A stretch of 64,000 nt of DNA from Candidatus Melainabacteria bacterium 17Bon1m (GCA_032128875.1 JAVLKG010000004.1:320001-384000), one strand, 5' to 3'. Positions 1-64,000 are shown, counted from the stretch's first letter. Notes: generated by a model from the letters alone, not told the origin. Numbers and translations are program-made.

Positions 1-1
1 T

Positions 2-268
2 TACGATCCTCTATTCAAACGAATTCGCTCATGGCAGTATGACTGGAGTGGCGGATATGGCGAATCAAGATGGTTCAAGTCCGGCAACGGAACCGATTGG
101 GAGTCCGATGGTTGCTCTGTTCAACCTGATGGATCTACTGGTTCTGCGAGATACTTATTCAAAAAAGTCGACAACAACACCTTCACCTGGCAATCTACTT
201 CACGAAGATTGCTCGGCCGGCGATTGCCTGACTCTGCGGTTCTAACAGCGAAAAGGACAGGCAGTTAG
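2..268 (+). CDS. 3' end of a gene entering the window; resembles the C-terminal domain of SgcJ/EcaC (NTF2-like/DUF4440) family proteins
   Basis: Frame +2 is open from base 2 to TAG at 266-268 (YDPLFKRIRSWQYDWSGGYGESRW...PDGSTGSA...VDNNTFTWQST...LPD). The DP-x3-IRSW-x2-D-x2-GG-x-G and FTWQS motifs are recalled from PVC-superphylum proteins. Not in the ORF track. Confidence 0.6.
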   Translation, partial: YDPLFKRIRSWQYDWSGGYGESRWFKSGNGTDWESDGCSVQPDGSTGSARYLFKKVDNNTFTWQSTSRRLLGRRLPDSAVLTAKRTGS

Positions 269-312
269 TAATCTTACTCGTTTATTGTCGAACAAACTTT
301 TGGTGAATTGAT

Positions 313-1413
313 ATGAAATTCAAAAACAAAGTAACGATTTTGATGGTCGCATCTCTGGTATTGCCTGTGGTGTTCGTTGAAGCTGGTTTCTGCCGGGGTG
401 GATTCGGTGGTGGCGGTGGAGGGTTTGGAGGCGGAGGCCGAAGCTTCGGTGGTGGTAGCTTTGATCGAGGCGGTTTTGGTGGCGGTTTCGACCGCGGAGG
501 AATAGGCCGTGGTGATGATTTCGATCGCTTTAATGACGGTTTCGATCACCCTGGTGCTTCTGCATTCGGTGGTGACAATGCAGGCATTCGCGCAGGTGAG
601 ACCGGGGTTCGTGATTTCGGCGGAGTCGACAGAGGTCTTGCTGCAGATGGTGGTTTTGGACGGGTAATGGATACTCCCGCCGCAGGTTTGGCTGGTCGCG
701 CCGGAACATACGCCATGTCGCCGAGAGCGCTAGCTGATCATTGGAACAACGTAAATGGAAACTTCAACCACTGGGGCTACTACGATCGTAATTGGTGGAA
801 CAACCATCCCTACTATTGGTACAACCGATATTGGGGAGATAATTGGGCTTGGGGATGGACAGGCTGGGGCGATCTTGGCGGCTGGTGGGGAATGGATGTA
901 GATTCCGATCCGGTTTATTACGATTACGGAAACAATATCACCTATCAGGGCGACCAAGTCTATTACGGCTCGCAGCCACTAGAATCGACTGATACTTATT
1001 ACACACAAGCACAAGCATTGGCTCAAACAGCTCCGCCTACTCCTACGACTCCCATGTCGGATGCTGAGCAAAAGAAAAATGTGAACAGCATGAAGCCGCT
1101 TGGTGTGTACGCGCTTGTGTCCGGCGATCAGACTGATAGCTCTCAGCTGTTCCAGATCGCAGTAGACAAGAAAGGCATCATCCGCGGCACTTACTTCAAT
1201 CAGGTGACAAATCTGAGCAAGCCGATCTCTGGTGCTGTAGATAAAAAGAATCAACGTGCTTGCTTCACAATCGATGGAAACAAGAATGTTGTTTATGACA
1301 CCGCTATCGGTAATTTGTTAAAGCAGTCGAGCCCTATTTTGGTGCACTATTCGAAATCCAACACGCAGCAACTCACGCTGGTGCGCTTGAAGAAAAACTC
1401 AAGTACGTCCTAA
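313..1413 (+). CDS. Secreted Gly-rich / Trp-Tyr-rich protein ('protocadherin-like putative cell-surface protein' type)
   Basis: Signal peptide, RGG/GGF low-complexity region, W/Y/N-rich segment, then a domain with YYDYGNNITYQGDQVY...PLGVYALV...QIAVDKKGIIRGTY. Confidence 0.75.
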   Translation: MKFKNKVTILMVASLVLPVVFVEAGFCRGGFGGGGGGFGGGGRSFGGGSFDRGGFGGGFDRGGIGRGDDFDRFNDGFDHPGASAFGGDNAGIRAGETGVRDFGGVDRGLAADGGFGRVMDTPAAGLAGRAGTYAMSPRALADHWNNVNGNFNHWGYYDRNWWNNHPYYWYNRYWGDNWAWGWTGWGDLGGWWGMDVDSDPVYYDYGNNITYQGDQVYYGSQPLESTDTYYTQAQALAQTAPPTPTTPMSDAEQKKNVNSMKPLGVYALVSGDQTDSSQLFQIAVDKKGIIRGTYFNQVTNLSKPISGAVDKKNQRACFTIDGNKNVVYDTAIGNLLKQSSPILVHYSKSNTQQLTLVRLKKNSSTS

Positions 1414-3320
1414 GCGTCTTGCGATTCGCCAGTCTCGTTGCAGTGATTGGTGATTACATCAAGGAATGTCTGACCTAAATCTCGCAGTTTTGAGTCACCG
1501 ATTCCGCTGACCATTCTCATTCGCTCTAACGATGATGGGCGAATGCGTGCCAGTTCGCGCAATGTGCTGTCTGGGAAAATGATGTATGGTGGCACGCGTC
1601 TTTGGTCAGCCAATTCTCTGCGCAATTCGCGCATGGTTTCGAAGAGATCGCGATCCACGCCATCCCATGATCCAGACTCTGCTTTTGATAGTTTTGCGCG
1701 CTCGCCTTTCTTTCTCTCTGCTGGTTTTAGCAAACGAATGTTTGTTCGTTCACCCCGCATTACTTGCCACGATCCGCCGTTGAGTTTCAAAATCGGAACT
1801 GAGCGCCCGTATGATTCGACGTTTTCTTGAACAAGCACTTCCTGGCTTATGAGCTGATAAGCCCAGTCCCTGATGTCGTTGACGTGATACTCCTTCAGCA
1901 ATCCATAGGTGCTGAGCGAATTGCCACCGCGGTTTTTGATTTCTTGGGAATTCTCGCCTCGCAGAACAGCGGCGACGTAGCCAATGCCGTATTTCTCTTT
2001 CAAGCGTGCCACACAGGAGAGAATCTTTTGTGCAATGACGAGTGCACCATCAACTTCTACTGTTTCACCCAAACAAATGTCGCAGGCACCACAATTGTCT
2101 TTTTCGTAGGTTTGCCCGAAGTGTGCCACAAGAAGTGCGTGACGACATGCGGCGCCGCGGCAGTAACGGTCCATCATATTGAGATGTTCAAAAGATGTTT
2201 CAAGATAAGAAAGGTCATTGTCCTGGTATTGAAACTGATTTTGATTTTGATCGGATGCAGCTTTCTGCATGATGGCTTTCCATGTGAAAACATCAGCGCC
2301 CGAATGCAAAAGCACGCACTCAGCTTCCAAGCCATCTCGTCCAGCTCTGCCTGTTTCCTGTTGGTACGCTTCTAACGATTTCGGCATCGCTGTATGTAAA
2401 ACGTAGCGAACATTCGATCTGTCGATGCCCATTCCGAATGCTACAGTAGCAACCACCACGTCGCAGTGTTCTTCTGAAAAAGCCTCTTGTGTTTCTGCTC
2501 TTTCTTGCGCAGTCATGCCGGCATGGTACGGCATTGCTTTGATACCTGCTTCTTTCAGGTCGCGTGTCAATTCATCGACTTCCGCCCGTCGGATGCAATA
2601 GATAATTCCGCCTTCTTTGCGATGCTTATCGATCACCGAAAGCACTTGTCTCAAAGTGCCACCACGTCGCGAGATAATGCGATAAGTAAGATTAGAGCGG
2701 TCGAAATTACCGATCAAAACTTCCGGGTCTTTGAGCCCGAGTTGCTGAATTATGTCTGTGCGAACTTGTTCGGTTGCAGTAGCAGTGTAAGCATGCACTG
2801 AAGCTTTCGGAAACATCGACTTCAGCAAACGCAATTGTCGATATTCTGGACGAAAGTCGTGACCCCAATGGCTGATGCAGTGCGCTTCGTCGATTGCAAA
2901 TGTTCGCACATCGATTTTGCGAAGAAGATCTTGAGTGTCAGTTTGACATAAACGTTCGGGCGAGACGAAAAGTAAGCGAATCTTGCCGTTTAGAATATCT
3001 CGCTCCGCTTGTTGGCGTGCTTCCGGTGTCAGCGAACTGTTGAGCTGAATTGCAGAGATCCCTGAAGCGAGGAGCCCATCGACTTGATCTTTCATCAGTG
3101 ATATCAGTGGCGATATCACAACAGTAGTATCACCACGTAAAACAGCAGGCGCCTGAAAGCAAAGAGACTTTCCTCCGCCGGTCGGCATGACCACCAGCGA
3201 GTCGCGTCCGTTCAAAACCGAACACATCGCCGGCTCTTGCAACGGGCGCAGTTCTCGAATTCCCCAATGTTTGGCGACAAGCTCGCGCAGTTGGGGAATT
3301 TGCGTCGAAAGGGTCTGCAT
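1410..3320 (-). CDS. recQ: ATP-dependent DNA helicase RecQ
   Basis: MPTGGGKSLC Walker A, DEAHCISHWGHDFRPEY, ATVAFGMGID, QETGRAGRDG, Zn-binding RQC cysteines and C-terminal HRDC (VPPYIIFPD). Start placed at ATG 3320 (MQTLS); the ORF track extends to 3416. Confidence 0.97.
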   Translation of the reverse strand: MQTLSTQIPQLRELVAKHWGIRELRPLQEPAMCSVLNGRDSLVVMPTGGGKSLCFQAPAVLRGDTTVVISPLISLMKDQVDGLLASGISAIQLNSSLTPEARQQAERDILNGKIRLLFVSPERLCQTDTQDLLRKIDVRTFAIDEAHCISHWGHDFRPEYRQLRLLKSMFPKASVHAYTATATEQVRTDIIQQLGLKDPEVLIGNFDRSNLTYRIISRRGGTLRQVLSVIDKHRKEGGIIYCIRRAEVDELTRDLKEAGIKAMPYHAGMTAQERAETQEAFSEEHCDVVVATVAFGMGIDRSNVRYVLHTAMPKSLEAYQQETGRAGRDGLEAECVLLHSGADVFTWKAIMQKAASDQNQNQFQYQDNDLSYLETSFEHLNMMDRYCRGAACRHALLVAHFGQTYEKDNCGACDICLGETVEVDGALVIAQKILSCVARLKEKYGIGYVAAVLRGENSQEIKNRGGNSLSTYGLLKEYHVNDIRDWAYQLISQEVLVQENVESYGRSVPILKLNGGSWQVMRGERTNIRLLKPAERKKGERAKLSKAESGSWDGVDRDLFETMRELRRELADQRRVPPYIIFPDSTLRELARIRPSSLERMRMVSGIGDSKLRDLGQTFLDVITNHCNETGESQDA

Positions 3321-3522
3321 GTGGTTGACCGGGGTGTCCTGAAGTGAAGCTCCAAAATAGATCATAAGCTGGCATATCTCCGTTAAAGCCAGACTGCGTC
3401 CGAAAAAGAACTTCATTTGACAGCTGGTGCTTATGGTCGTTTGGCGAATATATCGACTTTATTGAATGTGGAATTGTGCAAGAATATGCGTTAAGTGTTG
3501 AGTTTCAAGTAGGAGGCAGCGC

Positions 3523-5133
3523 ATGTCCCGAGTATTCAGCCGCAGAAAGATTTTGGGCGTAGCAGCACTGGGTGCGGCGGGCATGGTTTTTGGGCGGAAA
3601 TTGCTTTCACAGGCAGGCGAAGGCATCGGCAAGTGGAACGCCGGTGGAATAGGCTCAAACGAACTGCAGGCCAGCACCGAGATAGTAAACGCCGGCAACC
3701 TGAAGCAATCTTTCGAGCAGCTCGGACAGTACATCTACTTGACACCTCAAAAGCTGGGCGGGGGCACGCATGCGGTCGATTTGAATTCCGGACGCACGTT
3801 GGCGTGGATTAGTTACTGGAACTACGGTGACTCTTGTCCGATTTCGCACCACCTTGCCGCATATCCTTCGCCGGATCCGTACAAAGGCTTCGAATTCTTG
3901 AATTCAACTCAGGGCGGCGACAACGTCATGATTTATGGTTTGCCCACACGCATTAAAGAGCGTGGACTGACCGGAAAGTGGGGAATGGGTAACCACATCT
4001 ACCGCGTGCAGTTTGACGGGCAGTCGATGAACCTTATGGAAGACATTGCCGAAACAACCGGCATTGGTCTGGGAGTTCACACTACTATTTATCCGGATGC
4101 TTCCGGCTTTGCAGGAGCTGATGGACAGAAAGATGTATGCGCATTCTTCAATCGCGCGGTAGGCACAGAAAAGACTCAAGTACAAATGGCATTTCGTGCT
4201 GACTGGATTGGAGCCAATCCCAATGGCGGTATGGAAGAAAACTGGTCAAAAGGCGGGAAGATTCGCCTCACTCGATTGAATGCTGCAAAAGAAACCGGCA
4301 GATATGAGCTGGAAGGCACCAAGGGCAACAAAATTGATTGGGAAATGGTGCCTATGGCAGAGTATCTGGTTTACACAGGACAGTTGCCTGGTGACAATCC
4401 GAAAGGATTGAGCGGGTTGGATGCAGTAGTGCACCATCCAAGCGGACGCTATTCTGCGTTGATTATTCGTATGCTCTCATGTGCGATCATCATAGACCGG
4501 CATAATTGGGAGCCTGTCTGCTGTTTGCACTGCCCTGAAGGTTCGCCCGGCAATCTGGCAGTAACAAAAGTGAGCTCCGGACCAGACACCTGGGAAATTA
4601 AGTTGGACGACGTAAAATGTGTCGGACACGAAGCGGGATTTTCGCCGGACGGCAAATCTTTCTTGATGATGAATAACATCAAGCAAAATAATATGGCCGT
4701 GTTCGACACTGCTGATGCTGATCCGCGCAATTGGAAGAAAATCACTTACGTTAAAGATCCGACTTGGAGCGGTGACTATCCGAGTCCTTTTCACCTGTGC
4801 TTTTCTGTTGACGGCAGCAAAATGTTTGTTTCCGTACTTTATCCAAAACCAGCTAACAGCGGATGTTGCGTAGTTGATACCAAGACTTGGAAGATCATCA
4901 AGAAATTCCAAAATATTGGACCCGACTGTCAAACCATGGCTGTCACATACGACGGCAAATATGTTTTCCAGATCTTCAGCGGATTTCAACGAATGTCTAG
5001 CGGAGCATTTATTTTCACGCAAGACACTTTGGAGCCGGTTGGCTATTTGCCAAACTTCGGTGGTCACCACGACTGCGTGATAGTACCTACCAAAGTCGAG
5101 CAGCTCAAGAACAGCCGCTGCACCACTCTCTAA
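3523..5133 (+). CDS. tcdh: Tat-exported thiocyanate dehydrogenase (TcDH)-like copper beta-propeller enzyme with one Cu ligand substituted (His to Gln)
   Basis: AGGAGG RBS and twin-arginine SRRKIL. Motifs CPISHHLAAYPSPDPYK, GLGVH, DGQKD, GTKGNKIDWE, GHEAGFSPDG, PFH, GHHD and a C-terminal SRCTT match my recollection of Thioalkalivibrio TcDH. Confidence 0.85.
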   Translation: MSRVFSRRKILGVAALGAAGMVFGRKLLSQAGEGIGKWNAGGIGSNELQASTEIVNAGNLKQSFEQLGQYIYLTPQKLGGGTHAVDLNSGRTLAWISYWNYGDSCPISHHLAAYPSPDPYKGFEFLNSTQGGDNVMIYGLPTRIKERGLTGKWGMGNHIYRVQFDGQSMNLMEDIAETTGIGLGVHTTIYPDASGFAGADGQKDVCAFFNRAVGTEKTQVQMAFRADWIGANPNGGMEENWSKGGKIRLTRLNAAKETGRYELEGTKGNKIDWEMVPMAEYLVYTGQLPGDNPKGLSGLDAVVHHPSGRYSALIIRMLSCAIIIDRHNWEPVCCLHCPEGSPGNLAVTKVSSGPDTWEIKLDDVKCVGHEAGFSPDGKSFLMMNNIKQNNMAVFDTADADPRNWKKITYVKDPTWSGDYPSPFHLCFSVDGSKMFVSVLYPKPANSGCCVVDTKTWKIIKKFQNIGPDCQTMAVTYDGKYVFQIFSGFQRMSSGAFIFTQDTLEPVGYLPNFGGHHDCVIVPTKVEQLKNSRCTTL

Positions 5134-5157
5134 CGCTGAATATCGAGGCAAGAGACG

Positions 5158-6450
5158 GTGTCGCTCGAACAAGGTGAGAAAACATCAGGTCGCCGGGCTG
5201 GTGCGACTTTGTTTTTGTTTTCTCGTCTTGCATTGCAAAATGTCTTGCGGCGTCCTGCACGCACTTTGATGTTGGTGTTAGCAGTGACCCTATCTACGGG
5301 CGGCGTCTTCGCATCGTATACGGTGGCTAGCGGCATCAAAGACAGTATGGACAGAAGCTTTTCTCGAATGGGAGCAGATCTGATTGTGGTGCCTTCGCGG
5401 GCGATGGTTAACATTACGAGCGCACTACTCACTGTTCAACCGACGGATGAGTTGATCGACAATAGCCTGATCGACGAAATTCGAAAGCTCGATGGAATCG
5501 CTCAAGTTGCGCCGCAGACATATTTGCAAGTACCGATTATGTCGGGAATGCCGGAGTGTAAAGCCAACCTCATAGCCTTTGATTCAAAGAACGATTTCAC
5601 TGTATTACCGTGGATGGTGACACATGCACCGCGACCCATGGTGCCTGGAGATATTCTTGCTGGGAGTCGTAGAGCTGAAACAGTCGGCGACGAAATTGCA
5701 CCCTGTAATCAGCCGGTAAATATCTATGGAAAGTTGGGAAGAAGTGGCGTCGGTCCATTGGACGATTCATTTTTTACCACTTATGAAACTGTAGAACTTC
5801 TGCAATCTAGATTGAGGCAAAATGCCGGCAGCTCGGGAAATTCAAAAGAATCAGGAACAGATTCACTGTCCAACTTCAATCGCTCGCGAATTTCAGCGAT
5901 TTTAGTAAAACTAAAATTTGGAGCTACTCCAGAACAAGCACGTTTTTCAATAGCCAAACTCCCTGGTGTAAAAGTGGTCACCGGCGCGACTATTGTTACT
6001 TCGACGCGGCAAGCAACCACAGCACTACTTGGTGGCATGCTGGGTTTTACTGGCATGATGCTTATTGCGATGCTGATTATGGTAAGCCTGTTGTTCTCCG
6101 GCATAATTTTCGAGCGGCGCCGTGAGGTCGGGTTGTTACGCGCCATCGGCTCCAGGCATGTTGATGTAATGCGCATGCTTCTTGCAGAAGCCGTTTTCAC
6201 CACCGCACTAGGCGGTTTTACCGGCATCATATTTGGTGCCGGACTGTTGTTGGTTTTCCAACGCTCTTTGGTCTATTACCTCGAGACATTACATATCGAT
6301 TTCGCCTGGCCTGAACCACTGGCTATTTTCAGTGTCGCCATTATGTGTTCTATTGCCTCTGCGCTTGTTGGATTACTTGGCGCTCTGGTGCCGGCATGGA
6401 AAGCAAGTCTTGAAGAGCCTTATCTCCTCATTCAAGGTGAGGGCGGATAA
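5158..6450 (+). CDS. ABC transporter permease, FtsX/MacB/LolC family
   Basis: N-terminal TM, large extracytoplasmic domain (MGADLIVVP), ERRREVGLLRAIGS motif and further C-terminal TM helices. GTG start 24 nt after the TcDH-like gene. Confidence 0.92.
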   Translation: MSLEQGEKTSGRRAGATLFLFSRLALQNVLRRPARTLMLVLAVTLSTGGVFASYTVASGIKDSMDRSFSRMGADLIVVPSRAMVNITSALLTVQPTDELIDNSLIDEIRKLDGIAQVAPQTYLQVPIMSGMPECKANLIAFDSKNDFTVLPWMVTHAPRPMVPGDILAGSRRAETVGDEIAPCNQPVNIYGKLGRSGVGPLDDSFFTTYETVELLQSRLRQNAGSSGNSKESGTDSLSNFNRSRISAILVKLKFGATPEQARFSIAKLPGVKVVTGATIVTSTRQATTALLGGMLGFTGMMLIAMLIMVSLLFSGIIFERRREVGLLRAIGSRHVDVMRMLLAEAVFTTALGGFTGIIFGAGLLLVFQRSLVYYLETLHIDFAWPEPLAIFSVAIMCSIASALVGLLGALVPAWKASLEEPYLLIQGEGG

Positions 6451-7835
6451 TGCTGACTCTGCACTCAATTGGAAAAAGCTATGGCGGTGAGCAAACTGTT
6501 GAAGCCGTCAAGAATGTCAGTCTAGATTTGCAGGAAGGTAAATCTCTGGCGATTGTTGGTCGCTCCGGCTCTGGAAAGTCTACATTGCTGGGGATGATCG
6601 GCGGAATTAGCAGACCGACGAGTGGGCAGGTTTTGATCGACGGTGTTGATCAGTGGAAATTGAACGACAGCGGCAGGGCTGATTTGCGAAATCAAAAACT
6701 GGGATTTGTTTTTCAATTTGCAAGTCTGCTTCCGTCCTTGAGAGCTGTAGATAATGTCGCGCTTCCATGTTTGATTTCTGGTTCTATTCCGGCGCGTGAG
6801 GCCTACGCGAGAGCACATGCTCTTTTGAATCGAGTTGGTTTGTCTCATCGCTATGATTCGTTCCCTGGACAATTGTCAGGCGGCGAGCAGCGCAGAGTGG
6901 CAATCGCCCGTGCACTAGTAAACTCGCCTCGATTGCTGCTTGCTGATGAGCCGACCGCTGATTTGGATGAAGCAACAGAATCGGAAATATTGAATCTGTT
7001 GATTGATATTCATCGCGCCTTGAATGTGACACTAGTGATGGTGACGCACAATCCCGATATTGCGGCCCGGGCGGATCACATCATTGAGATGCGAGCGGGC
7101 GAGACAGTTTCTCGAAAAGATACTTCCCAAACCGACATTAAGACTGCAGAGATTGAAACAATCACCAGCTTGTATGAAGTTTCTCCTGAAAAGGCTGCTG
7201 CGGAAAAAGTGAGACTAGGCGAAGGACTTGAAGTTTTCGTCGGCCGCTTGGTCATGTGGATTGTGCCTATTTGTGTGATTGCGTGGTGCTTGAATTGGGC
7301 TGTCGCTGATTACGAGCGCAGTGAAATACAAGCTAAAGCACAACGCCGAATGGCGCTTGAAGAATTAGCAATGCAAGGATTGCGCGCGGACGTGAAGAGC
7401 GTCGAATTCGGTAAAGGGAAAACTTATGTAGTCACGCTCTACCTTCGCAACACGAAAGGAGACGAACCTTTATATGTGATGTCGCCGATGGTAAGAGGTT
7501 TTGTGCAAGTCGGGACAAGCTGGCTCGAAGTACCAATGAAGTCACTCGAATCTGGAAGCGCTCAAGTTTTGAAAGTAACAGGAACCCAGCTTCTGAAGTA
7601 CGAAATGGAGCCGGATGTTCCGGATTTTACACAACTGCTTCCTTATTACATGCATGTTCGCCTTACCAACGACATGCTGATTAGTCCGCGTAGCCAACCA
7701 AAGGACGATCTAGTTGAGCGCAATGACAGTTATTACGTCTATTTGAAACCGCATGATGCCGATGACAACGCTATCCTCGGCAAAATGAAGTTTCCCGGGA
7801 GGCCACCAGTGTGGATTCCGATGCCTCCGCACTGA
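6450..7835 (+). CDS. ABC ATP-binding protein (LolD/MacB type) fused to a TM helix and an uncharacterised C-terminal domain
   Basis: GRSGSGKST, LSGGEQRRVAIARA, LLADEPT and VTH motifs in the first ~225 aa, then hydrophobic LVMWIVPICVIAWCLNW and ~170 extra aa. TAATG stop/start overlap with the permease. Confidence 0.92.
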   Translation: MLTLHSIGKSYGGEQTVEAVKNVSLDLQEGKSLAIVGRSGSGKSTLLGMIGGISRPTSGQVLIDGVDQWKLNDSGRADLRNQKLGFVFQFASLLPSLRAVDNVALPCLISGSIPAREAYARAHALLNRVGLSHRYDSFPGQLSGGEQRRVAIARALVNSPRLLLADEPTADLDEATESEILNLLIDIHRALNVTLVMVTHNPDIAARADHIIEMRAGETVSRKDTSQTDIKTAEIETITSLYEVSPEKAAAEKVRLGEGLEVFVGRLVMWIVPICVIAWCLNWAVADYERSEIQAKAQRRMALEELAMQGLRADVKSVEFGKGKTYVVTLYLRNTKGDEPLYVMSPMVRGFVQVGTSWLEVPMKSLESGSAQVLKVTGTQLLKYEMEPDVPDFTQLLPYYMHVRLTNDMLISPRSQPKDDLVERNDSYYVYLKPHDADDNAILGKMKFPGRPPVWIPMPPH

Positions 7836-7875
7836 GAAATCTGAGCCAACTCATAAAACAGGCAAAAAGCAGAAC

Positions 7876-7905
7876 GGGCAAGTCAATCGACTTGCCCATC
7901 CTTTT
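7876..7905. terminator. Probable bidirectional intrinsic terminator
   Basis: GGGCAAGTC-aatc-GACTTGCCC hairpin between convergent genes, with an A-tract before and a T-tract after. Confidence 0.7.
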
Positions 7906-7943
7906 ATACGTTCGCTAAAGCTCGTATTCGTGTCGGTCGCAAA

Positions 7944-8228
7944 TTAGTATTTGCGTCCGCCACCGCCTCCGCCGCCTTTCGGCTTCGGTTGAGCGATGCT
8001 TACTGCGATTTGACGACCTTCGCAATCTCTTCCATTGAGACCTTTGATGGCTGCTTCGGCTTCTGCCTGGCTGCCCATCTCAACGAATGCGAATCCCCGT
8101 TTTCTGCCGGTTTCGCGGTCGGTCGGTATGGAGCAGGACACGACGGTGCCAAATTCACCAAACAGTGACTCGAGTTCTGCTTCCGAGAGTTTAAAAGAGA
8201 GGTTACCTACGAAAAGTTTGTTATTCAT
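7944..8228 (-). CDS. Single-RRM RNA-binding protein with Gly-rich tail (cyanobacterial Rbp-like)
   Basis: RNP2 LFVGNL, RNP1 RGFAFVEM, C-terminal GGGGGGGRKY. Start at ATG 8228 (MNNKLF). Confidence 0.95.
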   Translation of the reverse strand: MNNKLFVGNLSFKLSEAELESLFGEFGTVVSCSIPTDRETGRKRGFAFVEMGSQAEAEAAIKGLNGRDCEGRQIAVSIAQPKPKGGGGGGGRKY

Positions 8229-8555
8229 GCGAAATACCGGAAAAAAATGTGAACATTGAATCGTCATTATCGCACGCCGGCGCACATCTTCAACGCTTTT
8301 CCACTTTGATACTGCTATGTTTTGCCTAAAACTGTAGACCCCGAAACGACGTCCAGCGCTTAATCCCCTGCTGGGCGGCACTTTTGGGTAGCCAAGCGAT
8401 ACGGAAATGTCGGTTAAAATTCGTTTCGTGTTCGTACGCCCTCTAACAAGAAAAGTCCCCGAGAAACCGCGCCCGTCTGGCAGATGCTTCGATGGGCGAG
8501 CGGGTTTGTGAGCAAACTGTTAGACTTTGCCTTTATTTGGTTTTTGGTGGAAATA

Positions 8556-10721
8556 ATGGTTAGAAACAAGAATTACTATGCGGCTCTGGCGGCAAGCCTG
8601 GCAATCTGTGTATCGGTGGGAGCTGGCAGCTCTTTACAGGCTGCGTCCATAAGCCCTAAAGCACAAAAACAAACAAATCAAGAAGCAAAATTAGAGTCAA
8701 AGTCTGAGAAGAAGTCAGCAGCAAAAAATCCATCAGAGAAGGCCGCAAAGGACGATTCTTCGACAGCCTCACGAAATTTTTCCGCCAGTATGGATAAGTC
8801 CGTTTCCCCGTCAAAGGATTTTTATCAGTACGCAAATGGAACCTGGCTTAAAAACACGCCAATTCCTAATGAGTACGACAAATGGGGCGTTCTCAACATA
8901 ATCAATGACAAAAACTTGACGCTCGTTCGCACTCTTTTAGAGGATGCAGCCAAGAAGTCTTCCAAGTCGGGAACAGTCGAACAGAAAATTGGCGATTTCT
9001 ATAAAGTCGGAATGGACACAAAGAAATTAGAAGAGGATGACATCAAGCCTCTTGCCGATGAGCTGAAGCGAATTGATAACCTGAAAACTCTTGATGACCT
9101 GCGTGCTGAACTCGCACATCTGCACGGCATTGGTATTGGTGTTCTATTTTCTTTTGGATCTGGTCAAGATTTCAAAGATGCCACAAAAGTAATTGGGCAA
9201 GCAGGACAGGGCGGTCTAGGTCTGCCGGAGAGAGACTATTACTTCAATCAAGCCGACCGTTTCAAGAAGATTCGTGGCGAATATGTCAGTCATATTGCTC
9301 GAATGCTTGGACTTCTGGGAATAGAAGCCGCCGATGCGAAGACGCGCGCGCAAAAGATAATGGAGATTGAGACGCAGCTTGCTGACGCTTCAATGGACAA
9401 TATTCAACTGCGTGATCCGGAAAAAATCTATCACAAGATGAATGTGAAAGAACTGACCGAAATGACTCCGCGTTTTTCATGGCCAGTGTATTTTTCAGAA
9501 ATCGGCTACCCAGGAATCAGTGAAGTCAACGTTGGACAGCCGGATTTCTTCAAAAAACTCGATCACCAAATCTCAGCCGTGACCATGGATCATTGGAAAG
9601 ATTATCTGCGCTGGCACTTGATTGACGCAGCTTCTCCATATCTGTCATCTCGTTTTGTTGATGCTGATTTTGATTTCCATGGAAAAGTTTTGACAGGCAA
9701 AAAAGAAAATCTTCCTCGCTGGAAGCGTGTCGTCAATTCAACCAATCATGCAATTGGTGAAGCTGTCGGACAACTCTACGTGAAGACTGCATTCACGCCC
9801 GACGCTAAAGCAAAAGCTTTGAAGTTGGTCAAAAAATTGCGCGAGGTGCTGAGAGAGGATCTTGGAATTTTGGAGTGGATGGATGACACCACCCGCAAGA
9901 ACGCTATCGCCAAGCTCGATGCATTTGTAGCGAAGATTGGATATCCGGACAAATGGAGAGACTACAGCGCGCTCAAGATCAATCAGGATTCATATATATC
10001 GAATGTTTTCCGCGCAGAACAATTTGAGTTCAATCGCAATCTGGCCAAAATCGGTAAGCCTGTTGATCGCACCGAATGGCTGATGACTCCTCAAACAGTA
10101 AATGCGTATTACTGGAGCGAGATGAATGAAATTGTTTTCCCTGCCGGAATTCTCCAGCCGACAATTTTTGATCCTAAAGCTGATGATGCCACGAACCTTG
10201 GTGCGATGGGCATGGTCATCGGTCACGAGATGACCCATGGTTTTGACGACCAGGGAAGCAAATTCGATGCTCAGGGCAACATGAAAAACTGGTGGTCCGC
10301 CGGCGATGAAAAGCGCTTCAAAGAAAGAATCGCACTCATCGAAACTCAATACGATGGCTATACGGTTGATGGGGACACACATCTCAAAGGTAAATTGGTC
10401 GCCGGAGAAGCCGCGGCAGATTTAGGTGGTTTGACGATTGCATATAAAGCCTTGGAAAAAATCCTGGAAGGCAAACCGCGAGTAAAGGATGCTGAAGGAT
10501 TTACGCCTGAGCAAAGGTTCTTCTTGTCATTTGCACAAGCCTGGGCGACAAATATTCGTCCGGAGAAAGAGCACATGATGGCAGCGACAGATCCTCACCC
10601 GATTCCGAAATATCGAGTGAATGGAACACTCGCAAACATGGATGCTTTTGAAAAAGCATTTGATGTGAAAGGTGAAAACACAATGATGCTTCCGAAGAAC
10701 AAACGTTGCTACCTCTGGTAA
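8556..10721 (+). CDS. Secreted M13 family zinc metallopeptidase (neprilysin/PepO-like)
   Basis: Signal peptide from ATG 8556; DFYQYANGTW, VNAYY, zinc motif HEMTHGFD, GEAAAD, DPHP. Confidence 0.96.
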   Translation: MVRNKNYYAALAASLAICVSVGAGSSLQAASISPKAQKQTNQEAKLESKSEKKSAAKNPSEKAAKDDSSTASRNFSASMDKSVSPSKDFYQYANGTWLKNTPIPNEYDKWGVLNIINDKNLTLVRTLLEDAAKKSSKSGTVEQKIGDFYKVGMDTKKLEEDDIKPLADELKRIDNLKTLDDLRAELAHLHGIGIGVLFSFGSGQDFKDATKVIGQAGQGGLGLPERDYYFNQADRFKKIRGEYVSHIARMLGLLGIEAADAKTRAQKIMEIETQLADASMDNIQLRDPEKIYHKMNVKELTEMTPRFSWPVYFSEIGYPGISEVNVGQPDFFKKLDHQISAVTMDHWKDYLRWHLIDAASPYLSSRFVDADFDFHGKVLTGKKENLPRWKRVVNSTNHAIGEAVGQLYVKTAFTPDAKAKALKLVKKLREVLREDLGILEWMDDTTRKNAIAKLDAFVAKIGYPDKWRDYSALKINQDSYISNVFRAEQFEFNRNLAKIGKPVDRTEWLMTPQTVNAYYWSEMNEIVFPAGILQPTIFDPKADDATNLGAMGMVIGHEMTHGFDDQGSKFDAQGNMKNWWSAGDEKRFKERIALIETQYDGYTVDGDTHLKGKLVAGEAAADLGGLTIAYKALEKILEGKPRVKDAEGFTPEQRFFLSFAQAWATNIRPEKEHMMAATDPHPIPKYRVNGTLANMDAFEKAFDVKGENTMMLPKNKRCYLW

Positions 10722-10755
10722 TAACGTAAGTTTTTGCATATCGAATACATATAGT

Positions 10756-10796
10756 GCGAGCGGGGGAATTTCTGAAAACCCCTGCTCGTGCCCTTT
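10756..10796 (+). terminator. Possible intrinsic terminator after the M13 peptidase
   Basis: GCGAGCGGGG...CCCCTGCTCGT stem-loop about 35 nt after the stop codon. Confidence 0.5.
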
Positions 10797-10857
10797 ATGG
10801 CAAAAATTGCAAACGAGATTGCAAACCTAAAACCGTGATGTCAAGCAGGAAAGCGCT

Positions 10858-10882
10858 GGAACTTTATCTCGTCACTCGTGTC
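10858..10882 (+). promoter_or_regulatory. ECF-type promoter GGAAC-N17-GTC
   Basis: GGAAC tttatctcgtcactcgt GTC upstream of the ORF at 10959. Confidence 0.6.
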
Positions 10883-10958
10883 ATTAGGCACAGGTGAGAC
10901 GAAAGCGGCGTCGAGGATGTTGACGATGACGTTGCATCCAACGAAGCGAGGAGGACCA

Positions 10959-11216
10959 ATGAGAATGCACATGAATCAACAAGATAACGATTTGATGAGT
11001 GTTGAGCACTCCTCTTCTCATTTGTTAGACGCTCTCAAAAGCATTTTTACAGAGATGTTTTCAACCAATGAGGGGTCTCAAGACAAAGCTCTAGATCTAC
11101 TGCAAGACTCCAAAGGCTTTGACCCTGTGAAAAATCCTCAGAGTTTGGTATTTCCTAGACCAGTTATCAAAGAACGCACTCCAGACAAACGTTTACCTGT
11201 TCGTAAGGCAGCGTAG
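10959..11216 (+). CDS. Small hypothetical protein (85 aa)
   Basis: GAGGAGG RBS before ATG 10959, with the ECF-like promoter upstream. Confidence 0.65.
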   Translation: MRMHMNQQDNDLMSVEHSSSHLLDALKSIFTEMFSTNEGSQDKALDLLQDSKGFDPVKNPQSLVFPRPVIKERTPDKRLPVRKAA

Positions 11217-11394
11217 TTACAGCGAGTCAGCCTGTCTGGATGATGGTTGTTGAGTAGATAGCGGCGGCAAGTCGGCAAGAAGCGATTTTGCCGCCCGCAG
11301 AAAGAATTTGTCGGCTGATAATCGACGGAGATGTACCTGGGCTGCTAAGCTTGAAGGGTAGGCTTTGCCTGCTCTGAAGCTCTAGTGTGTTCAG

Positions 11395-14247
11395 ATGAGT
11401 ACGGACCCTCAAAGTGATCCCCACTACGTTCTCCAAGAACTGGAGAATGCAAAGCAGGTTTATGGTGGTGGCAATTATGCCGCTGCCGAACCATTACTGC
11501 GGGAAGTTTTTGAGAAGCTGCAAGCTCATCCCGAGGGCATGGCCTTTTGTGCCGAGTCTCTGTCGGAGATTTATACAGCTTGGGGAAAATTTTCCGAAGC
11601 GATTAAACTCAATCAGCGCTTCATCAATTTAACAGCACCGCAGCCCAACCATAATGTCACAGCAATTGGCTTGGCGCTTGAACGCATTGCCGCTGTCAGT
11701 CTGAAAGTCGGAAAGCAAGAACAATCTGAAAAGTTGAACAGACTTGCTGCTTCAGTGAAGGCAGGAAAAGTAGACGTAACCACGTTGGTCACTGATAAAG
11801 GCAAGATCCCAAACGCACCACCGACGACAGAACACACGTATACATTCCGTGCTTTGAGTCCAGACTCTCCTCCTCCCCCTCAACCTTCTGCTCCAGTTGC
11901 TGCTTCTTCTGATGTGCTATCAAAGCCAATTAAAGAAACGGCAATGTTTTCCAAACCGAATTTACCGGCGCAATCAGATATAGCAGCAGCCACACCGCCT
12001 GCGGTGGCACCTGCTGCTCCACAGCCTGCAGTGCCGACCGCTCCTACAGTTTCTTCAGTTCTCCCGTCTGCGCAACCGACGTCCGGGCTACCGCCAGCAC
12101 CTCAGGCACCAGCACCAACGCCAACGCCAACGCCAACGCCAACGGTGCCCACTCCAGCTGCACCATTTTCTTCGCCACAAATGCCTGCTGCACAGCCTGG
12201 ACCAGCTTCGCCACAACCGGCGGGGACTCCGCTGGCAGCATATACACCGCCAACTGCGCCTCCGGCGCCCTCAGCTGGTACAACACCTTCAGCTGATGTT
12301 CTGTCAAAACCCATAAAAGAGACAGCGATGTTCTCCCGCCCGTCTTTACCAGCACAAACAGCGATTCCTGCTGTTGCTGCTGGTCAAATGGGTGACGTTG
12401 CTGATTTCGCTGACTTCGATGAAGAGATCCCGGTAGATTCGACTTCTACTTCTGGCTCTCATCCTGCAGTTTCGCAAACATCTGCAGTTTTCCAAGCACC
12501 AGAAGTGCCACCATTATCTTCGCCATCACCAGTTACGCCACCGCAAACGGTACCAGCTCCAATTGCGGCACCACCGTCAGTTCAAGAGCCCTCAGTAGAA
12601 TCTGCCGGGGATGATTGGAGTCAAATGGAGTCTGACGATTGGGGGCAACCGCAAGAGCCGGAAGCCGACGGATGGGGAGCTGCCGAACCAGCTGATCATC
12701 AGGAGTTCGGGCAGCAAGAACAATTCAATTCTCCATCTCAACCTCAGGTTCAATCGCAGCCTGTTGCATTCTCTCCTCAACCTCCAGCTCTCAGCGGCCC
12801 CCACAGTCCACAATTTCAAGCTCCGCAGCCGTCCAGCTCTGAACCGTCATTTCCTGCTCCGGAGCCTCATTTTTCGCCCGAGTCAGCAGCGGCTCCAGCT
12901 TCATTTGAAGCACCCGCTGCGGATCTCAGTACTGCATCCGGCTCGGGTAATTTTGATGCTCAATTCGATCCTGCCGAGCTCAACGCAATTGACTCGCAAA
13001 GGGCATCTTCGGCAACAAATGCCGCGTCGAGTGCTCGTTCTATAAGGTCAATGTCTTCTCGCAACATGGCGGCCCCGCCTGTTGCAAGCGGCCCGGACAT
13101 GGGCGGTCTAATGGGCATGATTGCTAGTATGTTTGTAGGAAAGCGAGATCCCGATCAACCTGTTCAGCAGTTGGTTGATCCGAGCACCACCTCTGCAAAC
13201 GCTGCCGGTGCACTACTAGTAGTGGCGGCGATCTTCATTGGTGGTTTTTACTGTCTCTATAATTTCATTCCGAGAAAATTGACGCCTGAGCAAGCTTATC
13301 TAGCAATTCAGCACAAATATGTCTCCGTTGATTCATCAAAGACTTTCAATTTGTTGGATGAGTCAACCTGCGAATTCACTGTTGGTGAAAACAAGCTCAA
13401 GGCAAGGTTGAAGTTTTACCTCGACGACTGGCGCGATGCGCTTGATCTCTCGCTGGGTAAAGCTGGGCAGAAACAGTTTCTTATGATCAAGTCGGATGAC
13501 GGCTTGGTGGATGAGAACGAAGCCAGATTGTACTTGCATGGCGGTCCTGAAATTCAAATCGCTAATAAGCTAGATATCGTTGGTCAGTATGCCGGATTGG
13601 TTTTTACAAGAACCAAGAAGTATCCGACTAGCGGTGATCTAATGGGCGGTGCTGCTGATCTTCACTATTTGAATCCATATAGCAAAAAGAGAGAAGTTCC
13701 GTCTTTCCACTCTATTGTGGTTGGAAAAGGCTTAACAGTCTCTCTTGATGCTGATCACGCTCGTACAAAGTTTTACGATGATCTTCTTGCCGGACAGATT
13801 CCAAAAGACACTCCGAAGGCACACCCTGGCGAGATTCGCTGCTATGCAGTTGATTTCTTGAGCCCTCGCGGAAACATTCAAGCGTTTATCGTTCAGATAA
13901 TAGGTAAAGACGGCAAACCCGTAGGCAGTGCGAAAGCAAGAACGGCATATCTGTACGCGCTTGAAGATGGCAAGGAGTATAAGCCGATTGGGCCAGCGCA
14001 ATTGCCTTACAACGGGGAACAAGGTCTGCGACCGATTGTTGTCTGGCTTTTAATGGATAAACTCGACTCCAACTTTGTCCTTCTTTTGACAATGGCTCCA
14101 GTAGTGGTGTTCACAATATTATCGTTCGTGTTTTTGGTCCTGTCCTTTTTGATCCCGAGAGGATTGGGACGTGCAGTTGCCGTCATGCTGTTGGCTGCAT
14201 GCGCGATCCCCGCATTGACGTTCTGTTTTGCGAAATTCTTGCCTTAG
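11395..14247 (+). CDS. Large membrane protein: N-terminal TPR-like helices, long Pro/Ala/Ser-rich linker, TM, extracytoplasmic domain, C-terminal TMs
   Basis: 950-aa ORF with TPR-like YAAAEPLL...LSEIY...AIKL, low-complexity region at about aa 135-560 and hydrophobic segments near aa 605 and 895-945. Confidence 0.85.
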   Translation: MSTDPQSDPHYVLQELENAKQVYGGGNYAAAEPLLREVFEKLQAHPEGMAFCAESLSEIYTAWGKFSEAIKLNQRFINLTAPQPNHNVTAIGLALERIAAVSLKVGKQEQSEKLNRLAASVKAGKVDVTTLVTDKGKIPNAPPTTEHTYTFRALSPDSPPPPQPSAPVAASSDVLSKPIKETAMFSKPNLPAQSDIAAATPPAVAPAAPQPAVPTAPTVSSVLPSAQPTSGLPPAPQAPAPTPTPTPTPTVPTPAAPFSSPQMPAAQPGPASPQPAGTPLAAYTPPTAPPAPSAGTTPSADVLSKPIKETAMFSRPSLPAQTAIPAVAAGQMGDVADFADFDEEIPVDSTSTSGSHPAVSQTSAVFQAPEVPPLSSPSPVTPPQTVPAPIAAPPSVQEPSVESAGDDWSQMESDDWGQPQEPEADGWGAAEPADHQEFGQQEQFNSPSQPQVQSQPVAFSPQPPALSGPHSPQFQAPQPSSSEPSFPAPEPHFSPESAAAPASFEAPAADLSTASGSGNFDAQFDPAELNAIDSQRASSATNAASSARSIRSMSSRNMAAPPVASGPDMGGLMGMIASMFVGKRDPDQPVQQLVDPSTTSANAAGALLVVAAIFIGGFYCLYNFIPRKLTPEQAYLAIQHKYVSVDSSKTFNLLDESTCEFTVGENKLKARLKFYLDDWRDALDLSLGKAGQKQFLMIKSDDGLVDENEARLYLHGGPEIQIANKLDIVGQYAGLVFTRTKKYPTSGDLMGGAADLHYLNPYSKKREVPSFHSIVVGKGLTVSLDADHARTKFYDDLLAGQIPKDTPKAHPGEIRCYAVDFLSPRGNIQAFIVQIIGKDGKPVGSAKARTAYLYALEDGKEYKPIGPAQLPYNGEQGLRPIVVWLLMDKLDSNFVLLLTMAPVVVFTILSFVFLVLSFLIPRGLGRAVAVMLLAACAIPALTFCFAKFLP
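12115..12144 (+). repeat. Hexanucleotide tandem repeat (CCAACG)x5 encoding (PT)5
   Basis: Five perfect CCAACG units, in frame. Confidence 0.9.
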
Positions 14248-14741
14248 GGTTGCTGCAACTGAATTCGTTCGACCACAACTGCTGTTCCGTAGCAGACGAT
14301 TTCAGTGCCAAAGTCATTGCTGCCGCCCTGAAATGCGTCTGAGTCATATTTGACACCAACTATTGCATTGGCACCTCTGGTTAATGCTTGTTGCACCATC
14401 CCGTCGTAAGCGCCTTGGCGACCTGTTTCGCAGTTACGAATGTAAGCGTTGACCTTGCCGCCGAACATACCCTGAAAACCAGCTTTGAATTGCTGAATGG
14501 TATTAGGTTCGCGCACCATAACACCGCGGACGATACCACGATATTCTTTGATTCTAAAACCCTCCAGCGATGGCGTCGTGGACACGATGATTCCGCCTGC
14601 CGTATTGGAACTGTCGATCGTTGCTTGGGCGACAGTATTTTGAGCGAGGACGGATTTTTTTGTCGACTCATCGGCGTTCGTAGGCAAAGTGCAAATGATG
14701 CTGGCGATTGCCAAAAGGAGAGCAAAACCGGATTTTCTCAT
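14244..14741 (-). CDS. YbjQ/UPF0145 family protein with signal peptide
   Basis: STTPSLEGFRIKEYRGIVRG and GANAIVGVKYD...YGTAV motifs. Confidence 0.9.
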   Translation of the reverse strand: MRKSGFALLLAIASIICTLPTNADESTKKSVLAQNTVAQATIDSSNTAGGIIVSTTPSLEGFRIKEYRGIVRGVMVREPNTIQQFKAGFQGMFGGKVNAYIRNCETGRQGAYDGMVQQALTRGANAIVGVKYDSDAFQGGSNDFGTEIVCYGTAVVVERIQLQQP

Positions 14742-14947
14742 AGCGGTACCTTTCGTTATCTTCTCGACTGCCCTTCCGACCAGTCTGGTGGGTCGTCGAA
14801 ATTATAAGCTATCTTCTGTGATTCATGCCAAGAGGTGTGCCAAAGTGGCTTCTAACGTATGAAAAGTCAAGCTCTGATAGCATTAGTAGGTTACTGTGTG
14901 CGGCTGTCAGCCGTCTAGAATTCGAAGCTCGGTGGTCAGGTTATTCG

Positions 14948-17626
14948 ATGGCTCTGCCTCATCAAGTGCCTTTATTCAAAGCCCTGGATGCTGTAGACAA
15001 CCAGGATTTTGATACCGCTGAGAAAGAAATCAACCATTTTTTCACCGCTCTGGAGAACGACCCGATCGCCATTGACTGTCGTAGGCAGCATTTTGAACGT
15101 CAGGTTTTCGAAGCGGATTTCTTGAGCATTTTGACTAAAGAGGAAATTGACGCCTGGGGCATTCTGGCGTCGATCAAACTATCACGCTCTGATCTCGATG
15201 GAGCGCGTGCTGACTGCTATCGAATGATTGAGCTTATCGACCAATATTATGGTTTTGACACGCCGTCATGGGATTCGCCCGAAGCTCGAATTCCAATTAA
15301 TCCGGAATTGATGAGTCGATACTTTCAAATTGCCAGCTATCTCACAGAGATCTACGAAGCTCAGGATGATCTGGAAATGAGCAAGCGCTGGGCTAATGTT
15401 CGCAAGACCGCGGTCTCCGACATTCAACATCCTGATGAAGTCTGGGGGCGTTGGATTTCCGATGAAAATCCTCCCGGAGCCGTCGGAATTACTATCTATG
15501 AATTTTCGGATTGGCAGATTGAAAAACGCACCGTAGACGGAAAAGACTGGTTGATTAACATCTATCGCTCGTTGAGTGAGCGCGTTTCACCACTGGAGAT
15601 GAACTGGTTGGTGGCGATTCATATACCAACAGATAATCTGGCCGATGTGCCATCAAAAGCGATGCGCTGGAAAATTTGGAGTCTTCGTCTGGCAATTGCA
15701 TCGCGCATGCATAAGGCAGGGGTAGGCGCGTATTTTGGTGAACTGCAGACGCGTGGAGAGCGCGTCTTACTTTACTATGCCAGTGGCGATGAAGATGCGC
15801 GTGCTGCGATCGGACGTATTCTCGAAGAAGCTTCTGAATTGAATCCTATTCTTGAAATTCGACACGATGAAGGTTGGAGAGAATACTCGAAATGGGGAAA
15901 TAGCGCCGTTATAGTAACTTCACCAACAGCGGTGGCTATGCCAGAGCCGCGTGAAGATGAACATGAGAATGACAAGCTTCTGAGGGGTATTTGGTCGGCT
16001 TGCGAGTCTATTCATGATGCGATGAGTCGACTGTATGCGCTTGTAAACGACTGCGCGAAAGTACCGCCGCAAGGACAGGATTTCAAACGCTTTTGTATTG
16101 AATACCTCTTCGGCTTGAAGGACAAACTGTCCAATAAAGATCGAACAATGGCGCTTGTGCATTTGATGTGGAATTTGCCCAAGATTGATCCTGATGCATC
16201 GATTCGCGCATTTGACGAGCTTTGGGTAGAGCCGTATCCGACAGAAGACGACACAACACTGAATTTGGCTGCTTGTGCATTTGCTGATGTTGCTCCGCTA
16301 AAAGCTCTGGAAATTGCGCAGTTTTTGAAAACCAGGAATTATTCGATAGTGCACACAGCACTGGCGAAAGTCGCTCAAAAATTGGCTGAGACTGATCCCA
16401 AGAAAGCAATGGAAATTGCGCAAGACGCTCGTATTGGAATAATCGAGGGTGCGGATTCAGAATTTGGTAAAGCCAGTTTTCTCATGGAATTAGCAGGCGA
16501 TGTCGCCGAGTTGTCTCCTGAATTTGCACGTGAGCTATTGATAGAAGCAGAAGCATACATGCATGATATTGACGCCTTTGAGGTGAAGGATCAGGCTTAC
16601 ATAAGTTTGTTACACCTTACTCAAAAACATGCTTGCGATAAATTGCCCGAATTCTCCAAGCGCGCCGTAGAAAATTGCATCAAATTGGAAGTGGATGATC
16701 CAAATGATTTCTGGGGTTTTGGCGGACCAAGAAGAGCAATTCTCTCGCAGACTTTGCTGGTGCCGTTTGTAGCTACATACGATCAAGATGAAGCACTGAA
16801 TTTGTTGAACCGTGCCTTCAATCTTTTGAACGATATTGATGAAGATGCGTTTGGTCGAATACTGCATCTTTCCAACATCGCTGAAGCTGCAGCCGTCCTT
16901 GATCATACGGCTAACAAGTCGCTGGCTGAGGACGTCTGGTCAGAGCTGACAAAAAGCATGGAAAGTGTAAGCGCGCAAGATTCTTACTTCTTGAGCCAGC
17001 GATTAGAAGCAGGCGCAAATAGTCCAATTATTCCTTTTGTACTTATGAATCCATCGGTGGCTGATGAGCGTTTTACCTCTGTCATCAAAGTGTGCAATTC
17101 CGTAACCTTGCCTGAACGAGTGGTTACGCTGATGTGCACATTTGCTGCGGTTTTTAACCAACATTTTCCCCGAAGGACGAAAGAGCTAATAGCGCTTGCT
17201 TCAGAGAGAGCGCCTGAATGTTCTTCTGAGCAATTGTGTGTCAAATCGTGCATGCAAGTGGTGGCAACAATGGATAGAGTAAACCTGCTATCCGACAATG
17301 AATTCGATCATGTGCTCGGTATGATTCGCAACAACAATGATGAATCCGTCAAGTTTCATTTATTGCTGGAGTGCTCAGCATTGCTCTCGTCGACGTCTCC
17401 TGCGAAGTGCGCGACCTTACTTGATGATGCCACCAAAATTTTTGAGTCTAATGAAATAGAACTCGGCGATGCGATCGAGTTGATAAAACAATTACCAGCT
17501 CGACAGTGCAGCAAGTTATTGTTCATGATCTTGGACAAGCATAAGAACGAATCACAGCGCAGAGCTGCCTTGAGTTGGCTATCCAATCAATTTGGTAAAG
17601 AAGGCGCAGAAGATATTCGACCTTAA
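14948..17626 (+). CDS. Large helical-repeat protein with an internal DUF695-like domain
   Basis: Long ORF (the track starts at 14825; start placed at MALPHQ). Segment YFGELQTRGERVLLYY...HDEGWREY resembles DUF695; the rest looks like an alpha-solenoid. Confidence 0.75.
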   Translation: MALPHQVPLFKALDAVDNQDFDTAEKEINHFFTALENDPIAIDCRRQHFERQVFEADFLSILTKEEIDAWGILASIKLSRSDLDGARADCYRMIELIDQYYGFDTPSWDSPEARIPINPELMSRYFQIASYLTEIYEAQDDLEMSKRWANVRKTAVSDIQHPDEVWGRWISDENPPGAVGITIYEFSDWQIEKRTVDGKDWLINIYRSLSERVSPLEMNWLVAIHIPTDNLADVPSKAMRWKIWSLRLAIASRMHKAGVGAYFGELQTRGERVLLYYASGDEDARAAIGRILEEASELNPILEIRHDEGWREYSKWGNSAVIVTSPTAVAMPEPREDEHENDKLLRGIWSACESIHDAMSRLYALVNDCAKVPPQGQDFKRFCIEYLFGLKDKLSNKDRTMALVHLMWNLPKIDPDASIRAFDELWVEPYPTEDDTTLNLAACAFADVAPLKALEIAQFLKTRNYSIVHTALAKVAQKLAETDPKKAMEIAQDARIGIIEGADSEFGKASFLMELAGDVAELSPEFARELLIEAEAYMHDIDAFEVKDQAYISLLHLTQKHACDKLPEFSKRAVENCIKLEVDDPNDFWGFGGPRRAILSQTLLVPFVATYDQDEALNLLNRAFNLLNDIDEDAFGRILHLSNIAEAAAVLDHTANKSLAEDVWSELTKSMESVSAQDSYFLSQRLEAGANSPIIPFVLMNPSVADERFTSVIKVCNSVTLPERVVTLMCTFAAVFNQHFPRRTKELIALASERAPECSSEQLCVKSCMQVVATMDRVNLLSDNEFDHVLGMIRNNNDESVKFHLLLECSALLSSTSPAKCATLLDDATKIFESNEIELGDAIELIKQLPARQCSKLLFMILDKHKNESQRRAALSWLSNQFGKEGAEDIRP

Positions 17627-17630
17627 CGCC

Positions 17631-19007
17631 CTAATGCGGCCGGGATGGTGGCGCTGAGAGAATCAAGTCATTACCTTTCCAGTGCGTTTTCATTACCGGA
17701 CTTTGCAATTCACCACGATCTTTTAAAACTTCCGAAACTACCGAGTTCTTCATCTGCGCGAAGGCATCTCCTAAAGTGATGTTGCCACCCTTGCTGCGCA
17801 GGGCTTGAATGAGATTGTGTGTAAAAACACCATTCTCATACCGCTTCGATTCCCATGATACCTGACTTGGCTCGCTTGAGCAGATCACCAATTGACCGGT
17901 ACCGAGCAGCAAAGAATTGCTGTCGAAGTTGCCAATTCTCGTGAGTCCTTTAGCAGGATTGGCGGCACCACTATGGCAGGCGTCGACGATGAGTACAACT
18001 CGATTAGAATGAACTCGTTGTTTGACTGCAGCGGCAAGATCTTGCAGAGGTAGACCTGTCGCATAGAGACTGCCTGGATCCGTATCGTGCATCACCAAAT
18101 AATTCAGACCTTCAAGATCGCTGCTTGATGGACTACCGTGTGTCGATATAAAGATCAAAACCAGGTCATTCGGTTGCGCATTATGAGGCAACCATTTATC
18201 ACCGATTTGCGCCATGACGTTCGATTTTGTAGCTTGATCGTCAACGAGAAGCTTTACGTGATCGGGCGCAAAATTCGCTTCTTTGACTAGAAAGTCTCGT
18301 AAATCTGCAGCATCCTTTGCCGGATACTTCAAATTGATTTCCGGTTTTTGAAATTTGCTGATTCCAATAACAAGTGCCCATTTATCATCAATGGGCTTAT
18401 TCAGAGCGTCGTCTGACGACACAGGTTTATCCGGAATGGATATTGTTGTCGTGGTCGATGTTCTTTCAATTACCCTTGGTGTGCTCTTCTCTTCAGGTTG
18501 CGCCGCCACTTTAATCGTCGTAGTTTCTTGCCGACTTGGTGGTTTTCTTTCCGCGGTATTTTCAGCCAACATCGAATTGTTCTGACCGAAGCCGGTGCCA
18601 TCGAGGAGCACCTTGTATTTCAATCGCACGCCAACGTCCACGCCAAACATGAGCTGCATGGTAAGTGTTTGTCTTGAATTCAAGTGCACGGCAGCCGCTT
18701 TCATCGAGTCGTCGCTACCAGCCGACCATGAAAGATTGGTGAGCTCTTTTCCGGCACTGTCGCGCAAAACAACACGCATTACCGTTGAATAAAAGTCTGT
18801 TGCTCCGCCCACTTTTACAGTGACATCGCCAGGACCCGCAACAAATGAATAGTAGTGACTTTGTCCTTTAGGCTCTTCGCTACCGCTGACTTCTTTACTG
18901 GACAATGCAACCGGATTTGATGCATCTCCGATCGCAAGCACAGCGGTGCCTGTGCCTAAGGACAAGCAGAGCGAAACGAGAATGCCTAGAAGGTTGAGTC
19001 TTTTCAT
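17631..19007 (-). CDS. Secreted caspase-family (peptidase C14) protein
   Basis: Signal peptide, N-terminal beta-rich domain, KWALVIGIS, catalytic dyad STHGS / DACHSG, NGVFTHNL. Confidence 0.92.
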   Translation of the reverse strand: MKRLNLLGILVSLCLSLGTGTAVLAIGDASNPVALSSKEVSGSEEPKGQSHYYSFVAGPGDVTVKVGGATDFYSTVMRVVLRDSAGKELTNLSWSAGSDDSMKAAAVHLNSRQTLTMQLMFGVDVGVRLKYKVLLDGTGFGQNNSMLAENTAERKPPSRQETTTIKVAAQPEEKSTPRVIERTSTTTTISIPDKPVSSDDALNKPIDDKWALVIGISKFQKPEINLKYPAKDAADLRDFLVKEANFAPDHVKLLVDDQATKSNVMAQIGDKWLPHNAQPNDLVLIFISTHGSPSSSDLEGLNYLVMHDTDPGSLYATGLPLQDLAAAVKQRVHSNRVVLIVDACHSGAANPAKGLTRIGNFDSNSLLLGTGQLVICSSEPSQVSWESKRYENGVFTHNLIQALRSKGGNITLGDAFAQMKNSVVSEVLKDRGELQSPVMKTHWKGNDLILSAPPSRPH

Positions 19008-19160
19008 GAAATGAGAAATTGCTTTGTTGTCATATTCTAGTCGATCATGAAGTCTTTCGCACCGGGCGCCCTTTCACGCCAACAGACGCCTGATAAAGAC
19101 CCTTTCATTCCAGTGATAAAATCATGCCTTACTGAGAGCTAACTTCTTCAGGAGAGAGCA

Positions 19161-20105
19161 ATGCACTGCATTGGCGTAGACATCGGCGGCACGAAGATTG
19201 CAGGCGGAATAGTCACTGACGCGGGAGAAGTTCTGGTGCGCGAGGAGCGACCGACTCCTATTAAGGAAGGCGGACAGCAAATACTGTCCGCTGCCATTGA
19301 TGTCGCTAGAGCGCTCCAGAGTCAAAGTAAAGATGCGCTTGAAGCGGTTGGAGTGGGAGCTGGTGGACAGATCGACGCTGTTCAGGGTTCAGTCTTTTCG
19401 GCAACTGATGTTATTCCAGGTTGGAAAGGCATGCAAATTGCCGAAGAGTTCAATAGAGCCTTAGGTATTCCAGCCTCTGTCGAAAACGATGTCAATGTTC
19501 TTGCCTTGGGCGAAACCAGATTTGGCGCTGCGCGAAACTGTGCAAACGGGACGGTCGTTTTCCTGGCTTTAGGAACTGGTGTGGGCGGTGCCCTCTTGAC
19601 GAAAGGCAGCATTCATCACGGTGCGCATTGGAGCGGAGGAGAGTTCGGGCATATATTGCTCACTATGGATCCCAACGCCCGCCGCGACACGGGCGGCGCT
19701 CGAGGTACTTTGGAAGCATTTTGCAGCGGTCCTGGACTGGTAGAAACCTGGCGAGAGCTTACAGGAAGTAAATCGCTCGATGTTACAGGGCATGATGTTG
19801 TCAAAGATGCGCGTCAGAACGCAGAAGGGATGGGGCGTAAAGCGATCGATAAAACCGGGGAATATTTGGGATACGGCTTGGTAAGCTTGGCGAACGCACT
19901 TGATCCTGACCTGATTATCATTGGCGGAGGGCTGTCTGAGCTTGGTGACTGGCTTTTGGAACCAGCAAGAAAGGTGCTGAAAGAACATGCTTTGCCGGGA
20001 CCAGCTACCTGTAAGGTTGTTCGCGCACAGCTTGGGCTGAACGCTGCAATAGTCGGAGCCGCCAGCCTGGTATTGCCTGGAAAAGGCGGGGCGCTTGCCT
20101 GCTAG
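19161..20105 (+). CDS. ROK family sugar kinase (glucokinase-like)
   Basis: IGVDIGGTK, ENDVN, LGTGVGG, GEFGH, GTLE, IIIGGG; AGGAG RBS; no N-terminal HTH. Confidence 0.95.
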   Translation: MHCIGVDIGGTKIAGGIVTDAGEVLVREERPTPIKEGGQQILSAAIDVARALQSQSKDALEAVGVGAGGQIDAVQGSVFSATDVIPGWKGMQIAEEFNRALGIPASVENDVNVLALGETRFGAARNCANGTVVFLALGTGVGGALLTKGSIHHGAHWSGGEFGHILLTMDPNARRDTGGARGTLEAFCSGPGLVETWRELTGSKSLDVTGHDVVKDARQNAEGMGRKAIDKTGEYLGYGLVSLANALDPDLIIIGGGLSELGDWLLEPARKVLKEHALPGPATCKVVRAQLGLNAAIVGAASLVLPGKGGALAC

Positions 20106-20233
20106 AAATCGACTGGCTTGAGTCTGTAAGGTCTCACTGGCTGGTCCTTTGCTGCCCAGGGCAGGGGTGTGACCTTCAGGGGGTATAAGAAAAAAGGATG
20201 TATCTGCCTCTGCATTTTCACTGTGAGTAAAAA

Positions 20234-20884
20234 ATGCCTAGCTACGACCTCTCTAACGCAACTTTCGAACAATTTATAGACTACCTTTTCGATCATCCAG
20301 TCCTCGCTAGCGAAGAAGAAGAGTACTGGTATTGGTCCGATGACTTAGACGTAATCTATGAGCCGATCAAACTGGTTGACTATTACACGAAGCTTTTTAG
20401 CAAGCCGCAAATACTGATTGATCGATACTCCGACGAACAGTTGGAGCAGGGACTTCTTGCTATGCGTTCATGCTTGATGCCTGGAGCGATTTCTGAAGTT
20501 CTTTGGGAGGAAGAGATACCCTCAGATGTTCGCGAAGAATGCATTCGTTCAATGTATTTCCTTTATCGAGATTTGTTCTCGGTAAAGCCGCTCCATACTG
20601 CATGCTTCATGTGGTGGGACTCGTTTACGGATGAATACTCGATAACCCATGTTCATTCAGAAGCTGCTGAAGGACCGAGTATTCAAAACGTGATGTTCGA
20701 AACTTTATGCCAAACATTGAAGTTGGATACAGAAATTTGTCAGCATGGTGCATTGCACGGATTGGGACATTTGCGGCATCCTGGTACTGAAGCGGTAATA
20801 CGCTCATGGATGGCGTCAAAGCCAGATCTAGATCAGCAAAGCACAGAGTTTGCAGAAGAGTGCATAGTTGGAAACATGGTCTGA
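20234..20884 (+). CDS. Hypothetical acidic protein
   Basis: 216-aa ORF with CFMWWD and ALHGLGHL segments; no family recognised. Confidence 0.75.
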   Translation: MPSYDLSNATFEQFIDYLFDHPVLASEEEEYWYWSDDLDVIYEPIKLVDYYTKLFSKPQILIDRYSDEQLEQGLLAMRSCLMPGAISEVLWEEEIPSDVREECIRSMYFLYRDLFSVKPLHTACFMWWDSFTDEYSITHVHSEAAEGPSIQNVMFETLCQTLKLDTEICQHGALHGLGHLRHPGTEAVIRSWMASKPDLDQQSTEFAEECIVGNMV

Positions 20885-20885
20885 C

Positions 20886-21167
20886 TCAAGCCGCGCACTT
20901 TTCAGAGCACACGAGTTTTGAATCTATCGGCACCAATGTAATTAATCGCTCGCGAGAGTTGATTTGTCTTATGCATTTTGATACTGACGCAGCACCGGCT
21001 GCGTACCAAATTGCTGCATCAAGCGAATCAAATTGAATCATAATTTCGTCGTGAATGACGGTCCATTTTTTGTGGACAGAATCTTGTATGTTCATAACCC
21101 TTTCCATTTGCAAAGTTTCCTTGTTTCCACGCCTGATGCGAAGGCGTTGGACTGTTTCAAAAATCAC
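20886..21167 (-). CDS. Hypothetical protein (93 aa)
   Basis: The GTG start overlaps the TGA of the upstream 40-aa ORF (GTGA), suggesting translational coupling. Confidence 0.5.
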   Translation of the reverse strand: MIFETVQRLRIRRGNKETLQMERVMNIQDSVHKKWTVIHDEIMIQFDSLDAAIWYAAGAASVSKCIRQINSRERLITLVPIDSKLVCSEKCAA

Positions 21168-21286
21168 GCGGGAATCATTGATTCATAGTCTTTTGATTCT
21201 TCGGAGAATTTGTCATCTCGGGTTGTCGATTCGACTTCGGATGCCGAGCCGTTGTTGTTCTCTTCGCGCGTGTCTTTCTCGTCCAT
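21164..21286 (-). CDS. 40-aa acidic microprotein (MDEKDTREENNNGSASEVESTTRDDKFSEESKDYESMIPA)
   Basis: GGAGGT RBS 6 nt upstream and GGAAC-N18-GTC promoter 26 nt upstream. Too short for the ORF track. Confidence 0.6.
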   Translation of the reverse strand: MDEKDTREENNNGSASEVESTTRDDKFSEESKDYESMIPA

Positions 21287-21312
21287 CACTATACCTCCCA
21301 TGGCACTGAGTA

Positions 21313-21338
21313 GACTAGGCGCCTAGAGTGCCGGTTCC
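21313..21338 (-). promoter_or_regulatory. ECF-type promoter variant GGAAC-N18-GTC
   Basis: Read on the minus strand; back-to-back with the plus-strand copy at 21368. Confidence 0.5.
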
Positions 21339-21367
21339 TATTTGCCCTAATTGGGCGCCAAATTTAA

Positions 21368-21392
21368 GGAACCAACCTGAAAGGTTCTAGTC
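21368..21392 (+). promoter_or_regulatory. ECF-type promoter GGAAC-N17-GTC
   Basis: GGAAC caacctgaaaggttcta GTC upstream of the NRAMP/udgX pair. Confidence 0.6.
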
Positions 21393-21498
21393 TGCATGCA
21401 TGTGCAACTTTTCAATGTACGAATAAGCAGTACGAAGTATGAGAAAAGCGCGAATTGATGCGCTTTATGCGGTTTTTCATGGTTTAGGAAATATAGAT

Positions 21499-22827
21499 GT
21501 GACGCACAATCAGTTAGATCGCCCTCGTGTGGAGGCTCCGCGGACGCAGGAAGCCAAGGCTGAAAAAAATCCACTGAAAAGAGCATTCAAAATTATGGGT
21601 CCGGGGCTTATTACCGGTGCTTCCGATGATGATCCTTCCGGAATCGCTACTTACTCAACTGTGGGTGCAGGTTACGGATACAGCTGTCTCTGGATGGCGC
21701 TAGTAACTCTGCCTTTGATGTTCAGCGTTCAGTACATATGTTCAAAGGTAGGGTTGGTTACGGGGCGCGGACTTTCCGGTGTACTTAAGCGGAACTACCA
21801 CCCTGTAGTCTTATGGTCGGCAATTGGAATTTTGACAATTGCCAACGTCATAAACGCTGCTACAGATATCGGAGCCATGGCCGCTGGAGTCAACCTTCTT
21901 GCGCCTGCGATTCCCACAACAGCAGCCGTGATACCTATTTCATTGATACTGTTAGTTTCACTAATTTTTTTCTCTTATAAGCGACTTGCCAGCGTTTTCA
22001 AATGGCTTACTTTGAGTCTTTTCGCTTATGTCATTACAGCTTTTTTCTGCAAAATTGATACTGCGATAGTTCTGAAGGACACTCTGATACCTAACCTGAG
22101 CTGGCACCCCGGCTACATTGCAGCATTGGTGGCTATTTTAGGCACGACAATATCGCCTTATCTCTTTTTCTGGCAAGCTAACAGCGAGGTTGATGAGCTT
22201 AAGGATGCTGGTGCTAAAACAGTTGAAGAACGTAAAGGCGCCAGTAATGCTGATTTAAAGTTTGCTGCGGCTGATATCGCAGTTGGTATGTTTTTCTCCA
22301 ACTGCGTCATGTACTTTATTATTTTGACGACAGGAGCAACGCTCTTCAAGAATCATCAATTTCAAATAGAATCAGCGAGCCAAGCTGCAAAAGCGTTAGA
22401 GCCCTTGCTTGGTAAAGGTGCGGAATTCTTATTTGCTGCCGGGTTTATAGGGACGGGTTTTCTCGCTGTTCCTGTTCTCTTGGGTTCGTCTGCTTATGCA
22501 ATTGCAGAGGCATTGGAGTGGCCTTGCGGATATGGGGAGAAGTGTGTTGATGCCAAAGGTTTCTATTGGCTGATAGGAATCTCCATTGTTGTCTCGGTGA
22601 TCTTGAATTTCTTCAAAGTCAATGCAATGCAGGCTCTCTATTGGACAGCAATTTTAAATGGAATATTGGCGCCACCATTGCTTTTCCTGTTGATGATGAT
22701 CTCTAATAATCCGAAAATCATGGGCAATAGGACGAATTCAACACTCGCAAACTTCGGTGGCTGGACGACCTTTGCATTTATGACAGTGGCCACATTGCTA
22801 TTCTTCTGGACTTCAATCGCTCACTAG
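21499..22827 (+). CDS. NRAMP-family divalent metal transporter
   Basis: GPGLITGASDDDPSGIATYS, GTTISPYLFFWQ and about 11 TM segments. Start is GTG 21499 or ATG 21439. Confidence 0.93.
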   Translation: MTHNQLDRPRVEAPRTQEAKAEKNPLKRAFKIMGPGLITGASDDDPSGIATYSTVGAGYGYSCLWMALVTLPLMFSVQYICSKVGLVTGRGLSGVLKRNYHPVVLWSAIGILTIANVINAATDIGAMAAGVNLLAPAIPTTAAVIPISLILLVSLIFFSYKRLASVFKWLTLSLFAYVITAFFCKIDTAIVLKDTLIPNLSWHPGYIAALVAILGTTISPYLFFWQANSEVDELKDAGAKTVEERKGASNADLKFAAADIAVGMFFSNCVMYFIILTTGATLFKNHQFQIESASQAAKALEPLLGKGAEFLFAAGFIGTGFLAVPVLLGSSAYAIAEALEWPCGYGEKCVDAKGFYWLIGISIVVSVILNFFKVNAMQALYWTAILNGILAPPLLFLLMMISNNPKIMGNRTNSTLANFGGWTTFAFMTVATLLFFWTSIAH

Positions 22828-22863
22828 GAGTTTGATGGTTCGGCGGTATCATGAGGTGTTCTG

Positions 22864-23505
22864 ATGACTGATCTCGAGCATTCAGCAGAGGAGTATCTGC
22901 CGCCTCGTAAGTCAATTGCATCAATGAAAAAAGCGTCACAGTCCTGCCACGGTTGTGAGCTTTATAAAAACGCAACACAAGCTGTTTTTGGTCGTGGTAA
23001 CAACAAAGCGTCCATCATGTTTGTTGGAGAGCAACCCGGTGATATCGAGGACAAGACGGGTGTTACCTTTTCCGGTCCTTCCGGCAAGTTGCTGATGGAT
23101 TTGCTTGAAGAAGCTGGCATAAACCATAAAGATGTGTACTTCACCAATACCGTGAAACACTTCGGCTTTCAGGAAAGGGGCAAGCGCAGGCTGCATAAAA
23201 AGCCCAGAATCTTGGACATCCGCGCCTGCCGTCCTTGGTTGCAGGCAGAAGTGGAAATCATCAATCCCGAGGTCATTGTTTGTTTAGGTAGCTCGGCCAC
23301 TGTTTCGGTCACAGGAAAACCTTATAAGGTTACTGAAATGCGTGGGAAGTTCATCTCTACCGATTGGGCCCCCCGCGTATTGGTGACTGTGCATCCCGCA
23401 TCCATACTTAGGGCACATGATGAAGATCGAAAGATGCTTCGAAAAATGTTTGTGGACGATTTGCGAAAGGTCGCTAAGTATATGCGTTCCGTCGATTCTC
23501 AATAA
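22864..23505 (+). CDS. udgX: UdgX-type family-4 uracil-DNA glycosylase/binding protein
   Basis: C-x2-C Fe-S ligands (CHGC), VGEQPG, R-loop GKRRLHKKP (UdgX KRRIH), ACRPWL, HPASILR. Confidence 0.88.
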   Translation: MTDLEHSAEEYLPPRKSIASMKKASQSCHGCELYKNATQAVFGRGNNKASIMFVGEQPGDIEDKTGVTFSGPSGKLLMDLLEEAGINHKDVYFTNTVKHFGFQERGKRRLHKKPRILDIRACRPWLQAEVEIINPEVIVCLGSSATVSVTGKPYKVTEMRGKFISTDWAPRVLVTVHPASILRAHDEDRKMLRKMFVDDLRKVAKYMRSVDSQ

Positions 23506-23552
23506 CACTCAAGGCAATGCGCAACGTTTTTACCGCAGTTATTCTATTTCGG

Positions 23553-23774
23553 TTAGGCTGCTTCGGCGTTTTTTCTTTTGCTCATCAGCATTTCAACTAT
23601 AGTGCCATCGTCTGCGTGAACCACAACTTCCATGTTTTCAATTTCAGCTGCCTGAAGAGCTGCCATTACTGCTTCAGTACGAGTATCGAATGTTTCATCT
23701 TCATTGCGCTCAGGAGGTGGCGTTATTTGCCAACCTTCGGCGGTGGGCACGACATGCAATTCATTGTTTTTCAT
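23553..23774 (-). CDS. DUF2188 family protein
   Basis: HVVP..GW...FDTRTEA...EVVVH..DGTI pattern; GAGG RBS; start ATG 23774. Confidence 0.85.
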   Translation of the reverse strand: MKNNELHVVPTAEGWQITPPPERNEDETFDTRTEAVMAALQAAEIENMEVVVHADDGTIVEMLMSKRKNAEAA

Positions 23775-23806
23775 CGTCTTGTGTCCTCTGTGTTTCCGGC
23801 TGATAG

Positions 23807-23831
23807 GACAGAGTTTATTCTCAGTTGTTCC
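23807..23831 (-). promoter_or_regulatory. ECF-type promoter GGAAC-N17-GTC
   Basis: GGAAC aactgagaataaactct GTC, 32 nt upstream of the DUF2188 start. Confidence 0.65.
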
Positions 23832-23974
23832 GCACTCTCTCGATTTAGTAGAAGGCTTACAAAACTGCAGTTTCATACAAACGCTATGGATGCGTTGAGC
23901 AATTCATCAAAAGAAAGAAAGCAGAAAGATTCAAAAATCGCTTTAGCTGCCGGATTTTAACGCGTGATGAATAA

Positions 23975-24010
23975 CCCGATAGAGCGCGCCGGAATAGGCA
24001 CTCTATCGGG
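23975..24010 (-). terminator. Stem-loop, probable terminator
   Basis: CCCGATAGAG...CTCTATCGGG perfect 10-bp arms downstream of the 24125-24322 ORF. Confidence 0.55.
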
Positions 24011-24124
24011 GATAAAACTTTACAGAATAATAATCGCGAGGGACAATTCGGCGAATATGTACACAGAAGAATAAAGTCTTTGTACGCATTCGGATACGCG
24101 CTGCCCCTCTAAAGCCGCGTGTAG

Positions 24125-24322
24125 TTATGGTCCTGCGCCAGGACGCTGTTCAGTCATTTTTTCCAATGCTGCTTCTTTTGATTCTTTTGAGCGATCAATT
24201 GAACGATCCAAAGAACGATCTTCAGGATTAGACTTCTTGCTATTTCTGGTTGGTCTGCTGTCAGCCTTTTCCCTTGCGCGGCGCGCGTTTTCGGCTCCAT
24301 CAGACGATCTCTCTTGTGCCAT
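24125..24322 (-). CDS. Small, highly charged hydrophilic protein (65 aa)
   Basis: GGAGGTG RBS before ATG 24322 (MAQERSS); ECF-like promoter 26 nt upstream. Confidence 0.7.
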   Translation of the reverse strand: MAQERSSDGAENARRAREKADSRPTRNSKKSNPEDRSLDRSIDRSKESKEAALEKMTEQRPGAGP

Positions 24323-24348
24323 TTTAAACACCTCCGTTTTTTTTGAAG

Positions 24349-24373
24349 GACAATAAACAGTTCGGATTGTTCC
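24349..24373 (-). promoter_or_regulatory. ECF-type promoter GGAAC-N17-GTC
   Basis: GGAAC aatccgaactgtttatt GTC. Confidence 0.65.
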
Positions 24374-24418
24374 TAATTTCCGATTCTGGAAACCCTCTCA
24401 CAGTCAGCTTCTCCGATC

Positions 24419-24434
24419 TGTTCGATAGCGAACA
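24419..24434. promoter_or_regulatory. Palindromic Crp/Fnr-geometry site TGTTCG-N4-CGAACA
   Basis: Perfect 6-bp arms in the 16-bp TGT-N10-ACA format; a second near copy lies at 24502-24517. Both are upstream of the Crp/Fnr gene. Confidence 0.55.
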
Positions 24435-24571
24435 AGGCGCATTTCCAATAATGGTATTCTTGAGTTGCCTAACGTGAAAAAAAACGATGTACACTGAATG
24501 GTGTTCGAGCCCGAACTGTTGTTGAAGAACGCAGTGGGCAATTTAAGCATTGCTGCTCCTTACTGAAAACT

Positions 24572-25300
24572 ATGATGAATAGCCAGTTATCTATGATTGA
24601 TACTCAAAGCCAAACACAAATACGCAACACACTTCTCGAAAAACTTTCCGTTGAAGAGCGGAATTCTTTGTTTCCAGGCATGGAGTTGACGGAATTCTCG
24701 ACCAAGGAGACTATATATTCTCCGCGTCAGTCTCTTGCTCACGCTTACTTTCCCGAAACCTGTGTCATGTCGCTAATCACTGTGCTGGAAGACGGCTCGG
24801 AGATTGAAGCAGCGACCATCGGTAATGAAGGGATGATAGGCATTCCTCTTCTGCTTGCCGGCGATCAAATGCCGTCTAAGGTCGTTTGTCAAATTGGTGG
24901 TAGCGCCTGGCGCATTCCTGCTGATGAATTGATAAAAGCTGTGGAAACGGACCCGACTCTTTTTCTCAATCTTCGCCGATATGCACAAGCGCTTTTTGAC
25001 CTTCTGGCACAAAGTACCGCTTGCAATAGACTGCATACAATAGAGCAGCGATGCGCTCGTTGGTTGCTTTCTACGCATGACAGAATTGAAGGAGATACCT
25101 TCTTTCTCACGCACGAGTTTCTAGCAACCATGTTAGGAGTTCGACGACCTGGTGTTAGTCTGGTCGCGAAGTCACTTCAAGATTCGGGCTTCGTTAGCTA
25201 TAAGCATGGCAAAATGACTATCCGCGATCGCAACGGACTGGAAGGCATTAGTTGTGAATGTTATGCTGCTGTTCGTGAATCATATGGAAAGCTGAATTAG
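24572..25300 (+). CDS. Crp/Fnr family transcriptional regulator
   Basis: cNMP-binding fold (IGNEGMIG), ACNRLHTIEQRCARWLL, HTH LTHEFLATMLGVRRPGVS, C-terminal SCECY. Confidence 0.95.
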   Translation: MMNSQLSMIDTQSQTQIRNTLLEKLSVEERNSLFPGMELTEFSTKETIYSPRQSLAHAYFPETCVMSLITVLEDGSEIEAATIGNEGMIGIPLLLAGDQMPSKVVCQIGGSAWRIPADELIKAVETDPTLFLNLRRYAQALFDLLAQSTACNRLHTIEQRCARWLLSTHDRIEGDTFFLTHEFLATMLGVRRPGVSLVAKSLQDSGFVSYKHGKMTIRDRNGLEGISCECYAAVRESYGKLN

Positions 25301-25323
25301 CATTCAGACTATCTGCAAAAGCA

Positions 25324-25353
25324 AAAGATGACGTTGGATAAAGCGTCATCTTT
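25324..25353. terminator. Bidirectional terminator hairpin
   Basis: AAAGATGACG...CGTCATCTTT between convergent genes. Confidence 0.7.
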
Positions 25354-25405
25354 AACTTTGACATTGTTTTGTACTGTGTCTTTTTCAAGACCTATAGAAG
25401 TTCTG

Positions 25406-25744
25406 CTATACCGTCATAGCTAGATGATTTGCTTCGGCGGCTCTAGCTTGTCTTGTTGTTTCTAATTCGGCTCTATAAACTCGATAGCAAGTATTGCAAT
25501 AGGTTGGTTTATATCCGAGAGGTTTGAACGGCAGCATAAAGGATGACTCGCATTTCGCGCAAACAGCCGAAGTTAGAGTTTCAAGGCTACGGCCTGATCT
25601 GCGTAAACGAGTAACAACGCGACAATTTGAGCAGCGCTTTGGTTCGTTGGTTAGTCCCTTGTTGTGGAAAAACTCTTGTTCTCCGGCGGTGAAAACAAAG
25701 TCTCCTGCGCAGTCGCAGCATCGTAAAACTCTTTCTGTAAACAT
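25406..25744 (-). CDS. Zinc-ribbon / CxxC-x17-CxxC domain protein
   Basis: C-x2-C...FVFTAGEQEFF..KGL.NEPKRC-x2-C, then CAKC...PFKP...YCNTCY; AGGAG RBS. Confidence 0.92.
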   Translation of the reverse strand: MFTERVLRCCDCAGDFVFTAGEQEFFHNKGLTNEPKRCSNCRVVTRLRRSGRSLETLTSAVCAKCESSFMLPFKPLGYKPTYCNTCYRVYRAELETTRQARAAEANHLAMTV

Positions 25745-26201
25745 AGACAGTACTCCTTGCCGCACCGTATGCGCGTTAATATCCGGTACAGCCTATAGTC
25801 TATAACCGATATTCCTTTTGAGAAGTCCATGCTACCGCCTAACTTTATGTGGAAAACCCCGATGAAAACTGGAAGTCGTGACGAAAATTCGTAACGCTCA
25901 AATGGTATGTTGAGTGATACAAAGTGGTTTTGTTTTTAATTGTGTTGCCGTAAAGCCTTATCAATACTGCATCTTGATTGCGCTAAATAGGTACCGCGTA
26001 TTTAAGCGAGCGGTACTCACGCGGTAGCTGAGAATTTCGCCGATTGTCGAAAATCGCGGAGAAGTCTGAATGACGCAACAATTTCGGTCGTCATGGGATA
26101 TTTTGATGGCGTAGAGCGTCTATTCATCAGATTCTTGGCGATTTGCAGATGCTTTTATCTGTTCGTGACAAGACACTGGGGCGTCTATAGGACCGAAGAA
26201 A

Positions 26202-26354
26202 ATGAAACAAGTGACAATGAAAAACCCAGCAGCTGTGCCAATGTTTTTGCTAGCCATTGCAATGGGTGCTTTGCTTTTCCTGTTAGAAGTATGGCCGGGA
26301 TTGCCAAGTTCGACAATTGAAACTAAAACCCATGGAACGCTAAATGCCAAGTAA
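26202..26354 (+). CDS. 50-aa single-TM microprotein (MKQVTMKNPAAVPMFLLAIAMGALLFLLEVWPGLPSSTIETKTHGTLNAK)
   Basis: AGGA upstream, one clean hydrophobic helix, and similarity to the 28982-29185 ORF. Not in the ORF track. Confidence 0.55.
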   Translation: MKQVTMKNPAAVPMFLLAIAMGALLFLLEVWPGLPSSTIETKTHGTLNAK

Positions 26355-26411
26355 ATGGGTTTATCGGCTTGCAGCGCTGTTTTTGTATTTAGATCACTTT
26401 CTCTTCTTGAT

Positions 26412-27638
26412 CTAGTTTTTTATATAGTGCGGAACAAAAATCGCAGTGTTCCCTGTTACTGGGCTGTGGTCAGCACGCAGTCCGATGCCTGCTGGCTGAC
26501 CGTCAATTACCCAGCTTCCCATCACCAAGTGATAATCATTGTATTTTGGCAGTTCGTGCATGGCTTGTAGAATGTATCCCTCTGCGCCGTACACGCTTTC
26601 CTTTTCTAAATTTTGTTCGGGATTTTCCGGATCGATTATTGAAACGCTTCCTCCTTCGCGACCAAATATTGGTTTTCTCACGTGGCGAGACTGGCGAATC
26701 CATTGCGCATCGGCGGATTCGTCGTCAAAGGCGGTTTCCAAAAGATATTTATGACCATGGAAGAGCTGCCACAACATAGGCAAAATCGCTTTATTGGAGA
26801 GAATCATTTTCCATGTTGGTTCGATGAACTTTGTAATTTTTGATTCAGCTAAAGGTCCGAAAATTTGCCGCCCGAATTTCTTCTTCACCTCTGCATCTTC
26901 ATACATGATTTGTTCCCATGGATAAAGTTTGAAAAGTTGAGAGATGATGTTTCCTTCCATGTCGATCAAGCGACCCATGTTGTCGAACCCCAAGTCGTTC
27001 ATGAAAATGAATTTCGCCTCTAGCCCAGCTTGCATTGCGCAAGACTGCAGGTACTTCACTGTGTCTTCGTCTTCTGCAGAATCGTCGACGCTGGCCAGGT
27101 GAATAATATTTCCGTCTGTTTTGGCCTTTTCGAAAGAAGCGATTAAGCGATCGTGCAAGCTGTTAAATTGGTCCGATGATTCGGGAAGAGTTTTTTGGAC
27201 TTTCAAATCCTCCAACCAAAACCATTGCATGATTGATGCTTCGTACAATGAAGTAGGAGTGTCGAAGTTCAACTCGAGGAGCTTAAGCTCACCGTTGCTG
27301 TATGCGAAATCAAAACGACCATATATGGACTGATCATTTCTCCGCCACGATCTTCTGATTGCGTTGCGATATTGTGGTGCGATTTTCAAAGCGTCAAAAC
27401 AACGTTCTGAACTAGCACCATTTACTACAAAGTCCACAGCCTGGAGTGACATGTCATAAAGTTCGCTTGTAGCGGCTTCAATTACGTCTTCGACCTCCTC
27501 CATGGTCAAGACTCCGCAGAATGGCTCGTCCAAGGCTTCCACCCAATAAGGTGGATTGTCTAGGACGGCTGCTAGATAGCCAGCTTCGTCGGCACGTTCG
27601 CGCCAGTTGCGACGTGCAGTCATTTGTTCGAACTTCAT
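26412..27638 (-). CDS. Glutathionylspermidine synthase family ATP-grasp protein (YgiC/YjfC-like)
   Basis: IYGRFDF, KLLELNFDTPTSLYEAS, LFKLYPWE, EPTWKMILSNK, KPIFGREG, FVPHY; GGAG RBS before ATG 27638. Confidence 0.95.
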   Translation of the reverse strand: MKFEQMTARRNWRERADEAGYLAAVLDNPPYWVEALDEPFCGVLTMEEVEDVIEAATSELYDMSLQAVDFVVNGASSERCFDALKIAPQYRNAIRRSWRRNDQSIYGRFDFAYSNGELKLLELNFDTPTSLYEASIMQWFWLEDLKVQKTLPESSDQFNSLHDRLIASFEKAKTDGNIIHLASVDDSAEDEDTVKYLQSCAMQAGLEAKFIFMNDLGFDNMGRLIDMEGNIISQLFKLYPWEQIMYEDAEVKKKFGRQIFGPLAESKITKFIEPTWKMILSNKAILPMLWQLFHGHKYLLETAFDDESADAQWIRQSRHVRKPIFGREGGSVSIIDPENPEQNLEKESVYGAEGYILQAMHELPKYNDYHLVMGSWVIDGQPAGIGLRADHSPVTGNTAIFVPHYIKN

Positions 27639-27725
27639 TTCATTTACTCCAGGCGGAACAGCTTGATGCACTAGTGAATCCAAACGTGGATCCACTGCAT
27701 GCGTTTTACTTTGGATGATGCACGT

Positions 27726-28010
27726 TTACCCGCCGCAGAAGCGGAAGCCGCCGAACCAACCTCGTGAAACAGTGCCACTCGGCTTGGGCGTGCTGCCTGT
27801 TGCTATAGGCATACGGGTGCGTACTCCGTGACCGCCGGAATAGTGCGCGCTAGAAGACCGGTTTTCTTCCTTATCCTTATCTTTGTCCTTTTGCGCAATC
27901 GTTGTTGGTGTTGTTGAGCAACCCGTCAAAGTTGAGCTGAGTGCTACGAGTGTTCCAAGCGTGATGAACTTTATAGTTGAGCCGCGTTTTTCTTTTAACT
28001 GACTTTCCAT
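27726..28010 (-). CDS. Small lipoprotein-like protein with Gly-rich tail (YgiB/DUF1190-like partner)
   Basis: Hydrophobic N-terminus ending in the LTGC lipobox; C-terminal VSRGWFGG...GG; directly upstream of the YgiC-like gene. Confidence 0.75.
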   Translation of the reverse strand: MESQLKEKRGSTIKFITLGTLVALSSTLTGCSTTPTTIAQKDKDKDKEENRSSSAHYSGGHGVRTRMPIATGSTPKPSGTVSRGWFGGFRFCGG

Positions 28011-28354
28011 GTTTTTAGAAACTAACCTCTCATCAGAATGCGATATTGCATTCGCAGTCTTTCGATTCTATAACCGGAACGGGCTTTGCTTGACAACCGC
28101 AACAAAAATTAAACACTCCTTGAAAGGCTTGTGGGAACGACGTTCTCGGTTGCGGGCGTAAATATGCAGTGCAAATATTGAAAAACGGTAGCTCGGCCTC
28201 GTGAAGTGAGCGTGAAGCGCCATTTCAATTCGAAAGGACTTCTAAAGAAAAGCAATTATCGATTGCTGTGCATGTAACGTGAATTTATCGCCGATAGAAA
28301 ACGAATCGCAAGACGTTTGTGTCAGCGAGTTTTTACTACATGTGGGGTGAACTA

Positions 28355-28963
28355 ATGAAAAAGCCTAACAAGACGTTTGCGTGGTTGGCACTGAGTATCA
28401 TTCTATGCACATCACAATATGTCTCAGTCAGTGGAAAAGACCCGACGTCTGTTCCGAGTTCTTCGACGGATAGGTTTGTCTCAACGCTTCCCAACACATC
28501 TGATGATCTTTCACAAACCCAAGGATTGGTCGATGGTCTTTACCTGATTCAACGCGAAGGTAAGTCGCAGAAGGAAATTCTTCCTCTCAAATCATCTGAG
28601 CACATCCTTCTCAATGACTATGAGTTTCTCGCTCCTGAGGAGCGAGGTGAGACCACCCATATAGTCGTGAGCCAGAAGTCTTTCGTGCCGCTTATTCTGG
28701 ACAGCGCCCCTGTGAAATCAAACGATAACGCTGGAAGACCCAAGGTAGAAATCTCGCTCGCGGAAAGTCAGATCAAACCTCTCGAAAGGTTCACAACCCA
28801 AAATTTGATGAAAAGTGTTGCCATTGTGATTGGTGGCAAGGTTGTGACCACGCACAAGATAAGAGTGCCGATCGTCGGAGGCAAAATGCAAATTACAAGA
28901 TGCACAGATCATGGATGCGAGGCTCTGTACACAAAGTTGCAGAAGCCTAGTGCATCGAAATAA
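28355..28963 (+). CDS. Secreted stand-alone SecD/SecF P1-head-like domain protein
   Basis: Signal peptide; GRPKVEISL...LERFTTQNLMKSVAIVIGGKVVTTHKIRVPIVGGKMQIT resembles the SecD P1 head; no TM bundle. Confidence 0.8.
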   Translation: MKKPNKTFAWLALSIILCTSQYVSVSGKDPTSVPSSSTDRFVSTLPNTSDDLSQTQGLVDGLYLIQREGKSQKEILPLKSSEHILLNDYEFLAPEERGETTHIVVSQKSFVPLILDSAPVKSNDNAGRPKVEISLAESQIKPLERFTTQNLMKSVAIVIGGKVVTTHKIRVPIVGGKMQITRCTDHGCEALYTKLQKPSASK

Positions 28964-28981
28964 TCAAAACTATCGCGCGCA

Positions 28982-29185
28982 TTATTTACGCGCTGTCCGT
29001 GCGTCCTTTAGCTGAGACTGCGGGCTGAGTGTATCGCTCTGTACAGCTGTACCATCGGATGTGTAGCCATGCGTCGTGTTGCCGGCCGACCGCGGCCAGA
29101 ATACGAACAAACTCAATACCAAAATAAACGAAGCGAATAAGAGGGCCATCGACACATTGGCTTGGTTATCTACTGCGGTTTTCAT
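28982..29185 (-). CDS. 67-aa single-TM small protein
   Basis: GAGGA RBS, one TM ending in WP, ECF-like promoter 30 nt upstream. Confidence 0.75.
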   Translation of the reverse strand: MKTAVDNQANVSMALLFASFILVLSLFVFWPRSAGNTTHGYTSDGTAVQSDTLSPQSQLKDARTARK

Positions 29186-29215
29186 GTTCTGATCCTCATT
29201 TTTGCTACAAAGTAA

Positions 29216-29240
29216 GACTCAAGCCCGTTCCGCCAGTTCC
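29216..29240 (-). promoter_or_regulatory. ECF-type promoter GGAAC-N17-GTC
   Basis: GGAAC tggcggaacgggcttga GTC. Confidence 0.65.
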
Positions 29241-29478
29241 CAAGCCGCTTTATGTTTGTTTTTGGTTGCTATCCTGTCCTGTCAGTGTCATTGGTCACGC
29301 GGTAAATGCACGGTTTCTATTTCTTGAGATTTTAGGTTAATTGAGGACATCTCACCGCGCTGACTGCCTTTCAGGGCGCGCCTGGATTAAACGAGCGTAT
29401 TTCCCCCATGTTCCGGCGCATGATTCGAAGGCACAATGGATTGGATTACAGCGTGAAGAGCCTGGAGCGAAGAACAGA

Positions 29479-29643
29479 ATGAGTCTAGGACATTTAGGGA
29501 TGCCTATCTTGTGGTTTTTCGGCGACTTTCGAAATGCCGGTATCAATGAAATTATCGGATTCTGTGGCGTCTTCGTCTGCTTTGTCGCTGTCGCGATCAG
29601 CTGGTATCAAATCAGGCGTGACGCGCAAAACCAACCCCACTGA
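29479..29643 (+). CDS. Possible small membrane protein
   Basis: Hydrophobic IIGFCGVFVCFVAVAISWY segment; GGAG upstream of ATG 29479. Weak support. Confidence 0.35.
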   Translation: MSLGHLGMPILWFFGDFRNAGINEIIGFCGVFVCFVAVAISWYQIRRDAQNQPH

Positions 29644-29648
29644 TCAAA

Positions 29649-30881
29649 CTATTTTTGATTTGAATAACGCATGCGAATAGGACCCATGTCGAGGAGCTGT
29701 TCGGCAGTACTTGAATGCAAATCGCGATCTCTCTTAGTGACGAGATCTGAAACATCTGCAATAGAAATGCACTGAAGCATTTTTTTGTCGTCTTGCGCCG
29801 GATCGATGATCAAGGCAGCTCGTATATGTTTGCATGCCGATTTGTAGTCTTTATCTCTAATATCGAGTCTGCAAAGAATAGAACTCGCTACAATTCGAGC
29901 TTGTGCAAGCGGTGTGGAAAAACTTTCCACCAGCTCACTGGGTATCTCGCTCGGTGGTTTTTCTCGTAATGAAACTGCTCTTTCGAGTAATGCTTTTGCT
30001 TGCTTTTCATCTCCCTGAGCAAGATGTGCTTTCGCTGCCGTAATCAGGTATTTGCACAGGTTTGGAATGTCGGCACCTGTTGGCGGTGACAAGTGTTCTT
30101 TAAGCCACTTTCCGGCCCGCGACTTCACACTCGCATCGACTTGAATCGGTTCTTCCAGGCGAAATTGTGAATCTGCGTCTTCAAACAATGAAAGGTAATT
30201 TTCAAAGGCTTCTTTGTACTTGCCGTGTTTTTCTTGCAAATAACCAACTCTTTTCAAAACTGCCTGTGCAACAACTGCCTTAGTGGCAGAGAATCTTTCA
30301 GCATCTGCTGATTTCTCAGTGGCGGCTTTCAAATTCTTTAAGGCTTCTACATCTTTTCCTACTGCCGCTTGCGCTGCGGCAAAATGGAGATAGAAGCGAA
30401 AACCTGGCACAAAGCCTTTACCAATTTTCTTGCTAGCTTTCTCGTATATGGTTATTGCGTCCAGGCGCTTGTGTTGACCATCGAGGCACTTAGCTCTCAA
30501 ATACAATGCGCTTCCTGTCTCGCGCTTTGGTGATTTGTCCAAGAGTTTTAGGGCTTCTGCGAAATCCTGTCTGCAGGTGAGGAAGTAAATTTTTCCGCCG
30601 TCACTCAGTTGCTGCATGTATTGAGTTTTGAACTCAGGATGGTTAGCACCATGCGTGAACGTCGCATATGCAAGTCCTTCTTTGCTCAGCATCCATCGCT
30701 TTTGCTCGGCGATTACCTTGGCTACTTCTTCCTTCATTTGCACATTGAGCTGGGCTTGCTGAACGCTGGTAAGCCTCTGCTGGGCAAGCGATTGACTAGC
30801 CGGTAGCGAAACCATTATCAATGCAAGAAGCAATGCATTGACGGTTGTCCTTGTGGCTTTCAAAGCTTTATTCGCCTGCAT
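29649..30881 (-). CDS. Secreted TPR-repeat protein
   Basis: Signal peptide (LLLALIMVSLPASQSLA) and several TPR-like helical pairs (ALYLRAKCL..., AFENYL). Confidence 0.8.
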   Translation of the reverse strand: MQANKALKATRTTVNALLLALIMVSLPASQSLAQQRLTSVQQAQLNVQMKEEVAKVIAEQKRWMLSKEGLAYATFTHGANHPEFKTQYMQQLSDGGKIYFLTCRQDFAEALKLLDKSPKRETGSALYLRAKCLDGQHKRLDAITIYEKASKKIGKGFVPGFRFYLHFAAAQAAVGKDVEALKNLKAATEKSADAERFSATKAVVAQAVLKRVGYLQEKHGKYKEAFENYLSLFEDADSQFRLEEPIQVDASVKSRAGKWLKEHLSPPTGADIPNLCKYLITAAKAHLAQGDEKQAKALLERAVSLREKPPSEIPSELVESFSTPLAQARIVASSILCRLDIRDKDYKSACKHIRAALIIDPAQDDKKMLQCISIADVSDLVTKRDRDLHSSTAEQLLDMGPIRMRYSNQK

Positions 30882-31093
30882 TTGTTTGGGTAATCGCGAA
30901 TCATACATTGTGAATCTCAAGGTGAAAGTCCGGGGTATTTGTCTCAATTGGGTCGAGTCAGCAAGGCGTCGTATCTACAAGGCTTATGGATGCTTGACTT
31001 CCCTCTGGTAAGGGATGAATTACCGAGCTATAAATGTCATTATAATTAACTCCTCGCGCAGTTTCTTTCAGAAATTCCAGTAGGTGGGGTCAC

Positions 31094-32653
31094 TTGCAAA
31101 GCGATGTGCACATTCCTGTTGTAATTGTCGATGACCAAACGGTCATGCGCATCGGCTTGAAAATTGTGCTTGAGAGAATCCCTGGAGTTAAGGTGGTCGC
31201 AGAGGCTCAGGACGGAAAAGAGGCGATCGATGTCTCGCTGCGGTTGCGTCCCGCGATCATTTTGATGGATATTTCGATGCCAAACATGGACGGCATTCAG
31301 GCAACCGAGATCATCAAAGAAAAGTTGCCCGAGACACGCGTTGTAATGTTCACTTCAAATGAGGATGAAGCTGCGTTTTTGCAAGCTCTCGCTGCAGGTG
31401 CGGATGCTTATTGTTTGAAGGATGCAAGTGAAAGGCAATTGCAATCTGCTATGTCTGCTGTTTTGCAAGGTGCTAAATGGTTGGATCATGGATTGGCAAA
31501 GCGGGTTTTATCGGAAAGTTCTTCTGCTTCACAACGCCTTAAGCGCAATCTGATTACTCCGCAACAGATGAAGATATTCGAGCTGATAGAGCATGGCCTC
31601 AATATTGAAGAAATAGCCAGAAAGTTGGGTTGCGATGTCACAAGCGTGAAGATGGATTTGCGCACAGCAGTTGATTGTCTCGAACCCGATTCAATGAATA
31701 AATCTACAAGGTTGATGGCAAATCTGCGCCCCATGCTTGAGTCGAGTGACGCAGTAAAAGACTATTCAACCGGCGAAACTCGAGAGAAGCAGGTTGATGA
31801 CATAGTCTCTGAAAAATACCGCATTGAGAAAGTTTTGGGTCGTGGTGGCATGAGCGTGGTCTATCTTGCGCGCCACATTTCTCTCGGCAAGTTAGTTGCA
31901 ATAAAAATGATGCATTTAAATATGGTGGCAACCGGTTCTTTCTTGCAGAGGTTTGAGCGTGAGGCAAAAATCGCCAGTTCGCTCAATCATACTAACATTG
32001 TTGGTGTGCATGACTTTGGTGAAGATGCGCACGGACAGCCGTATTTGATTATGGATTATGTTAATGGTGAAACTCTAGAAGAGCTGATTGCTGATCGTCA
32101 GAAGTTGGATCCTGGCTTTTGCGTTCCCATATTTATGCAAATTTGCGATGCACTGACAACGATGCACAACAAAGGTTTTGTGCATCGTGATCTAAAACCA
32201 AGCAACGTGATTGTGAAAGTCAAAAGCAGCGGCACTCACATCACTCTGGTAGATTTAGGCATCGCAAAGTCAATTGTTGAGAGTAGTGCTACGGCTAGAC
32301 TAACTGCACATGGGCAGATGTTTGGTTCTCCCACATATATGAGTCCTGAGCAATGCATTGGACAAGATGCAGATTTTCGCAGCGACTTGTATGCCTTAGG
32401 CTGCTTGATGTATGACGCTCTTAGCGGCGGTCCGCCCTTTGATCATGACAGCACTTACAACGTTATGTGGCAGCACGTCAATGAGCCACCATCGCGTCTG
32501 CCCTTCCTTGAAGAGCACTCCAAAGTGCCAGAACACATGCAAACGATTATGTTCAAGCTTTTGCAAAAGGCGCCGAATCAACGCTATCAGAGTGCGGATG
32601 AAGTGAAAGCTGAACTTGCTCTGCTTTTGCAAGAAGCGAGATCAGGACAGTAG
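31094..32653 (+). CDS. NarL-type response regulator (REC + LuxR-like HTH) fused to a Hanks-type Ser/Thr kinase
   Basis: IVDD, LMDISMP, FTS, YCLK receiver residues; IEEIARKL HTH; LGRGGMSVVY, VAIK, HRDLKPSN, DLG, GSPTYMSPEQ. Confidence 0.93.
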   Translation: MQSDVHIPVVIVDDQTVMRIGLKIVLERIPGVKVVAEAQDGKEAIDVSLRLRPAIILMDISMPNMDGIQATEIIKEKLPETRVVMFTSNEDEAAFLQALAAGADAYCLKDASERQLQSAMSAVLQGAKWLDHGLAKRVLSESSSASQRLKRNLITPQQMKIFELIEHGLNIEEIARKLGCDVTSVKMDLRTAVDCLEPDSMNKSTRLMANLRPMLESSDAVKDYSTGETREKQVDDIVSEKYRIEKVLGRGGMSVVYLARHISLGKLVAIKMMHLNMVATGSFLQRFEREAKIASSLNHTNIVGVHDFGEDAHGQPYLIMDYVNGETLEELIADRQKLDPGFCVPIFMQICDALTTMHNKGFVHRDLKPSNVIVKVKSSGTHITLVDLGIAKSIVESSATARLTAHGQMFGSPTYMSPEQCIGQDADFRSDLYALGCLMYDALSGGPPFDHDSTYNVMWQHVNEPPSRLPFLEEHSKVPEHMQTIMFKLLQKAPNQRYQSADEVKAELALLLQEARSGQ

Positions 32654-32685
32654 TTGCAGTACCGAGCATTGCCGGTGATGATCGC

Positions 32686-33150
32686 TCAGTTCCTATAGAA
32701 ATCAACCCATTCGATTTGAATCTCTTTGTCTTTTGGTTCAACGAACCCCGCTGGAGAGGTTATATAGATTGTGTTTCCTTTTCGTTTTAGAGTAAAACCT
32801 TGAGCAAGATCAATCACAGTCTTCTGCGTCGCGAGAGGAATTCTGCCCTCGAATTTCTTGGTAGCAGTTGAAAATTTCAAACCTTCAAGCGCTTTAAAGT
32901 TTCGAAAAAGAAGTCGAAAGGTGCGAGGCCATTCACCTTGTTTCAATCCAAATTGCGTTTTTCCTATGCCACCATAATGTTTCACTGTTATCTCAAAAGT
33001 ATTTCCCTTTTGGGTTGCTGATACATAATCGGCCCTGGGACGTTTGTCCTCGCGTTGCTCCCAAACCAATTCATGTGCAGACACATTTGCATTGAAAGTG
33101 CATAAGTGCAAAAGCAGGAGAAGGATGAACGCTGAAAACGCTTTTCTCAT
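32686..33150 (-). CDS. Secreted hypothetical protein
   Basis: Signal peptide; beta-rich body ending IEWVDFYRN. Confidence 0.75.
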   Translation of the reverse strand: MRKAFSAFILLLLLHLCTFNANVSAHELVWEQREDKRPRADYVSATQKGNTFEITVKHYGGIGKTQFGLKQGEWPRTFRLLFRNFKALEGLKFSTATKKFEGRIPLATQKTVIDLAQGFTLKRKGNTIYITSPAGFVEPKDKEIQIEWVDFYRN

Positions 33151-33168
33151 CGAGAATTGTAGAGAGTC

Positions 33169-33648
33169 TTATCCACCAGAAGGAAGAAGTTTGTCCTGCT
33201 CTTTTATGTCGGCTTGAGTGTTAAAGATTAGTCTTGTGATTTTGCTAGCTGTCTTCATTGCGGCAGGAAATTGCATTTTGTAGTGCTTCTTGTCGAAGAC
33301 GATGACCGGAGTCTTGTCCGATGTCCAAGAAGTCAGCAACCTATTGGTAGTTGCAGTACCCGGCAAGTTTGCCATGTCCGCGCCTGCCGAAAGGCACACG
33401 ATCCCTAAAATGGTGAAAACCGGCCCAAAGAAAATGGGCGCCCAGATTGCATCTTTGACTTTGGCAATTGCTTTTTCTTTTCGCTCATTGGGCGGGCAAA
33501 AAATAAGCCATGGCGAAATGATTGTGAGCGGCAGAAATCCGCTCCAATACCAGATTTTTCCTTGCGCTATAGCGACAAAGGCTTTGAAGAGATACCCGGC
33601 GCCCATGATCATAAGAATGACGCCAAAAGCGAGACCTAATTGCTCCAT
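33169..33648 (-). CDS. Hypothetical membrane protein
   Basis: GAGGA RBS; three hydrophobic segments. Confidence 0.75.
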   Translation of the reverse strand: MEQLGLAFGVILMIMGAGYLFKAFVAIAQGKIWYWSGFLPLTIISPWLIFCPPNERKEKAIAKVKDAIWAPIFFGPVFTILGIVCLSAGADMANLPGTATTNRLLTSWTSDKTPVIVFDKKHYKMQFPAAMKTASKITRLIFNTQADIKEQDKLLPSGG

Positions 33649-33933
33649 GTGGCAATCCTCGGCAGTTTAGTAAGTGTGACGCCTGGCAAGCGCCGACACT
33701 TCCACATTACAACGTTTCGCGGTTTTGCGGTAGGGCGCGAACGAAAGGCATCCGCAGTAAGTGTTTCGGGACGCTTCTCTACGGGGGCTGGGCTGACGTA
33801 AAGGGCATCTCACTTGAATTGATCGGTTCTAGCCCCAATCAGCAGGAGTTCTATAATGGACTTTCGGGGTTGGTTTGTGCCTTTTGTGGGGCACTGGAGC
33901 TGCCAGAGTTCAAAATGAGAGCAAATCCGAAAA

Positions 33934-34878
33934 ATGACTGATGCAAAATCCAATCGTAAGCCCAATCCGCATCTAATTATTCCTGCCGGAACGCAGGTAG
34001 TTACGTTGGTCGAGATTCGGAGCAAGGCAGGACAACCGTTAAGAAGAAAAGGTACGGTCGGAACTATCCTTAAGTCGCCGGTCGATAACGAACATGCTTA
34101 CTTAATTCGGTTTCCCGATGGAGGGCAAGCAAGTCTCCACCGACAAGAGCTCGTAATAAGAAAGCATCTTCAGAATGTAGATTTTGATAGACCAGATCCT
34201 TTGGGAGATCGTGAGTTATTTGATTTTGTTATTTATCAGTGTGTAGTCGGATCGCGCGCCTACGGCCTTGACGTTGAAGAGTCAGACATCGATCGCCGCG
34301 GAATTTACTTGCCTTCTGCCGAACTTCATTGGTCACTTTATGGTATTCCTGAGCAAATCGAAGACACCGCAAATGAGGAATGTTATTGGGAATTGCAAAA
34401 ATTCCTCATTTTGACTTTAAAAGCAAATCCAAATCTCCTTGAGTGCCTTTACTCTCCGATTGTGGAAAAATGTTCTCCAATCGCCCAAGAACTTCTAGAT
34501 TCGCGAGACTGCTTTTTGTCCAAGCTTGTTTATCAAACCTATAACGGCTATGTTCTTTCTCAGTTTCGGAAGTTAGAACAGGATCTCAGAACGCGTGGTG
34601 AACTGAAATGGAAGCACGTTATGCACCTTGTTCGCTTACTGGTTTCCGGCATCACAATTCTTAGGGAAGGTGTTGTGCCTGTGAATGTAGGGGATTATCG
34701 AGAAAAACTCATGCCAATTCGGCTGGGTCAAGTGTCGTGGGAGGAAGTGAACGATTGGCGATTGCAACTTCATAAGCAGTTCGACGCAGCATTTGAATCA
34801 TCAAAGTTGCCTGACAGACCAGATTACGAACAGGCTAATAGACTGCTGATCAAGGCTCGAAGGGAGATGGTTAAGTAA
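33934..34878 (+). CDS. Pol-beta superfamily nucleotidyltransferase (PF10127/YcgL/RlaP-like) with ~95-aa N-terminal extension
   Basis: VVGSRAYGL...SDIDRRG (GS-x-DxD), KANPNLLECL, KHVMHLVRLL, SKLPDRPD. Confidence 0.9.
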   Translation: MTDAKSNRKPNPHLIIPAGTQVVTLVEIRSKAGQPLRRKGTVGTILKSPVDNEHAYLIRFPDGGQASLHRQELVIRKHLQNVDFDRPDPLGDRELFDFVIYQCVVGSRAYGLDVEESDIDRRGIYLPSAELHWSLYGIPEQIEDTANEECYWELQKFLILTLKANPNLLECLYSPIVEKCSPIAQELLDSRDCFLSKLVYQTYNGYVLSQFRKLEQDLRTRGELKWKHVMHLVRLLVSGITILREGVVPVNVGDYREKLMPIRLGQVSWEEVNDWRLQLHKQFDAAFESSKLPDRPDYEQANRLLIKARREMVK

Positions 34879-35642
34879 TGGAATTTCCAAAACAAGTTGT
34901 TGAGGCAACGCAGAGCCATCCATTTCCACTGTTATTCGCTACCATTAGTGGTGCCCACTTATACGGATTTCCTTCGCCAGATTCTGATTTTGATCTTCGT
35001 GGCTGTCACGTACTGCCCGTTTCTGAGCTGATTGGGCTTGAGGCTCCAAGCGAAACCTTGGAGTCATCACGTATGGAAGAAGGTCTGGAGCTGGATCTTG
35101 TAACGCACGACGCAAAGAAATTCTTTCTGATGATGTTGCAGAAGAACGGATATGTCCTTGAACAACTCTATTCTCCTCTGGTTGTGCATGGAACAGTGGA
35201 ACATGAGGAGCTGAAAGAAATCGGTAAGAAGTGCATCACAAGGAATCATAGTTATCACTACCTTGGATTTGCGCTGACCCAATGGAGACTATTGTTCAAA
35301 CAAGAAAAACCTCGTGTTAAACCTCTCTTGTACACGTATAGAGTTCTTCTTACCGGAATAAACTTGATGCAGACTGGGGTTATCGAAGCGAATCTTGTAA
35401 CTCTGAATGAGAAATTCAGATTGCCTTATATTGCCGAGTTGATCGAGCAGAAGCTTTCGGGTGTGGAAAAACAGCAAATAAAAGGTGCAGATATCAGCTT
35501 TCACGAGACTGAATACAATCGCCTGCGAGCCCAGCTTGAAGATGAGTTTGACAAGTCTAAATTGCCAGAATTGCCGGACGCAAGGAAGGAATTAGACGAC
35601 CTTCTGCGACGGGTAAGAATGAACAAACTTACACCGATATAG
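34878..35642 (+). CDS. Second pol-beta nucleotidyltransferase (PF10127/YcgL/RlaP-like)
   Basis: ISGAHLYGFPSPDSDFDLRG, NGYVLEQL, VKPLLYTYRVLLTG; TAATG overlap with the upstream paralogue. Confidence 0.92.
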   Translation: MEFPKQVVEATQSHPFPLLFATISGAHLYGFPSPDSDFDLRGCHVLPVSELIGLEAPSETLESSRMEEGLELDLVTHDAKKFFLMMLQKNGYVLEQLYSPLVVHGTVEHEELKEIGKKCITRNHSYHYLGFALTQWRLLFKQEKPRVKPLLYTYRVLLTGINLMQTGVIEANLVTLNEKFRLPYIAELIEQKLSGVEKQQIKGADISFHETEYNRLRAQLEDEFDKSKLPELPDARKELDDLLRRVRMNKLTPI

Positions 35643-35653
35643 TAGCTTCAAAT

Positions 35654-35684
35654 GCAAATGCCCGGCTGGGCGCCAGGCATTTGC
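35654..35684. terminator. Hairpin between convergent genes
   Basis: GCAAATGCC...GGCATTTGC stem. Confidence 0.6.
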
Positions 35685-35703
35685 TGTCCTTCGTGGATGG
35701 ATC

Positions 35704-35997
35704 CTACTTTGTGTTTGTCTGAACTTTTACGCCATCTTTAGTCTTTACCTGAATCGCTTGTGATGCTGATGTGCTGCTGCTCGTACTCGGTGAAGTTGTC
35801 GCGTTTGTGGTCGTCACGTTGGTGTGATTTACATTGATTTTGGTTGATTTCAATGGCGGTCTCATTGGTTTGCTGACACCGGCGCTGCCTTGTCCCCATG
35901 AGGCTGGTTGTCCTGAGCCGGCGCCGGTAGTGTCTGCATAGGCGGCCGCGATAGGAATCAGTGTCACAATTGCTCCCAATACAAAATGCTTTCTCAT
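35704..35997 (-). CDS. Small secreted Thr/Ser-rich low-complexity protein
   Basis: GGAG RBS before ATG 35997; signal peptide ending AYA; GGAAC-N17-CTC upstream at 36043-36067. Confidence 0.75.
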   Translation of the reverse strand: MRKHFVLGAIVTLIPIAAAYADTTGAGSGQPASWGQGSAGVSKPMRPPLKSTKINVNHTNVTTTNATTSPSTSSSTSASQAIQVKTKDGVKVQTNTK

Positions 35998-36144
35998 GGT
36001 TGTCTCCCTGTGCGATAGTCGTTGAGTAGTGTCTATCTGTAAGAGAAAAATTGATCGAATTGGTTCCATGGAAACAGCGATGGGATGCCAAAATTGAACA
36101 TTTTTGAAGATGGTTTTGTGGCGCTTGGCTAAGTCAAAGTTAGG

Positions 36145-36726
36145 TCACTTTGTGTATTTCGCGACCAGTTCGCCAACGCTTGCTATACGTGCTTTCAGAA
36201 GTCCTTGCATTCTTTCCAGCGCTGAGTCCGTTAGTTGTTGATGGTTCGATATGACACCATCACTGACTACTATGAGCTTGTAGTCTCGCATGTAAGCGTC
36301 ATTTGCCGTGTACATCACACAAATGTCTGCTGCTATACCTGCCAGCACCAGTGTTTTTGCACCTAATTTCTTCAAAAGGATATTGAGTGGCGTACCGAAA
36401 AATCCAGAATGCATAGGTTTTAAAACAAAGAAATCTTGTTTGGTAGGTTTTAGCGCAATTGCAAGATCACGGCCATTTGAGCCCGTTTTAGTGCAAGCAT
36501 CTAGTTGTTCATTGAAGTTCGAGTGCCAGTTATTGAAATTGTCGTTGAGATAGATGACGGGTATTTCGGCCTGACGTGCCGCTCTTTTTAGACGCGCCAA
36601 ATTTTCAGCCAGCAGAGGCAAGCCTGCTAACAATTCTTCATTGTCCGGAAAGTCAAGTCTGTTGATGACGTCAATCAGAAGTAGTGCCGTATCCGACTGC
36701 GGCAGCTTACCTTGAGATGAAGTCAT
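36145..36726 (-). CDS. Isochorismatase-family cysteine hydrolase
   Basis: ALLLIDVIN, PVIYLND, KPMHSGF, GIAADICV, DAYMRDY (Asp-Lys-Cys triad). Confidence 0.95.
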   Translation of the reverse strand: MTSSQGKLPQSDTALLLIDVINRLDFPDNEELLAGLPLLAENLARLKRAARQAEIPVIYLNDNFNNWHSNFNEQLDACTKTGSNGRDLAIALKPTKQDFFVLKPMHSGFFGTPLNILLKKLGAKTLVLAGIAADICVMYTANDAYMRDYKLIVVSDGVISNHQQLTDSALERMQGLLKARIASVGELVAKYTK

Positions 36727-36737
36727 TTTCCCACTCC

Positions 36738-36962
36738 TTAGCCGGGAACGTCACGCGGATCGTTGCCATAACTGTCGCGCAAACGGATGCTGCCGTCTTC
36801 ACCATGCAAGTAGAACTCGACCCCATCTTGTTTTGCAAGTTTTCGTCCACATTCATCAGCATCTGCCTGTGTATCAAAAGTGGCTGCATAACCGTTGACG
36901 TTTTCTCGTTTCACCGCCCATTTATCTTCTTTTCTTACTACGTGAATGTTTGGTTTGCTCAT
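36738..36962 (-). CDS. DUF2188 family protein
   Basis: HVV..WAVKRE...FDTQADA...HGEDGSIR.RDSYGNDP...PG; GGAGG RBS. Confidence 0.95.
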   Translation of the reverse strand: MSKPNIHVVRKEDKWAVKRENVNGYAATFDTQADADECGRKLAKQDGVEFYLHGEDGSIRLRDSYGNDPRDVPG

Positions 36963-37246
36963 TGTAGAAGCCTCCCCTGCCGGATTAGGCGCTTTCTCTC
37001 AACTCGAATTCATCAGTATCCAGGATGGAGATTGTTCGCTTGCGGGCGTCGATTAGTTTGACGCCGTCCTTCCAATACTGCTCTGCAAACATCATCGCTA
37101 GTTCGAAGCGAGGAAACTCAAATACGTTTGCCTCCGAAATTACGCTCCACATCTGCTAGTCTCCATCTCGATTGTGCTGATTCAGACCGCTTTTGGCGAA
37201 ATCAGTTCCATTGTTTTAGGAGGAGATTGCACATTCTAACGAGCAC

Positions 37247-37281
37247 AAAAAAGACGACTATGAGGGTAGTCGTCTTCTTTA
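37247..37281. terminator. Intrinsic terminator
   Basis: AAGACGACTA-tgaggg-TAGTCGTCTT with an A-tract and a T-rich flank. Confidence 0.75.
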
Positions 37282-37330
37282 TGGTTCGAGGAGCCTCAGC
37301 CCGTTCACAAAACGAACTGATGTATGAAAC

Positions 37331-37726
37331 TTATCGGTAGGTTCGCGTGACCGGCTTAACAGGCTTTCCAGCTTTTGGTGCTCCGAAGTTTTTGACGACG
37401 GGCTTTGCCGTGGCAGGCATCGTATAGCTGGATCTTCCCTGAACAGGCGTTGTGGTCGAGCCAATCGGTCTGACATAGGGCGTAGAGCCGCCCTGGTTAG
37501 TGCTCTGGGTAGTGGCCTGAGCGCTATTAGTAGAACTGCTGCTACTGCTTTGCTGTGTTGTCGCTGCATTGGAGGGCTGATTCGTAGATTGCGATGACTG
37601 CTGAGTAGTCGCGCCAGACGAATTTGATCCGCCAGCCATGCTTGATGCTTGCGATTCGCCTGCGTACGCGTATAAATTGGGCAGCAGAGCAGTCACGACT
37701 CCTAGCAACGTGTAGCGTCTCTTCAT
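37331..37726 (-). CDS. Small secreted Ser/Thr/Gln-rich low-complexity protein
   Basis: AGGAG RBS, signal peptide ending AYA, repeated ATTQQSS units. Confidence 0.75.
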   Translation of the reverse strand: MKRRYTLLGVVTALLPNLYAYAGESQASSMAGGSNSSGATTQQSSQSTNQPSNAATTQQSSSSSSTNSAQATTQSTNQGGSTPYVRPIGSTTTPVQGRSSYTMPATAKPVVKNFGAPKAGKPVKPVTRTYR

Positions 37727-37758
37727 ATTCAACTCCTGTATGGCTTGGCAGGGTATTT

Positions 37759-37783
37759 GACAAGCTAATCACTGTAAGGTTCC
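37759..37783 (-). promoter_or_regulatory. ECF-type promoter GGAAC-N17-GTC
   Basis: GGAAC cttacagtgattagctt GTC, 32 nt upstream of ATG 37726. Confidence 0.65.
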
Positions 37784-37798
37784 CAAAGCGAAGGGATT

Positions 37799-38428
37799 TT
37801 AATTTTTGCCTGTGGCTTTAACGGCAGATTCAATGACCTTGAAAGCGACGCTGGAGTCGCGCCATCCCAGGAGTTCAAATACACGACCCTTGCACATTGC
37901 ATTCACGTTGAAGAACAATTCGTATTCGCTTCGAATCGATGCAGGGATGTCCTTCCAGTTTGTCAATTCATCATAACGAACAGAATGGTTGTGAACACCG
38001 ATGACTCGGTCATTTCTCACCGTTTTTCCATCCTGAACCTGCTCTGCTTCAAGGACTCCGAGGATCTTCACTTGGACAAGACATCCGGGGAAAGCCGGTT
38101 CGTCCATGAGCACAATAATATCTAATGGGTCACCGTCTCCTGCAAGAGTGGATGGGACAAATCCAAAATCGAATGGCCACGCCAGACCCGCATGAAGGGC
38201 CGGCCCACATTCGAATAAATCCAAACTAGGCACGTACTTATATTTACTTCTGCTGCCTTTCGGGTTCTCGATAATGGCCCTGACAAGACCAGTCTTTTCG
38301 TCAATTATTCCCTTGCTTAGAGCAACTTTCAGCAAGCTGCCCTTCAGCATATCGGTCCCGTTGACCTTTATTTTCGGATTGCGTTTTGAACTCTTGCTTT
38401 TGCCTGCCTGCTTGCTTGTTTTTTTCAT
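37799..38428 (-). CDS. ppa: Family I inorganic pyrophosphatase
   Basis: IENPKGSRSKYKY, FGFVPSTLAGDGDPLDI, RNDR; ATGA overlap with the upstream SDR. Confidence 0.93.
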   Translation of the reverse strand: MKKTSKQAGKSKSSKRNPKIKVNGTDMLKGSLLKVALSKGIIDEKTGLVRAIIENPKGSRSKYKYVPSLDLFECGPALHAGLAWPFDFGFVPSTLAGDGDPLDIIVLMDEPAFPGCLVQVKILGVLEAEQVQDGKTVRNDRVIGVHNHSVRYDELTNWKDIPASIRSEYELFFNVNAMCKGRVFELLGWRDSSVAFKVIESAVKATGKN

Positions 38429-39327
38429 GAGGCTTCTTTTTTATAGTCGGCATGAACGCCTGTACCCATGTTGGAGGGTTTATCCAGATTACCTTTCGTG
38501 AAAGGCGCCGCGGGAGCCTGCTCAATCTGGGCTTTTTGAGTGTTCTTTGCCATCATCGCTTCTGTTGCTCCAGGCAACAGGGAATCTGACATGCTAAAAA
38601 TTCCGGCGCCTTTACCGACTGCGACTTCTGGTTTTGGCTTGAATACAAGATCAACGATTGCATCAATTACTTCCTGAGCATCGCTCAGGGGAGGAATCGG
38701 AACCGACTTTCTGCCAGTGTAGTTTGCGGCATGGTCGAAAAATGGAGTGTCCATTGCCATCGGAAGTACCGTACAGACGTGGATTCGATCTTTCTTCAAT
38801 TCTTGCAACTCTTGTCTCAAGGCTGCGCTCAAGCCGACAACGGCATGCTTTGCCGCTGCATAAGAGGCGTAATAAGGCGCCGGAATCTTGCCTATCATCG
38901 AAGCCACGTTGATGAGGGTGCCTTGTCCCTTTTCCATAAAATGTTGCATGGCAAAATAACTGCCACACATTGTTCCTGCCATATCGACGTCAATAACTTT
39001 CAAATGATCTGCTAGTGGTACTTCAGAGAAAACACCTATGGCGGCCGCACCGGCATTGTTAATCCAGACATCCACTTTGCCGAAACAATCGAGAGCCTGC
39101 TTGAAGAGCACAGCCACCTCGTTTGGGTCGGCAACGTCGGTTTGAACTGCAACCGCACTTGCTCCCAGCCTTGCGCATTCCGCAACCAGCTCTGCCAGCG
39201 CATCCTGTCGCCGCGCCGCCAGGACCAAAGAAGCACCCATTTTGGCAAATTCCAAGGCGCATCCTTTGCCGAAGCCACTCGAAGCGCCTGTTATAACAAT
39301 CGTTGTCCCGTATAATTTTCTATCCAC
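38425..39327 (-). CDS. Short-chain dehydrogenase/reductase
   Basis: TGASSGFG, WINNAG, YAAAK, MDTPFF; GTG start at 39327. Confidence 0.95.
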   Translation of the reverse strand: MDRKLYGTTIVITGASSGFGKGCALEFAKMGASLVLAARRQDALAELVAECARLGASAVAVQTDVADPNEVAVLFKQALDCFGKVDVWINNAGAAAIGVFSEVPLADHLKVIDVDMAGTMCGSYFAMQHFMEKGQGTLINVASMIGKIPAPYYASYAAAKHAVVGLSAALRQELQELKKDRIHVCTVLPMAMDTPFFDHAANYTGRKSVPIPPLSDAQEVIDAIVDLVFKPKPEVAVGKGAGIFSMSDSLLPGATEAMMAKNTQKAQIEQAPAAPFTKGNLDKPSNMGTGVHADYKKEAS

Positions 39328-39466
39328 AGCACAGCCCTCACAAAGAATGCAGTTTGTCCCCTCAATGACTGCATCTTTGTATGACTGAACCAAAGGGCGA
39401 AGTATCCCACTCCTAAGTCACGAAAGCATGTAACTTATCTATGGAAAACTAGTAATGTGCCTCGAG

Positions 39467-39997
39467 TCAGGCGATTTGCACTTGAGGCTTGGTTTTTGGC
39501 TGCAATTTAAAACTGCCGCTAGGCTCCATCTCACCTAAGGCTCTAGTTGCTTCTCTATGCAGCCAGCTGTCGCTACCGTCTGTGTCCAAACAGCACTGTA
39601 TGGCACGCTCCAGTTGGCGAGTACCTTCAGCATTTTTATCGAGGGCGATACAGATTAGACCAAGTTCGTAATGAACATTTGCCTTTTCCATGGATGAAGA
39701 GTGGTTGTTCTCTAACAAATTCAAAATTAGTTTGGCAGTGCAATAAGCTGCGCTCAAATCACCTATTTCAATAGAGCGAGAGGTTTGTTTTTTAAGTTTT
39801 GCAATTTCAGCCGCGGAATGAGGTTGCACCATATCTAATACCTGTCCTGTCTCAGTACGGTAGAAAACGAGTGGCCACGCAAAAAAATGTGCATAGTCTA
39901 TGAGAATTTTATAGATGGACTTTTTCAAGGTATATAACCCGATTTCGGTATAGAACTTGAGAGTTCCGACTTCTTCGGGCACCTGTCGTGTACTCAT
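39467..39997 (-). CDS. Hypothetical TPR-like protein
   Basis: GAGGT RBS; ANVHYELGLIC...QLERAI TPR-like helices. Confidence 0.65.
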   Translation of the reverse strand: MSTRQVPEEVGTLKFYTEIGLYTLKKSIYKILIDYAHFFAWPLVFYRTETGQVLDMVQPHSAAEIAKLKKQTSRSIEIGDLSAAYCTAKLILNLLENNHSSSMEKANVHYELGLICIALDKNAEGTRQLERAIQCCLDTDGSDSWLHREATRALGEMEPSGSFKLQPKTKPQVQIA

Positions 39998-40220
39998 CTA
40001 TACCTCGTGATTTTGCCGTCAGCATTAAGTTTGCTTATTTCCCGCAGCTACTGGCTTTTATGGGTTTGCATCTCTTAACTAACTGAGGACATGCGCGGCG
40101 TCCTCGGTTTGAATTTGCTGGCGTCGTCCAAATTAGCTTGTCAGAAATAAGTTTCATTAGTCGCGCAATTACTGCAATTTCTTGGTGGTAAAAAAAAGGT
40201 CTTAGCTTTCAGTGATTATT

Positions 40221-40245
40221 GGAACAATCGTAGTGATCGTCTGTC
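40221..40245 (+). promoter_or_regulatory. ECF-type promoter GGAAC-N17-GTC
   Basis: GGAAC aatcgtagtgatcgtct GTC, 38 nt upstream of ATG 40284. Confidence 0.65.
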
Positions 40246-40283
40246 CAGTTTGCAGAGAAACCAACCCCGATGAGGTATATAAC

Positions 40284-40913
40284 ATGCCGAGAACCAAGGC
40301 AAAAACTGCAGTTGCAAGCGATATCACTCAATTGCTACATGAAGATCATCAAAAGGTAAGAGAGTTATTTTTTCAGTTTGATAAAGCTGAAGACGAAGAC
40401 GAAAAGGAAGAGCTTGTAAAACAAATTATTACCGAGCTTTATGTTCATGCAAAACTAGAAGAAGATATCGTATATCCAAATGTAGAGGAAGAAGCTGAAG
40501 ATGCTCAAGACTTGGTCGACGAAGCCGAAAATGAGCATCGTATGGTCAAGTATTTAATGGCCGAACTTTCACAGATGACCGCAGATGAAGATCAGTTTGA
40601 CGCCAAAGTAACTGTCCTCTGCGAACTAGTCACACACCACATTCGCGAAGAAGAAAAGGAAATGTTCAAAAAGCTTCGCGAAAGTGGTGCGGATCTGGAA
40701 GAGCTTGCACAACAAGTTCGAGAGGCAAAAGAAGAACTGATGGCAGAACCAATTCCTCCAATGCAAGCAAGTCTCTCAATTGGAGACGAAGAGATTGAGT
40801 ACGAAGGAGAGGACGAGGAGGAAGAAGATCAAAGTAGAGCAAAATCCTCTTCGAAAGGACAAAGCAAATCTAATGTTCGTGGACGTTCGAACGGAAGAAA
40901 GAAGAGCGCATAG
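40284..40913 (+). CDS. Hemerythrin/HHE cation-binding domain protein
   Basis: LHEDH, HAKLEEDIVYP, AENEH, HHIREEEKEMF; GAGGT RBS; acidic then basic tail. Confidence 0.93.
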   Translation: MPRTKAKTAVASDITQLLHEDHQKVRELFFQFDKAEDEDEKEELVKQIITELYVHAKLEEDIVYPNVEEEAEDAQDLVDEAENEHRMVKYLMAELSQMTADEDQFDAKVTVLCELVTHHIREEEKEMFKKLRESGADLEELAQQVREAKEELMAEPIPPMQASLSIGDEEIEYEGEDEEEEDQSRAKSSSKGQSKSNVRGRSNGRKKSA

Positions 40914-40939
40914 AACCAGATAAGACCAAAACAGATTAC

Positions 40940-40971
40940 AAGGGACGGACAGCAAACAACTGTCCGTTCTT
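40940..40971 (+). terminator. Terminator hairpin after the hemerythrin gene
   Basis: AAGGGACGGACAG-caaacaa-CTGTCCGTTCTT. Confidence 0.6.
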
Positions 40972-42484
40972 GATGATCAAAAACTTAGATGAACTCATGG
41001 AACAATTTTTTTCGCATGTGTGTCAATCTGAACAGCTGAATGAATTCATTCATTTATTGTTACAATCGGGTTTAAAACGAAGCTTGAAAAACTCCCGCCC
41101 TGCCCATCTATCGAAGATCACGACAGTTTCTGCCAGTTTCTTGTTATTGCAATTGTGTTCCATAAGTGCTCTTGGGGCAACCCATGTAACTGAGATTGGT
41201 AGGTCCCCAGCTGGCACGCCAACCGAGCCGGTCAAATTCGGTTTCGTTTCAATAGGTCGACAAATAATTGCCGATCGATTGACGGATGAAGCCGTTCTGC
41301 GAAAGAAGGGAGTAAAGGCCGAGCTTCAGCGCAGTTTCAATTTGGCAATAGATGAGTGCAAGTCTATTGAATTTAGCCAGGTCATCAACTTATCGCAGCC
41401 AAAGTCGCAGCAACAGTTAACTGTCAAGCTGGACGGCTGTCGGGCAGACAATGAATCAATTCTTTTAAGCGGCATACTTATTGAAAGCAGCTTTCTTCTT
41501 AGGAATGAAGAAGGAAGGACTTTCCAAAATGGAAAGGATTATTCAATTGTGGACAATGGCACGCTGTTGAAGATACACGCGGAAGGCAGTGCGGCCAACG
41601 AAAATAAGCTAACAGCGCGATATAAGTGTTGGCTCAGCCGTATCGACACAATTGCCATGGATGAAAACTATACACTCAAAGTTGTTAAAGGAAACGGCTA
41701 TACATCGGCACCGGAAGTCAATACTAATCTTGAGGGCAAAATTCCAATTGCTAATGTCTGGGTAGTTGGTGGCGAAGCCGGCATCGATTCAGGAAAAATA
41801 TGGGAAATAAGGCAAAAGAGATCCACAAAGGGATTGTACAAAAAGCCTGCCTGTAGAGCATCTTTTGTCTCATTGCGTCAAAAGTTGGAATCCGGAGATA
41901 AAATCAAAATTGGTTTTTTGGGTGACAGCGTAACTGGTGGCAGTAGTGCCAGAGAAAAGAAATTTGCATTTCCTCAATTAGTCGAAGCAAGGCTGAGAAA
42001 AGAGTTTCCAAATGCAATCGTAGAAACTGCGATTCTTGCTATGGGTGGAAAGAAGTGTGCTGACACAATTCCGCTATTGCCAGAATTTTTAGACACACAA
42101 AAACCAGACATCTTGTTTGTGGAATTTGTCAACGATTTGTCCGCAGGAATAGAAACTCTGGCAGCTCCTTACCAACAACTAGAAGATATTTGTAGACAAC
42201 GCAGAATAAAGCTTTGTCTTATTTCTCCGCACTACCCAATCCCACTGCTGGCAAATGCCCGCAGCTGGTCAACTATAAAGGACAACCCTTATTTCAAATT
42301 TTTGAGAATAATGACGCAGGGTCGCGGGACAGAATTGATCGATGTGTCCAGTCGATGGCAACATCTAGAGGATGAAGGCTTACGTCCGCATGTTTTGCTG
42401 GTAAACCGTATAAACCATCCAAACAATACGGGACATCAGATCTATGCTACAGAGCTGCTGAAATGCTTTGGAATAGCTGATTGA
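40970..42484 (+). CDS. SGNH/GDSL hydrolase domain protein with unknown N-terminal domain (true start probably further downstream)
   Basis: FLGDSVT, GG, VEFVND and NHPNNTGH blocks in the C-terminal ~200 aa. Confidence 0.85.
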   Translation: MMIKNLDELMEQFFSHVCQSEQLNEFIHLLLQSGLKRSLKNSRPAHLSKITTVSASFLLLQLCSISALGATHVTEIGRSPAGTPTEPVKFGFVSIGRQIIADRLTDEAVLRKKGVKAELQRSFNLAIDECKSIEFSQVINLSQPKSQQQLTVKLDGCRADNESILLSGILIESSFLLRNEEGRTFQNGKDYSIVDNGTLLKIHAEGSAANENKLTARYKCWLSRIDTIAMDENYTLKVVKGNGYTSAPEVNTNLEGKIPIANVWVVGGEAGIDSGKIWEIRQKRSTKGLYKKPACRASFVSLRQKLESGDKIKIGFLGDSVTGGSSAREKKFAFPQLVEARLRKEFPNAIVETAILAMGGKKCADTIPLLPEFLDTQKPDILFVEFVNDLSAGIETLAAPYQQLEDICRQRRIKLCLISPHYPIPLLANARSWSTIKDNPYFKFLRIMTQGRGTELIDVSSRWQHLEDEGLRPHVLLVNRINHPNNTGHQIYATELLKCFGIAD

Positions 42485-42511
42485 GCTGTAATTGAATGAG
42501 CTTTGTTCAAC

Positions 42512-42706
42512 TCAAGCGATGTCTCGTTTTTCGCGATTGACGGTCGGAATTACGATGATGCGCTGATTTGTAAAATCTACAGCCCTTGTGCCTTTGATTT
42601 CCGACGAGTCTGCGTATTTCAGGGCGTCTTCGAATGTCTCAAAGGTTTTGGTTTTTTTTCCCAGTGTGACGGTCCATTCTGCCGGCTGTTTTTTCTCGTT
42701 TTTCAT
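42512..42706 (-). CDS. Small hypothetical protein (64 aa)
   Basis: GGAAGGTG RBS-like sequence and exact GGAAC-N17-GTC promoter 26 nt upstream of ATG 42706. Confidence 0.6.
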   Translation of the reverse strand: MKNEKKQPAEWTVTLGKKTKTFETFEDALKYADSSEIKGTRAVDFTNQRIIVIPTVNREKRDIA

Positions 42707-42732
42707 AACTGCCACCTTCCCGATGGCAGTGA

Positions 42733-42757
42733 GACTACAAAAGTGTCTCCAAGTTCC
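42733..42757 (-). promoter_or_regulatory. ECF-type promoter GGAAC-N17-GTC
   Basis: GGAAC ttggagacacttttgta GTC. Confidence 0.65.
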
Positions 42758-42932
42758 AGATAAGTGGCCTAAGTACTCACGCGGGATCAATTACATCTGT
42801 GAAACTCTCGATCCGTGCGAATTTATCTGCGTACAGATTAAATTCGCGCATCTTGAAAAGGGAAGTGCGGTATCTTGGCGAGCACGTCAAATGACGACAT
42901 CTTTAAGGTCATCAGATTTAAAAGGAGCAGGC

Positions 42933-43589
42933 ATGGCAGAAGGGAATCGCGAAGATTCAAGTGACATGCAGCGACGACCCGATAAAGCGGGTGGCGTCAC
43001 GCGCAGATCGTTTTTGCGGCATCTTGGAGCTGCGGGTATTGCAGCTGCCGCATTGCCCGGAGGAGCAAATTCAAAAGATATGACGGCTGAAGAAAAGACT
43101 TTGGATACTGTGGCGCCAATTGCAGGAGCCGTCCCTGTGACGCTCGTAATCAACAAGAAAAAGCATGCGCTGAAGATTGATCCTCGCACTACTTTGCTTG
43201 ACTGTATCCGCGAAAATTTGGAAATCACGGGCACGAAGAAAGGTTGCGATCATGGGCAGTGTGGAGCCTGTACAGTTCATGTAAATGGTCGACGAGTCAA
43301 TTCGTGCTTGACACTTGCAGTAATGCATGATGGCGATGAAATTACCACTATAGAAGGTCTGGGACAGCCAGATAATCTGCACCCTTTGCAGTCTGCGTTT
43401 ATCGACTGTGACGCCTACCAGTGTGGATATTGCACTTCTGGCCAACTCATGTCGGCGGCGGCTTTACTGAATGAGCCTTGTGGACATTCTGTCGATGATA
43501 TTCGTGAAGCGATGAGTGGAAACATTTGCCGCTGTGGCGCCTACCCCAACATTATTGCCGCGATCCAACAAGTTCGCGCAAAGGCTTAG
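42933..43589 (+). CDS. paoA: Aldehyde oxidoreductase 2x[2Fe-2S] subunit with Tat signal (PaoA/YagT-like)
   Basis: AGGAG RBS; TRRSFL; GTKKGCDHGQCGACTV, QCGYCT, GNICRCGAY. Confidence 0.93.
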   Translation: MAEGNREDSSDMQRRPDKAGGVTRRSFLRHLGAAGIAAAALPGGANSKDMTAEEKTLDTVAPIAGAVPVTLVINKKKHALKIDPRTTLLDCIRENLEITGTKKGCDHGQCGACTVHVNGRRVNSCLTLAVMHDGDEITTIEGLGQPDNLHPLQSAFIDCDAYQCGYCTSGQLMSAAALLNEPCGHSVDDIREAMSGNICRCGAYPNIIAAIQQVRAKA

Positions 43590-43600
43590 GGCTGAGAAAA

Positions 43601-44599
43601 ATGAAACTATTTGCGTTTGAAAAGTGTTCTGATATATCTGATGCGGTAAAGAAAACATCCGCTAGTGATACCGCGCAACATGGCGCCAATATTCGTTTTG
43701 TTGCTGGTGGTACCACTCTGCTTGATTTGATGAAATTGAGCGTTGAGACGCCGGATACCCTGGTAGATATCAATCGGCTTCCTTTAGATAAGATTGAAAC
43801 CACCCGTGATGGCGGTATAAAAGTTGGCGCTCTGGTTAGAAATTCTGATCTTGCTAATCATCCATATGTGAAGTCGCATTTCCCCGTACTCTCCGAAGCA
43901 CTCTTGTCGGGTGCTTCCGCACAGTTGCGAAATATGGCGACGACTGGTGGCAACCTTCTTCAAAAGACCAGATGCGTTTATTTCAGAGACACTGCATATG
44001 CATGCAACAAGCGTGAGCCAGGCAGTGGATGTCCTGCAATCGAAGGTGAAAATAGAACACTAGCTATCCTTGGCACCAGTGATAGTTGCATTGCAACCAA
44101 TCCCTCTGATATGAGCGTAGCTCTAATGGCGCTGGAAGCAACCATCGTGATTAAAGGACCTGGGGGCGAGCGAGAGGTGGCAATTGATGAATTCTTTCTT
44201 TTGCCGGGCTCAACACCGCATATTGAGAATGTTTTGAAACCCGGCGATTTGATCACGCATGTTGTGGTTAAGCCTATTCCAGCAGGAAGCAAGTCTGTAT
44301 ATTTGAAGCTTAGAGATCGCGCTTCTTACGAATTTGCTTTGGCATCGGCGGCGGTGATAGTGCAAGTCGAAAATGGAAAGGTTTCTCGTGCGCGCATTGC
44401 CATGGGTGGTGTTGGCACTAAGCCCTGGCGTTCGCTCGAAGCTGAAAAGTTATTGTCCGGCTCAGCAGCTAATGAAGCAAATTTCCGTAAAGCTGCTGAA
44501 GAGGCACTTAGAAATGCAAAACCTCAAAGCCACAACAAGTTTAAGATCGAGCTTGCCAAAAGATGCGTAAGCCATGCCTTGAAAATGGCGACAACCTGA
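43601..44599 (+). CDS. paoB: Aldehyde oxidoreductase FAD-binding subunit (PaoB/YagS-like)
   Basis: AGGTTLLDLMK, GASAQLRNMATTGGNLLQ, Cys insert RCVYF...CNKR...GC...CIA, KLRDRASYEFA. Confidence 0.95.
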   Translation: MKLFAFEKCSDISDAVKKTSASDTAQHGANIRFVAGGTTLLDLMKLSVETPDTLVDINRLPLDKIETTRDGGIKVGALVRNSDLANHPYVKSHFPVLSEALLSGASAQLRNMATTGGNLLQKTRCVYFRDTAYACNKREPGSGCPAIEGENRTLAILGTSDSCIATNPSDMSVALMALEATIVIKGPGGEREVAIDEFFLLPGSTPHIENVLKPGDLITHVVVKPIPAGSKSVYLKLRDRASYEFALASAAVIVQVENGKVSRARIAMGGVGTKPWRSLEAEKLLSGSAANEANFRKAAEEALRNAKPQSHNKFKIELAKRCVSHALKMATT

Positions 44600-44669
44600 T
44601 TTCGAAGCAGGCTTGAACGGCAAACTCGGAAAAACAGACTCAGCAATCATTGATTTAAGAGATATAGAA

Positions 44670-46889
44670 ATGCCAGCTACAAAAGACAAAAGTAATTCTC
44701 CTATCGGAAGAGAAACTAAGCGCATCGACGGTCCCCTGAAGGTGACTGGCAATGCTATCTATACTTCCGATCATAGCTTTCCTGGAATGCTGTATGCAGT
44801 GCCTGTCGGATCTACGATTGCTAACGGTTCGATAGCAAAACTCGACACCAGAGACGCTGAGAAAATGCCCGGAGTAAAAGGCGTGTTTCACCGTGCCAAT
44901 ATCGGCAAACTTTTCAGAGTGGCACCAAATTCTGACTACAACGCTTTCTCAGATGAAGACCGTCCTCCGTTTGAAGATGATGTTGTTAGGTATTACGGTC
45001 AGTACGTTGCTGTTGCTGTTGCAGATACATTCGAACAAGCTACCGCAGCGGCCGAAGCTGTAAAAGTCACTTACAACGAAAAGAAGCCGAATGTCGATAC
45101 TCATCTCACAGCTGATACCAAGGTAAAAGTTGATAGTGAGCGAGGTGACGCACAAAAAGCATTCGATTCAGCCAGCATAAAGTTGGACGAAACCTATGTC
45201 ACTCCTGCAGAAACCCACAATGTGATCGAGCTTCACTCAAGTGTCGCTGTTTATGATGGCACCACGTTCACCCTGTATGAAACTACGCAGGGCGTAATGA
45301 ATCATCGCAATGTGCTGTGTCAGGTCCTTGGCGTTGAACCCGAACATGTGAAGGTTATATCGAAGTTTTTAGGCTCTGGGTTTGGCAGCAAAATCACACC
45401 TTGGCCACAAAGCGCGCTCGCTGCTGCTCTAGCAAGAAAGCTGGGTAAACCGATAAAAATCGTACTTTCTCGTAAGATGGCATTTCATGCTGCGGGTCAT
45501 CGTCCTCGCACACAGCAGCGCGTGCGAATTAGCGCAGACACCAGTGGAAAGCTCACATCTATTCAGCACGACTACTTGAATCACACATCAATGCTGGACG
45601 ATTACAAAGAGAACTGCGGAGAGTGCACAAAGTATTTCTACAGTTGTCCTAACGTCCGTATAACAACAGCGCTCTCCCGCAGAAACATCGGCACGCCCAC
45701 CTCGATGCGCGGTCCCGGCGCCGTGCCCGGTCTGTTCGCAACCGAGTCCGCGCTGGATGAATTGGCAATCAAGTTGAAGATGGATCCGATGCAACTTCGA
45801 CTTATCAATGAACCTGAAAAGGATGAAGATCTGAACATTCCTTTTGCCTCTCGCAATCTCGTAGATTGTTATAAGGCTGGTGCAGAAAAATTCGGATGGG
45901 CGAGAAGAGATCCGAAAATCGGCTCAATGAAACGGGATGGACTTACGCTTGGCTGGGGAATGGCTGGTGCAGGTTGGATCGCCGAGCGCTGGCCGGCGGA
46001 GGCCACTGTTGAGTTGCGTAATGACGGAACCGCTAAAGTCTCCACTGGGACACAAGATATAGGCACTGGCACTTACACGGTACTTGCACAGGTTCTTGCC
46101 GACAAAGTCGGTTTGAGCCTGGAAAAATGCGAAGTGGTGCTTGGTGATTCTTCTTTGCCTCCCGGTCCATTATCTGGTGGCTCGATGGCTACCGCCTCAT
46201 TGATACCTGCTGTTGCTAAAGCCGCTCAAAAGGCGATTGGGACTCTTTTGAGTGCCGCGGTAAAAACGCCAGGAGCCAAGTACTTTGGCGTTGACCAGAA
46301 GGAAATGACCTACACCGAAGGTATGGTTCACAAAAAAGACGAATCAGCCTCAGCAGGTATTCCCTTTCAGCAAGTTCTTGACTCTGGAAACTTCAAGTTT
46401 ATCCTCGGCAAGGGCTCATCCGAAAGCACTTTTACGGGCAAGCCTGAATCCTCCAAGCATTCCTATGGTGCTCACTTTGTTGAAGTTACGTGGCAAGAGG
46501 AGATTGCACGTTTGCGCATCAGCCGTGTTGTCACAGTTATCGACGCAGGAAAAATAATCAATCCGAAAGCAGGGCGCAATCAAATCGAGGGCGCTGTGGT
46601 TATGGGAATTGGAATGGCGTTATTTGAACATACCAATTATGAGCCCACCAAAGGCGCACCACTCAATAGCAACTTGGCGGACTACATTCTTGCCGTCAAT
46701 GCAGACGTTCCGGATCTGGAAGTTCATTTTCTCGAGTTCGAAAACAAAGACTTGAATGAATATGGTGCCCGAGGAATTGGAGAAATCGGGCTTGCCGGAC
46801 TGGCTGCCGCAATTGCGAATGCAGTTCATCATGCCACCGGTATTCGGATACGTGAATTGCCAATCAAGATCGAAGATCTTTTGGTGTAA
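44670..46889 (+). CDS. paoC: Aldehyde oxidoreductase molybdopterin-binding subunit (PaoC/YagR-like)
   Basis: RIDGPLKVTG, GSGFGSK, MRGPG, QDIGTG, SGGS, QIEG, GARGIGEIG. Confidence 0.95.
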   Translation: MPATKDKSNSPIGRETKRIDGPLKVTGNAIYTSDHSFPGMLYAVPVGSTIANGSIAKLDTRDAEKMPGVKGVFHRANIGKLFRVAPNSDYNAFSDEDRPPFEDDVVRYYGQYVAVAVADTFEQATAAAEAVKVTYNEKKPNVDTHLTADTKVKVDSERGDAQKAFDSASIKLDETYVTPAETHNVIELHSSVAVYDGTTFTLYETTQGVMNHRNVLCQVLGVEPEHVKVISKFLGSGFGSKITPWPQSALAAALARKLGKPIKIVLSRKMAFHAAGHRPRTQQRVRISADTSGKLTSIQHDYLNHTSMLDDYKENCGECTKYFYSCPNVRITTALSRRNIGTPTSMRGPGAVPGLFATESALDELAIKLKMDPMQLRLINEPEKDEDLNIPFASRNLVDCYKAGAEKFGWARRDPKIGSMKRDGLTLGWGMAGAGWIAERWPAEATVELRNDGTAKVSTGTQDIGTGTYTVLAQVLADKVGLSLEKCEVVLGDSSLPPGPLSGGSMATASLIPAVAKAAQKAIGTLLSAAVKTPGAKYFGVDQKEMTYTEGMVHKKDESASAGIPFQQVLDSGNFKFILGKGSSESTFTGKPESSKHSYGAHFVEVTWQEEIARLRISRVVTVIDAGKIINPKAGRNQIEGAVVMGIGMALFEHTNYEPTKGAPLNSNLADYILAVNADVPDLEVHFLEFENKDLNEYGARGIGEIGLAGLAAAIANAVHHATGIRIRELPIKIEDLLV

Positions 46890-46951
46890 TCAATAGGATT
46901 ATCCGAATCAAGCTATCATATAAGCGGACACATGCAGGAAACATCTAAGGC

Positions 46952-48061
46952 ATGAGCGAGATACAAGAAATACTGTCCTTCTATGAGCAATGCTTGCGAC
47001 AAGAGCGCAGATGCGCGCTGGCAACTGTGGTAAAAACCTCCGGACCGTCCTATAGAAGTCCGGGTGCACGCTCAATTGTTTGCGATGATGGCTCGTTCAG
47101 AGGAGGACTCTCTGCTGGTTGTCTCGAGGGTGATATATCTTGTCGGCTCGATGGTGATAAGAAGTCCTTTGTCGTTGAGTACGACCTCTCGGCTGAAGAC
47201 GATGTGCGAGGCTTTCCATTCGGTTGTGGTGGTTCTGTAGAAATACTTGTAGAACCTCTGCCTAATGCACAAGCGATGCACGCGGCAGAATGGTTCGCTT
47301 CGCTAGATCAGCCTGCTGTACTGCTGACTGCGGTGAGCGGTGGTGGTAGTATCGAGATTGGTGCCAGATATGGAATGAATGCGTCTTGCGATTCGACTTA
47401 TCACGGCAAATTAAAGTTTCAGGGAATGGAAACGCTTGCACTGAGTGTTCTCTCTGAGCGCAAAAGCAAAGTAGTGCCAATCGAATCAAATGGCAAACAG
47501 ATAAAAATCTTTGCCGAATACTATGAGCCACCAATTAACTTATACGTATTTGGTGATGGTGAAGATGCTCGTATTTTAGAAACTTGCGCAGTTTCGCATG
47601 GGTTGAACGTCACTAGGGTTTCGCGAAATGAATTGCGCTCTGCGGAGCCATTAATCAAGATGTTTCCGCGACTTGGACATGCCTTTACCGCAGTCATGGC
47701 ACATGATCTGAATATCGATAGTGATGTTGTACAGCAGTTACTTTTGATCAATCCTCCTTACCTCGGAATTATGGGACCGCGCAGTCGTACCGAGCGAATG
47801 TTCAATTCATTCGAACCAAACTGGCAAGCTGCCATTCATCGAGGCAATATTTTCTCTCCTATTGGTCTGGACATGGGCGCCGAGACACCGCGAGAAATTG
47901 CACTTTCGATTTTGGCGGAAATCCACACTGTTGCGCGTGGCCGTGTTCCACAGCATCTGCGCGATGCAGATGGAGCTATTCATGAGCGTATTTTTCGCGT
48001 AGGCGGCAGTGAATCGAAAAGAGTCAAGTCATATTCGGCGAGCAAAGTTTCTCTTAGATAA
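46952..48061 (+). CDS. paoD: XdhC/CoxI family Moco maturation protein (PaoD-like)
   Basis: LATVV..SGPSYRSPGA, LSAGCLE, GCGG, PIGLDMGAETPREIALSILAEI. Confidence 0.9.
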   Translation: MSEIQEILSFYEQCLRQERRCALATVVKTSGPSYRSPGARSIVCDDGSFRGGLSAGCLEGDISCRLDGDKKSFVVEYDLSAEDDVRGFPFGCGGSVEILVEPLPNAQAMHAAEWFASLDQPAVLLTAVSGGGSIEIGARYGMNASCDSTYHGKLKFQGMETLALSVLSERKSKVVPIESNGKQIKIFAEYYEPPINLYVFGDGEDARILETCAVSHGLNVTRVSRNELRSAEPLIKMFPRLGHAFTAVMAHDLNIDSDVVQQLLLINPPYLGIMGPRSRTERMFNSFEPNWQAAIHRGNIFSPIGLDMGAETPREIALSILAEIHTVARGRVPQHLRDADGAIHERIFRVGGSESKRVKSYSASKVSLR

Positions 48062-48637
48062 TTGGACAGAAAGGTCTTAGCTGTAGTACTTGCCGCCGGC
48101 GCTTCAAGGCGTTTTGGAAGTCCAAAGCAGCTTGCTGTCTTTGGTAATCAAACGTTGGTCGAACATATCCAAGCAGTATTGCTCGGCAGCTCTGTTGACG
48201 AAGTTTGCGTTATTGTCGGATGTAGCGCTGAAGCGGTCCGCTCCTATATTTTGCCCGGTGTGAAAGTTTTGCATAACGAACAATGGGATGAAGGTATTGC
48301 CGCATCGATTCGATGTGCAGCCCATTATGCCGATAAGACACAGAGCTCTCATCTGTTTCTGTTTGCCTGCGACCAACCCTTCGTGACTCCATGCCTGGTA
48401 GACAAAATGGTGGGCTTATCGAAGTTTGAGCCTGACAAAATCGTTGCTTGTAAATACGGTGATTCTGTCGGCGTTCCTGCCCTTTTTTCAAATAACTATT
48501 TCGAGGTACTGAGCTCTCTTCGGGGAGACTCAGGCGCAAAATCCATCATCAAGAAAGATGCAGGAGCTATATTTGTAGACTTTCCTGAAGGCGCAACAGA
48601 TGTGGACTGCCCATCTGACTTGCCTCTTCAAATTTAA
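48062..48637 (+). CDS. mocA: Molybdenum cofactor cytidylyltransferase (MocA-like)
   Basis: VLAAGASRRFGSPKQL, CDQP, GVPALF, GDSGA, DVD; located in the xanthine-oxidase-family operon. Confidence 0.88.
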   Translation: MDRKVLAVVLAAGASRRFGSPKQLAVFGNQTLVEHIQAVLLGSSVDEVCVIVGCSAEAVRSYILPGVKVLHNEQWDEGIAASIRCAAHYADKTQSSHLFLFACDQPFVTPCLVDKMVGLSKFEPDKIVACKYGDSVGVPALFSNNYFEVLSSLRGDSGAKSIIKKDAGAIFVDFPEGATDVDCPSDLPLQI

Positions 48638-48722
48638 CCAAATAGTTGAGTGAAGCGGGATATTTTTCCTGAAAAGGCAGTCCTCTCAGGATGGAGTATT
48701 CGCGTTAGAGAGGGACTCACTA

Positions 48723-49586
48723 ATGATTTTGGTAACTGGTGCCTGTGGGCGTGTAGGTGGTCGCGTAGCAGAAATTCTTGCTGACAAACAAATTCCATTT
48801 CGTGCGATGTCTCGTACACCTGACAAGCTGAGAAAATCTGAAATTGTAGATGTTATCTACGGCGATTTCGAAGATCCAAATTCCCTGGATAAGGCATTTG
48901 ATGGAGTCAGGACAGCCCTGGTTATTTCCGGAAAGGCAATGCCCGGCAAACGCTGCTTTACTCACAAAATGGCCTTTGATGCCGCCAAACGTGCTGGTGT
49001 TGAACATATCATCTATTTGTCTTTACTTGGTTCGAGCGCCAATTCTGTCTATGGCTATTGCCGCGATCACTATGAAAGTGAAAGGTTTTTGGCAGAGACA
49101 GGGATTTCTTTTACATCCTTACGCAATGCCTTTTATCTCGATATGTTTTTTGAGAAATTCGGAATCGATGGAATCTTGAGAGGTCCGGCTGCGGACGGGA
49201 AGGGTGCGTTCATAACGCGTGAAGACGTAGCGCAGGTTGCTGCTGCTGCTTTATTGAACCCGCCAGTTGGTGTTGTGGAAATAACGGGACCTGAAGCTTT
49301 AGGACTTAAAGACATTGCAGAGCGCTTTTCCCATCTCACTGGTACAAAGTTGCAATACGATGCAGAAACTATTGATGTCGCTCGTTCGCGAATGCAGGGC
49401 GCATTGAATGATGAGTGGAAGCGCGAGTTAGAAATCGAATGGTTCGATGCGATCGCGCAAGGTGAGCAATTACCGGTCAACGGAAATTTCAAAGCGATGA
49501 CCGGGTTAGAGCCTTATTCGATAGAACAGTATTTCGAAGAGTTTCCACACTTGTTCGATATTTTGAGAACCAGGCGAGCCGCTTAA
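48723..49586 (+). CDS. NmrA-like NAD(P)H-binding oxidoreductase (atypical SDR)
   Basis: ILVTGACGRVG, GVEHIIYLS, LRNAFY, ITGPEAL. Confidence 0.92.
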   Translation: MILVTGACGRVGGRVAEILADKQIPFRAMSRTPDKLRKSEIVDVIYGDFEDPNSLDKAFDGVRTALVISGKAMPGKRCFTHKMAFDAAKRAGVEHIIYLSLLGSSANSVYGYCRDHYESERFLAETGISFTSLRNAFYLDMFFEKFGIDGILRGPAADGKGAFITREDVAQVAAAALLNPPVGVVEITGPEALGLKDIAERFSHLTGTKLQYDAETIDVARSRMQGALNDEWKRELEIEWFDAIAQGEQLPVNGNFKAMTGLEPYSIEQYFEEFPHLFDILRTRRAA

Positions 49587-49805
49587 AGTTGCTGTTGTCA
49601 TGTACTGCTTTCTTTCCGCCTGTCATGCGTTTCGTCGAGTTTTTCGCTGGAGTGTATAGCGAAATTTCGCACAGCGTATTGACGCTATATATAGGTATGC
49701 ACCCTGTTGTCAATAACAGTATTACAGTTTTGTCATGCTATTCACTTGATTAGCCTGGATAATCGGTCTCTTAGGCGATACAGCTGACTCGACAACCGGA
49801 CGCAC

Positions 49806-50585
49806 ATGCATAACAGTCGACTCTATAAAAACAGATACTTCGCACTTCTGGCTTCAATTCTTGCGCTGACAATTTTGGCGCCGATAGTTGAGCATGGATT
49901 TTGGGCGCGCATGTTGATCGGGTCACTTATGTTCGTCGCATTGTGGACGGGTTCGGTCGCAGTGAGCACGAAGGGCAATGTTTCGGGTTGGTCAATTGCA
50001 CTGGCGACTCTTGCGTCTTTCTTGTGGGCCATTGGGTTTTTCGCTGAGTCTTTGCCCGTGAATGCCGTCTATCTGCACTATATTACCTACACCGTTTTGC
50101 TCGTTTTCTTCGGAAATGTTGGACGGTTGATGCTTGAAGATATTCTTCAAGGCGAGATCAATTTCAATCGTATTTGCGGTGGCGTTTGTGTTTTTGTTTT
50201 GATCGGACTTTGCTTTGCGATGCTGCACATGACTGTTGCCGCGGGCGACTCCAAAGCATACAGAGACAATTTCGATCCTTCCTCAAACTTTGCGGATTCG
50301 CTTTCTCACGAGTATAGATATCCAATTTTTGTCTATTTCAGTTTTTGCACACTTTCGACTGTTGGCTATGGAGACATAGTTCCGGTCAGCCGTTTAGCGC
50401 GCTCTTGCGCTATGTTGGAATCAGTTACCGGACAGCTTTATCTTGCAATCTTGGTGGCGCGTTTGGTTGGGTTGCATATCGCGACCACGTCCAGAGGTCA
50501 GTCGACAACTGGTACTTTTGAAGTTTTAGAAACGGTGGAGACAGACGAAAAGCGCAGGCGTTTGGAAGAAACGCTTCGCAAGTAG
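49806..50585 (+). CDS. Potassium channel family protein
   Basis: Selectivity filter TLSTVGYGDI, YFSF pore helix, GQLYLAILVARLVG, several N-terminal TMs. Confidence 0.93.
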   Translation: MHNSRLYKNRYFALLASILALTILAPIVEHGFWARMLIGSLMFVALWTGSVAVSTKGNVSGWSIALATLASFLWAIGFFAESLPVNAVYLHYITYTVLLVFFGNVGRLMLEDILQGEINFNRICGGVCVFVLIGLCFAMLHMTVAAGDSKAYRDNFDPSSNFADSLSHEYRYPIFVYFSFCTLSTVGYGDIVPVSRLARSCAMLESVTGQLYLAILVARLVGLHIATTSRGQSTTGTFEVLETVETDEKRRRLEETLRK

Positions 50586-50608
50586 ATTTTGTATTCCCAA
50601 CTGAATGA

Positions 50609-50637
50609 TTGACTACCGTACGGAGGTATGGTAGCAT
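50609..50637 (+). promoter_or_regulatory. Sigma70-like promoter with an overlapping palindromic (LexA-like) operator
   Basis: TTGACT-N17-TAGCAT; the inverted repeat CTACCGTAC-ggag-GTATGGTAG (50613-50634) fills the spacer. Confidence 0.65.
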
Positions 50638-50643
50638 CACAAA

Positions 50644-51048
50644 TTGGATACTCTGTTTGTTTCAGCTTCCAAGATGTTTCTCCCAGGTGCGCGATCTTCA
50701 GCAGGTTTCCCTTCTCCTGCGGATGACTATTTAGAGAAAACCCTAGACCTCAACGAGCTTCTCATAAGCAATAAGGTTGCCACCTTTTTTATGAGAGTCG
50801 AAGGCGATTCACTTAAACCCAGTGGAATACGCCATGGCGATATGCTCATTGTTGATAGATCTATCAATCCAACGCACGGCAAAATTGTCGTTGCCGTAGT
50901 ATCAGGTGAATTGGTTATTCGCAGGGTAGAGTCTCGCGATGGAAAACTTGTACTGACCTCCGATGATGCATCTGTCAAACACGAAGTGATTGATGGAGAA
51001 GAGATTCAAGTCTGGGGAGTCGCGACATCTTCGGTTCACGTTCTCTAG
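50644..51048 (+). CDS. umuD: UmuD/LexA-like S24 protein (Pol V subunit)
   Basis: [10 protein letters not shown] cleavage region, [29 protein letters not shown]; adjacent to umuC. Confidence 0.93.
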
Positions 51049-51052
51049 TGCT

Positions 51053-52324
51053 ATGGGCAGCGAGAAGTACGCGCTAATCGACTGCAACAACTTTTATGTT
51101 TCGTGCGAACGTCTCTTCGATCCGAAGTTGGAAGGCAAACCTGTAGTGGTGCTTTCTAACAATGATGGTTGCGTCGTGTCGCGCTCCAATGAGGCGAAAG
51201 AAATTGGTGTGGCAATGGGCGTGCCATACTTCAAAGTTGCATACCTGGAAAAACAAAAAGGACTGATCGCTCGTTCGTCCAACTATGCCCTTTATGGCGA
51301 AATGTCATCTCGCGTAATGAAGCTGCTCAGTGGATTTGCGCCGGGACAGGAAGTTTATTCCATTGACGAATGTTTCTTATCTGTCGGTGGACTACCAAAT
51401 GCGGTGCAAACTGGACGGGAGCTGAAGGCGATAGTTAAGCAGTATCTTGGATTGCCGGTTTGCGTTGGTATTGCACCGACAAAAACTTTGGCGAAACTTA
51501 GCAACAACATTGCTAAATCTACTCCGCGATTTAATGGGGTTTTCGATTACACGGCTCTGTCAGAGGAAAAGCAAGCTCAAGTTCTAAAGGCGATGGCCGT
51601 TTCAAAAGTTTGGGGCATCGGCAGAAATCTGACTGAAAAACTGCAGGGGAGAGGAATTTATACTGCATTTGATTTGCGGCAAGCCGACGCTGACCAGATT
51701 GGAAAACTTTTCAGCGTGGTGGTGAAAAGAACAATTCTCGAATTACGAGGTGAAGCCTGTATTGGTTTAGAACATGTCGGCGAAGCAAGAAAGCAAATTT
51801 TATCGTCGCGTTCTTTTGGAAGAAACGTTTTTGAACTTTCAGAACTGGAAGAAGCCGTCGCTCAGTATGCCACACGCGCCTGCGAAAAACTTCGGCGTGA
51901 TTGCTCTGTTGCATCTGAGGTTCAGGTCTCTGTACGAACAAGCGCCTATTCCGACAATAGCTTTGCTGATTCGAAAGTTATTGTTTTGCCGTATGCCACC
52001 GATGACACTATCGTTTTAGTCAAGACTGCGATCGAGGCTCTGAGACAGGTTTATCAAAAAGGGTATTCCTATCAGAAAGCGTCAGTCTCTTTTGGAAAAG
52101 TGCAGCCTAAAGAAGGCAGACAAATATCACTCTTTGCACCAAGTGGTGCTGAAGAAAAGTCAGAAAAGATGATGAAGGCTCTAGACGCAGCAAATTCGCG
52201 ATGGGGACGCGGCACCATTTTTCTTGCAGCCGAAGGGATCGAAAAACCTTGGCAGATGAAAGCCGAACATAAGAGTCCTGCATACGTTTCCGATTGGAAT
52301 GACTTGCCGCGCGTCAAGGCATAA
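51053..52324 (+). CDS. umuC: Y-family DNA polymerase V catalytic subunit
   Basis: [40 protein letters not shown]-terminal W.MK...SP.Y...W. Confidence 0.96.
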
Positions 52325-52940
52325 CGCTTTGATTTGCGGATTCGTGTTTTAGTATCTTCGCGATTTCTTCGATTTGCGTGCGGTGTATGCTTTGGTGTGC
52401 TCCAGCAAACACCAACCACTTCCTGGCATTTAGCGGACCGAACCATGGGTGGCTGTATGTAGTCTCTGGAAAAGCATCAATCTTTGCGGTTTCGGCTGTG
52501 CGTACAAACTTTTGAGTCATTTGCTCAAATCGCGCAAGCAAGCCATCTGTATTAACCTCTGGATTCGGTTTTAAATCAGCAATAGTACTTCCCGGCAGAT
52601 CTGCCCGTCCATTTGATAGCGATAGTAGTACGCCTCTGATAGACGTTCCTGCAATGATCATGTGTTCGAGTGCCATTGCAACAGACCAAAATCTGGAGTT
52701 ATCTTCCAATCCTCGTAGTCTTTTGATCAACCTTTTCTCGCGTAATTCTTGCTCAGTTAGCTGACTTACAATTTGCAAAACCGCTTCTGACTCCTCTGCG
52801 AAATTGGCAATTGCTTTGGCATTGTCAATGGTGGCAAACCTGCGAGGAAAAATCAGATACTTTGCGATAAACCATTCGTGAAATGGCAGACCTGCACCTG
52901 GCTTGCCCAGCGCCGGCGCCGTGCTGGATTGAGTGCTCAT
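52314..52940 (-). CDS. DinB superfamily protein
   Basis: [16 protein letters not shown]...W...HQSIH metal-triad pattern. Confidence 0.88.
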
Positions 52941-52951
52941 GGTTGTTTCCT

Positions 52952-53482
52952 CTAACTCTGGGGAATTGCTTTCTTGTATCCGAGTACTTCGAAATCAGGA
53001 CTAGGGGTAAAGTCGATGTCTGGGAATCTTTCGTATCCTCTTCGCTCGTACATCGCTTTTGCTGTTTGCATCAAATTTGTCGTGTGCAATGTAATATGAT
53101 CAAATCCTTGCGACTTGACCCATTCTTCGCACGCGTTAATGAGTTCTCCACCTATTTTGTAATTGCGATAATCAGGCAAAACGGCTAGCAAACGCATCTC
53201 TGGATAGGGGTTTTTGACTAGCTTTGCGCCCATCTTCCATTCATAGGGAGCACAGATTATCGCGCTTCCTACAATTTTTCCATCCATCTCAGCAATGACT
53301 CGTGCCAATAGTGAACCGGCAAGAATGGTCTTTCGTGTGTCCTGCTCGTAGCGATCCCAGTATTCAGGGCTACGGGAGCCCGCGTATTCGCTGTAGGCGG
53401 TACGTGTAATGTCTGCCATTGCTTCGTGCTCGTGGCTGAGAGCTTGTCTGATTTTGATTTCTGTCTGCATTATTTGTGCCAT
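52952..53482 (-). CDS. GNAT family N-acetyltransferase
   Basis: RLLAVLPDYRNYKIG, LHT...M..AKAMYERRGY. Confidence 0.93.
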   Translation of the reverse strand: MAQIMQTEIKIRQALSHEHEAMADITRTAYSEYAGSRSPEYWDRYEQDTRKTILAGSLLARVIAEMDGKIVGSAIICAPYEWKMGAKLVKNPYPEMRLLAVLPDYRNYKIGGELINACEEWVKSQGFDHITLHTTNLMQTAKAMYERRGYERFPDIDFTPSPDFEVLGYKKAIPQS

Positions 53483-53487
53483 CTAAT

Positions 53488-53546
53488 AAAGTACTTGCAA
53501 AATGCAAGTACTTTTATCTTAGTAAAGTTACTTGCAAATTGCAAGT
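53488..53546. promoter_or_regulatory. Two palindromic operators ACTTGCA-N3-TGCAAGT between the divergent GNAT and HxlR genes
   Basis: AAAGTACTTGCA-aaa-TGCAAGTACTTT (53488-53514, perfect 12-bp arms) and ACTTGCA-aat-TGCAAGT (53530-53546). Confidence 0.8.
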
Positions 53547-53564
53547 GCCTGTTAAAATGGATTC

Positions 53565-53999
53565 ATGGCAAATCCCGAAGCGACTCCTAGATCTCCTTGT
53601 GTGTTCAGTAATGTCCTCGACATATTGGGCGACCGCTGGACTTTGCTGATTGTTAGAGACCTGTTCTTCTTCGGTAAGCACGAGTATAAGGAATTTTTGA
53701 GCAGTCCCGAAGCGATTGCCACAAATATTCTTGCTTCACGACTGCAGAAGCTTGTTTGCGCGGGCATCATCGATGAGATGCCGCACCCGGAAAACAAGTC
53801 GCGCAAGCTGTATTTCCTTACTGAGCGCGGTAAAGACTTGCTGCCCATGCTCATTGAAATGGCGAAATGGGGCGAGAAACATTTGACAGAGACAGAAGTA
53901 ATGCGCCCTTTGTTTGAAGTGATTCGCAGGGATGCGGCGGCGTTTCAGCGCAAAGTTCTCAGAGATTTGAAAAACTGGGAAAAAGCGCATCTCGCCTGA
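53565..53999 (+). CDS. HxlR-family winged-helix transcriptional regulator
   Basis: RSPC...LDILGDRWTLLIVRDL, IATNILASRL, YFLTERGKDL, WGE. Confidence 0.95.
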   Translation: MANPEATPRSPCVFSNVLDILGDRWTLLIVRDLFFFGKHEYKEFLSSPEAIATNILASRLQKLVCAGIIDEMPHPENKSRKLYFLTERGKDLLPMLIEMAKWGEKHLTETEVMRPLFEVIRRDAAAFQRKVLRDLKNWEKAHLA

Positions 54000-54002
54000 C
54001 TT

Positions 54003-54191
54003 TTAGAAAGTTCTGGTGACCTGACCGAATCGACCATTCACTGTGTCTTTCGCTGGTATGTTCTTGCTGTCGATGTACAGCATTTTGCCGCTGAATCCAA
54101 CAAATACACCGTATGCAAATGCGAACAGAACTATCGTTGCGATCATTGATACTGTCTGTGAGTTTTCAAATAGCGTTTTAGTCTTGTCCAT
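54003..54191 (-). CDS. 62-aa single-TM small protein
   Basis: One hydrophobic helix preceded by NSQTVSM. Confidence 0.6.
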   Translation of the reverse strand: MDKTKTLFENSQTVSMIATIVLFAFAYGVFVGFSGKMLYIDSKNIPAKDTVNGRFGQVTRTF

Positions 54192-54343
54192 TTTTCTGCC
54201 CAGCCCTGAGCTGCTAATTCGATTATAGAATCCGCAAAACGCTCTGGCGCGCCTTCATACGGCGTTTTTACGCTGAGCTTGAATGTTTTGATACTTTTTT
54301 GACGACAATGAAAATGTCTCGCGGGCAAAGCTTATTTTGTGAT

Positions 54344-54775
54344 CTAAATGTGATCGTTGAAGGACAGTTCAAATACAAACTCCGGTTCTTTATTTATGTC
54401 GGTATAGCGAATCCAATTCGGAACCACTCTAAAGTAGCGTTGGTAGTCCAGGTGAGCGTATTTCTCTGAGCCTGGATTTTTCTTCAGGTGGATCTCCTGA
54501 TACTCCTTCAGTTTGTCCGCTTCTACCTCAATTGCTCGCCCCTCATATTGGACTGTGACACCAGTGTCCCAACCTATAACGATTGAAGTGTTAGAATTCG
54601 CCAGCAAATTGCGATATTTCCGCGTGGTGCTAAATGTAGCGAAGATCAATTCGAAGTCATCTTTTACCGAAAATACAACAACTGCTGATTGCGGATGTCC
54701 TTCCCACAAGCTGGAGACAACAGCAAGAGATTGATCTCGAATAAATTCGGCTACTAGTTTTTCTCGATCATTCAT
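54344..54775 (-). CDS. Pyridoxamine 5'-phosphate oxidase-like (split barrel) protein
   Basis: LAVVSS, PQSAVV, TRKYRNL, TVQYEGRA. Confidence 0.88.
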   Translation of the reverse strand: MNDREKLVAEFIRDQSLAVVSSLWEGHPQSAVVVFSVKDDFELIFATFSTTRKYRNLLANSNTSIVIGWDTGVTVQYEGRAIEVEADKLKEYQEIHLKKNPGSEKYAHLDYQRYFRVVPNWIRYTDINKEPEFVFELSFNDHI

Positions 54776-55539
54776 TGAGCTGATTTCAGCGTCTTTTCGC
54801 CTGGGGACATTGTCTGCTTCAAACGGAAGGTGAACCAGTTTGTTTGCTTGCCGGTAAGCGAACGATCATTGCCTATCGGTTTTACGCCTTTTTCCGCATC
54901 GCGATACCAGCCTTCATCATAAGCGCCCATATCGGTGTAAATAGCGTTTTTTGCTCCAAGCTCTTTTAAATCCAATCCAAACTGAGTGAGAGTCAGAGGA
55001 GTTTTGCTCTCGAACATGACTGTTTGCCCATCTTTTAGTTTTGCAATGGCCCGGCGTTGGAAAAGCGTCTTGTCTTTGAAATGAGCCGGAACCCCATTCT
55101 CCACTACTAAAAACTGTTGAAAAAGCGAAGCGCGTTTTTCAGAGAGATCTTTCAAAAACTCAGGAGTAAATATCTTTCCTTTGTTTGTTGAGATCATCTC
55201 AATAGAACCGTTGCAAATTACACCGGCACCACCGCAAGCGTTTGACACAAAATGTTTGTGGTGCAATCGTCCATCAGACATGTAAATGCCATCGATCGAA
55301 CCAACGTAGCTCGTAAACGCGCATGGAATACATAACATTACTGAATTGTCCGATTGTTTTGGGCGTTTTAGTTCGAAAGACGCTTTTAACGGACCTTGAT
55401 AAAACATTGTGTAGTCGACGCCGGAAGAGGCCTTGGCTGATTTAATCTCCAGGCTATCGCCCTTTGCCCAGGTGGGGGTTGAAACACTTACAAGGGTTGA
55501 AAAGAATGTCGCAAGAACCAATATTACTCGAGTATTCAA
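54772..55539 (-). CDS. Secreted hypothetical protein, possibly phosphodiester-glycosidase (NAGPA)-like
   Basis: Signal peptide; FQQFLVVENG...RRAIA...LKELGAKNAIYTDMG loosely resembles the NAGPA-type C-terminus. Confidence 0.65.
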   Translation of the reverse strand: MNTRVILVLATFFSTLVSVSTPTWAKGDSLEIKSAKASSGVDYTMFYQGPLKASFELKRPKQSDNSVMLCIPCAFTSYVGSIDGIYMSDGRLHHKHFVSNACGGAGVICNGSIEMISTNKGKIFTPEFLKDLSEKRASLFQQFLVVENGVPAHFKDKTLFQRRAIAKLKDGQTVMFESKTPLTLTQFGLDLKELGAKNAIYTDMGAYDEGWYRDAEKGVKPIGNDRSLTGKQTNWFTFRLKQTMSPGEKTLKSAQ

Positions 55540-55672
55540 ACCTAAGCTCCTCTCCGCACGTCGGGGCTAGTTTGTGCATGCTGTCAATCTTAGTCGAATT
55601 GTTCATTAAATGCCTGAATCCATTTATACTAACGATTTGCAGGCAATTTTGCTCGAAAATTTAAGGCTACCT

Positions 55673-56410
55673 ATGACGGCAAACAGCGAAAAAACGAAGC
55701 TGCTTTTATTCCTTTCGCCAGAAAGTTGCGAAGATGCATGCGTCGCGAACAGTGTCTTTAAAGACGAAGCACAAAAGATGGATCTGATCTGGACGTCCAA
55801 TTCAAAATTATTAGTAGGTTCTTTGAGCGAAAATTCTGTGTGCAATCAGGCGACACTAGAAGATTTAAAAACAGCTGATCTCGTGATCCTCTTAGATAAT
55901 TCTTCATCCAATGCTTCATCTGCATTGAAATCAAAATTTCCAGGGTGGACCGGTAAGACCGAGTCATGGGATCTTTCTTCAGGTGACGTTCAAAATATCA
56001 TTGGGCAATATGTCGGAAAAATTCTTGTCCGTTTGATTTTGCAGGGTGGAAAACGGCAGTCTTCATCGACACAAAGTGTTTCATCCAACCCAAATCTTCA
56101 CACCTCCGGTGGTGGCACAGTGGGTGGTTCTAAAGATGCAAATAATGCGGACTCAAAGAATTCAGGTTCTAAAGATTCCATTCGTGTATCTCGTGAATCT
56201 AAGGGCCGTGGTGGCAAAACTGTGACCATTGTTTCTGGTTTGACTTTGGATGATGCAAAACTTCAAGAGCTTTCAAAACGCTTGAAGCAAGTCTGCGGAA
56301 CAGGTGGAACAGTTAAAGACGGAAAGATCGAAATTCAGGGTGATCAATGCGATCGCGTATTGGCTGAGCTGCAAAATAGAGGCTACAAGGCAAAACGCTC
56401 CGGTGGATAA
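55673..56410 (+). CDS. yciH: SUI1/YciH translation initiation factor domain fused to a degenerate LMW-PTP/ArsC-like N-terminal domain
   Basis: C-terminal RESKGRGGKTVTIVSGL...LKQVCGTGGTVKDGKIEIQGD...GG; N-terminal LLFL...TLEDLKTADLVILLD...FP.W...ESW. Confidence 0.88.
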   Translation: MTANSEKTKLLLFLSPESCEDACVANSVFKDEAQKMDLIWTSNSKLLVGSLSENSVCNQATLEDLKTADLVILLDNSSSNASSALKSKFPGWTGKTESWDLSSGDVQNIIGQYVGKILVRLILQGGKRQSSSTQSVSSNPNLHTSGGGTVGGSKDANNADSKNSGSKDSIRVSRESKGRGGKTVTIVSGLTLDDAKLQELSKRLKQVCGTGGTVKDGKIEIQGDQCDRVLAELQNRGYKAKRSGG

Positions 56411-56510
56411 AGAACGGAGTCAATTGGAATCACGGTGTCCATTTTGAGAATAGAAATTATCAGTCAAATCTCACAAATCAATAGTGAAGCTATTAAGAAG
56501 CAGAAGCGGA

Positions 56511-57656
56511 CTAAGTTTCAACTTCAGGCGCGTATTCTTCTGGCGTCATGTTGAAGGTCCATGCTACAGCTTCACGGGCTGTTCGCATATTCGGCGGCAC
56601 ACGCAAAAAGTAGGTGCGAAAACTTCCGTCAGGCTCAGGTGACGAATTCGTTAAACGTACCAACATAATCGGTTCGTCATTTAATTGGTTTTTACGATAA
56701 AGAGTTCCATACCTATCGTGATGAACGATCTGTCCGCCTGTATCGAGGATGTATTTTTGAATGCCATAGCGATCGATGAGAACTCGTCTTGTTTCGACAT
56801 TATCCTGTCGCTCTATGTTCTCTACAGTAGGCTCTATTTTGATGGCATATTCGGTGGCTCTAGTATTTTTCCAAACGAAAATATCCAACCCGTCCCCATA
56901 AACAACTGCCGGACCATCGCTATGATGCGTGCGATACAGCTCGTCGACATGAAACTCAGTGGGTCTTTCGCATAAGTAGCAACAGAGTTCGGAAAACATG
57001 TACGCATGTGTTGAACGTGCAAGCTCTTGGAGAATATCTAGTCGTTTTTTGTCTTTAATCTCGATTTGAGTTTCGAAAAACTCAGCGGCCGCTCGTGCAA
57101 TCGCCAACCTGATTAGCGATGCTGAAGACCACTCAAGTTCATTAAAGAGTGGTGGCAGCGTAGACGGACTGTCCATCATGGCCTTAAGTACATCCATGAG
57201 ATTTTTTCGTTGGTCGATTTCCTCTTGTTCTTCCTGAAATGTCAGGCGCAAATCCGTTGTTACTTCGCTTCTGACCTGAAACGGCAACGATCTCACTTCT
57301 CTTTCTGGGAGAGTATCCCAAAGAGCGCGAAAGAAAGTATCGAAGTCCTCCGAGGAAATTGTTTTCTCCAGCGCCTTTCGCGAAATGGATCCACATTTAT
57401 CCTCCATTCTTGCAAGCGGAATCCAGTTATTTTGACCAGATTCTTCTGCTGCTTTCAGCAAGTCGCGGGGGTTCGAAAACCAAAGATATTTTGGTGTCGG
57501 TCTGTCAGTATCAATATAGATTTGATCTATTAAGTACTCCACTCGGGTGCGATCAATTTTGTCTGTCGACGTGTAGTTCGAAAGAATTGAGTCTCGCAAA
57601 CCATCCAAGTAGTTCTGCAAGTCTAGGGGATCGAGTTTCTGTTGCTCGGAATTCAT
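56511..57656 (-). CDS. DUF6745 domain-containing protein
   Basis: CERPTEFHVD...HHSDGPAVVYGDG, NVETRRVLIDRYG, NSSPEPDGSFRTYFLRVPP...AREAVAWTF...Y.PEVET. Confidence 0.85.
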   Translation of the reverse strand: MNSEQQKLDPLDLQNYLDGLRDSILSNYTSTDKIDRTRVEYLIDQIYIDTDRPTPKYLWFSNPRDLLKAAEESGQNNWIPLARMEDKCGSISRKALEKTISSEDFDTFFRALWDTLPEREVRSLPFQVRSEVTTDLRLTFQEEQEEIDQRKNLMDVLKAMMDSPSTLPPLFNELEWSSASLIRLAIARAAAEFFETQIEIKDKKRLDILQELARSTHAYMFSELCCYLCERPTEFHVDELYRTHHSDGPAVVYGDGLDIFVWKNTRATEYAIKIEPTVENIERQDNVETRRVLIDRYGIQKYILDTGGQIVHHDRYGTLYRKNQLNDEPIMLVRLTNSSPEPDGSFRTYFLRVPPNMRTAREAVAWTFNMTPEEYAPEVET

Positions 57657-57729
57657 TTAGATGTCTCGAATGAGCATAAGGGTCTAATGAGATTCCTAGA
57701 CTGAAATGCCCGCGCTCAGACGAGTTTAG

Positions 57730-58209
57730 TCATCTGCCCGCATTGCCAGCGTTATTTTGTTTATCAGAAAGCTTTTTGACCAGGGCAGTCTCAAGTTTTG
57801 GAATATTGATTTTGAGCTTCTTGAGCAACTGATGTGCGCCGCTCTTTGGGTTTTGCACAATAGCGAGCAGCAAATGGACATCGTCTACACAGTCACTTTC
57901 GTAGCGACCCGCCAGTGCTTCAGCGGCCCTCAACAGTTCATAGGCAGTGGGTCCCCACGCACTTTCAGGCGGGCTAGGCTTGTTGGGATTTAGTTTCCCT
58001 TTTACAGTCTCCAATTCTACAAGTGCTTTCTCAGAAGAAAAGCCTTCTTCCTGCAGCAAAGCTGCTGCTGCGGACTTCGGCAGCTCGGACATAGAAATCA
58101 GCATGTGCTCAGTGCCGTAGCGCACATAAGTGACTCTGTTCTGGTCCTCTAATGTGTTTGAAAGCTCTCGCATGGTGACGAGATTGTTTGAGAACTTTCT
58201 TCGTGACAT
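57730..58209 (-). CDS. Stand-alone Clp N-terminal (Clp_N repeat) domain protein
   Basis: Two repeats, YGTEHMLISM and VDDVHLLLAI...AHQLLKKL; no AAA+ domain. Confidence 0.85.
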   Translation of the reverse strand: MSRRKFSNNLVTMRELSNTLEDQNRVTYVRYGTEHMLISMSELPKSAAAALLQEEGFSSEKALVELETVKGKLNPNKPSPPESAWGPTAYELLRAAEALAGRYESDCVDDVHLLLAIVQNPKSGAHQLLKKLKINIPKLETALVKKLSDKQNNAGNAGR

Positions 58210-58960
58210 TCTTAGCTGGATTCCTTGGGACATGAATGCGAATCTATCTATTCATATCAAGCAACTAAAACTAAAGGATCAATCCGCGAGTATTGCCCTC
58301 GGTGTCATCATGCCCCAAACAGGCTGGATCCTTTCAGTTCTATTACGGACAAGCGCCCCAGCTTAACGTTATGGGGACCTGAAATGGTTCGATTTAATGT
58401 TCATTGGGATGCCGGACCCATTCCTAACCATTTTATCTTTCTCGGCTGCCAGCCTGTGAGGCTTTGAGGGATTTGGAGCCAAAATGCCATGACTGAGGTT
58501 TGGAAGTTAAACCGATAACCGTTTAACTTCTCGAGGTGGTTTTTGACTATCAGGGCCCTGCGCCGAGCAAAAAAAAAGTGCCCTGGTTTAGCCGATCAGA
58601 AAGCCGCATCCAGTCTCGTTTATCGAGGATTTATAAACGTTTTAGTGTACGAAAAATGACCATTAGAAGCCGTTAATCTGAGCGTTTTTTGCCACTGTGT
58701 ACACGTTTTCGTTATTGACTTCTTGGCTCAAAAATCCGATAGTGAGACCAGCAAAGCGATGCGATGGTTTTCGAAGCAACTGCCAAGCATTCCATCACCA
58801 GAACACCTTTCAAGTTCAGGATCGATTTGTGGGCGCCGAAGAAACTTCGCCGCGTATCTACTTACTAAGCAAATTTAGCGACCTACCGTTCGCCTGGAGC
58901 GTGCCACTGCGCGCCCTGAATTGAGCGGTACTTACCACTTTACGAAAGGGGTTCTTTCTC

Positions 58961-59926
58961 ATGCTGCATAACGTACTTTCAAAACTGGTCAAAGACGATG
59001 TCTCTCGTCTCCAGCGCTACAAAAAGCTCAGCGTCTCCTACTCAGGACCCAACAGACGCTTGAGCAGCCTTGTTCCACCGGCACTCAATGCAGGGGACGA
59101 GTTCAAAATGCAAGCTCGTCACTTGATGGTTCGCGAATTTTTGCTCTCTCTGGCAGCTTTCGAGCGCACTTGCTGCATCCACATTTCCTCTTCCTGGAGA
59201 AAGTCTCGCGCTTCTATGCTCGTATTCCGCGGCAGAGTTCTCGGCTGCATTTACACCCGCAAGGATCTCGATGCTCCGGTCTTCGCAGAAGAAGCTTTCA
59301 CTTTGACCCAGACTGAACTTGGCGAAGTAGATACTGAAATCAGCGCTTATGAAATCGATGAAGAAATTGCACTTGCTTCCGCAGCACTTTTCTCCAGACA
59401 TACCGTCGCTGAGGAAGTTGCCGACGTGCTTCGCTCTCCATTGCAAGAGTATAAAAAGTTCCTTGAAGTTGATGCGAGTGGTTGCATCTTCGTCAACGAC
59501 GCTGATAATCAAACCATTTGCAGAGTCTATGTGCTTAACGGACTCATCGTCGGCATTTATTTGACAAGTGAAGGCTGGCTTGCGAAGGACATTAACCTGG
59601 TAGAAGACATGGTCGAGCTGGACCCAACCCTCTCATGCGAAACCTTCTTCATGCCCACTCTCGACTTGCAAGCGATTTACCAAGACGGATTTGCAGCTTC
59701 GCGTGAAGCTGGGTCGATTGTGATGTTCGACTGCAGCGTGAGAAATTCGGATGCGAAGGTCGATATATTTGCCAACTACGTTGTGACTTTCAAACGCACT
59801 TCATCCTTCTTGGCAGATAAAGCCAATTACTTGGATAGTCAAAAGAAAGTTATCGATGAATACACCGCTTATTCGAACCCGACTCCGGCTATCAAGCATG
59901 CTCACTCAGTGCATCCTCTGGTATAG
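58961..59926 (+). CDS. Hypothetical protein with an internal duplication
   Basis: 321-aa ORF; TCCIHI...LVFRGRVLGCIY is paralleled by SGCIFV...YVLNGLIVGIY; AAGGGG RBS. Confidence 0.75.
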   Translation: MLHNVLSKLVKDDVSRLQRYKKLSVSYSGPNRRLSSLVPPALNAGDEFKMQARHLMVREFLLSLAAFERTCCIHISSSWRKSRASMLVFRGRVLGCIYTRKDLDAPVFAEEAFTLTQTELGEVDTEISAYEIDEEIALASAALFSRHTVAEEVADVLRSPLQEYKKFLEVDASGCIFVNDADNQTICRVYVLNGLIVGIYLTSEGWLAKDINLVEDMVELDPTLSCETFFMPTLDLQAIYQDGFAASREAGSIVMFDCSVRNSDAKVDIFANYVVTFKRTSSFLADKANYLDSQKKVIDEYTAYSNPTPAIKHAHSVHPLV

Positions 59927-60065
59927 TTTGCCTGCTTGATGAAGGCCTGGTGTCTTTACTACAACTAATTGACGGCTCCGCCGTTTGCCTTCTTCAAGAG
60001 CTTGTCGCGCTTTCCGCCGGCAAGCTCTTGGCACTACTTATACTTTCCAGCAGAGGTTTTTCTAG

Positions 60066-60944
60066 ATGGGCAAGAAAAATAAGTCGGATAAGAAAGAAGG
60101 AAACCCTCGGCAGAAAGGTTCCGCGAAGTCCAAAGATGTTGAATCGAAGGTCGCAAAAAACGTTGAGCGGATGAAGGGCAAAGTGTACGAAGCTGAGCTT
60201 CGAGCGCTACAGGAAGAACTTTGCCATTTGCAAGATTGGGTGAAAGAAACCGGTAAGCGTATCATCATCGTCTTTGAAGGGCGCGATGCTGCGGGGAAGG
60301 GGGGAACAATCAAAGCGATTACCGAACGTGTCAGTCCGAGAGTTTTCCGTCTAATCGCGCTACCCGCGCCGACTGAGCGCGAGAAATCGCAAATGTATGT
60401 TCAGCGCTTTGTGAAACATTTTCCAGCAGCAGGTGAGATCGTGATTTTTGATCGCAGCTGGTATAACCGGGCCGGAGTCGAGCATGTAATGGGCTTCTGC
60501 ACAGACGAGCAATATAATCGCTTTCTAGAGCTTTGTCCGTTGTTTGAGAAGAACGTTGTTGAAAACGGTATTTACTTGTTTAAGTTCTGGCTGGAAGTTA
60601 GCAATGAAGAACAAAAACGTCGATTCGAAGCGAGAATAGATGACCCACTTCGGCAGTGGAAATTGAGCAATATGGACTTGCCGTCGAGAGAGCGCTGGTA
60701 TGACTATTCGCGTGCTCGTGACGCAATGCTGGACGCGACCGACACTGACCACGCTCCATGGAATGTCGTGAGTTCTGATGACAAGAAGCGGGCGAGATTG
60801 AATATCATTTCGCATTTACTCAAGCAAATTCCGTATAAACCTGTGAAACGCCCGAAAGTTAAATTGCCTGAGCGTAGTCGAAAGAAAGAGTACGACGATA
60901 TTTCTACGATGCAAAATCGTCGCTGGATTCCTGAGACATATTAG
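60066..60944 (+). CDS. ppk2: Polyphosphate kinase 2
   Basis: FEGRDAAGKGG, FDRSWYNRAGVE, DPLRQWKLS, DDKKRARLN. Confidence 0.97.
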   Translation: MGKKNKSDKKEGNPRQKGSAKSKDVESKVAKNVERMKGKVYEAELRALQEELCHLQDWVKETGKRIIIVFEGRDAAGKGGTIKAITERVSPRVFRLIALPAPTEREKSQMYVQRFVKHFPAAGEIVIFDRSWYNRAGVEHVMGFCTDEQYNRFLELCPLFEKNVVENGIYLFKFWLEVSNEEQKRRFEARIDDPLRQWKLSNMDLPSRERWYDYSRARDAMLDATDTDHAPWNVVSSDDKKRARLNIISHLLKQIPYKPVKRPKVKLPERSRKKEYDDISTMQNRRWIPETY

Positions 60945-61117
60945 TTTGAACCGCCGACAACAAGTGCTGGTGGCAAACTTTTATCTTCTGGATAAGAATT
61001 TCGGCGCCTGCGGTTCTAAAATGTGTTAATCGGTGTCCTTTTGGCGATATCTGAGTGCTTTTCAAGTGCTTGGCTTTCGATTCGTTTTGGCGCACAAGCA
61101 GAGGAAAATAAAAAGCT

Positions 61118-61903
61118 ATGGCGAAGACTCGACTCACTGAAGGCGTCACGTCAAATGATCCAAAGACAAAGCGATGGAGGTCCATGTTCGCCTCTGCGCG
61201 AATGGCTTATGGAGACGGGCAATTCAGACAGGCTGAATCGCTGTTGGCGAGAGCGGCATTGATTGCGGCGGAAATTCCGGAAAGCGAATTTGCGCTCAAG
61301 ACGACTGAGATTGCGAGTGCTGTAGTCTTGCTTGCCAGCGGAAGAACAGTCGAAGCGATACCGCGACTTCAAAAATCGATAAATCAGCTTGAAGGTTCTG
61401 TCGATCATTTGCAGAAGGAATTATTGGCAGTTACGCTGCGCTTTTACGCCTCCGCGCTCATTGACCAAGGCAAAGAGCGTGATGGTGAAACCGAACTCAA
61501 GCGTTCAATTGAAATCTTGAAAGATTTGGGATACGAAGCTCGCGTGCAGCTTGCGTATTCACTCTGCGATTTGGGTGGGCTATACCTGCGTCAAGGACGT
61601 CTCAGTGAAGGCGAAAACAACGTCATAAAAGGGTTGAAAATCATTAGTCAGGAGTTGGGGCCAGAGTCAGCTGAATACACTCGTGCAGACATGATTTATC
61701 AATTGTGCTTGCCGATGACTGACGAAGTGAGAATGGACTCTGTCGGTGATGCAATTGAAAGGATGCAGTATGGCTTTGGCTTCAAGCATCCAAATATTGA
61801 GCGCGCTGTAAATCGTTATTTGAAAGTACTGACTGAGCGTGGAGACAAAGAAAAGCTGGAAGAAACGAAAAGAAAGTTCAATATCTCCGTGGTGAAAAAA
61901 TGA
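61118..61903 (+). CDS. TPR-repeat protein
   Basis: FRQAESLL, LAYSLCDLGGLYLRQGRLSEGE TPR-like motifs. Confidence 0.85.
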   Translation: MAKTRLTEGVTSNDPKTKRWRSMFASARMAYGDGQFRQAESLLARAALIAAEIPESEFALKTTEIASAVVLLASGRTVEAIPRLQKSINQLEGSVDHLQKELLAVTLRFYASALIDQGKERDGETELKRSIEILKDLGYEARVQLAYSLCDLGGLYLRQGRLSEGENNVIKGLKIISQELGPESAEYTRADMIYQLCLPMTDEVRMDSVGDAIERMQYGFGFKHPNIERAVNRYLKVLTERGDKEKLEETKRKFNISVVKK

Positions 61904-62068
61904 TTTTTCATTAAATCCGGGCCTTTGTGTCTAGAAATTGGCTCACTCGTATAAATCCCACTATCCGAAGCAATATTAGCGTCCCAGTGCTTTCGTTCCA
62001 GGCATGCAAGCGAACTCCCTTGTGCGCTTTCGACCGATACTAACCTCTCCAATGCTAGGGGTCATACC

Positions 62069-63424
62069 ATGGCGATTGAGCAACTTTCCCGCGCGGAATC
62101 CGCGTCAGATTTTGGCCGTTTTAATAACCTGAATTTATTGGATCTCAGCGATTCGAACGAAGGGCCGACACGACACGATGTCGGTTCAAATTCTCCAGCA
62201 AAGCCGGAAGAACTTGTCCTAGATTTCTCCGTGCCTGTATTTCCTGGAGAAGAAAAGCCCGTCGCTGCGCCAGCAGAAGTTGAAAGCAAACTCCCCAACA
62301 AGTACGAGAAAACTGTTGCCGGGCAGCTTGAGGACATGAACGACGAAGCGAAGTTCACGGCTCATACCCGCGACGCGCTTCTTCGTGATGCTGATAGATT
62401 TCCGCCAGTTCGTGACGATAAAGAAAGTAGTACAACTTATACGATGGAGCTAGTCGGGTTTTCCGATCGTGAAATACCTGATGGTCAGACGATCGCCGAG
62501 CCATACAAGCGCTTAGTAAGTATCACTGTTCCTGATACTGCTGCGTCCTTGAAAGACTGCAAATTCGAGTTTCAAGACAGGGAGAAAATCTCTCAGCGTG
62601 AATTGAATGATTTGGTAGCAAGAGCGCAAAAGCGTCAAGCGCAGTTATCTGAATCTGCCGATGAGACGCATAAGTTGTCGAATCCATCAAACATCTCTTT
62701 CTTCACACACGGAATTCGTACAGCCGCTGCTAGTTCCGATCTTTATGCCTTATCTCTGCAATTAACAAATGGGCATTCTGTTGTAAATGTTGATTGGAAG
62801 TCTGTTCCGCCTTCTGAGGAAAAAGGATTCAACCTTGTACAGGCGTACCGTGACGAAAGAAGACGTGCCGCTGAGTCGTATCCCCGCTTCGAGAAATTGA
62901 TCGATGATACAATTCATGCGGTTGGAGCCGAGCGCACTGATATGATCGCATTCAGTCATGGTGCCATGTTCGATACCAGGTATTTGCAGCATCGCAAAGA
63001 TTCTGGAGCGGCTTTGTTGAATCATGTGATTTTTTCGCATCCTGACGTTCCTAATCGCATAATGCCGCAGCCTGGACAGGATGGTGCGATTGTTCCTGAA
63101 AGCCGCCTCTATTCGAGCGTTTCAAATAGAACTCATGTGATTGGGTCAACTGCCGATATGGCGATGGCTGGAGCCGCGCAAAATGATGCCGAGGCTGACG
63201 GAGTGCCTCGCTGGAAGGCTATGCTTCAACCTAATGAAGCTTACTGGCGCATTGGTAATGGCGCGCAAATCAGCCGGACATTGGTTGAAGGATGCGGTGG
63301 AACATATGTTGTGGAAACACAAAAAGGTGAGAAAAAGGACGCTATGTGCCATTTCATCAATATGGCAGGAATTGCAGAGTTGATGAACACACCACAAGTG
63401 CTGCGGATATCGCAGAAGCGATGA
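62069..63424 (+). CDS. Alpha/beta-hydrolase-like (DUF900-type) protein with long N-terminal extension
   Basis: FFTHG, VDWKS, nucleophile elbow AFSHG, SHPDV, DMAM, late His. Confidence 0.7.
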   Translation: MAIEQLSRAESASDFGRFNNLNLLDLSDSNEGPTRHDVGSNSPAKPEELVLDFSVPVFPGEEKPVAAPAEVESKLPNKYEKTVAGQLEDMNDEAKFTAHTRDALLRDADRFPPVRDDKESSTTYTMELVGFSDREIPDGQTIAEPYKRLVSITVPDTAASLKDCKFEFQDREKISQRELNDLVARAQKRQAQLSESADETHKLSNPSNISFFTHGIRTAAASSDLYALSLQLTNGHSVVNVDWKSVPPSEEKGFNLVQAYRDERRRAAESYPRFEKLIDDTIHAVGAERTDMIAFSHGAMFDTRYLQHRKDSGAALLNHVIFSHPDVPNRIMPQPGQDGAIVPESRLYSSVSNRTHVIGSTADMAMAGAAQNDAEADGVPRWKAMLQPNEAYWRIGNGAQISRTLVEGCGGTYVVETQKGEKKDAMCHFINMAGIAELMNTPQVLRISQKR

Positions 63425-63490
63425 CTTCTTTTCGTCCCAACAATCGTCCGTCTTTTCATATTATTCGTGCGATTGGTACAATCTCTTGTG

Positions 63491-64000
63491 ATGGAAAGCT
63501 CTGCGAATACCAAGGTTCTCGTCGTTGAGGACAATTTAGAACTTAATGACCTCTTGTGTGACACGTTGACGTCTCACGGCTACGCTGTGACTGCGGTTTT
63601 AAATGCTGAAGACGGCTTGGATTTGCTTTCGCGCGAGGACTTTCGGCTCATCCTTTTGGATTGGGAGTTGCCGGGTAAGTCGGGACTTGATTTATGTGCG
63701 ACGGTGCGCGCCCAAGGACTTGATTCATCCATTTTATTCTTGACGGGGCGGTCTGACATCAATGATAAAGTTGCCGGATTGGATACCGGCGGTGATGATT
63801 ATCTGACGAAGCCGTTTGAGATGCGTGAAGTGTTAGCGCGCGTGCGAACTTTGCTGAGCAGACCAAATGCACTGTCGCGCACCGTGATTAGTATTGCGGG
63901 TGTGCAGTTGGACAAAGAAAACAATACCGTGTCAGTCAATGGCAAGCCTGTCAAACTAACTCCGCAGGAATACAGCATCTTGAACATACTGATGACTCAT
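63491..64000 (+). CDS. OmpR/PhoB-family response regulator (runs off the window)
   Basis: MESSANTKVLVVED...LLDWELPGKSG...FLTG...GGDDYLTKPF...LTPQEYSIL. Not in the ORF track because it is truncated. Confidence 0.95.
   Translation, partial: MESSANTKVLVVEDNLELNDLLCDTLTSHGYAVTAVLNAEDGLDLLSREDFRLILLDWELPGKSGLDLCATVRAQGLDSSILFLTGRSDINDKVAGLDTGGDDYLTKPFEMREVLARVRTLLSRPNALSRTVISIAGVQLDKENNTVSVNGKPVKLTPQEYSILNILMTH

What the first reader, a model, noticed from the sequence alone, without database searches (positions are those of the whole stretch)
3523..7835. Compact TcDH-like copper enzyme plus MacB/LolCDE-type ABC operon with no sulfur-oxidation context
Seen: three co-oriented, tightly spaced genes (24-nt gap, TAATG overlap, terminator at 7876) encode a Tat-exported propeller protein, an FtsX-type permease and an ATPase fusion. 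Established: thiocyanate dehydrogenase is a rare trinuclear-copper periplasmic enzyme of sulfur-oxidising bacteria such as Thioalkalivibrio, where it clusters with ABC, copper-handling and sulfide dehydrogenase genes. In this window there is no flavocytochrome c, cytochrome c, CopC or cyanase gene; the flanks are recQ and an RRM gene. Inference: a minimal, self-contained module in an apparently heterotrophic lineage, with a different substrate or electron acceptor, and the ABC system acting in copper loading or maturation.
Basis: partly seen in the sequence, partly recalled or inferred. Interest (0 to 1): 0.82.

Follow-up and report, generated by a model that had tools for sequence, protein, structure and literature searches.

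The report
Gln-variant thiocyanate dehydrogenase with dedicated ABC partner
A non-photosynthetic cyanobacterial relative carries a compact operon for a periplasmic copper enzyme of the thiocyanate dehydrogenase family, in a large untested branch where one active-site histidine is always glutamine, together with an ABC machine whose membrane-anchored domain is predicted to dock onto the enzyme.

Summary
Genes at 3523-5133, 5158-6450 and 6450-7835 form a tight operon, with a 24-nt gap, a TAATG overlap and a hairpin at 7876-7897. They encode a Tat-signal TcDH homologue, a MacB/FtsX permease and a LolD-like ATPase.

The ATPase is fused through a TM helix to a periplasmic beta-sandwich. The organism is an Obscuribacterales (Melainabacteria) MAG. 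Its genome search found no cyanase, SoxY, FCSD, CopC or RuBisCO.

New points:
- **Gln variant.** The enzyme keeps 12 of 13 published active-site residues, but His482 (T. paradoxus numbering) is Gln. All 77 related loci covering that column, and 240 of 325 family members, share this. They form one main clade beside the His clade that holds the characterised enzymes.
- **Conserved unit.** The full gene unit is present in 64 of 79 loci from several phyla.
- **Partner domain.** The beta-sandwich has no known family, occurs once per genome at the TcDH locus, and always ends in Met-Pro-Pro-His. A complex prediction docks it on the enzyme (0.65, best control 0.00).

The ABC link was already described for Thioalkalivibrio. 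I read this as a new variant of a known kind. Substrate and ABC role remain inferred.

The parts
3512..3517 (+). Shine-Dalgarno-like AGGAGG, 6 nt upstream of the first start codon
   Evidence: Read directly from the sequence.
3523..5133 (+). TcDH-family copper beta-propeller enzyme (536 aa), Gln-type. It has a Tat-like S-R-R-K-I-L motif at residues 6-11. Residues 1-48 are disordered in the model.
   Evidence: TM 0.93-0.95, rmsd 1.7-1.9 A, 50-51% identity to pmTcDH. AF2 model pLDDT is 84.
4930..4932 (+). Codon of Gln470, which takes the place of active-site His482 of T. paradoxus TcDH (His447 of P. methylotrophicum TcDH)
   Evidence: Alignment to 5f75_A with full-length numbering.
5158..6450 (+). 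MacB/FtsX-type (type VII) ABC permease, 430 aa. One N-terminal and three C-terminal hydrophobic helices flank a periplasmic MacB_PCD domain.
   Evidence: Pfam FtsX 3e-15 and MacB_PCD 1e-8. The helices are my reading of the translation. The alignment of 63 homologues shows no conserved Cys, His or Met cluster in the periplasmic part.
6450..7154 (+). ABC ATPase domain (residues 1 to about 235) with intact Walker A, signature LSGGEQ, Walker B and switch His
   Evidence: Pfam ABC_tran 5e-36. The best NCBIfam match is LolD at 233.5 bits, below its 307.75 cut-off. The motifs are read.
7233..7307 (+). Transmembrane helix (residues about 262-286), continued by a helical stalk, linking the ATPase to the periplasmic domain
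   Evidence: AF2 model: one helix over residues 9-59 of the 211-aa construct, which is 259-309 of the protein. The hydrophobic stretch is read.
7380..7745 (+). Periplasmic Ig-like beta-sandwich (residues about 311-432) of no known family. His402, Arg404, Tyr400, Arg424 and Tyr429 are invariant (H152, R154, Y150, R174, Y179 in alignment A1).
   Evidence: pLDDT 87. Only generic beta-sandwich matches, Z<=8.4. No Pfam match and no solved relative by sequence.
7785..7832 (+). Conserved C-terminal tail ending in Met-Pro-Pro-His-COOH. It is the main predicted contact with the enzyme.
   Evidence: The ending is MPPH in 63 of 64 loci (the other runs off its contig) and in 120 of 120 listed homologues. 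Interface residues 196-211 of the construct are given.
7876..7897 (.). Hairpin followed by a T-run on both strands: a terminator-like site shared with the convergent RRM gene

Best explanation
This is an operon of an Obscuribacterales bacterium for a periplasmic copper enzyme and its dedicated membrane machine.

**Shown**
- Gene 1 is a Tat-signal, seven-bladed propeller of the thiocyanate dehydrogenase family.
- It belongs to a large and almost wholly monophyletic branch in which His482 of the trinuclear copper site region is always Gln. Every other listed catalytic residue is kept.
- Genes 2 and 3 are a MacB/FtsX-type ABC permease and its ATPase.
- The ATPase carries, behind a TM helix, a periplasmic beta-sandwich that is found only at TcDH loci and ends in invariant Met-Pro-Pro-His.

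**Inferred**
- The enzyme is exported as an apo-protein.
- The beta-sandwich docks with its tail on the funnel face of the propeller.
- The ABC pair works by mechanotransmission, as recalled for FtsEX, LolCDE and MacB: ATP hydrolysis in the cytoplasm drives a periplasmic movement.
- That movement loads or activates the copper centre. In effect this would parallel what NosDFY-NosL does for nitrous oxide reductase (recalled).
- The enzyme then oxidises thiocyanate, or a close analogue, to cyanate plus zero-valent sulfur and passes two electrons to a c-type cytochrome.
- In this heterotroph that would serve detoxification or scavenging rather than lithoautotrophic growth.
For: **Family.**
- By sequence the match is full length: E 3e-156 to pmTcDH and 1.5e-138 to tpTcDH.
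- By fold, TM is 0.93-0.95 normalised to the target, with rmsd 1.7-1.9 A.

**Active site.** Tsallagov 2019 lists 13 active-site residues (passage read). Twelve are kept; only His482 is Gln470.

**Clade.**
- All 77 of the 79 loci that cover the column have Gln.
- Of 325 family members, 240 have Q and 83 have H.
- The tree gives one Q clade of 237 (support 0.805) beside an H clade of 77 (support 1.0). Fitch parsimony on the midpoint root gives H as the root state with 2 changes.
- The H clade holds L096, which scores 837 and 811 bits to the characterised enzymes, against 522 and 466 for this protein.

**Unit.** 64 of 79 loci hold all parts, and in 5 more the permease is cut by the contig end. 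The partner domain is fused to the ATPase in 37 of those 64 and is a separate ORF in 27.

**Partner specificity.** The A1 profile finds exactly one copy in each of 5 of 5 genomes that carry the unit, always at the TcDH locus.

**Docking.** The complex prediction scored 0.65 against a best control of 0.00. That mark was reached by 116 of 157 solved complexes and 2 of 215 mismatched pairs. The runs share at least 86% of contacts and the partner pLDDT is at least 84.
- On the partner, contacts include the tail (residues 196-211 of the construct), His152, Arg174 and Tyr179.
- On the enzyme, contacts include residues 272-294, 416, 419 and 463-468. These lie within 2-7 residues of Glu274, His424 and Gln470.

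**Classical operon.**
- The Thioalkalivibrio TcDH operon has two FtsX-topology permease/ATPase pairs and a single-TM hypothetical protein. All were induced on thiocyanate (passages read).
- An H-type locus (L096) holds TcDH, two such pairs and a homologue of the beta-sandwich at E 2e-18.

**Context.**
- TatC is present in the genome.
- PDB titles distinguish 'non-activated' from activated pmTcDH.
- The next-nearest fold is nitrous oxide reductase.
Against: - No activity, metal content or expression was measured.
- Five genomes with an orphan Gln-type enzyme (3 Methylococcales, 2 Actinomycetota) lack the beta-sandwich domain anywhere (0 of 5). The machine is therefore not universally needed.
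- The permease's periplasmic domain has no conserved Cys, His or Met cluster, and the partner's fold is a generic beta-sandwich. Nothing marks either as a metal carrier beyond two invariant His and one Met.
- As I recall, recombinant TcDH can be copper-loaded in vitro without helpers.
- The genome has no cyanase, so the cyanate product would have no known sink.
- The Q clade's branch support is moderate (0.805). The sequence sample was seeded by only two queries.
- The complex score used my own alignments, so its calibration holds only roughly.
Confidence: 0.5

Rival explanations
1. This is an ordinary thiocyanate dehydrogenase operon. The Gln is a tolerated variant of the copper site, the substrate is thiocyanate as in Thioalkalivibrio, and the ABC genes serve copper acquisition as the literature suggested. 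Nothing differs apart from the host.
For: - Twelve of 13 active-site residues, and the Tyr164, Thr169 and Lys281 equivalents, are kept.
- One source names relatives 'thiocyanate desulfurase'.
- The same kinds of accessory genes sit in the classical operon.
- Berben 2017 proposed copper acquisition (passage read).
Against: - The Gln is invariant across 237 clade members rather than scattered, which points to a selected difference at the site.
- MacB/FtsX-type systems are, as I recall, not importers.
- Berben 2017 (mSystems) found no metal-binding features in the permeases.
- The host shows no cyanase and no sulfur-oxidation markers.
Confidence: 0.25
2. The Gln clade is neofunctionalised. It uses the same propeller and copper cluster scaffold but acts on another small molecule, such as selenocyanate, an organic thiocyanate, or another sulfur or selenium compound, or it uses another electron acceptor.
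For: - His482 is listed as an active-site residue and is replaced across the clade.
- The hosts are heterotrophs, methanotrophs, planctomycetes and acidobacteria, without a shared thiocyanate pathway.
- Flanking genes differ by lineage: a urea transporter and a CLC channel, SulP, TauD.
Against: The proposed base Glu288, His136, Lys103, Phe436 and the other six metal-site residues are invariant. This argues for the same chemistry. No context gene points to a particular alternative substrate.
Confidence: 0.2
3. The ABC system removes a product or toxic substrate (zero-valent sulfur, cyanate or thiocyanate) from the periplasm. The anchored beta-sandwich would act as an adaptor in place of a MacA-type fusion protein.
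For: - As I recall, MacB-type pumps expel periplasmic substrates.
- One locus (L041) has a TolC-like OEP gene upstream.
- Operons without the ABC genes were reported to carry a putative sulfur acceptor instead (Tsallagov 2019 abstract).
Against: - There is no membrane-fusion protein or outer-membrane factor in the unit, and none among the neighbour ORF families that recur across the 79 loci.
- The partner has no conserved Cys for persulfide carriage.
- Its conserved face and tail are predicted to contact the enzyme itself.
Confidence: 0.1
4. The partner's invariant C-terminal His is supplied in trans to the copper site and replaces the missing His482. The active enzyme would then be a membrane-tethered complex.
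For: - Every partner linked to a Gln-type enzyme ends in MPPH (63 of 64 loci and 120 of 120 listed homologues).
- The single partner seen at a His-type locus does not (P0393).
- The tail and Asp468, two residues from Gln470, are in the predicted interface.
Against: - Five genomes have intact or near-intact Gln-type enzymes with no partner anywhere.
- The covariation rests on only one His-type locus.
- No coordinates were available to measure how near His461 comes to the metal site.
Confidence: 0.06

Closest known systems
Thiocyanate dehydrogenase (EC 1.8.2.7) of Thioalkalivibrio paradoxus (PDB 5F75) and Pelomicrobium methylotrophicum (PDB 8Q9X)
   Same: - Full-length homology, with 43-44% and 50-51% identity.
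- A seven-bladed propeller and a Tat-type signal.
- Twelve of 13 listed active-site residues.
   Different: - His482 (His447 in pmTcDH) is Gln, matching the engineered mutants 6SJI and 8YU5/8YU6.
- It lies in a separate clade.
- The host is a heterotrophic Obscuribacterales bacterium in which no cyanase, Sox, FccAB or CopCD was found.
TcDH gene cluster of Thioalkalivibrio (Berben et al. 2017, PMC5328954 and PMC5744179; passages read)
   Same: - TcDH is followed directly by FtsX-topology ABC permease and ATPase genes, plus a single-TM protein.
- An H-type locus fetched here (L096) shows a homologue of the beta-sandwich partner.
   Different: - There is one permease/ATPase pair instead of two.
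- The partner is fused to the ATPase and ends in MPPH.
- There are no copCD, fccAB, tatA, cytochrome or sigma-54 two-component genes alongside.
Type VII (MacB/FtsX/LolCDE) ABC mechanotransducers
   Same: - FtsX and MacB_PCD domains, and the 1+3 helix layout.
- The best ATPase match is LolD, then MacB and FtsE.
   Different: - It scores below every curated equivalog cut-off.
- There is no MacA- or TolC-type partner in the unit.
- The ATPase carries a TM helix and a periplasmic domain, a fusion I could not match to any known family.
NosDFY-NosL maturation system of nitrous oxide reductase (recalled; no paper read here)
   Same: - The logic is the same: a Tat-exported propeller enzyme with a multi-copper centre, encoded next to an ABC system with a periplasmic part.
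- Nitrous oxide reductase is the next-nearest fold to this enzyme.
   Different: There is no sequence relation. As I recall, NosY is an ABC-2 type permease, NosD a beta-helix and NosL a lipoprotein chaperone. Here the permease is FtsX-type and the periplasmic part is an Ig-like sandwich.

Membership tests
Thiocyanate dehydrogenase (TcDH) family | Full-length sequence similarity to solved TcDH | tested here: met
   E 3e-156 to pmTcDH and 1.5e-138 to tpTcDH, over residues 59-535.
Thiocyanate dehydrogenase (TcDH) family | Seven-bladed beta-propeller fold | tested here: met
   AF2 model with pLDDT 84. Foldseek TM is 0.93-0.95 normalised to the target, with rmsd 1.7-1.9 A to 8z75, 8q9x and 5f75.
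Thiocyanate dehydrogenase (TcDH) family | Twin-arginine signal for periplasmic export | tested here: met
   S-R-R-K-I-L at residues 6-11, followed by a hydrophobic stretch. TatC is present in the genome. No signal-peptide predictor was run.
Thiocyanate dehydrogenase (TcDH) family | The 13 active-site residues listed by Tsallagov 2019: Lys103, His135, His136, Gln156, His206, Glu288, Asp314, His381, His437, His482, His528, Asp529, Arg544 | tested here: not met
   Twelve of 13 are kept. His482 is Gln470. The same holds in all 77 related loci that cover the column.
Thiocyanate dehydrogenase (TcDH) family | Three copper ions and thiocyanate-to-cyanate plus sulfur activity | not testable with these tools
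   This needs purified protein.
Type VII ABC (MacB/FtsX/LolCDE) | FtsX C-terminal domain and MacB periplasmic core domain between TM1 and TM2 | tested here: met
   Pfam FtsX at 56.7 bits (cut-off 25.5) and MacB_PCD at 36.2 bits (cut-off 27).
LolCDE / MacB / FtsEX equivalogs | Score over NCBIfam's curated cut-off for a named equivalog | tested here: not met
   LolD scores 233.5 against a cut-off of 307.75. MacB scores 195.5 against 966, and FtsE 182.8 against 264.85. The permease scores 24.7 to LolCE against 362.
Tripartite MacAB-TolC type pump | Adjacent membrane-fusion (HlyD/MacA) and outer-membrane factor genes | tested here: not met
   Neither is in the operon or its flanks in the window. 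An OEP gene was seen in only one of ten loci annotated.
NosDFY-NosL | ABC-2 permease NosY, beta-helix NosD, lipoprotein NosL | tested here: not met
   The Pfam domains of the three proteins are FtsX, MacB_PCD and ABC_tran only. The periplasmic domain is an Ig-like sandwich. This is a functional analogy, not membership.

The most novel reading that the evidence does not exclude
The Gln clade is a separate copper enzyme whose real substrate is not thiocyanate. Its MacB/FtsX-type ABC partner would be the first example of a type VII mechanotransducer used to assemble or switch on a periplasmic metal centre. In this reading a membrane-anchored Ig-like adaptor places an invariant Met-Pro-Pro-His tail into the catalytic funnel and may even complete the copper site in trans.
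Probability: 0.15. Interest if true: 0.85.

Novelty: new variant of a known kind. Interest (0 to 1): 0.6.

Why it matters
- **An untested majority.** TcDH is the only known enzyme with this trinuclear copper centre, and all biochemistry so far comes from two His-type enzymes of sulfur oxidisers. In the sample drawn here, the larger part of the family is a Gln-type branch: 240 of 325 sequences, from searches seeded by one query of each type. It sits in heterotrophs, methanotrophs, planctomycetes, acidobacteria and true cyanobacteria from water and soil. No member of that branch appears among the solved structures matched here. If these enzymes turn over thiocyanate, the capacity to degrade this pollutant is far wider than the few named sulfur oxidisers. 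If they do not, there is a new copper-dependent reaction to find.
- **A testable assembly system.** The operon offers a small three-gene system for asking how the copper centre is assembled in the periplasm. It also lets one ask what a MacB-type ABC machine does when it has no pump partners.

Tried and rejected
- **H-type scans of metagenomes.** Two scans used degenerate DNA patterns for the His-type motif around His482. One found nothing and the other gave 3 chance matches that encode no TcDH relative.
- **Sample of 400 genomes.** A sample from the class of one gammaproteobacterial locus gave only 3 further TcDH genomes, all His-type and only one with ABC genes. That genome's order held no other genome. 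The contrast between the MPPH tail and the His-type partner therefore rests on one locus.
- **Fold and sequence searches of the partner domain.** Only generic Ig-like sandwiches came back: Foldseek best E 1e-4 with TM <=0.5, and VIA Z <=8.4, which is within that tool's stated background. There was no Pfam match and no solved relative.
- **Neighbour clustering.** Clustering of flanking ORFs over 79 loci found only neighbours shared within one lineage.
- **Expression.** Three runs labelled RNA hold the region, but as 14-kb contigs of even depth across genes on both strands, from the same sample as a DNA run. This is no evidence of transcription.
- **ESM Atlas.** It was closed to these sequences.
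- **Papers not held.** The PNAS 2020 paper on the TcDH mechanism is not in the library. The exact role of His482 (a Cu3 ligand, as I recall) and the properties of the H482Q and H447Q mutants could not be read.
- **Literature search on the host lineages.** A search for papers joining TcDH terms with Melainabacteria, Obscuribacter, Reyranella or Vampirovibrionia listed 15 of 64 hits. None of the 15 held a TcDH term.
- **Earlier findings.** The look-up returned nothing for this place.

Full report
**Observation.**
- They are separated by 24 nt and by a one-base TAATG overlap.
- An AGGAGG precedes the first gene.
- A G+C-rich hairpin with T-runs on both strands at 7876-7897 closes the unit.
- The flanks are recQ and an RRM gene on the other strand.

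**Organism.** The first protein is 100% identical to one in a MAG labelled Candidatus Melainabacteria. It is 94-97% identical to proteins in MAGs labelled Obscuribacterales.
- The held genome is 7.55 Mb and 93% complete.
- It gave no match to cyanase, CopC, SoxY, the flavocytochrome c sulfide dehydrogenase flavin domain or RuBisCO.
- It has TatC and 11 c-type cytochrome matches over the cut-off, all on other contigs.
- The enzyme gene is single-copy.

**The enzyme.** Protein 1 matches solved thiocyanate dehydrogenases over the whole mature chain.
- Its AF2 model superposes on them with TM 0.93-0.95 and rmsd 1.7-1.9 A. Identity is 50-51% to the Pelomicrobium enzyme and 43-44% to the Thioalkalivibrio enzyme.
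- The next fold in the list is nitrous oxide reductase, at E 1e-11.

Tsallagov et al. 2019 list 13 active-site residues (passage read). Chain 5f75_A carries full-length numbering, and against it 12 of the 13 are kept. The equivalents of Tyr164, Thr169 and Lys281 are kept too. His482, however, is Gln470.

The PDB's best sequence match is in fact an engineered mutant. Entries 8yu5 and 8yu6 are pmTcDH H447Q, and 6sji is tpTcDH 'His 482 replaced by Gln' (titles). I recall His482 as a ligand of the third copper, but the paper is not held.

**A clade, not an accident.**
- All 77 of the 79 related loci that cover this column have Gln, and the other sites are invariant.
- I pooled 325 near-full-length family members from two searches, one seeded with this protein and one with a His-type enzyme, together with the loci. 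Of these, 240 have Q, 83 H and 1 E, with 1 gap.
- A FastTree LG+gamma tree with midpoint root gives a Q clade of 237 (support 0.805), an H clade of 77 (support 1.0) and outlying H sequences (5 and 1). Two small Q groups (4 and 1) lie outside the main clade. Parsimony puts H at the root with two changes.
- The H clade holds L096, which scores 837 and 811 bits to the characterised enzymes, against 522 and 466 for this protein.
- The sample is biased by its seeds, and the Q clade's support is moderate.

**Distribution.**
- The search found 576 clusters at E<=1e-20. One source names some of them 'thiocyanate desulfurase'.
- Named loci come from Obscuribacterales, Planktothrix and Drouetiella, Planctomycetota, Methylococcales, Reyranella and other Alphaproteobacteria, Solibacteraceae, Chromatiales and Actinomycetota.
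- In the host's own order, 42 of 107 genomes have the gene. That includes all 12 other genomes of its genus, and 13 of 38 genera.

**The gene unit.**
- In 64 of 79 loci the enzyme gene is followed directly by the permease, the ATPase and the extra domain. In 5 more the contig ends in the permease.
- Ten loci have none of these. One of the ten ends inside the enzyme gene, and two have only 1.2-2.2 kb of DNA downstream. Seven are Methylococcales and two are Actinomycetota.
- The extra domain is fused to the ATPase in 37 of the 64 and is a separate ORF in 27, all of the Reyranella type.
- Beyond the unit nothing is shared between lineages.

**The ABC pair.** The permease has FtsX and MacB_PCD domains and the 1+3 helix layout. 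The ATPase has all its motifs. It is closest to LolD, MacB and FtsE but falls below each curated cut-off. No membrane-fusion or outer-membrane factor gene is in the unit.

**The partner domain.** Residues 251-461 of protein 3 model with pLDDT 87 as a TM helix with a stalk, an Ig-like beta-sandwich and a tail.
- There is no Pfam family and no solved relative by sequence. Fold matches are generic only.
- The alignment shows invariant Tyr, His and Arg in a Y-x-H-x-R motif.
- The chain ends in Met-Pro-Pro-His in 63 of 64 loci and in 120 of 120 listed homologues.
- A profile of the domain finds exactly one copy in each of 5 of 5 genomes that have the unit, always at the enzyme's locus. It finds none in 5 of 5 genomes whose enzyme stands alone.

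**Predicted contact.** I folded the mature enzyme with the periplasmic part of the partner.
- The score was 0.65 against a best control of 0.00. That mark was reached by 116 of 157 solved complexes and 2 of 215 mismatched pairs. The runs agree in at least 86% of contacts and the partner pLDDT is at least 84. My own alignments were used, so the counts hold only roughly.
- On the partner, the interface uses the tail and the conserved His, Arg and Tyr face.
- On the enzyme, it uses loops next in sequence to Glu274, His424 and Gln470. I read these as the funnel face of the propeller, but I had no coordinates to check this.

**Link to the known operon.** In Thioalkalivibrio, TcDH is followed by two permease/ATPase pairs with this helix layout and by a single-TM hypothetical protein. 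All were induced on thiocyanate, and copper acquisition was suggested as the role (passages read). The His-type locus L096 has TcDH and two FtsX/MacB_PCD-ATPase pairs. On the other strand it has a 30%-identical homologue of the partner domain. That homologue keeps the Y-x-H-x-R motif but does not end in MPPH. Two more distant His-type loci have no ABC genes within 10 kb.

**Reading.**
- Membership of the TcDH family is secure, except for the one residue.
- The clade-wide Gln shows a selected change at the metal site.
- The ABC pair is of the kind that, as I recall, does work in the periplasm rather than import solutes. Its anchored domain is specific to this enzyme and is predicted to bind it.
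- I therefore favour an activation or copper-loading machine, analogous in logic to NosDFY-NosL. This role is inferred, not shown.
- The stand-alone enzymes in methanotrophs and actinobacteria show the machine is dispensable in some hosts.
- Substrate, metal content and expression remain open. The RNA-labelled runs only show DNA-like contigs.

Noticed in passing
L014:8157-9605 (Methylotetracoccus oryzae C50C1 contig): The Gln-type TcDH gene of this cultured methanotroph has one in-frame stop codon, about 160 codons into the matched region. The gene of Methylolobus aquaticus (L013) is intact. This could be a pseudogene or a sequencing error.
   Followed up: partly
L001 against window 3523-7835: The closest named MAG has an enzyme that is 100% identical in protein, yet its ATPase differs at several residues (4 in the first 31). 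The enzyme gene may be under tighter constraint, or recently exchanged, relative to its neighbours.
   Followed up: no
Homologues P0235, P0240, P0243, P0247, P0250, P0260, P0270 (741-750 aa) and L035:7443-9686: Some Gln-type homologues are about 200 residues longer at the N-terminus. About 590-aa forms carry a precomputed PF01527 (transposase HTH) label. These may be extended or miscalled starts, or a real fusion.
   Followed up: no
Reyranella-type loci (21 of 79), e.g. L076:14484-15680: A TauD-family dioxygenase gene recurs 2-3 kb from the unit in the alphaproteobacterial loci. In a Solibacteraceae locus (L035) a urea transporter gene lies directly upstream and a CLC channel downstream.
   Followed up: partly
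window 33934-35642: Two adjacent genes both match RlaP (PF10127, RNA-repair-pathway nucleotidyltransferase).
   Followed up: no
window 11395-14247 and 14825-17626: There are two large ORFs (950 and 933 aa). The first has no Pfam match and the second only a weak DUF695 match. They are followed by a caspase-domain protein on the other strand (17631-19007).
   Followed up: no
window 31094-32653: A response-regulator receiver domain is fused to a Ser/Thr protein kinase domain.
   Followed up: no
L096:7831-8364 (His-type locus): An AhpC/TSA thioredoxin-like gene sits between the partner homologue and TcDH on the opposite strand. Tsallagov 2019 describe thioredoxin-superfamily genes upstream of TcDH in Thiohalobacter and Guyparkeria.
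   Followed up: no
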